Below are positions 1-64,000 of a stretch of 64,000 nucleotides of DNA, piece after piece. How positions within the stretch are numbered: the first letter of the stretch is position 1; each line of letters begins with the position of its first letter. Origin of the DNA: the human T2T-CHM13v2.0 reference genome, Homo sapiens. The notes below the pieces were generated by a model, which saw nothing but the letters and a program-made list of their open reading frames with translations, was not told where the DNA came from and did not search any database. The stretch lies in assembly GCF_009914755.1 (NCBI RefSeq), contig NC_060941.1; one strand, given 5' to 3'. Both the position numbers and the translations under genes were made by a program.

Positions 1-844
1 TCATCCATGGTAGCAGTGGCTGCTCCAGTGTGCCATAGAAGAGACGAGGCTCAGTGGTCACCACTACAGGGGGTGGAGGGTGGTACGCTGGAGCCAGTCA
101 GAGCCCTCACCAGGGCTGCTTTTGCTCTTTGGGTTCCAGGCATGCAGATGAGTGAATAGGAACTGGGCAGGTGCCCCTCTAGCATCCACGTCTCCCAGGA
201 CAGGTGCTAGGGCCTCATGTCCTTGGTACTGGCAGAGCTGAGGTCTCTGGAGTCTCACATCCCTGAACCAGGATCCTGGACCTCTGCTCTGTGACCTTGG
301 ACATATCACATCCTTCTGGGCCTGCCTCCACCTTCTGGTGTGTGAAGCCAGGACTCCCTGTGTGCTCACTGTGGGGCTAAGGTTTTCTGCCCCAGGTGGC
401 CCCATCCTTGAAGGTTTGCATGCGTGGGCTCTCTGTCCTGCTGGTTCAGAGGCCTGAGTTCTCATCAGGTGCTGCTGCACCCTCTGTGTGTTACCAGCAG
501 CCCTCGGAACTTCTGTCTTTTCATTCCTGTAATGGGGGAGTGTAGATAAAATCACCTCATCAGGCTCTATCCCCAGACTCTATACCCAACTCTAGAGGCT
601 GTAAGTTTTACAAGCAAAATGCAACCAAGCTCAAGTAGTAGACTCCTCCCAGCCCCTGCCTCCTGATGGAGGCACCCAGATGACAACACTCCAAAGAATG
701 TGGAATTTAGCTAAGAGATCAGATACTTGCAGCACCCCAAGGAAGAATAAGATTTATGCATAATGGAGTGCACATGGCAGGCAGTAGCAGTGGGGAGACA
801 GTTGGAGGAAGGCAGAATTCTGCTGCCTTTATCCACGAGTGGGT

Positions 845-1059
845 AGCAAGATGGCAACAGTGATTCCAAACATCCTATCAAGATGCAACAGCTTCAGAGG
901 GAAGAGAAGGGTGGTCTTTTTCTCTATGTTTTTCTAAGGAATAAAGACAACTTTCCCAGAAGCAACCCCAGCAGACTTCATGTCATGTCTCATTGGCCAA
1001 AACCAAGTCACATGCCCATTCCTAAACCACAATCTGGCAAGGGGAACAGGGTGGCCATG
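845..1059 (-). mobile_element. Old MaLR LTR fragment (MLT1K/J-like), interrupted by another MLT1
   Basis: CAAGATGGC...CTCATTGGCCAAAACC...GTCACATGCCCATTCCTAAACC...GGCAAGGGGAA resembles MLT1K; resumes as CATGACTGGCTT after 1590. Confidence 0.6.
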
Positions 1060-1589
1060 TGCTCCAGTTTATTAATATACAAGCAATTGCCCCAAAATTT
1101 AGTAGCTTAAGACAGCAACAATCATATCATGATTATTTCTGACAGCTTTAGGGGTTGGCTGGGCTCAGCAAGGCTGTTCTCACTCAGGATCTCCCAGGCA
1201 GTTGGAGTCAGACAGTGGCTGTCATTTCAAAGGCTTCCCTGCTCATTGGTGTGGCAATTGCATCCACTGAGACTTCAGCTAAGGTTGTCACTAGAACATC
1301 TTTGCACACGGTCTCTTCTTAAGGCCTGGTCTTCCTCATAGGGTGACAGCTTTGTTTTAAGAGTGAGGGTCCCAAGAGACAGGCAGAAGCTTCATTGCCT
1401 TTCTGGAAGCAGCCTTTGAAGTTACCTGATGTCATTTCCATCATAATCCCCAGACAACCTAGGTTTATAGAGAAGAGAACATAGATCCCACCATCTCAGA
1501 TGTGAGGAGTGTCAGAGTTCCATTGTGAGGAACACATGAGAGATGGGATCTATGGTAGCAACCACCTTTGAGAAACACGATCTGCTGTA
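1060..1589 (-). mobile_element. MaLR solo LTR (MLT1E/F/G-like)
   Basis: TG start, CCCCAAAATTTAGTAGCTTAA, GGCTGGGCTCAGC; 5-bp TSD CCATG at 1055-1059 and 1590-1594. Confidence 0.7.
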
Positions 1590-1639
1590 CCATGACTGGC
1601 TTTGACTAGTAAGTTATTCTCCCAGCCTGGAGATTCTGA

Positions 1640-1803
1640 AGTTACTCTGGGGTGGGACCTGAGGGTCTGTTTCTCTTAAAAGCTTCCAGGCAATGTCAAG
1701 GCCATGATATGCTCTAGGCTCTAGGGGTTTAGTCCCAGATCTCTGAAATTTGTTTAAAGCTCTCCAGATGGTTCTAATGTGAAACCAGGGTTGAGAACCA
1801 CTG
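1640..1803. mobile_element. MER5-type hAT-Charlie fragments
   Basis: GGGTGGGACCTGAG...AAGCTCTCCAGATGGTTCTAATGTG...GTTGAGAACCACTG terminal motif. Confidence 0.55.
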
Positions 1804-2789
1804 GCTTAGACCTACTGGGATTTATCACTGTAGCTGGGGATAAGGCCACCTTCTGAGTCTGGCTGGGGAGTGGTGGCATCCCAAACAAAATGCAAGAAAA
1901 GGAGGGAGAATGGTGCTGGGTGGACTCCTGAGGAGGTGGAAGCCCCAGGGACCTCCCCCCACTCCTCGCTCTGTCTCAGCCTGCACCAGCCCCACCTCCT
2001 CCGACAAGGCTGTGCCTGGGGCAAGACGCCAAATTCATGGGCTCATGCCCAGCCCTTCTGCCTCTGAGCCCTTTCCCCAAGGAGCTGGTATTCACTGGTA
2101 TGCAGCTAGAGCCTGCCCCTGGAAAGAGGATAGAGAACATTCTGGAGCCAACGTGTTCTCCAGCCCACTGTCAGGGCCAAGCAAGCAGGGATGCAAGCAG
2201 GGATGATAAATCCTTAGAAATGATCTCATAGTCTCGGGCTCTGACTATCAAGTTCAGGTCAATCTTCATCACTGGTCTTTGAATAATTCATTTTGTGCTC
2301 AGCAGTTGTGAAAAAGAACAAGGCTCAAAGGCTTTAGAGGTTTCTGATTAGGCAATAAAGGAACCACGTATCACAACGTTCCCAGCAGACTAACTTGGGC
2401 CAATTTTTACTTTAAATCCACCCACACTCATACACCTCCCACCCTATTTCAGATACAACAATGTGTGTGAAAACACCGTGTAAACTGTAAAGTCCTCTTT
2501 GGACTAAGTTATTTTCATTAACAAAATGGTGAAGAGACTAAATTAAACCACATAAGGTGAGTAGCAGCTATTCAATCCATAGCATTTCTCAGTGTCCTAA
2601 ATGATCAATTCTGGAGAGCATCCTACAAGGTCTGTTTACAGGCTTGGGATTCACCCAAGAATGGATTCACCATCTTCAACCCAGGCACAGTCTCTTGCAA
2701 ATGTCGATTCAGATACTACGACTTCAGCTTCAACCCCAGCAGGTCATCACCAACATCATGACCACCAACATGCATCTAAAGTCCTTATC

Positions 2790-2915
2790 AGAGTCCTTGG
2801 CACATAATAGGTATTTTGCAAGCATTATCTCATGTAACCCTTTCCATCCTGTACGTAGAATACTGAGACCTAAAGAAGTTTAGGGACTTGCTCATGACCG
2901 CACAGCTGGTAATAT
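2790..2915 (-). mobile_element. MIR fragment
   Basis: ATTATCTCAT...CTGAGAC...GACTTGCTCATGACCGCACAGCTGGTAA. Confidence 0.55.
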
Positions 2916-4995
2916 TTGCACTGCTCTGCTCTGCAAGTCCTGTTTCAAGTGCACCCCCAAGAGCATGGCACCTACAGTCCTAAATGTTCTGCATGGTAAA
3001 TGTACCCTCTTCTATAATCAGAGAAATAATCCAGGTTCCCATCCAAAGATAAATGGGGGAAGGAAAGGTCTAAATGCAAACAACGGTGATGTGTCGTTTC
3101 CTGAAAGCCTCTACACGTTAATCCTGACTCCTTCTCTCCCATCTCTACTCATGATGCCAACCAATGTTGGAAATGGCTCCAGGAAAACTCTGGATTTTCC
3201 TAACTGTGGTCAGCCCGTGGTGGAACCTCGCCACACTCTTGTTCTGGATAAATTGAAGCAACTGGAGAAAGACTCATGACACAAGTTTGGCCATGGAACA
3301 TGTTTGGCGTGTGTGGTTAGGGGTCATCTGATGCATCCTACCAACGTGACCCCAAGGAAAGTGCTGGAGGAATTGGGCTCAGATCCTAGAGATGAGCTCA
3401 TGTCAGACTCTGGCCTCCAGATTCCATTTTCCTGGCTGACTCCCAGGGCACCATGGAGCAAATGGCCAGTGGGTGTGCCATGGCAGGTGAGACCCGCCCC
3501 CCCAACCCGGCATTCTGAAGCCCTTCAGCTGGAGAGGAGGAAGAGATGTTTCATTTGTTCACAATGTTTCCTGAAGCACTGGAAGCGTAAATTCCTGAGT
3601 TGATGGGTGTGTGGGGTGCAAAGAAAAAAAAAGTGAAGTGAGAATAAATTTTACTTAGATGCAAGAAGTGTCACCTTGTTGTGTTAAATTAAGTCTGTCT
3701 GAGCCCCTATTCACCTGGGTGGTGAGAAATTCAGTGTTCCCCAGGGTTGCATGGGAATCCAATGGGGAGGGGATGGCAGTGGCTGCCAGGCTAGAAATCC
3801 AAAGTCCAGCGGTGTAGGTGCCAGGGTTCTTGACACCTGTTGTCCTGTGTCCTCGTAAACACCATCCCGCCACCCCTCTCAGGCCCTGCCAAGGACTCTG
3901 CTCACTGCTGCTCTAGGAACCCATCAATTGCACCTCCTCACTCATGTCCTTCCAGGTGTGGGGACTGTCCCCATGCGTTGACTGCTCTCCCCGACCTCCA
4001 AGGACTCCTTTCAATCTGTCACCCCCTTGGGAGGATCCTGCACATCCTTCCTCAGTGGATCCTTAGAAACTCAATGGTGGGCTTTTTTGCCTGGATTGGG
4101 GGAAGAAAAAGTGATGGGGAAAATGAAGTACTCATAATAATTTACCCTGTGATCCTATTAATAATAAATTAGTACTAATATATTATTTTGGTTATTGCTA
4201 CTGTTTCTTTAGCACCTACTATATAACAGCTTCTGTCCTGGGCTGTTTCTCCGGTGTGATTTCATTTTATTTGCTTTGAATCCTAGTGCAGAATCTGAGT
4301 TAGTTACCCTCTCCAGTTCATGATGTGCAGCCATTATTGGTTCACATAAGGCCTGGCTCTTGATTTTTTATTCATTCATTCATTTTTTTTCCTTCCCCCT
4401 CCACCCCATGAGCAACCATTCAGATGTGTTTAATATATATATTTTTGTTTCTATGTGCTCCTTAAATGTATATTGTTTTCTGGCATGTGTATTTTAATTT
4501 AAATAAAGGGTACTGCATTATATATGCATCTCTCTTTCTCACTTTTTCATCCAGCACTGCTTTTACAATCTTCTGCTTTCCTCCATGAACATATAGTTCA
4601 TTGCTCCTAACTGCTGCCAAGCACTCCACAGCCTTTACTTTTTGCCTAAACCCCAGTGAAAATCTCAGTAATTAACACCAGGAAAGTGGGATTTGGAGGC
4701 CAGAGTCTGACTTGACTCATGTTTAGGATCTGACACCAATTCCCCCAGCACTTCTCTTAGGTAGGGTTGCTTCCAACTCCCCTACAACACACGCACCAAA
4801 CAGCACTGCTGAAAATACAGCTGTCCGTCTCCCCTTACAGATCTGGCAACCATTTCTTGGGGCTACACCGGGGGGTGGATGTAATGCATCGCAGGCTATG
4901 TTTGCACTTAATTTAATCCAACACGTTCTCATTGTTCTTCAGCAAAGATGCTCCAGTTCATACTCCCCGTGTCCCCCATCCCCGCTAAAACAGCC

Positions 4996-5200
4996 CAGAA
5001 TTCCTCAGTCTCAACACTATTGACATTTTGAGCCAGAACATTCTTTGTTGTGGGTGCTGATCTTTGCATTGCAGGAAAGTTCAGCAGCATCTCTAGCCCC
5101 TACTCACAGGATGCCAGTAGCATTCGTATCCTCTGCTTGTGGCAACCAAAATCTCCAAATGTCCCCTGAGCGGAAAACTGTCTCCAGCTGTGAGCTACCT
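4996..5200 (+). mobile_element. MER20 (hAT-Charlie)
   Basis: CACTATTGACATTTTGAGCCAGA...CAGCAGCATCTCTAGCC...GATGCCAGTAGCA...CAAATGTCCCCTG matches MER20. Confidence 0.8.
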
Positions 5201-5261
5201 AGGCTTCCCTAGCTTTCTCCTTTTTGTCAATGTAGTGGGTTCCACCCTACATTTCCAGCAA

Positions 5262-5341
5262 TCCTACAGCCACACTACCCTCAAAACCCCTGATCTCAGA
5301 AGTGAAGCAGGGTCAGGCCTGGTTAGTACCCGGCCGGTAGA
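5262..5341 (+). pseudogene. 5S rRNA pseudogene fragment (3'-truncated, ~10-nt internal deletion)
   Basis: CTACAGCCACACTACCCT...TGATCTCAGAAGTGAAGCAGGGTCAGGCCTGGTTAGTAC aligns to roughly nt 1-90 of 5S rRNA. Confidence 0.85.
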
Positions 5342-5576
5342 AGATGGTACAACGAACTCCCTGGTACCCATCACTCAGCTTCCACGAGGACCAACTCATG
5401 TCTGACCCCAGATTCTTTAGAAGCAAATCCCAAACATCATATCACTTCTTCTGCAATGATTTCCCGCCATATTGGCAAAAAATCAGGATTCTTTTAAAAT
5501 CACAATGCCAATAATACACTTAAAACAATAGTTTCTTGATGTCCTCAAATGTCCAGTTCAATGTTCAGATTTTCCT

Positions 5577-5876
5577 TATTATTATTATTATTATTTTTAG
5601 ATGGAGTCTCACTCTGTCGCCCAGGCTGGAGTGCAGCGGCGCAATCTTGGCTCACTGCAACCTCCGCCTCCTGGGTTCAAGCAATTCTCTGCCTCAGCCT
5701 CCCGAGTAGCTGGGATTACAGGCACCCGCCACCATACCCGGCTAATTTTTGTATTTTTAGTAGAGACAGGGTTTCACCATATTGGCCAGGCTGGTCTTGA
5801 ACTCCTGACCTCGTGATCCACCCGCCTCAGCCTCCCAAAGTGCTGGGATTACAGGTGTGAGCCACTGAGCCTGGCC
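5577..5876 (-). mobile_element. AluS (Sg-like)
   Basis: Full dimer, (TTA)n tail, TSD GATTTTCCT. Confidence 0.95.
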
Positions 5877-6151
5877 GATTTTCCTAGTTATTATCTAAAA
5901 CATGCATATGTGTCGGTGCTTTCCTGTTTATCAAGACCCATGTAATATCCTGGCCTCACAATTGCTTTCAGGTCTCTTACATTTCATCCTTGAGTTTCTC
6001 AGCCTTACCCACTATCAGTCGGCCCATAGCCCGGAATGTTCTGACTGTATCACCCTGGGGTTGGTGAATGTTTCCCTCCATTGCATTTCCTGTGAATTGG
6101 TAGACGGATCTAGAAGCTTGATTGGTTGCAGGTCTGACTTGTTGACAGTGA

Positions 6152-6529
<378 letters not shown>

Positions 6530-6669
6530 TAATAGTCACAGCCCAGGTTCATTACGCTGTTAGTGGTTGCGCAGAGGTGATGTTCTAACACCATTCTTTC
6601 TTCATTATGAGCTGGAGTACTGCTGTTCTGAGAAACCGCCCTTCAACTGCTCTCAAGTTTCTCTACTTT

Positions 6670-7024
6670 GGTCCTCATTCCACCCTGTGGCTGCACACAA
6701 CTGCCCTACAGATGCACCCAGGCCCCAGTGCATGGACATGGAGACCGTTTCCAGCAAAAACATCCACCTGTAACATTCTGCCAGCCCCCCATCCTCAGAA
6801 GTCACTCTCATCTTCATTTTTCACAAATCTCCAAGTCGTGAATATTTGTGTCCTTATCCTTTCTGGCTCCTGTGTTTTTCTTCTGCTTCAAGGCCATGAA
6901 ACAACCACATTGAGACGTCTCCTCTAAGAAGTCTGCCCTGATTCAATGTCTCGAGAATGGCCACTTCTTTGCCAGGTTTTGGAGAGGCCCAGGGCAAGGC
7001 TAGAGGCCATTCCCAGGGAGGCTG
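6670..7024 (+). repeat. Local duplication copy 1 (paralogue at 11106-11443)
   Basis: Shared exact blocks GGTCCTCATTCCACCC, GCCATGAAACAACCACAT, GAGAATGGCCACTTCTTTG, CAGGTTTTGGAGAGGCC. Confidence 0.9.
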
Positions 7025-7474
7025 GGAGGGTTTCAAGTTTGCCTTGGCACAGAGCGATGTTGCCGGGAGCTAACACCCCCACTTCTGCTCCCACGTGGAG
7101 AGGGGCCTTTCCTGGAGGCCCCCGCCAGCTGTGAGTCACCAGCTCCTGAGCCCCAAACCCCATAGAAGAAATGCAAATGGATTCTGGTGAATAGAGAACT
7201 CAAGCCACCTCCGTGTGGGAGAGGATGTTATAATATCAGGCTGTCGGCAAATTAACGTTATTAAACAAATGCACCAAAATAGCAGCCATAATTATTCCCA
7301 TACAGTAGCTCAATCTGGAACTTTCAGGGTGTTTTTGTTCCCCCCCCAAACACAGGGCTGTCGCTGCTCCTGTGGTCCTTCCTCCTTCCTTCTCTGCAAG
7401 ATGCTGCAGAGCAAAGGGGCCTCAAGCAAGCTCCCAGAACCTCTTTGTTTCCCTGGGAAATGATAAAATCATGG

Positions 7475-7625
7475 GAGCTAAGATTTCTTCAACACCTAAG
7501 TGCCAGGCCCTTTACGTATGAAACTCGATTTACAACCTGATGAAGGAAATGCTGTTGTTCCCATTGGACAGATTAGCAAGCTGAGTCCAAGAGAGGCCAT
7601 GTAACTTGCCTTGCGGTCACTGGGC
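7475..7625 (-). mobile_element. MIR fragment
   Basis: GTGCCAGGC...CCCATTGGACAGAT...GTAACTTGCC...GGTCAC. Confidence 0.55.
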
Positions 7626-9039
7626 TTGAGGATATGAACGCCTGGGCTTGAGCAACCTCTGACCTTTGCCTTTTGCTCTGACTTGCTGCTCCAAATGTTC
7701 TTCTCCCCAATATCTTCCTCTGTCTCTCTAGAGACGCTTCACCTCAAAGTACCTGCCCATGGCACCATGGCTTTTGAAGGCTGCTCTGTTCCAGGGAGCT
7801 CCGTTATCTCCCTGCTCGGGGTGGCCTGTGCCCAGGGCCAGGTTTGGGCCAGGGTCCCTTGCAGGAGAGCAGAACAGTGGGGATCGAGGAGGGGTGAGGT
7901 GCCAGCAGAGGCCAGCTTCCTGGCAAGTTGGCATGAGGACACAAGGTCATGGGGGAGGTGAGAGGCCCAGGAAGGGGGTGCCCCAAGCACAGATCTGAGC
8001 ATCACTCCAGCCAGGCTGGCCAGGCTGGGCACATGATTGCAGGAGCCTGTGTCCTGCAGCAAATGGGGCCCGTCCTGGCAGCAGCCCGCTCCTCGCTCTG
8101 ACAGGCGGATCAGTCCCCTTCTCTGAGCCTCCATCTCCGCATGATGCCTGCCTCTGTGTCAGGCTATCAACATCACACGTTATGCAAAGGATGCATGTGA
8201 CAGGTGCCCATTAGGGATATCACTGGGGCTACAGCCATAAAGGGCCTTCCCAGGAGCCACATTCTGGGCTGGAACTGGGTGGAGACAGCAGTCAAGCCCA
8301 GGTCTTGCCCCTTTGTCCTCAAGAAGCTGTCCAGGGAGCAGAGAAGCCATGATTCTGCTGTCGATGACTCCCGTGATCACCATGCGGTGGATGCTGTGAG
8401 CCCACCCGGATGTCCCTGCTGTCAAGGCCATGTCACTCTGGGCTACTGGGAGGACTGTCCTCAGGTGACCCTCAGCCATCAGCCCTTACCCTGGGAGCTG
8501 CCTCAGCTGCAGAGCGCCACCTCGCCCTTGGTCATGCCCTGCCCTGGGCAGTCCATATCCAGGGACCAGTGGGCTGGAAACAAAGTCGTGGCAATCTCAG
8601 GCAACTCAGGATAACTCTGAAGGGCTGGTCTGCCTCCAGCACACCCTAGGAGTGGGGCCTGCTCTGCAGCCGGGATCCCCCCGCCCTCCACCCATCGCTC
8701 CTCCCACCCTTCCTTTCCCAAGTGCCTGGCTCCAGGACATCCCCAATCCCCTGCCAGCTCTTTCTCCTTGCCCGCTTTCTGAAGAATCCAACCTGCAACA
8801 TATTATCACTATAATTGTATAAGTGCGGATGATGTCGCCCAGGATTGCTTGCAGGTGAGCCTAAGTTGAGAGAAATTGCAGGCAGCCGCAGGAGCATGTC
8901 ATAAGGAACAACTTTAGTTTTTGCCTGCCCGAGGGCCACTCTCCCCTTCTTTTGGCCAAGGAGTGAGGAAAGGACTCAGGCTGGGTTATAGTTCCTCATC
9001 CCGGCTCTGCTGATGAGGGGTAAGGTTGGGCAGCTCATG

Positions 9040-9180
9040 CAGTGCCAGGCACCAGGTCAGGCCTTTTGTGAACATGACTGCACCTAAGCACATCAATCAT
9101 GGGTCCCCATCTCACAGGATTAAAGAGATCACTTGTCCAAGGTTACACAGCTAATGAGTGGTGGGGCTGGGATTCAATGT
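9040..9180 (-). mobile_element. MIR fragment
   Basis: ACTTGTCCAAGGTTACACAGCTAATGAGTGG...CTGGGATTCAA. Confidence 0.6.
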
Positions 9181-10557
9181 TTTTCACACGAGGCTCCGAG
9201 GGACCCTGGGACATTCATGGGGTCCCTGGAGGGAAGAGTGTGAGGAGGAGGTGAAGAGGAGGCTGAGAAGAGGAGGCTGAGTAGGGGAGGCTGAGTAGGT
9301 GGTGCTCCCCAGCCTTCAACGGCGGCAACTCAACCTGCACGGATTTCACATGCCAGGCAGATGCCGCCCTGTGCCGGCATCTCAGGCAGCCTGTGCTTGA
9401 TGTTCCCAATGTCATGTTGACTTTTCCACGCAGAAGTGGTTCTGGAATCAGACAGCTCCAAGCAGCTGACCTTTCCTGCATGCAATTCTGTCTGCTTCAA
9501 GTCACTTCAATCTACTGATTTTGCTCTGCCCTTAGGAACCACACCAAATAGACCCTGCTTTTCAACTTAGCCCCTGAGAGTAGTTACCTGTCCTCACTGA
9601 GTGGCCAACCATGTCCCCTCCCTCTTTTCCCTCCTGTGGGTGATGTGCTTCAGGGATGTTTCATCATCCTGCTCACTGTCTTCTGTAGAACCTCCAGATT
9701 GCAATGTCTCTTTAAAGTATAATTTCCAGAATTGATTAAAAACTCCAGCACCAAATGCCAGGGACTATTATGTTTCTTGACGTGGGCTTCGTGTATTTGC
9801 TCATTTTGTTTGTTAAGAAAATGTCCTAAACCTGTAATCTCCAATGCACAGGTGATCTGCAGGTCAGTAGTGCCTAAGCTGTCTTCACCAGCCTGTGCAT
9901 GGAAAATTGGTTTGGGGAGCCAGAAGTCAATACTTTACATTTACCCCTTTACCAAATTATACCTTTGACCATTGAACATAGAACTTGCACCTGCGAAGAG
10001 TCATTTTTTTCCCCCAAATTCATATGCTTACCCAATTTTATCAGGGAAAAAAGCTAACAATTCTGCCCTCTTATGGCCAATTTATTATTTTCCTCTTCTT
10101 TAACATATTTTCCTGGAACAGAATGGGACAAGCGATTCCATACATAGTTTGGACATTGTGTAGCACACATTTTCTTTAGGATAACTCCCATCTGCTGGTG
10201 GAAATGGAGAAGAACCTATAATAAGGTGGCCGGTGAGGATAGTTTCAGGAGCCTGCCTCCTAAGCCTTAGCTGTCCACCCACCATGCTTGGCAACTGTGG
10301 CTGCCCTGGAAGGCAGAAGAAACTTCTATCTACAAAGAACCTCCAAAAGGACTAGAAATCAGCCTCCAGTGCTTCCTATTTAATTCTGAAACAATCCTAT
10401 AGAAACAAACTTACAGAAAAGTTGCGAGTCCAGAACAAAGAACTCCTTTGTAAAGGAGGGCTCCCAGGCTTTTATGGTAAATGGCACCCTCAGGTCTCAG
10501 AAACTTCTTCACAGCACTCCTAGGCCAAAAGCACCCAACAATTCTATTTATCAAGTA

Positions 10558-11085
<528 letters not shown>

Positions 11086-11105
11086 TAGTTAGGATTCTGT
11101 GCCTC

Positions 11106-11443
11106 GGTCCTCATTCCACCCAGGAGCTGCACAGGCTCTGCTGTGTGGAAGGCCCCAGGCCCCAGTGTAGGGTCACAGGGATCGTTTCCGGCAATAACAT
11201 CCACATGTAGCATCTGCCCACCCCCCTCCAGAAGCCACTCTTTCATCTTCCTTTTTTGGACACAAATCTGGAAGTCGTGAATATTCATGTTGTTATTCTT
11301 CTGGCCCCTGTGCGTTCCCTCTGCTCCAAAGCCATGAAACAACCACATCACACATTCCCCTCTATGCAGTCTGCCCTGATTAAATGACTTGAGAATGGCC
11401 ACTTCTTTGTCAGGTTTTGGAGAGGCCATTCTCAGGGAGGCTG
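11106..11443 (+). repeat. Local duplication copy 2 (paralogue at 6670-7024)
   Basis: Same exact blocks as copy 1; lacks 19 nt between AGAGGCC repeats. Confidence 0.9.
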
Positions 11444-11499
11444 AATAGTGGTAGGCTGGTAGATGTTGCTGTGTTTCCGTCAAACATTTAAGGTATTCT

Positions 11500-11816
11500 G
11501 GCCGGGCACAGTGGCTCATGCCTGTAATCCCAGCACTTTGGGAGGCCGAGGTGGGTGGATCATGAGGTCAGGAGATCGAGACCATCCTGGCCAACATGGT
11601 GAAACCCCGTCTCTACTAAATATACAAAAATTAGCCGGGCATGGTGGTGTGTGCCTGTAATCCCAGCTACTCTGGAGGCTGAAGCAGGAGAATCGCTCAA
11701 ACCCAGGAGGCGGAGGTTGCAGTGAGAGCTGAGATTGCACCACTGCACTCCAGCCTGGGCGACAGAGCAAGACTCTGTCTCAAAATAAAATAAAATAAAA
11801 TAAAATAATAAAATAA
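11500..11816 (+). mobile_element. AluSc-like
   Basis: GAGATCGAGACCATCCTGGCCAAC; (TAAAA)n tail. Confidence 0.95.
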
Positions 11817-12708
11817 AGTATCCTATGGCATTTCTGAGAGTTTACTGTAGTGCCCTGGGGCACCTCGAAACATGGCTTGGGAACCGTGGTTCTGGGCTAG
11901 TAAGTTGCCAGCTTGGTGCCCCATTATCCTTAAATTCTTTAGTGTGTGTTTCCTGCAAAAGGACATTCTCCTACACAGCCTAACACATTCATCCCCACCA
12001 GAATCCACAACAATGCATCGCTACCATTCAAGGGCCACAATGGAGGTCGGTACTGAGACTCACAGTGGACCAAAGGAGGGAGTGACCAGCAAGACTGATG
12101 GGACTCTTCGCAAAGGGAAAAGATGAATGGGAGTTTCCCAGGTGGGAGGGGACACTATGCCGTGCCACACAGGTTTAGGGAAACTTGGCGTGTTTGGGAA
12201 TGCAAAGTTCCCTAAGGCTGGAGCTTAAAGACCAGAGACATATGTTGGGGCCAGAGACAAAAGACCCTTGAACTCCAGACGAAGGATTGTGAACCTCATC
12301 CAACAGGCAATAGGGAGCCAAAAGACATTTCAGGCAGAGGTCAGGCAAGCCAGCTTCATTTCTGAGAAAAGTCTGCTGAGCAGTAGTACAGATGGTGGAA
12401 GGAGTAGGGAGAGAGGCTGGGCTGGGACAGGAGTCGGGGCCACTCGGGAGCCCAGGTGGGGCCAGGGGGCTGGAGGGCAGCCCCCTAAGGCCAGGACCTG
12501 CTAATTCTCAACCCACACGAGACTGTGAAGATGGAGACCAGCCCTCTGCTTTGTCTGCATCAACCCTGCACCTCATCGTGTATTGTAACGTAGCATAGTG
12601 TAGGCAATCTCAAAGCAGATCCGTCCAAACACAGGTGTGAGAAACTGACCGAAGCCACGTGGAGAAGTTCAGCTCTCAGGACACAGCACATCTCTCAGTT
12701 AATTTTGG

Positions 12709-12927
12709 AAGCTCTGAAGTCAGAGGACTGGACTTGGTTTAAGGCTCTGCCATGTGCTAGCTCTGGGGTCCCAGCTACTCACCTCACCTCTCTCTTCCTC
12801 CTAACTTAACAAAAGGATAATAAGAATCAACTTTATGAGCTGCAAGAGGATTCAAGGAAGACAGCCCTATAAGATTCTTAGCCAGTGCCCAGCACAGAGT
12901 AAGAGTAAAGTAAATGTCAGCTAATAC
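12709..12927 (+). mobile_element. MIR
   Basis: GGCTCTGCCA...CAGTGCCCAGCACAGAGTAAG...TAAATGTCAGCTA. Confidence 0.6.
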
Positions 12928-13088
12928 CTTCACAGTTCTTGAAAGGTCTGTGTCTCAACAGAGGAGTTTCTTTCATCACAGACCAAGCCAAGGACTAACA
13001 GTTTGTGTAATCGGCAAATTATTAAGAAGCAACATGCTGGGGCTGGGAACTCGAGATGAAGATGGAGATGCAGTTGGAGCAGGGTGGG

Positions 13089-13466
13089 TGTATTAGCCTG
13101 TTTTCATACTGCTATAAAGAACTGCCCGAGACTAGGTAATTTATAAAGGAAAGAGGTCTAATTGACTCACAGTTCAGCATGGCTGGGGAGGCCTCAGGAA
13201 ACCTACAGTCATGGTGGAAGGCAAAGGGGAAGCAAGGCACCTTCTTCACAAGGCGGGCAGAAAGGAGAAGTGCCGAGCGAGGGGGAAGAGCCCCTTATAA
13301 AACCATCATATCTCGCGAGAATTCACTCACTATCAGAGAACAGCATGGGGGAAACCACCCCCATGATTCAATTGCCTCCACCTGGTCTCTCCCTTGACAG
13401 GTGAGGATTATGGGGATTACAATTCAAGATGAGATTTGAGTGGGGACATAAAGCCTAATCACATCA
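13089..13466 (-). mobile_element. THE1D-like solo LTR
   Basis: TGTATTAG...TGACTCACAGTTC...ACAATTCAAGATGAGATTTG...ATCA. Confidence 0.9.
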
Positions 13467-13990
13467 AGGCTTTCAGGCTGCAGAATGGGAAGCTGGAAAG
13501 GAAATCCAGAATCCAGCAGGACGCTTTGACTCAAAGAACTGAGCAAGAGCAGAGACTAAGCAGAGGCCATAGGGTGGATAGATGGATGGTGGAGGGGAGT
13601 CAGGAAAGGTTCTGGAGCTGGCAGGCGTGGAGCAGAGGGCAGGGATGGCATGAAGCAGCGTCACCTGCCTCTGCCCACTCAGAACACAGAAGCCCCGCCC
13701 GCCGATTCCTGGTGTCCTCAAAAGGCAGAGGGAGGCAATGGCAGCATTCATGGCCAGGCTCAGAGGCCACACCCTAGGGAGTCTGGGGAGAGGGGGAATC
13801 ATCCCCGGGACAATCTTGGCCCAGCTCCTGGGGGCAGCAGTGAGGGCAGAGGGGAGGGATGCAAGTCGGCCGGCATGGACCCACACATAGACGCCTTGAC
13901 AGAAAGAGAGGCCATTCCTACATTGCTTCTTGGTTGAAGTCATTGGTACGTGCTCTATGAGAGAAGGGGATTTCCTCTGGGAGAGGAGCC

Positions 13991-14333
13991 TGCAATGGAC
14001 TGAATGTGAATGTCCCTGCAATATTCCTGTGTTGAAATCCTAACCCCTGGTGTGACAGTGTTAGGAGATGGAGCCTTTAGCAGGCAACTGGGTCACGAAT
14101 GGGGTTACTGCCCTTATTAAAGCGACCCCAAAGATGGACCCCTCTTTCCATCAAGTGGGAATACAAAGAGAAGCCAGCCGTCTTTAGCCCGAAAGAGGGC
14201 CCTTAGCAGCCCCGGACCACGTAGGCACCCTGATCTCAGACTTCCAGCCTCCAAAACTGCGAGAAACAATGTCTGTTGTTTAGATACCACCCAGACTATG
14301 GTACTGTGTTGCAGCAGTGCCAGAGGACTAACA
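13991..14333 (+). mobile_element. MLT1A-type solo LTR
   Basis: TGGACTGAATGT...GTTGAAATCCTAACCCC...GGCACCCTGATCTCAGACTTCCAGCCTCCA. Confidence 0.8.
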
Positions 14334-14476
14334 GAAGCCCCAAAGATGATTAAAATTAACCAAAGATAATTAAAATTAAATCGATTTTTTTAAAAGAAGA
14401 AACACCAAAAACCCACTGCAGTTCAAACACACTTACCTGGACAGAAAATTTTTAGGGAAAAAAAAAGATAGCTGCA

Positions 14477-14478
<2 letters not shown>

Positions 14479-14518
<40 letters not shown>
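14479..14518. repeat. (AC)20 microsatellite
   Basis: Pure dinucleotide run. Confidence 0.98.
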
Positions 14519-14520
<2 letters not shown>

Positions 14521-15671
14521 CAAATGCCAAGCTTCTGAATGCAGAGCAGGTGTGTCCCACCGGGAGGACATTGCCATCAGGAGGCTCTGGCTGATAATTA
14601 AGCTACAAACATGTACAGAGGCATGGCTGTAGCCAGAGAACATTGTAGATCATTAGGAAATTTCACCTTCTCTAGCTAAGGAGAAGAAAAATGTGGAGAA
14701 TCTAGCAATCGCCTCCAAAAGCTTTCGCTTAGTGCCAGTACAATCTAAGAACAAGGAAGGGGTCAGAGAAGGGCCATGACAGAAGGAGAGGCCAGGAGGG
14801 GGCAGGCCCCGGGCACAGGGTTTGAGCCCCTGTGTCTGGGACTGTGGGAGAGGACTCGCTGATAGCAAGTTACTGCTGGCAGAGTTCCCATTTTTTCAGC
14901 TCTTGCCCCTGGATCTGGGAATGTGCTGCTCACTTCCTGTAGTCTTTCTGCCTTTGAGAATGAATTTCTAAACAGTAAAGATCCAGCTCTATGAATTCAC
15001 CAGCCATGACTTCAAAACAAGTTTCCCGACTTCAGAGAGGCACACCTGTCATTGACTTGGGGGGCCATTTAGGGAATCAAGTGCCCCTCACTAGGGCCCA
15101 GCTGGTTGGCATGGAAACCCTCAGTGCACAGATGCAGGCTCTGGCAGGTTCTGGCATATTCTGGGGCAGAGCAAACTCCCCCGCTGTTCTGATGCAGCCC
15201 ATCTTGGCGCCCTGGAGCCTGTCCATGGCTAAAAGCCAAACCACGTCAACGTTGAGATATTTTCCACCAGCACGTTATCACTCAACAAATAATGGGAATG
15301 CTAGACATTGAGTAAATAAATACGAATTTGAACAGGGGACCTAAAGGGTTTGCTGACCAGTGGGGTCTGTGGTCAGGGAAGGCTTCCCTGAGGAAATGAT
15401 GCTTAAGCCCAGTCCTGGATGAATGAGTGAGGGCTCCCCAAGGAAAGGTCTTGGACAGAGGATTTCATGGGACTGTCATGGGAAAGGCTCTGAGGTGGGC
15501 TTGAGAAACTAAGAGGAGCCCAGGATAGCAAGCAGGAGAGTGGAAGAACATAAGGGGTGGAGGCTATGGTTGGGGTGAAAATGCAGGCGATAACTGTTGT
15601 GCCCGTTACTTGGCATTTTTTAAAGGGGGCAGGGGTGATGAGCACGGTTTTTCATAAAAACAGTCAACTCC

Positions 15672-16031
<360 letters not shown>

Positions 16032-16547
16032 CTAATGTCTTTCTCTACCAGGTAGAGAACGGCCTGATGAAACAGTGGCTATTTTCCCCAACTGCTTACA
16101 TGAGAACACAGAGTCTTGGAGAATCCAAATAACTTGCCCCAAACCAGGAGGCCAACATGTGAAGGATCCTCAGATTTGGAATAAGATTTGTCTGACCTAA
16201 TTTCCGTCCTGGCACAATTTGCGTGCCGCCTGCAACTGAGTTTTCGTTGAAGGGTCACTCACTCCGCCATTGAGTGATATTTATTGAGTGGCTACTGCAT
16301 GCCAGAGGCTGTTCTAGGCAGAGCCCCGGCCCTTGAGGAGCTTATCTTCTGGCGTGGGGATGAGAGGATGGAATGCAAGAACCACAGAACACACACCCAT
16401 CACAGGCGTAGTGCAATGATGAAGATGCAATGGGATCAGGTGGAGGAGACTCAGGGGAGGCCTGAAGACGTGACATTTGGGTTGAGACATGAATGGCAGG
16501 GGACATTTGTGGACTCCATTAACAATAAGGGTTGTGATTAGGTTCAG

Positions 16548-16578
16548 AAAATGGCGGCTTAATTCACATGCATGTGAA
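16548..16578 (+). promoter_or_regulatory. YY1 motif next to a palindromic double E-box
   Basis: AAAATGGCGGC 16548-16558; TTCACATGCATGTGAA 16563-16578. Confidence 0.35.
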
Positions 16579-16869
16579 ATGTGGCACGGAGCCATGGTCA
16601 AGGTCGCCTCCTCAGACGCAAAGGGAGACGCTCCCTCTGGTGTCCAGATCCAGCAATTGCAGGGATTGAGCCGGCAGAAACTCAAAACTCGGGGTGTATT
16701 CCACATCCGCAGATACACAAGAGAGATACAATTCCTTGCATAACCCCCTGCAATTCAGAGGCAGTACGATGAGTGTTCTTAAGCCATAAATCAGTAAACA
16801 TCCCCTAAATAAATAAATAAAAATATCTAAACTTCACGTAGATCTATGCCTGCACATGCCATATTTTTT

Positions 16870-17285
16870 GCAACATCTAGGTATCACTTGTGATCTTAAT
16901 ATCAACCTTTTTCCTGTAAATCAACTTGTTTGCTAAGATACATTTCATTTAAAAGAAAAATCTTTTGCCACCTCCTACAGTAAATGGAAATCCAATATCA
17001 TGCACCAAAAAAGTAGAAGATAGCCATAAGACTAATCCACGCAACACCAAATCACATGGTTTGATTTCTTCTGGACCTCAGGCCTGGCTCTGTGTTTGTT
17101 ACAAGGGGGAGATCAGAAAGTGTGGCTGGGGTATGAGAGATAAAAAAGCAAGACTGAGGCTTGCGTTAATTAAAGGGCCTGAAAGACACTGAGAGGAGAA
17201 TAATTTTCTCATTGGGAGATTGGTTATTATTTAAGGTCATGCTCCTGGGTCCCTAAAGTTCTGGGGTGCAATGCCCTGGGGACTC
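16870..17285 (+). mobile_element. MER113-like hAT-Charlie
   Basis: GTAAATGGAAATCCAATATCA...GTAGAAGATAGCCATAA...AAGGGGGAGATCAG...GAATAATTTTCTCA. Confidence 0.6.
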
Positions 17286-17541
17286 CAAAAACTCAAGACT
17301 ATGCATGTTTTCTTGTCCAGGCACGGAGTTGACAAGGAAGACTGGAAAATGGCCCTGGTGACCATAAACCAACTCCCACCCCTCACTCCCCCTCGGGCCC
17401 AGAGTGGTTAATTGAGTATTAAAGGATCACACAAGGAATGATAAACCTGAAGAGAAATGGGGTCTCCTGATTCCCACTCCAGTGCTCTTTCTCTGCACCT
17501 GGGGAGGCCAGTGTCATCCGTTAAATGCAATAAAATCCTCC

Positions 17542-18179
<638 letters not shown>

Positions 18180-20038
18180 TGAGTTATACGTATGACTCTG
18201 AGTACTTCTTACTAAGTTTGTGCATCATGATTTAGTAGTCAAGGGGGAAGTAATGGAGAAGTGATTATACAAACATAACCTCCCAAAGTAGAATTTTCAG
18301 AGAAGTTACCATGTGCAATTGTTCTCCAGAATTCATCTCACGGCCTAATTCCTCATCATTCTGGAGAAACAGGTCTTTTTCTGATCCACTTGGAGACTTG
18401 AGACTGGATGGCGGCTGGAGGAGGCTGACCAGACGGTGACCAGGACCAGGATGGGATTTCATAGCAGGCAGATGTAACTCACCAACACGCTGCCAGTGCC
18501 AAATGTCCCTAATCAGTCACTTGCCAATTGCCATTTTTAGCCCAGACTATACATTTCCAAATCCTAAGGATCTGCTTATAAAACCTGATTGGAAATGAGA
18601 TCAGGAAGAGCAGACACAATGTAAGAAATTGGGAAGCTCAAGCTGGGATTCCCAAGACTGAAGAAAGCCAAGTTGTTTTCTGAGCATGGGGACACCATCC
18701 GGACCAAGAGTGGGTCCTTCCCACCTTCCCTGGGACCCCTCCATGGGAGACAGTGGAAATCAGCATGCTGGCAGCCTGGATAATGAGATTTCCACTTCTC
18801 CCCAGCTTCATCTGCTCTTCTGTCTGCTGAAGCTCTCAGCTGGAAACACAGACCCTAAAGGGACAGTGGCCTTGACTTCCTGGTGGGGAAAAGGGTGAAA
18901 GGCCTGGTTAAGAGATTGCTTTGCTACAACATCTGGACCAGAGCTTTTGAGCTTTCTGAACTTAGAAGGTGCAGACCTTGTTCTTACAAGGCCCACATCC
19001 AAGCGATTATATGGTTAGTAGGTGCTGCTTGAGAACACACAAACCCACTAAAATTTACTATTGGATTTCATTGGACTGTGGAATAAATGTGTAGTTTATT
19101 CATCACAACAGCTTCTACCCAACTGTGAAAACAGTCATCTGTGCACATTTGAGATGCAGGGTTATGCTCTGTCTGTGGGGGCAGCTTGTCCACGTGAACT
19201 CTGAGACTCTGACAGCTGGTCACTGTCCCTTTGGAGTCTGAGGTCCACTTCCTGGGAGTCTCTTCTGCTTTAGATCATTCATACAAATAGCATCTATAAT
19301 GCAGAGACATGGGGACTGGGCTCCACACCCCACCCTCAGCAGTCATTGATGTTTGAGCTTAAGTGATAGTCTCTTTTTTCAACTCAGGGTGTGTGGCTCC
19401 AGAATTTTAGATGAAGCAATTGTTTTGGATTCATGCAACCTAAAGAGGTTCCCTCCAATGACCTGGGGTTAGGTGTTCATCTCCCCTCCACCACCTCTGC
19501 CCAGACTGAGCAGATAATTGAGGTGAGTGGGTCTTGGGTCAGGTTGGCGGGGACAGAGGAATGGTGAGTTTGCCCAGATATACAAGACCTTTGCTTTATA
19601 AATTTACAAGGGAATTGCCTGATTTGAGAATTTAAGTGGATTCCAACCCTTTGCCCTTTCACTGTCAAAAATACTGTAACTCTTACTTTGCATAATAATG
19701 TTTAATTGTGTGCCGCACATTTCAGAGCATACTGAACATGCATCTCAGGGCAGAGAATGGCGTGTGCAAAGCAGGAATTTTGCACTTATTAGACACATTC
19801 AATTATGTTCAAGGGTAAATCTCATCAAGCTGCATTTTCTCCTTAGATGTTAACTTTTAGATCCTGACCCCTGAGAAAGGGGTTAACGTTGCAGTATGAG
19901 AGCAGGGAGGGGTAGACTTCTATCACAGCATTGAGGGCGACAAAAATGAATGATGATAATTGCGGAAACTTTTAGTGACACTGGGAGACAGCTCTACAGC
20001 ACTGGGGATTATGTTGTGAATGGTGCTCACGTATTTAG

Positions 20039-20342
<304 letters not shown>

Positions 20343-21382
20343 AGGAATTTAATATTAAATTGCCCAAAATTTAATTATTTAAAACTGCTACAGATACAAA
20401 AGATTGAAAACCATTAAATGGAAATTTTGAGGCCAAAAATCGGTTCATTCATTATTCATTCAACAGATATGGATTACACTAACGTGCAACCCGTGTGTGT
20501 CAGGCCCTTTGTTAGAGCTGGGACAGCCCTTGGCACCCCCTTGCTAAGCTGCAAGTTCCCAGAATCTAGATGCTTGCACCCGGGCTGTCACGGGGCAGAG
20601 GCCACCAAGGATGCTCAAACTGTTACATGTGCCTCACGCCCACCTGTGGACACCAGTGGGTGAAGAGTGGGTTTGACTGTCCCAGAGCTTTAGTAAGGCA
20701 GCTTCATGGTGTCTCGGAAAAAGAACTCAGGTCTGGGAGCAAGGAGCTCCAGTTTCTCACCCCAGCTCCGTGCAGCTCTTGTGTGGTTTGCACGCAGTGG
20801 TCCACGCCTGGACTCCCGCCCCTGTACCCAGGCTCTGCCTCTCACCTCTGCACACTCACCGGGCACACCTCCAGCCCTGCTGAACTCACCACCTTGTGGT
20901 CATAGCCGGGGCCGCCAATGGGTCCTCAGAGCTGCTGGTGGTCGGGCTCTGTGTCTCAGCCTGTTCAGCCCCCGGCCACCTGGTCACTAGCTTGGACTTT
21001 TCTCTTCTGGCCTCAAGCCCCCAACACCTTCTCCATCTCAGCAGACTGATCTTCGTGTTCCTTCACTGAGGAAATTGAAGCAGCCACCTCTCTGCTGACA
21101 TCCGTGTCACCTGTGCCATCATCCCTCCTGTCACTGAGGATGGCCTGTCCATGTCCCCCTCCTGTTTCCTGGATCCCAAGACCCCACTCAAGGCCTTGGC
21201 CCCAGCCACCCTTCCCTCTTCCCCGTATCGCTGAGTTTCCCTCTGCTAGACTCTTCTTGCATGGTTCGTTTCCCATCTCAAAAAGGAACAGAGCAGAATA
21301 AAAGCTTTTCTGGCCCCCTCAAACCCTCCTGCTACTGCCCAGTTTTATATTCACTGCCTAGGGCTCCTTCCCTCCCATCCTC

Positions 21383-21637
21383 TTTTTTTTTTTTTTTTTT
21401 TTTTTGAGATGGAGTCTCACTTCCGCCTCCCGGGTTCACACCATTCTCCTGCCTCAGCCTCCCAAGCGGCTGGGACTACAGGCACCCGCCACCACGCCCG
21501 GCTAATTTTTTGTATTTTTAGTAGAGACAGGGTTTCACCGTGTTAGCCAGGATGGTCTCGATCTCCTGGCCTCGTGATGTGCCCTCCTCGGCCTCCCAAA
21601 GTGCTGGGATTACAGGCGTGAGCCACCGTGCCTGGCC
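21383..21637 (-). mobile_element. AluY with ~50-nt deletion in right arm
   Basis: GTTAGCCAGGATGGTCTCGATCTCC diagnostic; TSD CCCATCCTCTTTTT. Confidence 0.93.
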
Positions 21638-21761
21638 CCCCACCCATCCTCTTTTTAACCTGTCCATCAGACTTTTGCCTCAACCACTACACTGAAACTG
21701 CTGTCATCGGCGTCACCAGTAGTCCCCACATTGCTAAATTCAATGCCGGCCCTCAGGACAG

Positions 21762-22074
21762 TTTTTGTTTTTGTTTGTTTGTTTGTTTTTGTGAGAGAGG
21801 TGCTCACTCTGTCACCCAGGCTGGAGTGCAGTGGCGCAATCACAGTTCACTGCACCCTTGACCTCTTGGGCTCAACCAATGCTCCCGCCTCAGTCTCCTG
21901 AGTAGCCAGGACTACAAGGTGCCACCATCATGCCTGGCTAATTTGTGTATTTTTGGTAGAGATGGGGTTTTCCCATGTTGCTCAGGCTGGTCTTGAACTT
22001 CTGGACTCAAGTGATCCACCAATCTCAGCCTCTCAAAGTGCTGGGATTACAGGCATGAACCATTGTGCCTGGCC
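21762..22074 (-). mobile_element. AluJ
   Basis: Diverged dimer with GGGCTCAA J-type positions. Confidence 0.9.
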
Positions 22075-22617
22075 AGGATGGTCTTTTTTGACCTATCTGC
22101 CATCAGATACAGTTGATTAATTCCTCCTCCTCGAAGCACGACCTTCATCTGTCCTTCAGGATACATCCCTCCCAGACACTCACTCTCCAGCCCCTTCCCT
22201 GACTCCTCCTCATCGAAGGCTTCCAGGGCTCAGTTCCTTGACGTTTTCTCTCTTCTGTACTTGTTCCTTGGGGAGTCCATCTGATCTCATGGTTTACATA
22301 CCACACACATGTCTACACCGACACATCCCAAACATACATCTCCACCGAGACCCAGCCCCTGAGCTCCAAACCCCAGTTGGCTGGTTGACTTCTCCACCAG
22401 AAGAGCTAATAGACATCACTCATTTAACTTCTGGAACTGAACTTCTGACTCCACCCAAAGGCCACTCCCCGTCAGTCTTCCTAATTCTCGTAATGACTGT
22501 GCCATTCTTCATTGCTCTGAGCAAACCTCTTAGGATCTTTTTTAGCTCTTTGCTTCTTCCCACCTTCTCCCAACCCAATCATCTTGGCTCTACCTTCAAA
22601 ATACATCCAGAATCCAC

Positions 22618-23375
<758 letters not shown>

Positions 23376-23380
23376 CACTG

Positions 23381-23761
<381 letters not shown>

Positions 23762-24061
23762 TCACTGGAATTATTGACATGGTCTGTGGTCTCCGCCAGC
23801 AGCCAGGAGGATCTCGGGAAATCCGAGCCCTCCATAGCTCCCCTCTCACCCTCTGGGTTACAGCAGCCTTACAACATCAGTGGGCTCAGCTGCTGGCTGT
23901 CTCCAAATGAGGCAAAGAGAAGGTCAGGGCCGAAGTCCTGGGTCTGCATTAGAGGCTGCGTGCTTTCCTGGCCTCACCTCTCACTTCTTCCCCCTCCGTG
24001 GATCCCCCCAGCATGCTTCCCTGCCCCAGGGCAGCTGCTTCCTACCCCTGAAACTCTCTTA

Positions 24062-24369
24062 TTTTCTTTCTCTTTTTTTTTTTTTTGAGACAGGATCTCT
24101 CTTTATCGCCCAGGCTGGAGTATAGTGGCAAGATCACAGCTCACTGCAGCCTCAACCTCCGGGCTCAAGCAATCCCCCCACCTTAGCTCCCTAAAGTAGC
24201 TGAGACTACAGATGCACACCACTATGTCTGGCTAATTTCTGTATTTTTTTGTAGAGATGGGCTCTCACTATATTGTCCAGGTTGGTCTCAAACTCCCGAG
24301 CTCAAGTGATCTACCCTCCTTGGACTCCCAAAGTGCTGGGATTATAGGTGTGGGCCACCTCACCTGGAC
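24062..24369 (-). mobile_element. AluJ
   Basis: Dimer; TSD CTGAAACTCTCTT. Confidence 0.92.
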
Positions 24370-25407
24370 CTGAAACTCTCTTCTAATCAATATCTGCTTG
24401 GCTACCCCTGTCACCCCTTCAGTCTTTTCTGACCTTCTTGGCCAGGCCTTCCCTTGCTGGACCATTGAACATTGCAACTCCAGCCAAGCACCCCCTACCT
24501 CTCTTCCTGGACTATTTCCCTCCACCTGCAAACACCCGACACGCTTAGCATTCTGGTGTGTTCTTCACTGTGTATCTCCCTCACTAGAACATAAGCTCAC
24601 GAGGGCAGGGATTTTTGTCTACTCTGATCACTGACATATCCACAGTGCCTAAACCAGGGCGTGGCAGATATCAGGTGGTCAATAAACCTTTGGTGCATGG
24701 AAAAGTGAGGGAATCCATGGCCAAGTTATTTCACCCCATGATGCTTCTGTGAGGCCGTCCAGGATGGTGCTTTGCAAACTTTAGAATGTGTCATAATGAC
24801 ACAGAAAGCTGGTCGAGTGGACAGCTGGACTCTGCCCCAGAGATTCTGCTTTGGGGTCTCGGGAGGAGGTGAGATGCACCATTTCTAAGAAGTCCTGGGT
24901 CTTGCTGATGCTGTGGCTGGTCCAGTATTTCACTGCTGTTCAGGGGTTAGATGAAACCCTGGGGCAGGGAGAGGGAGGCAGGCACCTACCAGGGACAGTG
25001 GTATGATGAGAGCCTCCCTTGTGCCAATGGAGCTCCCACTGGCTTTGCCAGCCCAGGAGGGGGAGCCTCTGCCTGCTGGAAGCTCTGCAGAAGTGGGAGG
25101 TGGAAGGGAGGCTGGCAGGAGCCACCCCGGAAATCAGCACTGGGGCAGCACTCAGCCCTCCTTCCTGCCAGGGTGTCCAGCCCAGACTTGACCCACTGGC
25201 CAGGAAATAGCAGGAGATGTGTCCTTGGTGCACAAGCAGCCCGGAAAACCCCCTTTGCCCCCGAAAACCAGTTGTCGTCACTTTAAGGAAGCACTTATAG
25301 ATCCCACGCAGGTCCTGAGCCGCACCCAGTCACACAGGTGCCGATCTCACCTGCATTCTCTCTGTTCATTTGTAATTCCACCCCCTCCTCCCCATCTTCC
25401 TCTTCCT

Positions 25408-25408
<1 letters not shown>

Positions 25409-25442
<34 letters not shown>

Positions 25443-25869
25443 TGTGCACGCACACACACACACACGATCATCCCTCCTAACTCCTCCACCTCACACACAG
25501 AAGGCATGCATCCCTCATCCCACCCACAGAAGTCCACACGCAAGTGCACCCCTCACATCTTACACTCCTACCTCTCCCACAAGCATGCACACGTGTGTGC
25601 CTGCAGCTCATGTACACAGAGAGGCCCAAAGGGTCTCTGCCAATCTCCTCACCCACACACACCTCGAACGCACCTCTCTCCAGAAAGACACATATGCAAG
25701 CCCAGAGCCTCACCCATACCCATGCCTGACACACACACACACATGCACACAGGCACACACACATTCTTGAGCACATGCATGCACGCACACACAGCATGCA
25801 CACACAGGCGCATGCACACACGGACATGCACAGACACACGCACGTGCACAGGTGCACACACGCACACAC
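25409..25869. repeat. Compound (CT)n/(CA)n and degenerate CA/TG/CG low-complexity tract
   Basis: Directly visible. Confidence 0.9.
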
Positions 25870-26709
25870 CACCCCTTCTTCCCCTAAGTCTTCTCTAGGA
25901 GTTTTTGGTCCTAGCTTTGCTCTGCCATCTTGAAGACACGTCCCACAGGGTATGGCTTCCGTCACGCCCAAATTCCTGTCCTGAGCCTTGATCTGCCCAC
26001 CCTCAGGCCCACCTCCGGGAGAGGAGATGCATGCTCAGGATACTCTCCAGGAGCAGCTAGGAGGCGGCATTCTAGGATCAACACCACTCATTTCTGCAGG
26101 TGCAGGGGAATCATCATCCTGCTAGCAAGCAAAGGCACCTGTAGTCTGCTGGGCGCTGTTCAGACCCCAGGAAATGAGAAATAAGAAGCTTCAGGCCCTG
26201 CCTTTAAAGAGCTCACAATCCAGGCAAGAGAGTAGAGGGGCAGCTCTGGATGTTAGGTGCTATTATATGGTTACTGGAGACCCTGGGGACCCAGATGGGA
26301 GTTGTCAGACCTGCTTGGATGGACTACAAAGGGGAGGATGGTTGGGCAGGGCCTTAAAGAGTGAGCAGGCATTTGGCCAGGCAGGCAAGGAGCCTAAGAC
26401 ACTCCAGGCAGCAGAGAAAGGACAGAGACCTAAGTGAGCTTGCCCCCCTTGGGGAGCTACCAATCGTTTTGTGTGATCACAGCAAGGCAGGGAGGTGGAG
26501 GGCAAGTGGAGGATGCGAGGCTGGAGAAGTAAAGGGACCTCATCACTAAGGAGCTGGTGCAAGACTACGGTGCTTGGGCAGCCTTATTGTTTGGGTGATG
26601 GAGAGCTGTTGGAAGTCACTAGATTTGTGTTACATGGGGGTCACGCTGGTGGAGACAGAAAGGAGTGGGAATGGTACTAGAGATAGAAAGGCCCAGAGGC
26701 ACCCATGGA

Positions 26710-27145
26710 TATAGCATAGGATTAGATTTGGCTACAAAAAATCCAAAATAATAGTAGCTTAACAAGGTAAAATTCTTAATTCTCTCTCATATCCAAGAAG
26801 CGGGGAGGTATGGCTTGTGTGGCTCTCATGGTATCAGGGACCTAGGCTTTCTATCTTGTTGTTGTGACACAAGGGGATTCCATTCCTATAATCATGTGAT
26901 CCAAAGTGGCTGCTGGAGCTCCAGGCATCACATCTACATTCCAGTTAGGGGGAAAAGGGAAAAGAAAACAATACCTTCTATTTAAGGACAATTACTAAAA
27001 GTTACCTATACAAATTATCTTACATAGTTTAGGGTGGGATGTAGTCATATGGGTCTCACCTTGCTACAAAGAGAGGCTAGGAAATGCAGTCTTTATTCAA
27101 GGTGGCCAGGTGCCCAGCCAAACACTAAGGGTTCTGTGACTATGG
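26710..27145 (-). mobile_element. MLT1J-like LTR
   Basis: TCAGGGACCTAGGCT...GGCTGCTGGAGCTCCAGGCATCACATCTACATTCCAG...GAGGCTAGGAAATGCAGTCTTT. Confidence 0.65.
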
Positions 27146-27652
27146 CACTTGGTGGTGGAGTGGTCGTGAGCCTGGCTTTAGCTGGGAGGCTTCTACACTA
27201 CATTACTTTGACCAAAGGCAGACACATGAACACACCCACCTTCCTCCCTCAGACGATATTCTCTCCAAACTGAGCTGCAGACTCCAACCTCTTCTCCGAT
27301 GATGTGCCGGACATCATAGGGAACATGAGAGAGATGTAAGACGGTCTGCAAAGCTTACAGTTTCCTTCAAGAGTCCAAAAAAAGGCACAAAATAGACAAT
27401 AGAAACTAACAAGAAACAAGCACCCCCCAACATGGATATAATCCATGTAAAACAGATGGTTCTAGGCATAAGCACCCACGATGGTTCCAAAGGGGAAAGG
27501 TCAGTGGGGACCCCAGAGTCAAGGAGATGGGACCCACAAAGACCCAAAGAAAGCTGGTCCCAAGAGGAAAAAGAAAACTTTCACTCTCTCTTTACTATAT
27601 TATTATTATTACATTGGCTAATAGGGCATAGCAAGCCAAAGGTGCAGGGTAG

Positions 27653-27988
<336 letters not shown>

Positions 27989-28240
27989 GAGCCTGGTCAT
28001 TCTTAAACAGTGGGCAGAATCTCTTGAGAGTCTTTGCTCAACTGAGAGCATTTACAGAGGCCCATGTGGTGGGCAGGATGGAGTGATCCTCCAGTGGACT
28101 TTTCTGAACCACCTTGGACTCTTGCCTATCGGCTGCTATGTCCCCACGGTCAGGCTGCAGGCACCCGCTAGTCCTCAACCCCTGCGGAGCTTCCCTGGCT
28201 CTGCTATGTGACCCTCACCAGTGGCCCCTCCACCTTGCTT

Positions 28241-28253
28241 TGCCCCCTGGTGG
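28241..28253 (-). promoter_or_regulatory. CTCF core motif
   Basis: Reverse complement CCACCAGGGGGCA. Confidence 0.4.
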
Positions 28254-28899
28254 GCCCCCTCCCATCCTGCTCTCTCTGGTTGAGACCCTTTGCCTTTGGC
28301 TTGTCCTTTGCCTTCTTGCCTCTCAGCCCTATCCTTGTGTCTGGGGGCACTGGTCTTATTGCTGCTGCTGCTGTGTTTCTGTGTTTTTTTAAGCTATCCC
28401 TTTATTCCAAGCCCAAAAGCCTTGTTATAGCTCCTGCTCCTTGAACCCCAGGCTGACCCAGAGACCAGGTCCAGCTCGGGAAGGGAACTGGGACCTTCTT
28501 CCTGTTCCTCCCTGCTAGGGCATTAGCATTTCCCCAAGATAGTTTTGAAGACTTTGCTTGGCTTGGGAAGCCAGCGCAGTGAGCCCCACACCAATGATCT
28601 GATGGTAGCAAGGGGCTCACTGATAAGGGTTTGAACGATACCTTTCTGGGGTGGACATGGCTCCTGCATTTCCAATTGTCTGCCCCAGTAGGCCGCCAAA
28701 GCGCTGCTCAGTCTTGCTGGAGGCCTGGGTGGGTGGGAGTGGTCGGGAGGAGAGGGGAGGGGAACACAAGATCAGAAAAGAAGAGACTGGGCTCTGAGAG
28801 GACCTCTGGGCAAGGACGGGAATGATTAGAAGGGACGTTTGGGAGTGCCCGCTGAGCTGGCACAGAGCAATTTGCTGAGGAGCCCAGTGGTGCCTGGAT

Positions 28900-29195
28900 G
28901 GAGAAGTCACAATGGGACACGTCCAAAGGCTGTGCTTGTGCTTCCCTCCTACAACATGGACTAGCTAACAACGCAGAAGGAAGCCACCGGCGGAGCAGCA
29001 GTGCTCGGGGATGGAAATGGTCCTGGTGGCATTTGGGTCTTTGTAAAGATGCAGCTATCCCCGAGCTTCCAGCTACATCCCTGTACTTCCCACAGCTAGT
29101 TCTTCAACTCACCCAACAAACCAAATACATTCCTTTTGGCTTAACCTTGATTGAGTGCTTCTGTCACTTACAATCAAAAGAATTCTGACTCAAAT
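28900..29195 (+). mobile_element. Old MLT1(K/L-like) LTR 3' part
   Basis: Ends TCTGTCACTTACAATCAAAAGAATTCTGACT. Confidence 0.45.
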
Positions 29196-29211
29196 CCACT
29201 CATCTGCATAA

Positions 29212-29637
<426 letters not shown>

Positions 29638-30049
29638 TGACCAGCCTCTTCTGCTCTGACTTGCAAGGAACTCAAGCTGTTCTGCATTCCAGGGCCAGGA
29701 GAGGACCAGGACAAGGCGAGAGCATTCCTGGGCATTGCTTTCTTTGCATTTCATGAGATGCTGTGAGCTCTTCAGAGGGAGTGATAGGCTGGTTTCCGGA
29801 TGGCACACCTGTGGCCACACATTCGTGGTCCTGCTTTGATGAGTGGCTGCCTCTGAAAGTGCAGGGCAGGGAGAGAGATGCAGACAGCAGGTGCAGGTTC
29901 TGCTCCAAGCACCACCTTCTCCCTGAAGGAGGAAGGCTCCTGGGACTAAGTCATTGATTTTTTTTCTAATAAATAAAAATCTAAAGTAAACCAAAATCTT
30001 CACAGGTATCCTGTGTTCTGTTCTCAGAGATGAAAAGATTTGAAGCATG

Positions 30050-30108
30050 CTCTCTCTCTCTCACACACACACACATACACACACACACATACACACACAC
30101 ACACACAC
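30050..30108. repeat. (CT)n(CA)n microsatellite
   Basis: Directly visible. Confidence 0.95.
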
Positions 30109-30725
30109 CCCTTCCCCAGCCTCCTCTCCTGCTGGCCTCCTCTTCTCTCTGAAGCTTGTTTGCGAAGCTCAGCCTAGCAAGTCTGTCTTCTGGAGCGTCA
30201 AGACTCGGTATCAGTGGCAACATCAAAGAAATGTGTTCTTTTCATATGCTTGTCTGCTTGTGTCTAAATCCAGAGTAATGATTTTCTCCTAAATGAATAG
30301 CTCTTCGCTGCTTTCCCTCGCCCGTATAAAGTGGAGCAGCGAGCAGTTTGCTAGTACTGGATCAGACCACACCCCGTGACAACTCAGCATATTGTCTGTT
30401 CATCTTAGAAGAAACCCTTCTTTGCTTTCATGTGAATTTGCGTCTGAACGATTTGCTGATGCCATGTGACATATCATGACAGGGGAAGAATAACAAAGCT
30501 TATTAGTGGGGTTGGTAGGAGGAGCATGGGGTTGTGCGAGCTCTATTTCTTCTTCCACAAATATCTCCTGAGCAGCTACTGTGTGCCTAGCATTCTGAGT
30601 GCATGAAATTGCATCCTAGCGAGATGTGCGTCCCTCTCCCTGAATGGGAGCAAAGACCATGCACCTAATGCAGTGCTTGGCATAAACTAAATCTCTGTCA
30701 CATAAATGGGTCTTTGGTATTATTA

Positions 30726-31179
30726 TGTGGTGGATTGCATAAAGCACCAGGATATTTTGCAGCTCCTCCCAGTAAGAGATGAAGTCATCGATTTCACCAC
30801 CCTTTGAATCTGGGCTGGGCTTGTCTTGCATTGGCCAATGGAATACCATGAAACTGACATGTGATTGCTAATCATAAGTGTCAAGAGGCCCTGCACCTTC
30901 CCTTCTTGCTGCTCTGGGAACCCTGAGCCATCATGTGAAGGAGTCCAGACCAGCCTGCTGGGTGACGGTGATGAGAGACACATGTTACCCCCAGCATCAC
31001 AGCCAGCAGCCAGCTGACTTCCAGAGGCAGCACCACCGAGCTGACTGGCAGCTGAATACAGACACATGGGTGAGCCCAGCCAAGATCGGCTAAGTCTGGC
31101 TCAGACCAGAAGAACCACTTAGATGAGCCCAGTCTAAACTGCCAACTCACAAAACTGTGGGCTAAAGAAATCATCATTG
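30726..31179 (+). mobile_element. MLT1G/H-like LTR, 5' portion
   Basis: TGTGG start; CTTTGAATCTGGGCTGG; CAGAAGAACCAC...GAGCCCAG; breaks at AAATCATCATTG. Confidence 0.75.
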
Positions 31180-31376
31180 ATTTTTAATCTTTAATAATGT
31201 TTTTTGCCCAGTTTTTCAGTTAATACGGTGATACATATTTTATATAATGTTTTGAAAATACATACTACTACTCTTAACATTCAGTATTCTTTGTTTTATG
31301 CATACAAAGATATCTACTATGTATAGATTCTGATGTGATAGGAAAAAAACAACAAATTCCTTTTTCCTTTGTATTC

Positions 31377-32600
31377 TGAGATATTGGAAAAACCAAAGTG
31401 GTTTTTCTACTCTCTACTTGATATGGTTTGGCTTTGTCCCCACCCAAATCTCATCATGAATTGTAACTCCCGCAATTCCTAGGTGCTGTGGAAGGAACCT
31501 GGTGGGAGGTGATTGAATTATGGGGCGGGTCTTTCCTGCGCTGTTCTCGTAATAGTGAATGAGTCTCATGAGATCTGATGGTTTTAAAAATGTGAGTTTC
31601 CCTGCACAAGCTGTCTCTCTCTCTTTGCCTGCTGCCATCTATGTAAGACATGACTTGCCCCTCCTTGCCTTTCACCATGACTATGAGGCCTCTCCAGCCA
31701 TGTGGAACTGTAAGTCCATTAAACCTCTTTTTCTTCTCAGTCTTGGGTATGTCTTTATCAGCAGCATGAAAACGGACTAATACACTACTCAACACAACAC
31801 TTCCAACACCTGCTATGTTGGGGTTGTTTCTCCACATACCAAGCAATTCTCCAGCAGACTCTAGCTGAGTGTCCTCTTATTATATTCAACTCTGACCATG
31901 TCTACCTGGAGATAGTGTATGATCCCCTAGGTTGAGGACTCAGTCCCACAAGACTACCCCCCGCCTCAGATGCCAGTCGCAAATAGTAGGTTGTCACCTA
32001 TACTTCTGACCAACCTGCTGTAAGTTGGAGTTCCCAAGACCCCCTCTTGGGTTCAATCAACTTTCTAGAGTGGCTCACAGAACTCAGGGAAACACTTTAC
32101 CACCCATTTGTGATAAAAAAAAAAAAAAAATTACGAAGGATACAAACGAATGGCCAGATGGAAGAGATGCACAGGGCAAGCTGTAGGGGCGAGGAGTGCA
32201 GAACCTCTATGCCTTCTCTGGGCATGCCACCCTCCAAGAACCTCCATTGTGTTTAGCTATCTGGAGGCTCTCTTAACCCTTTCCTTTGGGATTTTTATTG
32301 AGGCTTCATTACATAGGCACGATTGATTACATTATTGACCAATGGTGATCAACTTAACCTTCAGTTCCTCTCCCTCCCAAGAGGTTGGGGGATGGGGCTA
32401 AAAGTTCCAACCTCCTAATCATACTTTAGTCTTCCCAGTAACCAACCCCCATCCTGAAGCTACCTAGGGAACCTCCTGGCCACCAGTCATTCGTTATCAT
32501 ACAAAGGATATTTTTATCACTCTGGAGACTCCAAAGGTTTTTGGAGCTGTATGACAGGGAATGAGGAGGAAGACCAAATATTTTTTTTACAATATTGCAT
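31377..32600 (-). mobile_element. MER21-like LTR (contains THE1B)
   Basis: CTACCTGGAGATAG...CTCAGTCCCACAAGACT...GTGGCTCACAGAACTCAGGGAAACAC...GAAGACCAAATA. Confidence 0.75.
31419..31784 (+). mobile_element. THE1B solo LTR
   Basis: TGATATGGTTTGGC...GGACTAATACA; perfect TSD CTACT. Confidence 0.93.
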
Positions 32601-32841
32601 AGATATTCATGTACAACATTGCACAATATTGCATAGAGAGTAATAATAACCTCCAGTAGGTTCTTAGTTGCAAAGGACCCCTGTTACAAAGGATAGATTA
32701 ACAAGAGAAAAACAAGCAGAAATTTATTAACATGTATATTTCATATATGCATGGGAGACAACCAGAGAATGAGTAGTTCTCAAAGAGGTGGCTTTGAATT
32801 CTAACTTCTATGGCATCTTCAACAAAGAACAATAAATCTTT

Positions 32842-33787
32842 TTATTATTATTATACTTTAAGTTCTGGGATACATGTGCAGAACGTGCAGGTTTGTTGCA
32901 TAGGTATACACGTGCCATGGTGGTTTGCTGCACCTATCAACCCATCATCTACATTAGGTATTTCTCCTAATGCTATCCTTCCCCCAGCCCCTGACTCCCC
33001 AACAGGCCCTGGTGTGTGATGTTCCCCTCCCTGTGTCCATGTGTTCTCATTGTTCAATTCCCACTCATGAGTGAGAACATGCGGTGTTTGGTTTTCTGTT
33101 CCTGTGTTTGCTGAGAATTATGGTTTCCAACTTCATCCATGTCCCTCCAAAGGACATGAACTCATCCTTTATATGGCTGCATAGTATTCCATGGTGTATA
33201 TGTGTCACATTTTCTTTATTCAGTCTATCATTGATGGGCATTTGGGTTGGTTCCAAGTCTTTGCTCTTGTGAACAGTGCTGCAATAAACATACATGTGCA
33301 TGTGTCTTTATAGTAGAATGATTTATAATCCTTTGGGCGTATACCCAGTAATGGGATTGCTGGGTCAAATGGTATTTCTGGCTCTAGATCCTTGAGGAAT
33401 CACCACACTGTCTTCCACAATGGTTGAACTAATTTACACTCCCACCAACAGTGTAAAAGCATCCCAATTCCTCCACTTCGTCTCCAGCATCTGTTGTTTC
33501 CTGACTTTTTAATGATCACCATTCTAACTGGCATGAAATGATATCTCACTGTGGTTTTGATTTGCATTTCTCTAATGACCAGTGATCACAAGCTTTTTTT
33601 CATATGTTTGTTGGCCACATGAATGTCTTCTTTTGAGAAATGTCTGTTCCTACCCTTCCCCCACTTTTTGATGGGGTTGTTTGCTTTTTTCTTGTAAATT
33701 TGTTTAAGTTCTTTGTAGAATCTGGATATTAGCCCTTTTTCAGATGGATAGATTGCAAACATTTTCTCCCGTTCTGTAGGTTGCCTG
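32842..33787 (-). mobile_element. 5'-truncated L1PA (L1PA7-like) 3' end with ORF2 remnant
   Basis: TTATACTTTAAGTTCTGGGATACATGTGCAGAACGTGCAGG; TSD TAAATCTTT at 32833-32841 and 33794-33802. Confidence 0.92.
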
Positions 33788-34494
33788 GTAGTGTAAATCT
33801 TTAGAGAAGTGACAAAACAAAGGAAAAGGACTTTGAGTCTCTATGGGAAGCAATTTGAGGGGGTGGAGAGACAAGCAAATGGCAGATAAAAGCTAGTTTG
33901 TAAAGCTTGTTAATATAAATTCCTGTGGTGTCATCTAAAGCTGTCTTCCATGATTAACCTTTGTTCTGTCTGGTAGAGAGGGAGGCAGGATACTTGTCTT
34001 TGCAAATCTATGTCCTGCTTTCAGGCAATAGAGGGAGGATGGAACACTGTCCTGTATTTGATTCTTCTTAACTGCCTTCAATTCAACAATCTTTCATATT
34101 TTGGGAGGTATATTCTAGTCTCCCATATTCATTAAACTAAACAAAAAGGGAATAGGATCACACTCTACAGACTAAATTGTATTCTACTTTTTTTAACTTA
34201 AAGAATTGTGAACACTTTTGTTGCAATGAAGTACTATCTTATAGTATTTTTTTTAGCCATATGTATTTTATTTCATTGTTGTTCATTGAAATAACCCCTT
34301 ATGGATGGACATTGACACCGTTTTTATATTTTGCTATTTTAAATAAGATTGTGATGACTATACTTACAAAAATATCTTAAGATCTACCTCTGATTATTTC
34401 CTTACGACAAATTATTTTGAAATGGAAGTGCTGGATTAAAGAAAAGTTCCGTTTTCAAGGCCTCAGATCATGTTGTCATATTGCTGTACAGAGG

Positions 34495-35030
34495 CAGTTC
34501 TCAAACCTTTTGGTCTCAGTGCTTTTTTACACTCTTAAAAAATACTGAAGATCCCAAAGAGCCTGTGTTTATGTTAGTTACTTCTATCAATATGTGGCTG
34601 CGTTTTAGGGAGCACAGAGAGGCAAAAGGGATGGTGTGGGTACTAGCTATTTTAGAAATTAAAGCATAGAGATTTTAAGAATATTAATTCACTTAAAATA
34701 ATGACGATAAACTCCTTAAATGCTAACATAAATTAAGGTAACATGTTATTTACAAAACAAAAAATATTTAGCGTGAAGAATGGCATGGATTTACATTTTT
34801 GCAAATCTCATCAAAATCTAGCTTAATGAAAGATGCTGGATTGTCCTATCTGCTTCTGCATCAATATGTTGCAAAATGACACATCATAGAGCCTGTGGAA
34901 AGCTCCATTGTCTACCATGGAGAGAATGAGAGTAGAAAAAGAAAAAAACATCTTAGTACTATTATGAAAATAGTTTGATCACCTGCAGATCTTCAAAGGG
35001 CCTCAGGAAGCCCTAGGGGTCCAGGGAACA
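34495..35030 (+). mobile_element. Charlie1b-like hAT transposon
   Basis: TCTCAAACCTTTTGGTCTCAG...TTTACACTCTTAAAAA...TTTTTGCAAATCTC...ATTATGAAAATAGTTT. Confidence 0.75.
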
Positions 35031-35105
35031 TTACCTTTAAAAAACAAATTTAAAAATCTTTACTAATTTGTTAAGCAAAAAGTAAAATCTCTTAGTTGCT
35101 ATTTT

Positions 35106-35164
35106 CTAAATATCTTTTTGAGGCCTAAATTACATACCATAAAGTTTACCCATTTAAAGTGTAT
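35106..35164 (-). mobile_element. Very short L1MA/MB extreme 3' end
   Basis: TTGAG...ACATACCATAAAGTTTACCCATTTAAAGTGTA. Confidence 0.6.
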
Positions 35165-35228
35165 AAATCATCATTGCTTTTAGACACTAAGTTTTTGGGT
35201 TGTTACACAGCCAAAGCTAACTGATATA
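35165..35228 (+). mobile_element. MLT1G/H-like LTR, displaced 3' terminus
   Basis: AAATCATCATTG then CACTAAGTTTTTGGGTTGTTACACAGC...TAACTGATA. Confidence 0.75.
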
Positions 35229-36279
35229 AATTACGTATTAACATTGACAGTGAAAGAGAAGCATTGAATAAATAGCATGAAAAAGCATAAGATGAATAGC
35301 TTCTGTACAGTTACAACAGTTAAATCAATATGTGACATTATTATTGCTATTGTTACTATTAGTAACAGTCAAATATTTACTGAGTTCCTGCTGTAAGCAT
35401 TTATTATTCTCTATCTCATTCAGATTTCTCCATAACCACCCTGTGAAAGATGATTTATTAGCTCAATTTCTGTCCTCACAGATTTAAAGAAACTATTATC
35501 GTCCATCACAGTGGTGCTATGTTGATACCATCCCTGCTCCCAAAGAGTGAGTGAGATGTACAAATGTGAAACATCAAAAGAATGCCATCCATTTATTCTT
35601 TCATTTATTTATTTTCTAGATGTTTGTTGAGGATCCAAATTGCACCAGGCTCTGTGCTAGACTCTGGGGGAGACAGAGACTAAGGATGAATTTCCCCCCA
35701 CTTACTCCTACCTTCAGGGACTATGACGGTGTTGAGATACATCTCAGATTAGTTCATTAATGCTGACTCACGTCATAACACTCATTCCAAGATGAGTGAG
35801 GTCGGGGGCGACCGTGGACAGTCTCACACTGGAGGTAGGACTAAGTGCAGTTGGGCTGTGGGAGGAGAGTCGGTGTTTTAGGGAGCACAGAGAAGCAAAG
35901 GCAATGAGTGTGGATATCAGAGAGAAGAATCCCGAGGGCTGAGGGCTGATATTAAGGCAGAGGGAGATCACACTGCCAGGAAAGCTAGGGCTAATTGGAT
36001 AATCCAGGAACTAAAGGCTTCAATGGAATAGTCCAGAGACAGCAAAAATGAGGTACACCTGCTGCTACATCTTTGTTCTGAATGGCAGACATCATTAATC
36101 AACCACCTCCTACAGAGCCTGGGTCTTTTTCAACCCAGTGATCCAGGAAGCCACCACAAAGCAATCAGAGTGTGCATACATGATGAACCCTATTTGCCAT
36201 TGTTGAAATAGTCATTCTCTCTCCTGCGGACAAAAGACAAAAATATTCAGTAGGCTCCAGATAAGGTGAATCATAGGGT

Positions 36280-36470
36280 AAAATAGAGAACTCTGGAGCT
36301 AGATTTCCTGAGGTTGGAACCTGGTTTATCTACATACCAACTGTAGGACCTTGTGCAAGATATGTGATCTCTCTGTTCCTCAGTTTCCATGTCTGAAAAA
36401 TAGGAATAATAGGATTGCTAAGAGGCATGTATGAGATAATACCTTCTAAACATAGCAATGCCCAGCACAT
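36280..36470 (+). mobile_element. MIR
   Basis: CTCTGGAGCTAGA...GACCTTGTGCAAG...CCTCAGTTTCC. Confidence 0.65.
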
Positions 36471-36949
36471 CACTATTTCATTCCAGCGCTCCTACTCTTC
36501 ACTTCTTAATCTTTCCCCATTGCAGCAATCAACCAACCTCCAATTGGATTGAAACAAGAAAATAGACTTAGCAAAGGTGGGTAAAGCATGTGAATGTTAC
36601 AGTTTTGCTGTGTAGACAAGGACAGAGCCCACAACTTCAAACAGCCTCTGGGGAGAAAAGTCATTACCAATCATGCCAATCCCTAGCTGAGCACCCTAGA
36701 GACATGCCTAGCAAAAAGTGAGGTGTCCTATCTCTAGATTTGGAGGACAGCACATTGATGTGTTCCTTTCCTCTATGATTTTTAGAAACGCTCATGATTA
36801 CTCAGTTCCACTGACTATGTTATCTGTTTGGTTAATTTGATGTCCTAACATTGGGAGGACAACACTAGAAATGAAGCACCAAGGGGAGAAGAAAATCAAT
36901 CTCACAAGTAAAGCCTCTGTGATTTCCAGATTTCATAATAGGGAGCCAG

Positions 36950-37765
36950 GGAGGATCCAAATATATTTGCATAAATTCCCCATTGTATACAGAACTCCTT
37001 CCCATCAATAAGAAAATAGTCTATAAGCCAGTAGAAAACTAAGCAAAGACTACGATCAGGGAGATCACTGGAAAAGAAATATTAATAGCTTTGAAATAAA
37101 TGAAAAGATGTTAACTATCTTGAGATACCATATTTTACCTACAAGATGGGCAAGGTTGTTATAATTTGATAATACTCAGTGTTGGAAGGTGGGAGAGGAG
37201 ACAGGTGCTCTCATACATTGACGATGGAGGCATTAAATAGTAGAACCTCATGTAGATCAATTTGACAATATCAATCACAATTACAAATCCCATAACAGAA
37301 TTGTACACATGTGAAATGACACATATGTGAGATTATTATTGTGGTGTAATTTGTGTTAAAGTTGAGAAACAACCAATCAATAGGGACTTGTTAAATAAAT
37401 TATGATACAGCTGCGTAATGGAAAAATATATAGGTATAAAAGAGGAATAAGAAAGATCTTATATACAGAAATGGGATTATCTCCAAGATATGTTGATAAG
37501 ACTGTTAAAAGCAAGATATAGGATATAATTTATAGTATGTTGTTATTTTTGTAAAAAAGGAGGAGAAAAAATATATTTGCTTGTTTTTAGAGACTCACTC
37601 CTCACTCTCTGAAAAGATACCTGTAAATTGAGCAACTGTGGCTGGTCTAGAGAGGACAATTGGGTGGCTGGGACCAGGAGAAGGAAGAGGACTTCCCATC
37701 TATACATGCTTGTACCTTTCAACTGTCCACCATGAGAACATATTTACCAATTCAGTAATTAAAAT
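36950..37765 (+). mobile_element. L1ME 3' region
   Basis: ATGAAAAGATG...GAGATACCAT...CTCTCATACATTG...AAATAAATTATG. Confidence 0.6.
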
Positions 37766-37767
37766 AA

Positions 37768-38075
37768 GACCAGGTGCGGTGGTGCACGCCTGTAATCTCA
37801 GCACTTTGGGAGGCTGAGGCAGGTGGATGACTTCAGGTGAGGAGATCAGCCTGGCCAACACCGGGAAACCCCATCTCTATTAAAAATACAAAAATTAGCC
37901 GGGAGTGGTGGCACACACCTGTAGTCCCCGCTACTTGAGAGGCTGAGGCAGGAGAATTGCTTGAACCTGGGAGGCAGAGGTTGCAGTGAGCCGATCACAC
38001 CACTGCACTCCAGCCTGGGCAACAGAGTGAGTTCCTATCTCAAATAAATAAATAAAATATAAAGATAAAAAAACA
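37768..38075 (+). mobile_element. AluS
   Basis: Dimer with A-rich tail. Confidence 0.92.
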
Positions 38076-38551
38076 AAATTATTTGAGGATGAGTAACTGG
38101 CTTCTAATTTGCTTTATATTCCTTAATTTCTGTTTCATATTCATAGTCTTGTGGGATGCTGGGGTCTTTACCTTGCTACGTTATAGAGCAAAGTCAGTTT
38201 CGAGTCCCTTCTCTCTTGACAGTTGCGTGTCAGGAGGGAGAGGGGGATGTGATACCTGCCTTGCCAGGCTTAGGCTTTTAAAAACCAAAGCCAGAAAGAT
38301 CCTTTCTGTTTTCCTCTTTATGTTCTGTCCTGTTGCATCTCTTCCCTAAGACAATGTGCAAGAGTCTAGGTGCCTCTGTTGGCAGGAAAGCGGGGAGGAA
38401 AAAACAAGAAAAAAAAAACTAAGATAAATTTTATAGTTTACATGATGACCTCCAATGAATCCTGCCTCTCTGAAGTCACAGCCTTGTGTGAACCCTCATG
38501 CCAAATCTGGGCTGATTTCAATTTGCTAGGACCAATTGAAGGCAGTAGAAG

Positions 38552-39406
38552 TGATGGAGGTAAGTGAGCCCCCAAATTAAGTCTTAGCCTGGCAGGATTC
38601 TTGGTTACACCCAGGAAACAATTCAAGGGCAAGCTGGTGGTGTTAGACAGCAGCCTGTATTGAAGCAGCAGAGCACGGCAGCAGCAGATGTCCAGGCTCC
38701 TTGCAGAGCCGGACTACCCCATGAGCACTGTGCCTAGAGTAGCAGTTCAGGACAGTTCTGTAGCCATATTTATACCTACTTTTAATTACATGCAAATTAA
38801 GGGGCATGTTATGCAGAAATTTCCAGAAAAGGATGGTAACTTCCCCATCATTGGGTCATTGCCATGGAAAGGGGTGGGTAACTTCCTAGCGTTGCCATGG
38901 CAATGGTAAACTGACATGGCACTGGTATCCATGTCCTATGGAGAGGAATTTGATATGGCTGGACTTGTGTCTCCACCCAACTCTCATCTCAATTTGTAAT
39001 TCCCATAATCCCTACATGTCTCGAGAGGGACCTGGTGGGAGGTGACTGGATCATGCGGGCGGTTCCCCCATGCTGTTCTCATGATAGTGAGTGAGTTCTC
39101 ACGAGATTTGATGGTTTTGTAAGTGTTTGACAGTTCCTTCTTCTCTCTGTCACCTGCCACCATGTAAGACGTGCCTGCTTCCCTTTCTGCTATGATTGTA
39201 AGTTTCCCGAGGCCTCCTCAGCCATGCAGAACGATGAGTCCGTTAAGCCTCTTTTCTTTATAAATTACCCAGTCTCAGGCAGTTCTTTATAACAGTGTGA
39301 GAATGAACTAATACAGTGCTTTTGCCTCTTCCCTGTTTCAGCCAGTCTTCAGTCTGGTCTGGAGACCAAGCCCTGCCTCTGGGGTTGAGTCCCACCTCCT
39401 ACCTCA
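38552..39406 (-). mobile_element. MER4-group ERV1 solo LTR (MER49-like), interrupted by THE1/MST
   Basis: TG...CA termini; 4-bp TSD GAAG; TTTTAATTACATGCAAATTAAGGGGC, GTTGCCATGGCAA. Confidence 0.75.
38951..39315 (+). mobile_element. THE1D/MSTA solo LTR
   Basis: TGATATGG...CCCAGTCTCAGGCAGTTCTTTATA...ACTAATACA. Confidence 0.88.
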
Positions 39407-39760
39407 GAAGTGACCTACAGAACTTGTGCAAGTTATAGGAGTTGCTTTTCTAACTTCCATTTTTCCCTCTGTTGTTACCGGGAGCTGCCTTGTAGAGTCC
39501 AAGCAGACACCATAGGAAGAGAAAGGCCCCAGGGACTAAAAGATCAAGAGGAGAGAGAGGAAGGAGGGAGCAGATCCAGCCAGCCCCCAGCTGTTCAAGC
39601 CATCTCAGCTGAAGAGCCAGTGTCAACCAACACCCTGTGAAGCAGAGTTGACCTAGCTCTGTCAAGTCCTGTCCAATTGCTGAATTATGAGCAAAGAAAT
39701 GAGTGCTGTTTTAAGCTACCAAATTCAGGGGTGAATTTTATACAGGAATAGAAAATGGAT
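39407..39760 (+). mobile_element. MLT1-family LTR 3' part
   Basis: CCAGCCAGCCCCCAGCTGTTC...TGAGCAAA...TGTTTTAAGCTAC. Confidence 0.55.
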
Positions 39761-39789
39761 TCTGGAGAACACATCAACAATGTTATCTT

Positions 39790-39970
39790 GCCATACAAAC
39801 ATTATTTCATTTAATCCTCACAGCAACTGTCAAAGTAGGCATTATTGTCCTCATCCTGCAGATGAGGAAACTAGATTCTGGGAGCTTAAATTACATAGCT
39901 AGGGTCACACAGCTTGTGTGTGCTCAAGCTGGGATTCGAACTCAGGGTTGTCAAACTCTAAAGGCTTTGC
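39790..39970 (-). mobile_element. MIR
   Basis: TCATTTAATCCTCACAGCAAC...CAGATGAGGAAACT...GGTCACACAGCT. Confidence 0.75.
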
Positions 39971-40314
39971 TTTCAGCCCCACTGTCCAGCACTGCAGCTT
40001 TGAGGTCTGTGTGCAGACAAGCAATGCATGTTTGTCTCTGTTCCTATGTGACACCAAATTCAGAATCCACCTGGCAGAAAACTAAATAGCATTGGCCCTG
40101 GATCTTAGTGAGATGTGAAGGCCAGCACCATGGTCTGAGACACTTTCTCCAAATTAGTGATTTGAAGTGGTGAGATCTCTCAAAAACACAGCTTTCCAAG
40201 CTTTTGAAAATGACTAGGAAACATGTGCTGAAAGGTAAAGAAAGCTGGGTAACAGACCTATAAATCAGTGCTGTGGAATAGCCACTCTATCTTCATTTAA
40301 AAACCTAGTCTTAG

Positions 40315-40593
40315 GGCTGGGCACAGTGGCTCATGCCTGTAATCCAGCACATTGGGAGGTGCAGGTGGGAGGACTGCTTTAGCCCAGGAGTTCGAGACTA
40401 GCCTGGGCAACACTGTGAGACCCTGTCTCTACCAAAAAAATTAAAAATTAGCTGGGCATGGTGGTGTGTGCCTGAGCTACTCAGAGGAACCCTTGAGCCT
40501 GGGAGGTGGAGGCTGCAGTGAGCCATGATCACACCACTGCACTCCAGCCCCAGTGATAGATTGAGACCCTGTCTCAAAAAATCACATCAAATT
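40315..40593 (+). mobile_element. AluJ with deletions
   Basis: TSD AAAACCTAGTCTTAG. Confidence 0.9.
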
Positions 40594-40654
40594 AAAACCT
40601 AGTCTTAGACCACCAGACCCTATTTGGAATGATGGAATCTTCAAGTTGGGTGGT

Positions 40655-41160
40655 GCATTTATCACGGTTCTTAGGTGCAAGCACCAGGACCCACCCTAGC
40701 TGGTCTCAGCTGAAATGGAATTTTTTTAAGGGCTAGTACGCAAATCACAGATTGTGTAGGAGGTCAGGGAATCAGGCTTGGAGGAGGCAGCACGTTCCAC
40801 CAGTAGCTCCCAGTAGAGAGGCTCCTGCTGCCAACACAGACACCTCAGCCCCCACCACAGGTATGCCCTGCATGGGTGTTACCACCAGGATTCCACCACT
40901 GCTGTCCCTCCCCACTAAAGGACAAGGCACAAGCAGTGCCTCTCTGTTGCCTAATACTGCCCTGCCCATGGGAGGCTCATGCCTGTGCATCTGATTGGTG
41001 GTGTCCAGGTCACATGACAGTACCACAGCAGCAAAGGAGGCTGGGAAAGTGAGTTCTGGTTTCTACCTGGGGGCAAAGGACGGAAATTCATAATGTGGGA
41101 AGCTCTCCAAACATAGGAGGGGCCATCTCCAAGACGACAAACAGAAGGAATCCTAGAGAC
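40655..41160 (-). mobile_element. Ancient MLT1-family LTR remnant
   Basis: GGTTCTTAGGTGCAAGCA...CATCTGATTGG...AGGTCACATG...GGAGGCTGGGAAAGTGAG. Confidence 0.45.
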
Positions 41161-41513
41161 CACACTTTCCCTGACATTTTCAATTAACAGATGAGGAAAC
41201 TGAGGCTCAGAGAGGGGAAGGGTTTTGCCCAGCGTCACACAGAGAGTGAAAGGTTATGACCAGAATTCTAGTGATAGCCACAATCTTCAGCTTGGCCAGC
41301 TTTTGGGCCAGTGTCTGTTGGTTATACATGATGTTTTCATTCATTCTTTCAGCAAGTATTTCATGCTGTGCCAGACACAGTGCTAAGACTGGGACACAAT
41401 ATCAAATGTGACTTCACTCCTACCTTCAGGAAACTTACAGTGTGGTAGGGAAGACCCCAGGTAAGTGAGCCAGCTAGCGCCATGTGCTAAAAGACACTCT
41501 TCCCGGGGTTGGG

Positions 41514-41802
41514 GGGCGGGCGCGGTGGCTCACGCCTGTAATCTCAGCACTTTGGGAGGCCGAGGTGGGTGGATCATGAGGTCAGGAGATCGAGACCATC
41601 CTGGCTAACACGGTGAAACCCTGTCTCGACTAAAAATACAAAAAATTAGCTGGGCGTGGTGGCGGGCGCCTGTAGTCCTAGCTACTCGGGAGGCTGAGGC
41701 GGGAGAACAGCATGAACTCAGGAGGCGGAGCTTGCAGTGAGCCGAGGTCGCGCCACTGCACTCCAGCCTGGGCGACAGAGCGAGACTCCGTCTCAAAAAA
41801 AA
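41514..41802 (+). mobile_element. AluY
   Basis: GGCTAACACGGTG, GGAGCTTGCAG diagnostics; TSD AAAAGACACT[C/G]TTCCC. Confidence 0.95.
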
Positions 41803-42221
41803 GACACTGTTCCCACTACCTGACCGTGTCCATAATCACTGATACACAGCTCAATGCCCACTCCTCCAGGAAGCCTTCCTTCACCAGCTCACCCTGCAGC
41901 CACAGCTCCATACCATTCATCCTTTCTTCAACTAACATTTACGGAGCACCCAGGATGCTCGGTCATGAGACAAACCTAGAAAGCACTGAGATGCTTAACC
42001 TATTTACAGGTGTTATGGCGGCTTATTAAGAGGCTAATGGGGCACTGGAGGGAGGGCTGCTTGCCAACCCTGAGGTTCCCAAAAACTATCCCAGAGGAAG
42101 TGCTGCTTAAGTTGACATTTGAGAGATGGATAGGTGTTTTCAAGGCAGTCGAGGTGGGGAAGAGTGTTCCAGGCAGTGAAAACAGTGCTAGCAAGGACAT
42201 GGAGGTGGGGAATGGCCTTTT

Positions 42222-42597
<376 letters not shown>

Positions 42598-43676
42598 TGA
42601 CCCTTCACAGACACCATCCTGGGCTGTGGGCATCTTTTTCCAGAATGCTGGAGTGCAAGACCCCATTCTTACTCTTGTCCGTATTTCTCAGGCTCTTGCA
42701 CTGAAATAATGTCTGGGATTCTTGTGTGCTCCCCTAGTCACCCTCCTGGACTTTGAGCCTCATGGGAGATGATTTAAACCTCTCAGTGAGAGGCATTTTC
42801 CTTTACATGTGAAACATGTCATCACATTCCCGTAACCCCAATTGCTCTTGGGTGAAAATAAATAGATAAATAAGTAATTTTTCACAAAATTAATTAGCAG
42901 ATAAGAAGATGCTAATGTGTTTTGCCAACTGTATCTCTCCCCAGGTTGCTCCCAGCCAGCCTGGGGTTGGGGAGGGGCTCTGCCTGCTTGGAGCTGGCAC
43001 CTTCAGAGATGGCAGGCAATCCTGAGTACAGTGGTATGGGGACTTCTCTCTACCTGCGGGCCAAGTGGACTACCCTTTCCCAATGAATGAATGTTTGTGT
43101 TAGTGGAAAGGCCTGTGACGGGACAGAGCCCAGGTTCTAGATCCAGACAGATCTGGGCTGGATTTCTGCATGGCTGTTTAGCAGCCATAAGGACTGCCTT
43201 AACATCACTTTTCTCAACTGCAAAATGAAGTTTGCTGAAGATGCCTGTCTTCCAGGGTAGTTTCGAGGATTCAATGAGACGGTGTATGGAAAGCTCTGGA
43301 ACCAGGTGTATGATCTCCATCTTACAGATGAGAGCCCTCAGGCTCACAGAGGCAGGTAAGGTGACCTGCCTAAGGTCACACTGCCCGTGAGCTAGGATCT
43401 GCATGGTCCATCCTCATGATCTCACACTGTGCTAGCCTTCTGCTTGGCAAAGACCAGAATATTCCTTGAAACAGCTGTGGGTCTCAGGTCCTATGACAGC
43501 AGGCAGCACAGGGAAAGCCAATTCCCTCCCTCCAGGGCAGACCTGGCTGTCCTGTGCCAAGGGAGCTTTGATTATAGTGACCTTATTTTCCAACCAACGC
43601 TGGGACAATGGGACCCACCTTTGACATCAGGAGGCTCCCAGGAGACCCTTGGTGAGGGGCAACCTCCACGGCTGGC

Positions 43677-43692
43677 GGGGGGGGGGGGGGGG
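43677..43692 (+). repeat. G16 homopolymer
   Basis: Directly visible. Confidence 0.95.
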
Positions 43693-44190
43693 CTGGTGGG
43701 CAGAGGCTGGCATCAGGTGAGCCTTCCACCAGAGGGCTGCCTCTCTTCCCTCCCCACTGGTGTTTTATTAGCTGGCTGGACAAGTGGCTTCTAGGATGGT
43801 GAAGCAGGCTCTTAAAAATTTCCCTTGAAAATTGGCAGATTTGTCTCTTCAGTACCTGCTATAGAGCTGAGGCAGGAAGGGCCTGACATCCCGTTTACAT
43901 TGACAACAACAAATGGTGTCAGCACCATGCTGACCACTGACACTGATGACATTCCTTATCTCAGCAATCTTAGGAGGCAGGTCCTGGATCAGTTCCCATA
44001 TTTGGATGAGGAAATGGGAGCCCAGAGAGGTGAAAGACCTTGCCCAGGGTCACACAGCTCATGGGTAGCACAGCTGGGATTCAAACTCAGGAGGCTGTGA
44101 CTGCAAAGTGGATGTTCCCGCTGCAGCAACAGGCAGCCTTCCCAAGGATCACTTCTCAATTGTAGGATGAGTGGGCAAAAGAGCCAGTGA

Positions 44191-44953
<763 letters not shown>

Positions 44954-45335
44954 CAAAGTAATCTAGATGTCCATCCAAAAGGGAAGGGTTAAATCAATTA
45001 CAGTTTACTCAGACCATAGAATTGTATGTACATTTAAACATAACCAGGATGCTCTCTGTGTATTGAAAAGGAAGGATTTATAGGATTTATTGTTAAGCAA
45101 AAAAAAAAAAGCATATGGCAGAATAGTATATTAATATACTATTTTATATGTAAATTAGAGGAAGACCATCATCTCTATTTGCATTAACTTGTATATGCAA
45201 AAATAAATTCTGGAAGGATACATAAGAAACTGAAGTGTTTTCTTGGAGTGTCCATTGGGGCAGGAATGAGCCAGAGGGTACGATGAGGAAGCAGGGGAGA
45301 TTGTCACTCTTCACCTTTCTACAGTTTTTCTCACC

Positions 45336-45637
45336 TTTTTTTTTTTTTTTTTTGAGAGATGGGGTCTCACTGTGTCACTCAAGCTGGAGCATACTGGTGC
45401 CACATAGCTCACTTTGGCCTCAAACTCCTGGGCTCCAAGCAATCTCCCACCTCAGCCTCCTAAGTAGCTAGGGCTATAGGCATGTGCCACCATGCCCAGC
45501 TAATTTTGTTTTTATTTTTTGAGAGACAGAGTTTTGCTGCATTGCTCAGGCTGGTCTTAAACTCTTGGCCCTGAGCGATCCTTCTGCCTCAGCCTCCCAA
45601 CTATCAGGAATTATAGGCATGATCCACCACACCTAGT
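45336..45637 (-). mobile_element. AluJ
   Basis: Diverged dimer. Confidence 0.88.
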
Positions 45638-45639
45638 AC

Positions 45640-46935
45640 CTTTTTATTTTGAAATAATTATAGACTCACAAGAGGTTATGTAGCAAAAATAGTACAGAGA
45701 GTTCCCATGTACCCTTTATCCAGCTTCCCCACACGGTAACATCTTCTGTAATGGTCATACATTATCAAAACCAGGAGATTGCACTTTTTTTCCCTCCCAT
45801 GATATTTTTTTACACTTTAAAATAATGTGGTAAAATACACATAACATAAAGTTCACCATCTTAACCACTGTTAGGTATACAGTTCTGTGGCACTAAGTAC
45901 ATTTACATTGTTTCAAAACCATCACCACCATCCGTCTCCAGAAATTCTCTTCATCCTGTAAAATTGAAACTCTATACCCACAAATGATAACTGCCCATTC
46001 TCTCACCCCAGTCCCTGGCAACCACCATTCTACTTTTGTCTCTATGAATTTGACTATTCTGTCACATAAGTGGAATCACACAATAGTTATCCTTTTGCAT
46101 TTGGCTTATTTCACTTAGCATAATGTCCTCAAGGGTCATCCATGTTGAGCCACGTGTCAGGATTTCATGCATTTTTTAGAGCAGATTAATATTCCATTGT
46201 ATGTGTGTGCCACCGTGATATGGTTTAGCTGTGTCCCCGCCCAAATCTCATCTTGAATTGTAGTTCCCATAATCCCCACATGTCATGGAAGGGACCCAGT
46301 GAGCAGTAATTTAATCATGGGGCAATTACCTTCATGCTGTTGTCATCCTAATGAGTGAGTGCTCACGAGATCTGATGGTTTTACAAGGGGCTTTTCCCCC
46401 TTTGCTCAACACTTCTCCTTGCTGCTGCCATGTGAAGAAGTACGTGTTTGGTCCCCCTTCCACCATGATTGTAAGTTTCCTGAGGCCTCCCCAGCCCTGA
46501 GTAACTGTCAGCCAATTAAACCTCTTTCCTTTATAAGTTATCTAGTTTCGGGTATGTATTTATTAGCACTGTAAGAACGGACTAATACACACAGTTTGTT
46601 CATCCGTTTATTCATCAGTGGACACTTGGGTTGCTTCCACCTGTTGGCTATCATGAATAATGCTGCTATGAACATGGGCATACATACATGGAATAATCCC
46701 CATGAACCTACGTGTTCAAGTCCTTCCTTTTAAATCTCTTGGGTGTATACCCAGAAGCGAGATTGCTGGATCACATGGTCATTCTATGTTTCATTTTTTA
46801 AGGAACTGCCATACTGTTTTCCTTAGTGGCTGCATCATTACATTCCCACCAACAGTGCACAGGGTTCCGATTTCTCCACTTTCTCACCAACCACGTTACT
46901 GTGTGTTGATTTCTATAGTAGCCATCCTAATGGGT
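45640..46935 (-). mobile_element. L1MC fragment (45640-45780) followed by L1MB 3' end split by THE1
   Basis: TTTTGAAATAATTATAGACTCACA; GTGGTAAAATACACATAACATAAA...TAGCCATCCTAATGGGTGTGAG. Confidence 0.78.
46216..46589 (+). mobile_element. THE1C-like solo LTR
   Basis: TGATATGGTTT...GGACTAATACA; TSD CACCG/CACAG. Confidence 0.9.
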
Positions 46936-47899
46936 GTGAGATGGTATCTCATTGTCACGTCTATGGTTTTCTCACAGACAAATCATTCCTGCTGCATTAC
47001 TGAGTTGCCCCCAGGGAAAACACAGGACCAAGGACATCCCTGAGGGACATCAGGCTCAGTGGCCAGCTGTGGCCTTCTCTTCCCCAGTCCCTGTGAGGCT
47101 CAGCTTCTGGAAAGGATGTTGGAGGGGTGGCATGAGGACCTCACTGGCGGGCTGTGGGCCAGTGAGGGGTCAGGACTGAGGGCTTTTGGCTGCAGAACCC
47201 AGGGCACTGGGGGCCTTTAGTGACCACTGACTTTCATTAGGAAGGGTCAACCTTGCATCACCCAGACTGACCCAGGTGCTCCCGGCACCAAGGCAAGGAC
47301 GGACCTAGCAGAAGGCAACTTTCTATTAAAAGCTTCGCCCTCTCTCCCTGTCACCTATTGATTCTACTTCCTAAATATCTTGCCAATCCTCCTATTTCTC
47401 TCCATCTTCTTGCCACTGCCTTAGCCCAAACCATCTCCCTGTCTCCTTCGAGTTATGTCAACAGCCTCCAGATAGCACCTCCCCGCCTCCAGCTTTGCCC
47501 CATCAATCCCAACTCCACATGGTGCCCCAGAATGATCCCTCTCAGGTGAGAATGTGCTTAAAATATGTAAATGACTCCTACTGCTCACAGCATAAAATTG
47601 TATCAAGCCCTCCCTAACCTGGCCAGCCCTTTGTTCCCTCTGTCCCAACACTGAGAGCACAGCAGGTGTTCAATTGACTGTTGAATTAAACGTCCTCACC
47701 CCCGCTTCCTCTTGAAGTCCAGTTTCAGATCTTTGCTGGGTTTGTCAGGTGACCTATGCTCTCTGCCTGGATAGTTCTCTCTCCACCTCACTCACCTGGG
47801 CCTGCTAAACTGCAGGGGGTCCCCTAAACATCAGCCTCAAAGTCCCCCTGGCCCCCCACAAAGGATGCTTTCCTTGGGCTCCAGATCCTCTCCACTGCC

Positions 47900-48254
47900 T
47901 GATATGGTTTGACTCTGTGTCCCCAGCCAAATCTCACCTTGAATTGTAATAATCCCCATGTGTCAAGGGTGAGGCTAGGTGGAGATAATGGAATCATGGG
48001 GGTAGTTTCCCACACTGTTCTCACGGTAGTGAATAAGTCTCACGAGATCTGATGGTTTTATAAATGGGTGTTGCCCTGCACAAGCCTCTTGCCTGCCGCC
48101 ATGTAGATGTTACTTTGCTCTTCCTTCATCTTCTGCCATGATAGTGAGCCCTCCCCAGCCATGTGGAACTGTGAGTCCATTAAACCTCTTTTTCTTTATA
48201 AATTACCCAGTCTCAGGTATGTCTTTATTAGCAACATGAAAACAGACTAATACA
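47900..48254 (+). mobile_element. THE1C-like solo LTR
   Basis: TGATATGGTTTG...CAGACTAATACA; TSD CTGCC/CTTCC. Confidence 0.9.
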
Positions 48255-51209
48255 CTTCCCCTCCATGTCGTTGCCTGTTTAAAGCCTGTCTGCCCTGCTC
48301 AGCACTAACAGACGCAATACCTGCCTTGTGCACTATCATGCCCCCTGTTGTCATCTCTCCCTAGATCTTGGAGGAGTGAAGAGCATGTGGGGAGATGACC
48401 GGAAAGCCCTTCTCCCACTCTCGGGGAGGGAGAAGCTCAGAGCACAAGCCGCTTGGCTCTGCCCCTCTGTCTTGGAAGGCACCAAACAAGCCATGTACAG
48501 ATTACCATGGACACTTAGAAAACAGTGAAACGCTCCTAGATGCGAAATCATGGGGTTCATTCCTCTCCCTGCTGACAGTGGGAGCTTCCTTCCTGTCCCC
48601 TGCAGCAGTGCGAGGCTGCCCTGCTGTTCCTGAGAAAGATGACGGCTTGCTCTGATGAGGGCTGCTGGCTGCTGGCTTCTGGGGCAAAGCGGGGAGGAGG
48701 CTCCGCTCTCACTGCTAGTGAGGTGGAACTAGCGGGACTGGGAGCCCCACAGGAGCCCGATTCAAGGCTGAGGACACTCCCTCTCCTTCTGGAAATGCCA
48801 AAGAGAAGAGGAGAGCACGTCTTGGCATTTGGGTGAGGCTTGCCCAGCTGAAGTTGGCAGAAAACAGAAAGGGAGTGAGCGCGGAGGGCAAGGTCTCCTT
48901 CTTTGGGGTGAGGGGGCTGTGAGAGGCCCAGCTGAGGCCTCCGTAGCTGGATGTGTAGGATTTGGTTAGGACCAGGTGGTTAGTAAGGCTTTGCCATTGA
49001 GCCTTCTCTGACCAGTGAGACTCACCCCAGTGGCATACCCTAGAGTGGGGACATACCCTCAGCTGGGGGAGCACAAGTTGGGGGGTGAAGTGCGCCCCCA
49101 GAAGGGAGCATCAGGGCCATTGCTCTGGCTAAGTCTCCCGAATTATCTTTCAATGGCTCTGAGAGGTACAGCTCTCTGGGATCCCAGGCCTGGCCCTTGC
49201 TGGTGACAGGCAGGAACCCTTGACCATGGTGATGAAGGAAACCCCGTGACAGGCATCTGCTGCTTGAATTCCTTGGGTACCCAAGAGGTTTTCAAGGAAC
49301 CATCTCCAAAACAAAAGTGGGGACCCCGCCAGACCCATAGAAAAAAGGAAGGGAAGAAATATACAAATGAGTCTGATCGGAACCTCGTGTACTCGATGGA
49401 GGGCTGTGGGCCGACCCTGCGCAGGACCCAGGAGCCCTGGGGTTCCAGTCTTCTCACTTATATTTGCCCCCAGGCAAACCACAGGAGGGAGAGCACCCCT
49501 TGGCGGGGGGGAGGTCAGCTCAGATCTGGAAACAGAGTGCCTGGGTTCAGACATGGGTCCTGCTACTTCCAATCTGTGTGGGTCTGAGAAAGTTGCCCAG
49601 CACCTTCCTGACTCTGAGATGGGAACGCCAACCCTCCTGTTGGATTGTTGACTTGCCTGGGAGGCTCAGTAGAACGGCTGACTCACAGAGACCTCCCAGT
49701 GGCTGCCTGCCATTACGTCCACTCTCCAGACTTCAATTTACTCTTGGGTCTTAATTTGTTCAGCAACAGGATTAAAGGGTTGGAGCAAATGGCCCTTAAG
49801 TTGCCCTCCAGCTCTGGAATTAGTAACCCTGTGTACGTCAGTTAGGTTATTTTGGTTGCATGCAGTAGACTGGCAACTGTGTCTAAGCTGCATAGAAATA
49901 GCTTTGTATGATGGAGGTGGGCAGAGGAGGGCTCACAGAAGCAGAGAAAATGGGACAGAAACAGAGAGGGGGTCCAAGATCAGGGTGGTGGGTACCACTG
50001 GGCACCTTCTCTAGGGACCCAGTACCAGGAGGGATCCATATCTTTGCATTAACGTTGGTCAGCAGAGGGAAGGGCGCCTGGGTCAGCAGTCCCCTCGTGC
50101 TGCACCCAGGGGACAGGAGGACCTCCAGGGGGAGATGAGGTGCCATTGCCCTCAGAAAGGGGAATGGACGCCACCGGGGCAAAGCCAAAAGAAGCCCACC
50201 ACCCTAGGTGGTGTGACAAAGGTCCAGAAACACAACTCTGATTCTACCAACAGGGATGAACACACTTAAGACAACTATGCCTAGTGCCGTTGAGAGCTTT
50301 GAGGTGCTGGCTCTTCCCACTGTCACTATCCATAGTCTGGGGCTTTCCTTCATCTTCAAAAAAAAAAAATCATCTCCATCTTGAAGGATTCCACTTCACT
50401 GTGAGTTACTCAAAAGTCAAGGCCAGCACCAAAGACGGCGTCCAGCACACAGTATGTCCGATACATGCCAATTGAATTGGGATGGTCAGGTAATTCCCCT
50501 GCAGGTGACATTTCCAGAAAAGTAATGGGGTGTGTGACCCTGTGCACACTGAGGTCCATCCCCTCTGTTCCAGGTTGTCACAGATGCTCTGACATTTGCA
50601 GGGAAGGAGTGGACCTGCCACATGATCCAAAGCATGTGCAGGAGATTTGAGAGATCAGGACATCCGCCATCCATCAGCCTGTGGAAGGAGAGTGCAATAA
50701 CATTCCCCAGGGAAAAATGCATGGCAAACACCAGGAAAGCCACTTTCTTGCCTCCCAGAGGGGACAAGGTTTCCCCTCTTGATTGATGCAGGGGGCAGCA
50801 GCATCTTGGAGAGAAGCACAGGCAAGGGAGAGGAGAGAAGCTCGGACCAGGTCTATGTGGGATCCAATGATTTCTAAGTCAAGATGTTCAGCTCCGGGCA
50901 ATTTACTTAACTTTCTGAACCTAAGCGTCTTCCTTTGAATAATGGAGACACTTACAATACCTACTGCATCAAGGTTGTCATGAGATTTGATGAGTTAATA
51001 ATTCATCTCACCAATATTTGTTGGACACCTAATATGTGTTGGTTGCTCTTCTAGGTGCCTGAGCTACATAAATGATCAAAATAGAGACACCTGCCTTCCT
51101 GGAGCTTTCATCACAGTGAACACAGGCAGAGCTGCTACCACAATGTAGGTGCCCTAACTATTACTAGAGTGTGAATGACTTTCCTTTCCAAGTGGCAGCA
51201 GCAGCAGTG

Positions 51210-51590
51210 TAGTTGGCTAAGTGCCAGACCACTTCAGTTGGGATGCGTTCACCAGGTCTCTTTCCAAAGATTCCATGTCTCCTCCTTCTGAGCAATGAAG
51301 TTGGGGTGAACATGTGCCTTGCTTTGGCCAATGCAACATGAGCAGAAATGACAGTTGTCCTGGGTGGAAACTTTAAGAGCTAGCACACGGCACACCATGA
51401 TTCCTCCCCGGAGCTGCAGTACTCAGGGACACGTGGGACCAGATAGGTGCCTGGGTGACTGAGAGCCACGGAGCCCCCGTGTGGAACTACAGTGGACATG
51501 TAGCCTGAGTGAGAAGTAGACTTTCATGGTATTAAAACCCTGAGATTTGGGGGTTGCTTGTTATTGTCGCATAACAGAGCATCTCCTGGT
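51210..51590 (+). mobile_element. MLT1J/I-like LTR
   Basis: TTGCTTTGGCCAATG...GACATGTAGCCTGAGTGAGAA...CTGAGATTTGGGGGTTG. Confidence 0.65.
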
Positions 51591-52139
51591 GGATAAAACT
51601 GACCTCCCCAACTTGAGCCTTGGCAGAGCTTTCCATGGTACAAGCCTTGTTGTTATATACTAACAGATCACCAGAAGCATAACTGTAGGTCACTAAGCAG
51701 AGAGTGCAAATGTAGGAGCCCTGTCCTGTTTCCTCACTCTTTGCACTAAGCACACTGGGCAGTTTCCACATCTTGAATTTGCTGTCTGTGTAAACAGTGG
51801 CCATCACCCCATCCCCGCCTGCTCCAGGATATCAGACGACTACAGGTTCCAGCCCAGGCTGGAAGCAGCCGGCCCGCATCCAGGATCCCCCTGTCCTCCC
51901 ATCTACTGAAGTTTCCAACTGTGGATCCCTTCCGACCAGGCCTCCCGTCCCTGTCAACCTCAGGAAGGCAAGAAGCAGTCTTCCCTCTTCCCTCTCCTGC
52001 TTTCGGTTCGGCTTCTCTGATCCAGCACCGGCCTGCTGCCCTCTCTTTCTGTCTCTGTTTATTGGGACCTCCTGTGACCATTATTTCAGGAAACAAACTC
52101 CTTTAAACCTCCCCCCACCCCCAGCCTCTTCAAAGACAG

Positions 52140-52540
52140 GTGAAGCAGTTAGAGTCCAACCAGGAAAACAGAAGCCCTTCTGAGTATTTGAAACAGACAG
52201 AATCTAACCTAGGGAATTGATTACACAGGCAGTGGGGTGGGGTGGAGAGCTGAGAAGCCAAACTGCCATGGTAAGGCAGCCCAGACATGAGCAACAGCAG
52301 GAAGGAGCCATCAGCTCTTGTCTGGAGGGACAGAGGGAGGAGGGCCTGGGGTTAACCAGGGGAAGGTGGAACCGGAGCAGGCTGGAGCCACAGCCTGCAA
52401 AGAGACGCAGCCACTGAAGACAGGGGAGGAGGGGAATGCTTGAACTTCTCTCTTCCTGCTGCCCTCCACCTCCTCCCACCAGCTGAATGATCTGGGAGCG
52501 AAGGACACAGTGCCCAAGCTTTCCCCATATATCACCTGCT
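52140..52540 (-). mobile_element. ERVL-type LTR remnant (family uncertain)
   Basis: GTCCAACCAGGAAAACAGAA...TATTTGAAACAGA...GGGAATTGATTACACAGG. Confidence 0.45.
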
Positions 52541-52639
52541 GTCCCATAACCCTCGCCGGTAGAGGCTGCTCTTTCTCCCACATCCCACTTAGCCCAGGGC
52601 ACAGGGCTATGCTGGCTTTTCCTCTGAGTTTTTCCATCT

Positions 52640-53395
52640 TGGTTGGTGACACTGCCAACTCAATAACCCATGCCCAATCCCTTTCTTCCTTACTTGCTTC
52701 CACTCTAGGTGCTGGAAAAGTTAAAAATTTAAAAACTAATTTTCCCAGTCTCCCTGTAACTAAGGTTGGCCAAAGTTTTTGTTTTCTTGATAAAAGGTAA
52801 CAGACATGTGGCTGTGACCACCTCTCTCCCCTTCTTCTTGTCTTGAATGCTATGAAAATATCCGGCGCAGCAGCAGCCATCTTCCAACCATGAGGTAAAA
52901 AGCCAGTACATTAAGGATGGTAGGAGAGGCCAGTGCCTGTAATCCCAGCACTTTGGGAGGCTGAGGCAGGCAGATCACCTGAGGTCAGAAGTTCAAGACC
53001 AGCCTGGCCAACATGGTGAAACCCCGTCTCTACTAAAAATACAAAATAATTAGACAGGCATGGTGCATAGTGGTGGGCATCTGTAATCCCAGCTACTGGG
53101 GAAGCTGAGGCAGGAGAATCCCTTGAACCCAGGAGGCAGAGGTTGCAGTGAGCTGAGATCACTGCACTCCAGCCTGGGCGACGAGAGCAAAACTCTGCCT
53201 CAAAAAAAAAAAAAAAAAAAAAAAGAGTAGAAGAGCAGAAAAAATAAAAATCCTGGGTCTTTAATGACACTACTGAAATGTTAAGCTAGCCCTAAAAGGT
53301 TCACCTCCAGACTTCTCAATATGTGAAAATAATTAAATGCCTTTATTGCTTAGATATCTGTTAAGTTTCTCTTACAGCTGCAAGCGTTCCTAAAA
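52640..53395 (+). mobile_element. MLT1K/L-like LTR split by Alu
   Basis: GCAGCAGCCATCTT...CCATGAGG...CCTGGGTCTTTAATGACA...CCTCCAGACTTCT. Confidence 0.55.
52928..53224 (+). mobile_element. AluSx-like
   Basis: Dimer with 5' deletion, poly-A. Confidence 0.92.
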
Positions 53396-53685
53396 CAACA
53401 TCATCTATGCAGCTTCCCAAGCCGGGATTTCAGGGGTAAAATTCAGCCCCCTGTTTGCTCTCACCCTTCACGTCCCATGACTCATGGAGCCCTGGAGATT
53501 TTTATCTCCTTGGTGTCTCCCCTCCTCCCCTCCTTGCCACCATGACTGACTACATCATAGGTCGGATTCTCATGCACCCCTATCCAATCTTCCCTTCCGA
53601 AGCTTCTCCCCATGCAGTCAGAGGGATCTTTCTAAGATGCGTACATTGCATGTTGGATAATGTTTCTTTTTGGCTTAAAAACTTG

Positions 53686-54020
53686 GGCCGGGCGCATGGG
53701 CTTACACCTATAATTCCAACACTTTGGGAGGTTGAGGCGGGGGGATCACTTGAGGCCAGGCGTTCGAGACCAGCCATGGCCAACATGCCGAAACCCCGTC
53801 TCTACTAAAAATACAAAAATTAGCCAGATGTGGTGGCGGATTTCTGTAATCCCAGCTACTTGAGAGGCAGAGGCACAAGAATTGCTTGAGCCCGGAGGCG
53901 GAGGTTGCAGTGAGCCGAGATCGCACCATTGCACTCCAGCCTGCGCAACAGAGGGAGACTCTGTCTCACAAAAACAAACAAACAAAACAAAAACAAAACA
54001 AAACAAAATAGAATAAAACA
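53686..54020 (+). mobile_element. AluS/J within L2 remnant
   Basis: Dimer, (CAAA/CAAAA)n tail. Confidence 0.92.
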
Positions 54021-56689
54021 GAACTTGTCCTGGTCCCAGCTCCCCGCTGCCTTCAGAACAAAACCTAAACTGCTTAGCTTGGCAGACACAGCCCTTGTGA
54101 CTTAGCTCACCAAACCTCAGCCATTCCTCCTCTTGAACTTCCCACTCCAGCCATGTAAGCTGCTAACCATTCCCTAAAGTCGTTTTCTGGTTACAAGCCT
54201 TTGTATTCTCCACCCCACACTGCCTGAATGATCTAACGGCTCCCCAGCTCTGGGAGGCCTTCCCAGACCCCAGCTCACCCCGCCCTCCCCTGTAACTGCT
54301 TCTTTCCCTGCTTGCACCCAGCTCTGTAGCTCTTTCATTTGCTTGCTTTTTCCTTCCTCCCTTATCAGAAAGTCGGTTCCTTGACAACAGGGCCATGAGT
54401 GTTATTCATCTGTATATTCCCAGTGCCGGACACGCTGCAGGGACTTGATAAATGTGTGTGGAGTAAGAGGGTGAATGAGTGAGTGAGTGAATGAGGCTGT
54501 GCCTTCGGGAAGCTGTGAAGTCAGCTGCAGGGAGGAGCTGACTTTTTGTGGATTTTGCAGAGAGGACAGAACAGCAATGACCTGTCTTTCAAAACCTGCC
54601 GAATAACCTGGCTTTCTGGAACTTTGCCCAGCCAGCTTTAGGGAGGTGAACTCCTGCCCGTGTAGAGATGTAGCTATGTCCCTTCTCCTTAAATGAATTT
54701 TGTCTCAAGCCACCTGCCACCAGGGATCCACCTCAAAGCACGATTTTCCCAGAAACCTTCCATTTGTCTTGGAACGTCTGAGGAGAGGAGGCTGAGATTC
54801 CAGATTCGTCTCTGAAATTCCTTGGAGGCCTCCCGTTCCCTTCCTTGTCAGAGGGGAAGATGACTTTTCCCGCAGCTCGGAGATTGACACACCTGTCTCA
54901 GATGGGAAAAGAAGGGCTACAGGGGTAAGAATCGTGCATCCTCTTAATGACAACAAGGCACATTTGTCCTGCTGGTGAATAAATGATTATCGTGTGGATC
55001 ACACAGCCCTCCTGTTACACAGCAGTTCAGCGCCAAAGCCCTCTAAGTCGTAAAGGAAGTCATGATAAAGAATTATGAGATCCGGTAAAATGAAAATTGG
55101 AATCAATTAGTTCCCTTCAGACGAGAGCTGCTCATAGAACATTCATTATCCTCACCCTGCTGTGTGGGGGGTGGGATGGGGGTGGAGGGGAAACCTGTTT
55201 TCCTACAAGTGGCCATTGTCACCCATTAAAGAGCCTCCAACACTGCTCCCTGATTTCTCCTGTGTTCATGCGTCCCCACGGGGAGAAGCAGAAGATGCCA
55301 GATCAAAGGGGCAGTTATTAACTCCACGCCAGTCCCTGCGATCTCAGCGCCACCTGGGATCGGGCTGATAGGGCTATTGCACTGTTGGAGTGAAGTCCTT
55401 CTCAGCTGCAGCTGTAGAGTCAATGCAATTTTAGGTTTCATTCAGGAAACAGCAGTTCCTTAGCTGATGTATTAAATCAATTAGACGCCAACGGCTGCAG
55501 AGGCCAAGACAGCTTCCTGGGCGAGCGCCCGTTACCAGGATCATGAATCACACAAGTGTCGGTAAGGTGCTGCTCACTCTATTCTGAGGGATGCATCCGT
55601 GAAAGCTCAAGATTGGCCATGGAAATACACATGGCCGGCCAGTTTTGAGAACCACGGGGATTGGGAAGGGGTCTAGGAGGCAAATGGCTGCTTTCTGTCT
55701 TCTGCTTCCTTTTTTAGTTTAGTTTTCCTGGAAATTTCTGCCTGATAAAAATGCCCAAAGCCATCTTCGAATAAGTGCAAATCTCTCCCTAACTCTCCCT
55801 GCCCACCGCCTCTGCCTTTGCCCAAGCCAGCACCTTCTCTTGCCCGAAGCCTCCTCTCTACAGCCCTCTGATCTGTGCTCCATGCTGGCACTGGATTCAT
55901 CTTTCTGAAAGGAGGTTCGCTCTCGTTGCTTTGAAAGTCCTTCAACGGCCTGCCCTGGCTTTCAAGAAAAGATGCCACGCCATTGCTCCTTCCAGCCTCC
56001 CTCCAGCGGGCAGCTGCACATGCCTTGCCCCTGGCCCAAGAGCTCTTCTATGCTTTTCTCATCGTTTTGGGAGCTTCTGTAAATATCCCCTTCTCCAAGA
56101 AGTGTCCCCTGCCTCCCCAGACCAGGGAAAGAACCCTGATTCTCTGGAATCCTTCAGCCCCTGCACACTCGCCATGCAGAATTGTCACCTGTTTGCTTGG
56201 AACTTCCGGGAGGCAGATTTAGGCCTTTGACTCTATCTATAGCTCAGCACCCAGCAAATGGCAAATGCTTGATCAGCGTTTGTGGCAGGGCTGAATGAAG
56301 GAACGGGCTTCTGGAGAAGGAAAATTTGTATTTTCTGGGCCTGGTAGTAGAGGGTGCAGGTGAGAGAGGTGTGTGCCAGATGAGACAGGAGAGAAAGATC
56401 GGGGAAAGGAAGAGCTCTGGGAACCAGGAGAAATGCCAGTCCTTTCATCCTCATTTTGCTGTTCAATTTGGGAACCACGCAGTGGCATGTGAGGAAGCTC
56501 TGGTGGGGTGATGATCCAGCTCTGAAGGAAGCTAGGAAACGCTGCTTCTGAAAGTGGCCACGCCAAACCAGAAGTCTCTCCTCTTGGCTCAAGCAATCCC
56601 ACCCCAGGACTTGTTTAATGAGGACTCTTGAGGACCATGGAGAAGAGGTTGGGACAGGCCATGGCCACAGAGGGAAGAGACTGGCTCAA

Positions 56690-56890
56690 CTGGCCTGAGA
56701 CCTGGGTTTGAATCCTGACTCTGCCATGCACTACAAGTTAGTGGGGGAAATGGCTTAAGCCCTTGTGCCTCAGGCTTCACATCTGTAAAATGGGAACAAA
56801 GTGAGGTTGTCAAGGGGATTAAATGAGACAATGTTTACAGAGCATGTAATATAGTATCTGGGGGCATGAAATAAAATGTTAGTGCCATCA
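56690..56890 (+). mobile_element. MIR
   Basis: CCTGGGTTTGAATCCTGACTCTGCCA...CATCTGTAAAATGGG...GGATTAAATGAGA. Confidence 0.8.
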
Positions 56891-58409
56891 TGATCACCCA
56901 GGAACCCCCCAGAACTGGAAAAGAAGTGGCAAGGCAGGACCTAGTTAGCAGAGCTAGAAAGGATGGTGGAGGCTTGCTCATGAGGACTAGGACAGAAGTA
57001 GGGGGGTCCTTGAGCTCAGTCACAGGAGGAATGAACTTGGGCTCCTACTTGAAGACCACCTGCCTTGCTTGGCTACAAAGCCAAGAATGTGTGTGTTTGA
57101 AGGGGAGGGTCCCTTGGCTTGGGCTGAGGACAGGAGGTTTAGCTGAGTGTCTGGACTTGACTTCGACCTTCCAAAGCCCAGATTCTGGTCCTCTACTGAT
57201 CTCCCACCTGCTCAGTCAGCCCAACTCGCCCAACCAGCTGTCATGCAGGTCCAGACATGAAGCCACAGCCATCCCGAGGGCTCAGCCGAGCCCCCAGGCA
57301 GCACCAAGAGACCTGACTTGTTGTTCCTGCTGCCCTCCACCACACCATGCGGCAGCCCAGGCCTCAGCCCACCAGGGAAGGGCTCTCTGCCCAGGGTGGC
57401 CCCCAGCTTGTGGTGGGGGGGTCAAGTGCCATGCAAAGCCAGCTGCAGCCTGGCAGGGCCCAATGCAGCCCCTGATTCCACAGGGATGGCGTTTTCAGCA
57501 AGCTCGTGAAATTAATTAAATTCTTCTCTTCATTCTGACTCTGTAATTTATCACAGCATATGTCCCTGCTTTTTTATATTAGAAAATAATGGAAATTATT
57601 CCTTAAATAATCAATTTTTACAGCTTACATTTAATTTATGAAAGAATGACAGGCCTAGCGCCCTGCCTGTGACCACAACTTCGTCCTCCATCTGCCTCTT
57701 TCCCTGGGTGTCCTTGCCCAGGAGCAAGAGAAAAGCACAAGGGAGGCGAGGGGAAGAGGGCCAGTCCGTGGGTCCTACCGATTTCTCTGCAGCAGGTCCA
57801 GCAATACCTAAGCAATCCAGACTTGGATGAGGAAGAGTGGAGGGGAAGGTCTGGGGGTGCTGCTCACCATGCTGTCCCCTGGGCAGGTTGCTCCCTCTCA
57901 GCCCAGGGCCCCACAAGCCTTTATTTTGATCCACATGGCTCTATTTTTGACACGCTCTGCTTCTGGCTGACTTCTGTGGTCAGGCTGATCAAAACCTGTC
58001 AGTTCTGCACTCAAAACCCTCCAGATGCTCCCCTGTAGCTCTCAGGGTGAGATTCCAGCTGCCCAGTTCAGCTGTTGGGCCGGCCAGCTCTTGTTGCAGC
58101 CGCTGCATTTCCAGCCCCTCTGACCCTACCAGTGGCTCTACTGTCTGGGATGGCTTTCCCCAGGCCCTCTTTCACGGGACAACCCTTCAAGTCCATTCTT
58201 CAAAAGTCGGCTCTGGGAAGCCTTCCCCAAGCACAGCCCTCTGCCCCCACCACAGCCGCCCAGATCACCCCACACCTGCTTTCCACACCTCAGCTGCTGA
58301 TTTGCCAACTGCCCTCTCTCGGCACTGAGGGCCTGGTGAGGGTGGGAACCACGTCTCATTTGACTTTGACCTCCCATAACCTGGTGCAGGACCTGGCACT
58401 TAGAGGATA

Positions 58410-58886
58410 AATCAGTGCCCCGGGGCCGCCACAAATGACCACAAACGTTGTGGCTTACAACACACATCTAACAGGGGTAGAATCAGGAGTGCAAGTCTGG
58501 CTGGGCTAAAATCCAGCCTGGCAGGGATGTGTTCCTTCCTGGGGGCTCTCAGGAAACTCTGTTTCCTTGCTCTTTCCAGCTTTTAGAGGCTGCCTGCATG
58601 CCACAGTTCATGGCATCTTCCATCTTCAGAGCCAGCCACGGTGGGGTGCGTGCTTCCCACGTGGTATCACTCTGACCTCCTCTTCTGCCTCTTCCTTCCA
58701 CTTTTAAAGGCCCCTTCCGATTCCATTTAGGCCAAACCAGGATAATCTTATTCCAAAGTCAGCTGATTTGCTACCTTCATTCCCCCTGCAACCTCAATTC
58801 CCCTTTATCACTCAACATAACATATCCACAGGTTCCAGGGATAAGGAAGGGGGAAGCCTTGGGGGGCCATTATTCTGTCCACCACA
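58410..58886 (-). mobile_element. MLT1D-like LTR
   Basis: TTTCCAGCTTTTAGAGGCTGCC...AAAGTCAGCTGATT...GGCCATTATTCTGTCCACCACA. Confidence 0.75.
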
Positions 58887-60099
58887 GTAAGAATTCAATC
58901 CTTCATGTTGAGCAAAGATGAATGAGTGAGATGAACCTACAAACTTCATGGACCACCAATTCTTTGCACCTTTTTGCCTCTATCGTAAGTGGTTACTGAA
59001 CTGCCTAAAAGTGCTTCTTTGGAATCACACACTGGAAATCATCTGTTCAGAGAAAACCCGCCGAGGCTGGGCTGCCTCCTCACCGTGACCACCGCACTTC
59101 ACGAAAAATCTATCCAGGCCGTGGTGTCTGCACATGACCCACCCTGGCCCAGACCCAGGGTCCTGTGTCTGCCCTTCTCCCCCATAAGTGGGTTGCCTTT
59201 CTTCACGAACCCCAAACATGCAATGGAGAATCACCCCTGCGAGTTCACTCCCCACTCTGGTACCTTCAGTGAACTCTCCTGGCACAAGTGGGTGGATGCC
59301 ACTCTAGAAAACCATATATAGGTAAAAATCTGAATTTGCAAGGAGGGTCTGTTAGAAGTCGATTACTCATTACAGAAGGATACACCACGCGGTCTCTCTA
59401 AAGTGCAGGCTTCCAGGAGCACTTCAACACAGGAGCTGGTGTACGACTTTGAGAGTGACAAGAGGCATTGTCTGGCAGGCGTCACATACTCCACCACCCA
59501 CAGGAGCCAGCCAGGAAGACAACGGAAATGATGAATCAAGCCCAGTAAGAGAGTCCATTGCCAGATCGAGGCAAGCATGCACAACGTCATTTTATGCTGG
59601 TAACGTGACACAGTTCACAATATTGTCCCATAATTCTATTTGGACAGCTCCTTCTCTTAAGCCTAGATCAGAGTTAGCTAGCATCCCCCTCCTCCCCTCC
59701 TCTTTCTGTGTTTTTATTCTGGGGGAGAACTAGAGCTGGTTGCTACAGCAACCAATTTATTTCTGCAAGTGCATTTTAACTTCCCTCAGATGTTCTATTT
59801 GATGGGAACTTTTCCCTTCTTGGGGTCTGACTTTTGCAGCATGCTTTCACTAAGCCTGCAAACCCTTCCTTTTCTGCTGCCTTAGGGTTAATACACACAT
59901 TTACTTAACACAGGGGGGGAAAAAAAACACAAAACACCCAACTTTAAAAACAAGGCATTTGGAAGAGAGAGAAAAACAAAGTAATTACATTTCCAACTCT
60001 GCTGTCATATCAAACTTGTAGGATCTCGGGAGCTGCGGCGTTTACCATACAAGTGTTGGTTCTTCTTTACTCCTCTCCTCACCATATAGCTCAGAAAAT

Positions 60100-60960
60100 A
60101 TATTCATTTACTTTTTCACTCAACGAATAATTTATTGAGCATTTCTGTATGCCAGGCCCTATGCGTTAGGTGGTGGAGTTTCAGAATTGAACAAAACAGA
60201 CCTGGGTCCCTCCTGGAGTTTGCCAGGTATGAGAAAGACAGGCTGACATGCAAAGACACACTGACATGCAAATCCTGATGTTGATTATGGGGGTGAGAGC
60301 TATGAAGAGAGGAGCACGCCATCCAGACTACTGGTCTGGAACAGCCTCTCTGAGAAGGTGATGTTTCAGCTGAGATTGAACTTGAGACTGAACTTGAACT
60401 TGAAACCAAGAATTGAGACCTGAGAGAAAGAAGAACTCTCTCTGAGCTGGAAAGGAGCTTGGTAGATTGGAGGGAGGGACAGTGGCCAGTGTGGCAGCCT
60501 CTCAGGGAAAAGGGAACCTGAGCTCAAGGTGCAGTTGCAGGTAAGGACCAGATCACATAGGACAGGCCAGGTGTGGGCATTCATATTGACCCTCAGTGCA
60601 CGGGAAGACTCTCTGACATGGTTTTCAGCAGACAAGTGAAGTAATTGACATTTGCACAGATCCTCTGGCTGCCAAGGAGAGAACGCATTGAGGGAATGTA
60701 GGTGGCAATTGTGAAGGAGAAGGACAGTGTTGCTGGAGGAGGGTTTTCCAGGCATCCAGAGGAGAGAAGCAGGTGGCCTGGCCAGGAGGCGGCAGCAAGA
60801 CAGGGAACAGTGGACAGGGTAGAAATGCATCTTGGACATAACACTGGCAGGATCTGGTGATGAGTTGCCTGTGGTCTGTGGCCTGAGCCACAGGCCAATG
60901 GTGGTGCTGTACTGAGATGGAGAAGCTGGAGAAGGAGTAGGTTTGGAAGGAGGAAATAGA
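60100..60960 (-). mobile_element. L2 3' region
   Basis: CACTCAACGAATAATTTATTGAGCA...TGCCAGGC; later L2-like blocks. Confidence 0.6.
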
Positions 60961-61098
60961 CTCCATGGCACCTGCCTCCTGCTCAGAAGCCTCGTCATGC
61001 AATTCCTCTTTATGCAATTCCCCTTTTGAGTCTGTCTCCCTCTCTGAATGGGAGGTTCCATGAAGGCTGGGGTCACACCTACACAGTTCACTGCTGTA

Positions 61099-61263
61099 TT
61101 TTTTTTTTTTTTTTTTGAAACAGGGCCTTGCTCCATCACCCAGGCTGGAGTGCAGTGGTGCAATCTCAGCTTACTGCAGCCTGGAACTCCTGGGCTCAAG
61201 CCATCCTTTCACCTCGGCCACCCAAAGTGCTGGGACTACAGGCATGAGCCACAGTGCCCAGCC
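61099..61263 (-). mobile_element. Alu monomer (FRAM-like)
   Basis: Single right-arm-length monomer with poly-T. Confidence 0.85.
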
Positions 61264-61324
61264 CACAGCTCCATTCTGAGTAGTGCTCACAGTGCCTGGC
61301 ACCGGAAGGCCCTCGGATAGCCAC

Positions 61325-61763
61325 TGTATTCATTTCCTAGGGTTGCAGTAACTAATTACCGGATGGCTTAAAAAAAAAAAAGAAACATATTTTCTCACAG
61401 TTCTGGAAGTCAGAAGGCTGAAATCCAGGTGCAGATAGGGTTGGTTCCTTGAGGAAGCTCTAGGAAAAACCTGTTCCGCGACTCTCCCTCAGTTTGGGGG
61501 CTGTTGGTAGTCTGCGGTGCTCCTGGGCTTGCTGGCACCTTGCTCCAATCTCTGCTTTCTCCTCTGTGTGTCTTTTCCCCTTCTCTCCTAAGGACACTTG
61601 TCATTGGACCTAGGGCCTACCCTAATTGAGGATGATCTCATCTCAAGATCTTTAACTTGGTTACAGCTGCAAAAACGCTTTTTCCAAATAAGGCCACATT
61701 TGCAGGCTCTGGGCATTAGGACTCAGGCATACTTTTTGGGTGGTCACAATTCAACCCACTTCA
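61325..61763 (-). mobile_element. MLT1B/C-like LTR
   Basis: TGTATT...CTCACAGTTCTGGA...TAAGGACAC...TTTCCAAATAAGG...CACAATTCAACCCA. Confidence 0.8.
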
Positions 61764-61959
61764 TCCACCAACTGAGAAAATGAATGAGTGAGTACCCGGC
61801 GATTTCTGGTTGATTGGAGAACCAAGTGTAACTCAAACGCTGGGTCAGAGAACAAAGCCCTGGCTTTTCAACCAGCCTTCTGTGGTAGCTGTTTGTATTC
61901 ACCGCCAGTTTCTCTAAGTTGGTCATTTAGGGATGCGTCCATAACACAGCATGTCAGGT

Positions 61960-62030
61960 AGGTGACTCACAGTGAATAAACTGAAGAGAAGCTGAGTCAT
62001 AGTTAAAAGCGGACTTAACATTCCAAAGGT
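61960..62030. promoter_or_regulatory. Candidate AP-1/ARE/TEAD enhancer core
   Basis: TGACTCA 61963-69, GCTGAGTCAT 61991-62000, ACATTCCA 62018-25. Confidence 0.4.
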
Positions 62031-64000
62031 GAACAGCAATCCAGCCTCGAGGCTGAAGCCATTCTTATGCCTCTGCCAGCCAAGGCAGAGACAGATAAAT
62101 AAATACCATCACTGAGCCAGGCGGCACAGCGCGACCTCCAGGCCCGCACCCCTCTCAGGCATCCTGCCTGGCCGGTCTACCTCCTTCCAGAAGCAATGAA
62201 TATTTCCAGCATGGAGCAGGAGGCAGGTCAACAAATGCTGCTCTAAACATCTTGGTCAAGCTTGCTGTGACCTCCCATCCTGCCATACACACCTTAGGTC
62301 ACAGGCAGCCTCCTCTCCACACTGCCACCCTGCAATGAGGGCCACCCCCTCTGGAAACTACAGGGGGTCAAAAAGTGGGAGGTTTGTCTGTGTGCCCCAC
62401 AATCCAGGCAGAGAGGTCCAGGGCAGAGGGGACCTTTGAGGGGTACATGGCACCCTTCGAAGGCCTCAGAACACGTCTGCCTTTACAAGCTGACCACAGC
62501 CACCAACACTTAGTCTTAGGAACCCGACTTCTCTCTACCTATGAAGGTTTTCTGCAAGGTTTTGTCTCCTAGAGACCCTGCCCCATCCCAGGCCCTGCCC
62601 GGCTGACCATCCCCCCCTCCAGTATGAAGAGTCTGCCTGTCCTGATCCAAGACAGGCAAGGACCAGACCCTGGAGGAAGGCAAGTGACATTGCAGGGGGA
62701 CAAGCAGAAAAGTGTCTGAGGAGCCCAAAGGCCAGGCTCTCCTGGGACTGAGAGCAGCAGCTCCGGCTCCAGGAACACACAGGGATGCACATGGCAGGAA
62801 CTGGGGCTGTCACGAGCAAGGCCAAGTGCTCTCCCTGGGTGCTGAGTTTCTTTGATCACCAGACCTGAGAAGGGCCCTTTTCCACAGGGGCCTTGGGACT
62901 CCTGACTGCTGCCTCAGCATGAAAGTGTCCTGTCTCCCCAGCTGAGCCCCTCTCTGGGAGGCAGGTCCCCATCCCCTGGGCCTTCCTGCTGGGGTGTGCT
63001 GCTCTCCCCACATTGTGTGGGCACCAGCACTATCCACTTAGCACCTCAACCCCCCGGGGCCTCTTCACTCGTCTCCCAGGGGCTCCCCTAAAAGCTACTT
63101 GCTCCTGAGCTCCAATTGTAATCAAGTCCCAAAGCAGCTGGGTTTAAAGACACAATTATGCATTATGGATAAAGGGCAGGTCACCCTCCCCCGCCAGCCA
63201 GCTGGGCATCTGTGCTTGCCCCACGGCTCCCATCAGAGGCTCCAGCAGGCCTGTCCCCTCCCCTGGGCACACAGAGCAAGCCAAGGCGCCCCTTGGTGCC
63301 CGCAGTCCCAGGAGCCGAGCACGGGGCTCCTGGCTGCAGCCGCAGAAAGGCCCTCTTGCTGGGATCCCACTACAAATTGATGAACGCTAATGACCTGCTT
63401 CCTCCATCTGGTACCACAATCATGAAGATGCTCCCAAACGCTGGGAGTTGGGGGGTATTCTTTTTTTCTTTTCCTTTTTGCCTTTTTTTCAAATATTTAT
63501 GAAGAGATTTTCCATTTATCCTGACACGTCTTCTCCACCGTGGGTGTCAGCTAGGAGGGCTCAGACAACAAACTCCAGAAGGTATTTTCCCCAAAGCAGC
63601 ATCTGGCTCCGTTGGCAAGTACAGCGGGTGGTTTGCTGGGAATTGGCCGAGGAAGAGGGAGGAGGAGCCACAGGCTGGCAGCCTCCGGTCCTGGCTCTGT
63701 GATGCTCCCAGGGATGGGGCTGGAGCATCCCAAGAGAGCAGCCAGGATACAGGACCTCACAGGCACCCCCACCAGCCTCTCTCTCACTCTCACCCTTCAA
63801 GTCTTCTGGTCTGATGCCAAAGCTCCCCAGCTCCCCAGGTAAACCACCTGGGTGGTGACCAGTTCTCCACGGCAGCCTCTAAGAGTCTTCTTCAGCGACA
63901 ATTCCCAGTGGGACAAGTTGGTAAAGGAGAGGGTGCTGGCTTGGCCCCTGCATCTCAAGCTCTCCCCTCCCAGGAAGCCTTCTAAAGGCAGAGCCAGAGG

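What the first reader, a model, noticed from the sequence alone, without database searches (positions are those of the whole stretch)
31168..35176. ~4-kb TSD-flanked block splitting an MLT1 LTR: probable ancient L1 3' transduction
Seen: the MLT1 LTR stops at AAATCATCATTG (31168-31179) and resumes at an identical 12-mer (35165-35176). Read on the minus strand, the insert is a ~60-bp L1MA/MB extreme 3' end (35106-35164), then AT-rich DNA made of heavily decayed L1ME plus a Charlie1b, then ATTAAA-like signals and an A-rich end at the TSD. Established: L1 TPRT gives 7-20-bp TSDs, 5' truncation and 3' transduction of flanking DNA. Inference: a very old-looking L1ME inside an LTR with a pristine TSD is age-inverted. 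About 1.2 kb of foreign DNA (net of later inserts) was therefore probably carried in by a younger L1, and a source locus should exist elsewhere. Standard annotation would list only unrelated fragments.
Basis: partly seen in the sequence, partly recalled or inferred. Interest (0 to 1): 0.7.

Follow-up and report, generated by a model that had tools for sequence, protein, structure and literature searches.

The report
Old L1-carried insert splitting an LTR
An ancient retrovirus-like LTR on human chromosome 17 was split long ago by a LINE-1-driven insertion of about 1.2 kb, copied from a stretch that survives on chromosome 2; this is an ordinary kind of event, well preserved here.

Summary
AAATCATCATTG occurs twice in the window (31168-31179, 35165-35176). 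Related MaLR (MLT1-type, name recalled) LTR copies carry that stretch once, so it is a true target-site duplication. On the minus strand the insert starts with the last ~65 nt of an L1M-type element (35098-35164) and ends A-rich with ATTAAA at 31180. The target fits the L1 endonuclease site.

The rest of the original insert (~1.18 kb) is the 3'-terminal part of an older L1 that already carried a Charlie-type transposon.

The later inserts at 31331-34125 are two LTR-like repeats. Nested within them are a THE1-like solo LTR and an L1PA-like piece. Three of the four have clean duplications; Y's is only a possible one.

New here: a collinear paralogue at chr2:70,109,401-70,115,054 shares the old-L1/Charlie junctions (75-78% identity, K2P 0.26-0.30). 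It has no L1M end at the junction. It reads there like an empty TT|AAAA site.

Best reading (0.5): a 3' transduction from an L1M allele at chr2 that was never fixed. Rivals are a template-switch chimera and two stacked insertions.

Interest is low to moderate. Family names could not be checked, because no repeat library was available.

The parts
30726..31179 (+). Left piece of a MaLR (MLT1-type, name recalled) LTR; the last 12 nt are the left copy of the duplication
   Evidence: 37 non-self genome hits at 68-88% identity. 7 of 7 fetched relatives begin to match between 30723 and 30758. The start TGTGG at 30726 was read.
31168..31179 (.). Left copy of the target-site duplication AAATCATCATTG. 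With the next 5 bases it is a 17-mer differing at one base from the right copy.
   Evidence: The stretch is single-copy in 12 of 13 relatives.
31180..31330 (-). 3' end of the original insert ('P4'): A-rich end with two ATTAAA; probably the 3' end of the older L1
   Evidence: signals. 31255-31327 matches chr2 70109401-70109476 and the match stops at the Y insertion site. Only 2 short genome hits, both in the neighbouring Y part.
31331..32599 (.). Y: a discrete ~0.9-kb LTR-like repeat (unnamed), inserted later. It is interrupted by the solo LTR and has a possible TAGAT duplication.
   Evidence: In L028 the two halves lie next to each other. Copies are 69-74% alike.
31419..31784 (+). THE1-like (name recalled) solo LTR nested in Y, with a perfect 5-nt duplication CTACT at 31414-31418 and 31785-31789
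   Evidence: 39 of 39 non-self hits at 85-89%, nearly all full length. Duplication read. Absent from the Y copy L028.
32610..34125 (.). X: a discrete ~0.55-kb LTR-like repeat (TG...CA, unnamed), inserted later. It is interrupted by the L1PA-like piece and has the duplication TATTCA at 32604-32609 and 34126-34131.
   Evidence: Copies L030-L033 are 72-77% alike and contiguous where the window is interrupted.
32842..33793 (-). 5'-truncated L1PA-like piece nested in X, with the 9-nt duplication TAAATCTTT at 32833-32841 and 33794-33802
   Evidence: 39 of 39 non-self hits at 89-92%. Duplication read.
34126..34488 (-). 'P3': part of the older L1 (3'-terminal region), belonging to the original insert
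   Evidence: Only 2 non-self genome hits. 34304-34361 matches one L1M comparator 430-488 nt from its 3' end (1 of 10 comparators, E 0.006). 34329-34461 matches chr12 locus L037, which itself matches that comparator 455-654 nt from its end. 34173-34272 and 34408-34488 match chr2.
34489..35030 (.).
   Evidence: 39 non-self hits at 69-79% inside 34648-35023. 39 of 39 non-self hits of the junction query stop at 34481-34498. The chr2 match runs across this end into P3.
35031..35097 (-). 'f': short stretch between the Charlie copy and the L1M end; part of the carried DNA
   Evidence: 35058-35096 matches chr2 70114996-70115034 at 82%. A local alignment runs to 35121. 1 hit on real chr2 against 0 on reversed chr2.
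35098..35164 (-). Last ~65 nt of an L1M-type element (extreme 3' end plus a short degenerate A-rich stretch); this is the 5' end of the insert
35165..35176 (.). Right copy of the target-site duplication
35177..35228 (+). Right piece (3' terminal part) of the same LTR
   Evidence: 8 non-self hits at 77-88%. 6 of 6 fetched relatives carry the preceding LTR part directly upstream. End read.

Best explanation
A MaLR-type solo LTR was hit, roughly 60-100 million years ago, by one L1-mediated (target-primed) insertion of about 1.18 kb, sense on the minus strand. The inserted RNA had two parts. The first was the last ~65 nt of an L1M-type element. It was followed directly by the 3'-terminal ~0.65 kb of a much older, dead L1 that already carried a Charlie-type DNA transposon. 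The RNA ended at an ATTAAA near that old L1's own 3' end. The carried part was copied from the locus now at chr2:70,109,401-70,115,054, or from a copy of it. The most likely mechanism is a 3' transduction. An active L1M sat in the same orientation at a TT|AAAA site inside the old L1 at chr2. It was transcribed through its own weak signal into the old L1 and polyadenylated there. It was then reverse-transcribed at the chr17 target and truncated 65 nt before the L1M end, with the 5' end joined at a 5-6-nt microhomology. That L1M allele was never fixed, so today's chr2 shows the empty site. Shown: the duplication, the L1M end, the composite nature, the chr2 paralogy and the order of nesting. Inferred: read-through transcription and the lost source allele.
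For: The duplication is real. On the sense (minus) strand the target reads CT|AAAAG followed by the 12-mer. That gives a bottom-strand TTTT/AG and a 17-nt duplication with one mismatch, which fits the L1 site and the 4-20-nt range quoted in PMC4859970 (passages read).

The L1M extreme 3' end lies at the 5' end of the insert, in the same orientation as the A-rich end. 31 of 38 hit alignments run 1-9 nt into the right 12-mer, which shows microhomology between the target and the L1 sequence upstream of the truncation point.

The carried DNA is an older L1 plus a Charlie-type element. The chr2 locus matches collinearly, on the same strand, in 7 segments that include both flanks of the Charlie copy and the far 3' piece. 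The controls were clean: 0 hits on reversed chr2, and among 9 other loci only the chr12 L1 copy matched.

Chr2 has no LTR flanks and no L1M end at the junction. At the junction the window sense strand reads ...GATATTTAG then AAAATAGCAACTAAGAGAT, and chr2 reads ...GCAAATT then AAAATCACGAAGAGAT. So chr2 has a TT|AAAA site exactly where the L1M end begins. This is what a source-site duplication after the first A stretch would look like (PMC4859970, passages).

Non-reference, polymorphic L1s are documented transduction sources (PMC9311842, passages).
Against: No locus shows an L1M abutting the carried DNA. The only paralogue found lacks it, so the lost-allele step is an assumption.

The first A stretch is at most ~10 degenerate bases and overlaps an A-rich patch that chr2 also has. 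It is therefore not independent evidence.

The genome searches are weak at ~70% identity. Chr2 itself was found genome-wide only through one 84-nt hit, only the top 40 candidates are scored in each search, and closed regions are hidden. A third locus could have been missed.

The homologue of the block's last 75 nt on chr2 is disrupted by three Alus. Whether the block ends at the old L1's natural end is therefore not shown.
Confidence: 0.5

Rival explanations
1. Chimeric retrocopy by template switching (or RNA ligation). The L1 machinery reverse-transcribed, in trans, a transcript of the chr2 old-L1/Charlie region. At an A-rich patch the nascent T-rich cDNA moved onto the poly(A) end of an L1M mRNA, copied its last ~65 nt, and was then joined to the target.
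For: Chr2 as it stands can be the parent without any lost allele. The junction lies at an A-rich patch present in chr2. Both parts are in the same orientation inside one duplication with one terminal A-rich end, as described for chimeras made by template switching or ligation (PMC13174262 and PMC4859970, passages).
Against: It needs two rare things at once: mobilisation of a non-coding transcript in trans, and a switch. In the catalogued chimeras the L1 is usually the 3' part, where reverse transcription starts, and the partner RNA is the 5' part (PMC13174262, passages). Here the L1M piece is the 5' part. There is no evidence that the chr2 region was transcribed.
Confidence: 0.2
2. Two successive insertions. 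First a 65-nt L1M fragment with a poly(A) tail entered the LTR and made the 12-17-nt duplication. Later a trans-mobilised copy of the chr2 old-L1/Charlie transcript inserted, in the same orientation, into that tail.
For: Poly(A) tails are good L1 endonuclease targets (established knowledge, recalled), and the final layout would be the same. Short AAAAT-type strings stand at both ends of the carried part.
Against: No second duplication can be told apart from A-rich background. It needs a second hit in a ~20-nt tail by a rare kind of retrocopy. It gives no reason why the carried copy should start exactly at a TT|AAAA site of the chr2 sequence.
Confidence: 0.15
3. A plain 5'-truncated insertion of one old L1, with the Charlie copy arriving afterwards.
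For: The carried part is L1-derived and may end at that L1's own 3' end.
Against: The 35098-35164 piece is an extreme 3' end placed upstream of a region that lies ~430-650 nt from an L1 3' end, so the two are not collinear. Chr2 shares the Charlie copy at the same position with both flanks, so the Charlie copy was there before the copying.
Confidence: 0.03
4. A DNA-level duplication or a chance 12-mer repeat; not a retrotransposition.
For: None beyond the general possibility.
Against: 0 of 100 shuffles give two copies. The stretch is single-copy in 12 of 13 relatives. The insert has an A-rich end and an endonuclease-type target. Chr2 has no LTR flanks.
Confidence: 0.02

Closest known systems
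L1 3' transduction (read-through of the L1 poly(A) signal and co-mobilisation of downstream DNA; PMC4859970 and PMC9311842, passages read)
   Same: An L1 3' end is followed in the same orientation by foreign DNA that ends at a downstream ATTAAA and an A-rich tail. There is one pair of duplications of 12-17 nt at a TTTT/A-type site, severe 5' truncation, and a parental locus for the carried DNA on another chromosome.
   Different: The parental locus has no L1 at the junction. The first A stretch is minimal. The carried DNA is itself an older L1 fragment with a nested DNA transposon, and the signal used probably belongs to that old L1.
Chimeric retrocopies made by template switching or RNA ligation, such as U6/L1, Alu/L1 and mRNA/L1 (PMC13174262, passages read; Buzdin 2003 seen only in its reference list)
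   Same: Two unrelated RNAs lie head to tail in one orientation, inside one duplication, at an L1 endonuclease site.
   Different: In the catalogued cases L1 is normally the 3' partner. Here the active-type L1 piece is the 5' partner and only 65 nt long.
Nested-repeat stratigraphy (younger elements interrupt older ones; PMC2836564 seen in a search listing only)
   Same: The order LTR < block < X/Y < THE1-like LTR and L1PA-like piece follows both the nesting and the copy-to-copy identities.
   Different: Nothing unusual.

Membership tests
L1-mediated (target-primed) insertion | Flanking target-site duplication of about 4-20 nt | tested here: met
   12 of 12 identical, or 16 of 17 with the adjoining bases. 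Single-copy in 12 of 13 related LTRs.
L1-mediated (target-primed) insertion | Target resembling 5'-TTTT/AA-3' on the primed strand | tested here: met
   The plus strand reads ...CATTGCTTTT/AGACAC at the right copy, that is TTTT/AG if the duplication is 17 nt. With a strict 12-nt duplication the site would be ATTG/CT, a poor fit.
L1-mediated (target-primed) insertion | A-rich 3' end next to the duplication, in the sense orientation | tested here: met
   The last 20 nt on the minus strand are A-rich and end in AAAAAT. Only 5 consecutive A remain.
L1 3' transduction | L1 3' end followed, in the same orientation, by DNA that is not its own | tested here: met
   (extreme 3' end). (what follows maps to chr2 and to a region 430-650 nt from an L1 end).
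L1 3' transduction | Two A stretches: one after the L1 and one at the end | tested here: inconclusive
   The first is about 10 degenerate bases and overlaps an A-rich patch that chr2 also has. The second is short.
L1 3' transduction | Poly(A) signal shortly before the end of the carried DNA | tested here: met
   ATTAAA ends 10 nt and 3 nt before the last base. In such AT-rich sequence this is weak evidence.
L1 3' transduction | A source locus where an L1 abuts the carried DNA | tested here: not met
   The only paralogue, on chr2, has no L1M end at the junction. No other locus was found. The searches are of limited sensitivity and closed regions are hidden.
MaLR LTR of the MLT1 kind | Sequence similarity to other copies over the whole LTR | tested here: met
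   relatives cover 30723-31179 and 35165-35228 at 68-88%. That these relatives are 'MLT1' is recalled, not shown by a tool.
MaLR LTR of the MLT1 kind | 5-nt duplication around a solo LTR | tested here: inconclusive
   TATTA at 30721-30725 against AATTA at 35229-35233, 4 of 5. The LTR ends are placed only to within a few nt.
MaLR LTR of the MLT1 kind | Subfamily assignment against a curated repeat library | not testable with these tools
   No Dfam or Repbase library was at hand. PMC5753468 (tables read) only lists the names.
THE1-type solo LTR (nested) | Full-length LTR with a 5-nt duplication and no internal part | tested here: met
   366 nt. 39 of 39 hits at 85-89%. CTACT on both sides. The Y copy L028 is uninterrupted there. 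Name recalled.
Charlie-type hAT transposon | Family-wide terminus, terminal inverted repeats and an 8-nt duplication | tested here: inconclusive
   Left terminus shown (39 of 39 hits stop at 34481-34498). The right end is decayed in the window. No 8-nt duplication was established.
Template-switch / ligation chimera | Two RNAs in one orientation within one duplication, with the usual layout of partner RNA 5' and L1 3' | tested here: inconclusive
   Same orientation and a single duplication are met. The layout is the reverse of the usual one (PMC13174262, passages).

The most novel reading that the evidence does not exclude
The chr17 block and the chr2 locus together are a fossil pair: offspring plus the empty parental site of an L1M source allele that was active but never fixed. 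The block would then be the only surviving trace of that element, and it would show an active L1 borrowing the poly(A) signal of a dead L1 in which it sat. Alternatively, it is a reverse-order template-switch chimera, with the L1 mRNA end as the 5' partner. I did not see that layout described in the passages I read; the catalogue tables are in supplements I could not open.
Probability: 0.2. Interest if true: 0.4.

Novelty: new member of a known kind. Interest (0 to 1): 0.25.

Why it matters
It is a worked example showing that what a standard annotation lists as unrelated fragments (L1M end, old L1, Charlie) can be one retrotransposition event with a traceable parent locus. It also shows that a perfect duplication does not by itself mean a young insertion. 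For the LTR itself the result is ordinary: an old, dead MaLR solo LTR in intergenic DNA downstream of CACNG5. It has no genes and no sign of function. The chr2/chr17 pair could serve as a dated marker if other mammals are examined.

Tried and rejected
Whole-block search for a near-identical source: none. All 39 non-self hits of 34128-35164 lie inside the Charlie part at 69-79% (40 of 676 candidates scored).

Direct blastn of P4, P3 and f against the window's L1PA-like piece and against two L1 pieces on chr2: nothing better than E 0.01. The old-L1 identity of P3 therefore rests on one weak direct hit (1 of 10 comparators) plus the chr12 bridge. P4 and f gave no L1 hit (0 of 10 each), so calling them L1 is inference from position.

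I thought by eye that chr2 right of the junction continues as L1. Only a 26-nt match (E 0.004) and one off-register hit support this, so I do not rely on it.

The L1M-type element 'b' on chr2 (about 70109852-70112040, minus strand) was considered as the source and rejected. It lies between the homologues of P4 and P3, so read-through from it could carry only P4.

Protein-level tests of the L1 remnant were not attempted. The frames are broken, and the tools take no read-through here.

Orthologous sites in other mammals could not be examined, because no mammalian genomes were at hand.

Rfam, protein, structure and viral-contig tools were not used, as they do not bear on this question.

Literature searches were on general terms. 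I did not search print for this locus and make no claim that it is unpublished. The supplement tables of PMC13174262 and PMC9311842, which list chimeras and transductions, were closed and might bear on this.

In one search I dropped rows of >=80% identity over >=200 nt as Alu-to-Alu matches before listing, and did not record how many.

The identities come only from the segments that blastn could align, so they overstate similarity and understate age. The neutral rate used for the age (about 2.2e-9 per site per year) is recalled.


Full report
OBSERVATION. The window reads AAATCATCATTG at 31168-31179 and again at 35165-35176. These are the only two matches in 64 kb, and none of 100 dinucleotide-preserving shuffles gave two. 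Left of the first copy and right of the second lies one LTR.

The left piece (query 30760-31179) has 37 non-self relatives in the human genome at 68-88% identity. The right piece (35165-35260) has 8 at 77-88%. I fetched 13 of these relatives with their flanks and read them across the junction.
- 6 of 7 left-piece relatives continue straight into the LTR's 3' terminal part. The seventh is interrupted by an Alu-like insert.
- 6 of 6 right-piece relatives have the preceding LTR part directly upstream.
- In all 12 uninterrupted copies the stretch equivalent to the 12-mer occurs once.

The 12-mer is therefore LTR sequence that was duplicated here, which makes it a true target-site duplication. Seven further relatives place the LTR start at about 30726. 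It ends at about 35228, with a possible 5-nt duplication of its own (TATTA/AATTA, 4 of 5). That points to a solo LTR of about 0.5 kb. No repeat library was available, and PMC5753468 (tables read) only lists the family names. No internal retroviral genes are present, and none were needed for the naming.

THE 5' END OF THE INSERT (sense on the minus strand). A genome search with 35025-35176 gave 38 non-self hits, all within query 4-94. All 14 of 14 fetched hits show the same motif, followed shortly by unrelated flank (judged by eye from the printed flanks; most show a short A run first). Ten longer comparators all match 35083/35112-35164 at their very 3' ends (10 of 10). The subfamily was not verified.

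31 of the 38 alignments extend 1-9 nt into the right 12-mer. Related LTRs show that those bases are ancestral LTR sequence. This is therefore microhomology between the target and the L1 sequence just upstream of the truncation point.

THE 3' END AND THE TARGET. The minus strand ends ...CATTATTAAAGATTAAAAAT at 31180, with ATTAAA ending 10 and 3 nt before the last base. On the plus strand the two 12-mers are followed by ATTTT and CTTTT, so the duplication may be 17 nt with one mismatch. The primed strand then reads TTTT/AG. This fits the 5'-TTTT/AA-3' site and the 4-20-nt duplications described in PMC4859970 (passages read).

LATER INSERTS. Four elements lie between 31331 and 34125.
- Y (31331-31418 plus 31785-32599) is a discrete ~0.9-kb repeat. 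Copies elsewhere are 69-74% alike. In one of them (L028) the two halves are adjacent.
- Nested in Y is a complete 366-nt THE1-like solo LTR (31419-31784). It has a perfect CTACT duplication, and 39 of 39 genome hits are at 85-89%.
- X (32610-32841 plus 33794-34125) is a discrete ~0.55-kb LTR-like repeat (TG...CA). It is flanked by TATTCA, and its copies are 72-77% alike and uninterrupted.
- Nested in X is a 5'-truncated L1PA-like piece (32842-33793, minus strand). It is flanked by TAAATCTTT, and 39 of 39 hits are at 89-92%.

I could not name X and Y. Their flanking duplications show that 31180-31330 and 34126-35164 were once adjacent.

WHAT WAS CARRIED.
- 34489 to about 35030 is a copy of an abundant Charlie-type family. 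In one search, all 39 non-self hits fall inside 34648-35023 at 69-79%.
- The family's left terminus lies at 34489-34494. All 39 of 39 non-self hits of a junction query stop at 34481-34498.
- The neighbouring 34126-34488 is nearly unique, with 2 non-self hits. Part of it is nonetheless old L1 in the sense orientation. 34304-34361 matches one of ten L1M comparators 430-488 nt from its 3' end (E 0.006). 34329-34461 matches a chr12 locus (E 1.5e-14), and that locus matches the same comparator 455-654 nt from its end (E 1e-11). The coordinates agree.
- By position, the block's A-rich end may therefore be that old L1's own 3' end. This is inference.

THE PARALOGUE. The one informative hit led to chr2 (T2T-CHM13) around 70.11 Mb. 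A sensitive blastn of window 30700-35700 against 20 kb there gave a collinear, same-strand chain:
- 31255-31313 ~ 70109401-456
- 34173-34272 ~ 70112047-149
- 34408-34546 ~ 70112740-876 (this segment crosses the Charlie terminus into its flank)
- 34644-34769 ~ 70113210-336
- 34748-34954 ~ 70113642-848
- 34943-35018 ~ 70114793-871
- 35058-35096 ~ 70114996-70115034

Controls: the non-Charlie pieces gave 4 hits on real chr2 and 0 on reversed chr2. Among 9 other loci (30.4 kb), only the chr12 L1 copy gave a hit.

The left match ends exactly at the Y insertion site. Further left, chr2 has three Alus, so the homologue of the block's last 75 nt cannot be read. Chr2 has no LTR flanks. It is intergenic, between PCBP1 and LINC01816. 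It carries later inserts of its own: the MRPL36P1 processed pseudogene, Alus and an L1M-type piece. Over gap-free aligned sites the identity is 78.1% of 343 in the flanks (K2P 0.26) and 75.3% of 389 in the Charlie part (K2P 0.30).

Because both flanks of the Charlie copy are shared, the old L1 and its Charlie copy were copied as one unit. Because chr17 has the duplication and the A-rich end, chr17 is the derived copy.

THE JUNCTION. Chr2 has no L1M end where the window has one (read; 0 of 10 comparators match an L1M 3' end there). The chr2 junction stretch has no other relative in the genome. On the sense strand the window reads ...GATATTTAG followed by AAAATAGCAACTAAGAGAT. Chr2 reads ...GCAAATT followed by AAAATCACGAAGAGAT. 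The L1M end thus begins exactly at a TT|AAAA site of the chr2 sequence.

This is what an L1M inserted into the old L1 would leave behind: its tail, then the source-site duplication. PMC4859970 describes this anatomy for 3' transductions. It is also where a T-rich nascent cDNA could switch onto a poly(A) tail.

MECHANISM AND RIVALS.
- Best reading (0.5): a 3' transduction by an L1M that sat at that chr2 site as an allele that was never fixed, so that today's chr2 is the empty site. Polymorphic, non-reference L1s are documented sources (PMC9311842, passages). Read-through would have ended at the old L1's ATTAAA.
- Template switching or RNA ligation between a chr2 transcript and an L1M mRNA (0.2). 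This needs no lost allele. It does need mobilisation in trans, and the layout is the reverse of the usual one (PMC13174262, passages).
- Two stacked insertions (0.15).
- A plain old-L1 insertion (0.03). This is contradicted by the non-collinear L1M end and by the shared Charlie junctions.
- Chance or DNA-level duplication (0.02).

AGE. Nesting and copy-to-copy identities give the order:
1. LTR (68-88%, short hits).
2. The block (75-78% to chr2).
3. X and Y (69-78%), of roughly similar age to the block.
4. THE1-like LTR (85-89%).
5. L1PA-like piece (89-92%).

A per-lineage divergence of 0.13-0.15, with a recalled neutral rate of about 2.2e-9 per site per year, gives 60-70 million years. This is a lower bound, because only the alignable segments were counted. 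I put the insertion at roughly 60-100 million years and the LTR older than that.

At 0.13 per site, two 12-mers staying identical has a chance of about 0.035 (my hand arithmetic). That is unlikely but not an inversion of ages, and AT-rich sites without CpG change more slowly.

VERDICT. The feature is real and belongs to a known kind of event. The specific gain is the chr2 parent, or empty site. No function is suggested. The limits of the searches are these: the top 40 candidates scored per search, about 70% identity, hidden closed regions, no other mammals and no repeat library.

Noticed in passing
window 32589-32603 and 32623-32637: An exact 15-nt direct repeat, ACAATATTGCATAGA, straddles the end of repeat Y and the start of repeat X. 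The first ~20 nt of X here have no counterpart in the three X copies whose start I read (L030, L032, L033). Possibly a small local duplication.
   Followed up: partly
L038/L039 (G000:C2:70109480-70112046 and 70114225-70114814): The chr2 paralogue has independently received an L1M-type element in the same orientation, close to the A-rich spot where the window received X and Y. It also has the processed pseudogene MRPL36P1 inside its Charlie copy. The same A-rich sites seem to have been hit repeatedly at both loci.
   Followed up: partly
L039:900-1000 against window 35024-35057: Chr2 has about 90 nt between the right end of the Charlie copy and stretch 'f' that the window lacks. The Charlie right terminus is decayed or partly deleted in the window.
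   Followed up: no
window about 32115-32129: A run of 15 A sits inside repeat Y. I did not check whether the other Y copies have it.
   Followed up: no
window 28000-38000: The soft-masking in the RefSeq file covers only 31490-31789, 32813-33465 and 33478-33789 within the finding. The old LTR, X, Y, the Charlie copy and the old L1 are all unmasked there.
   Followed up: no
L037 (G000:C12:49662926-49663118): A chr12 stretch related both to window 34329-34461 and to an L1M comparator. It is an old L1 copy that served as a bridge for naming P3. It lies among several Alus.
   Followed up: partly
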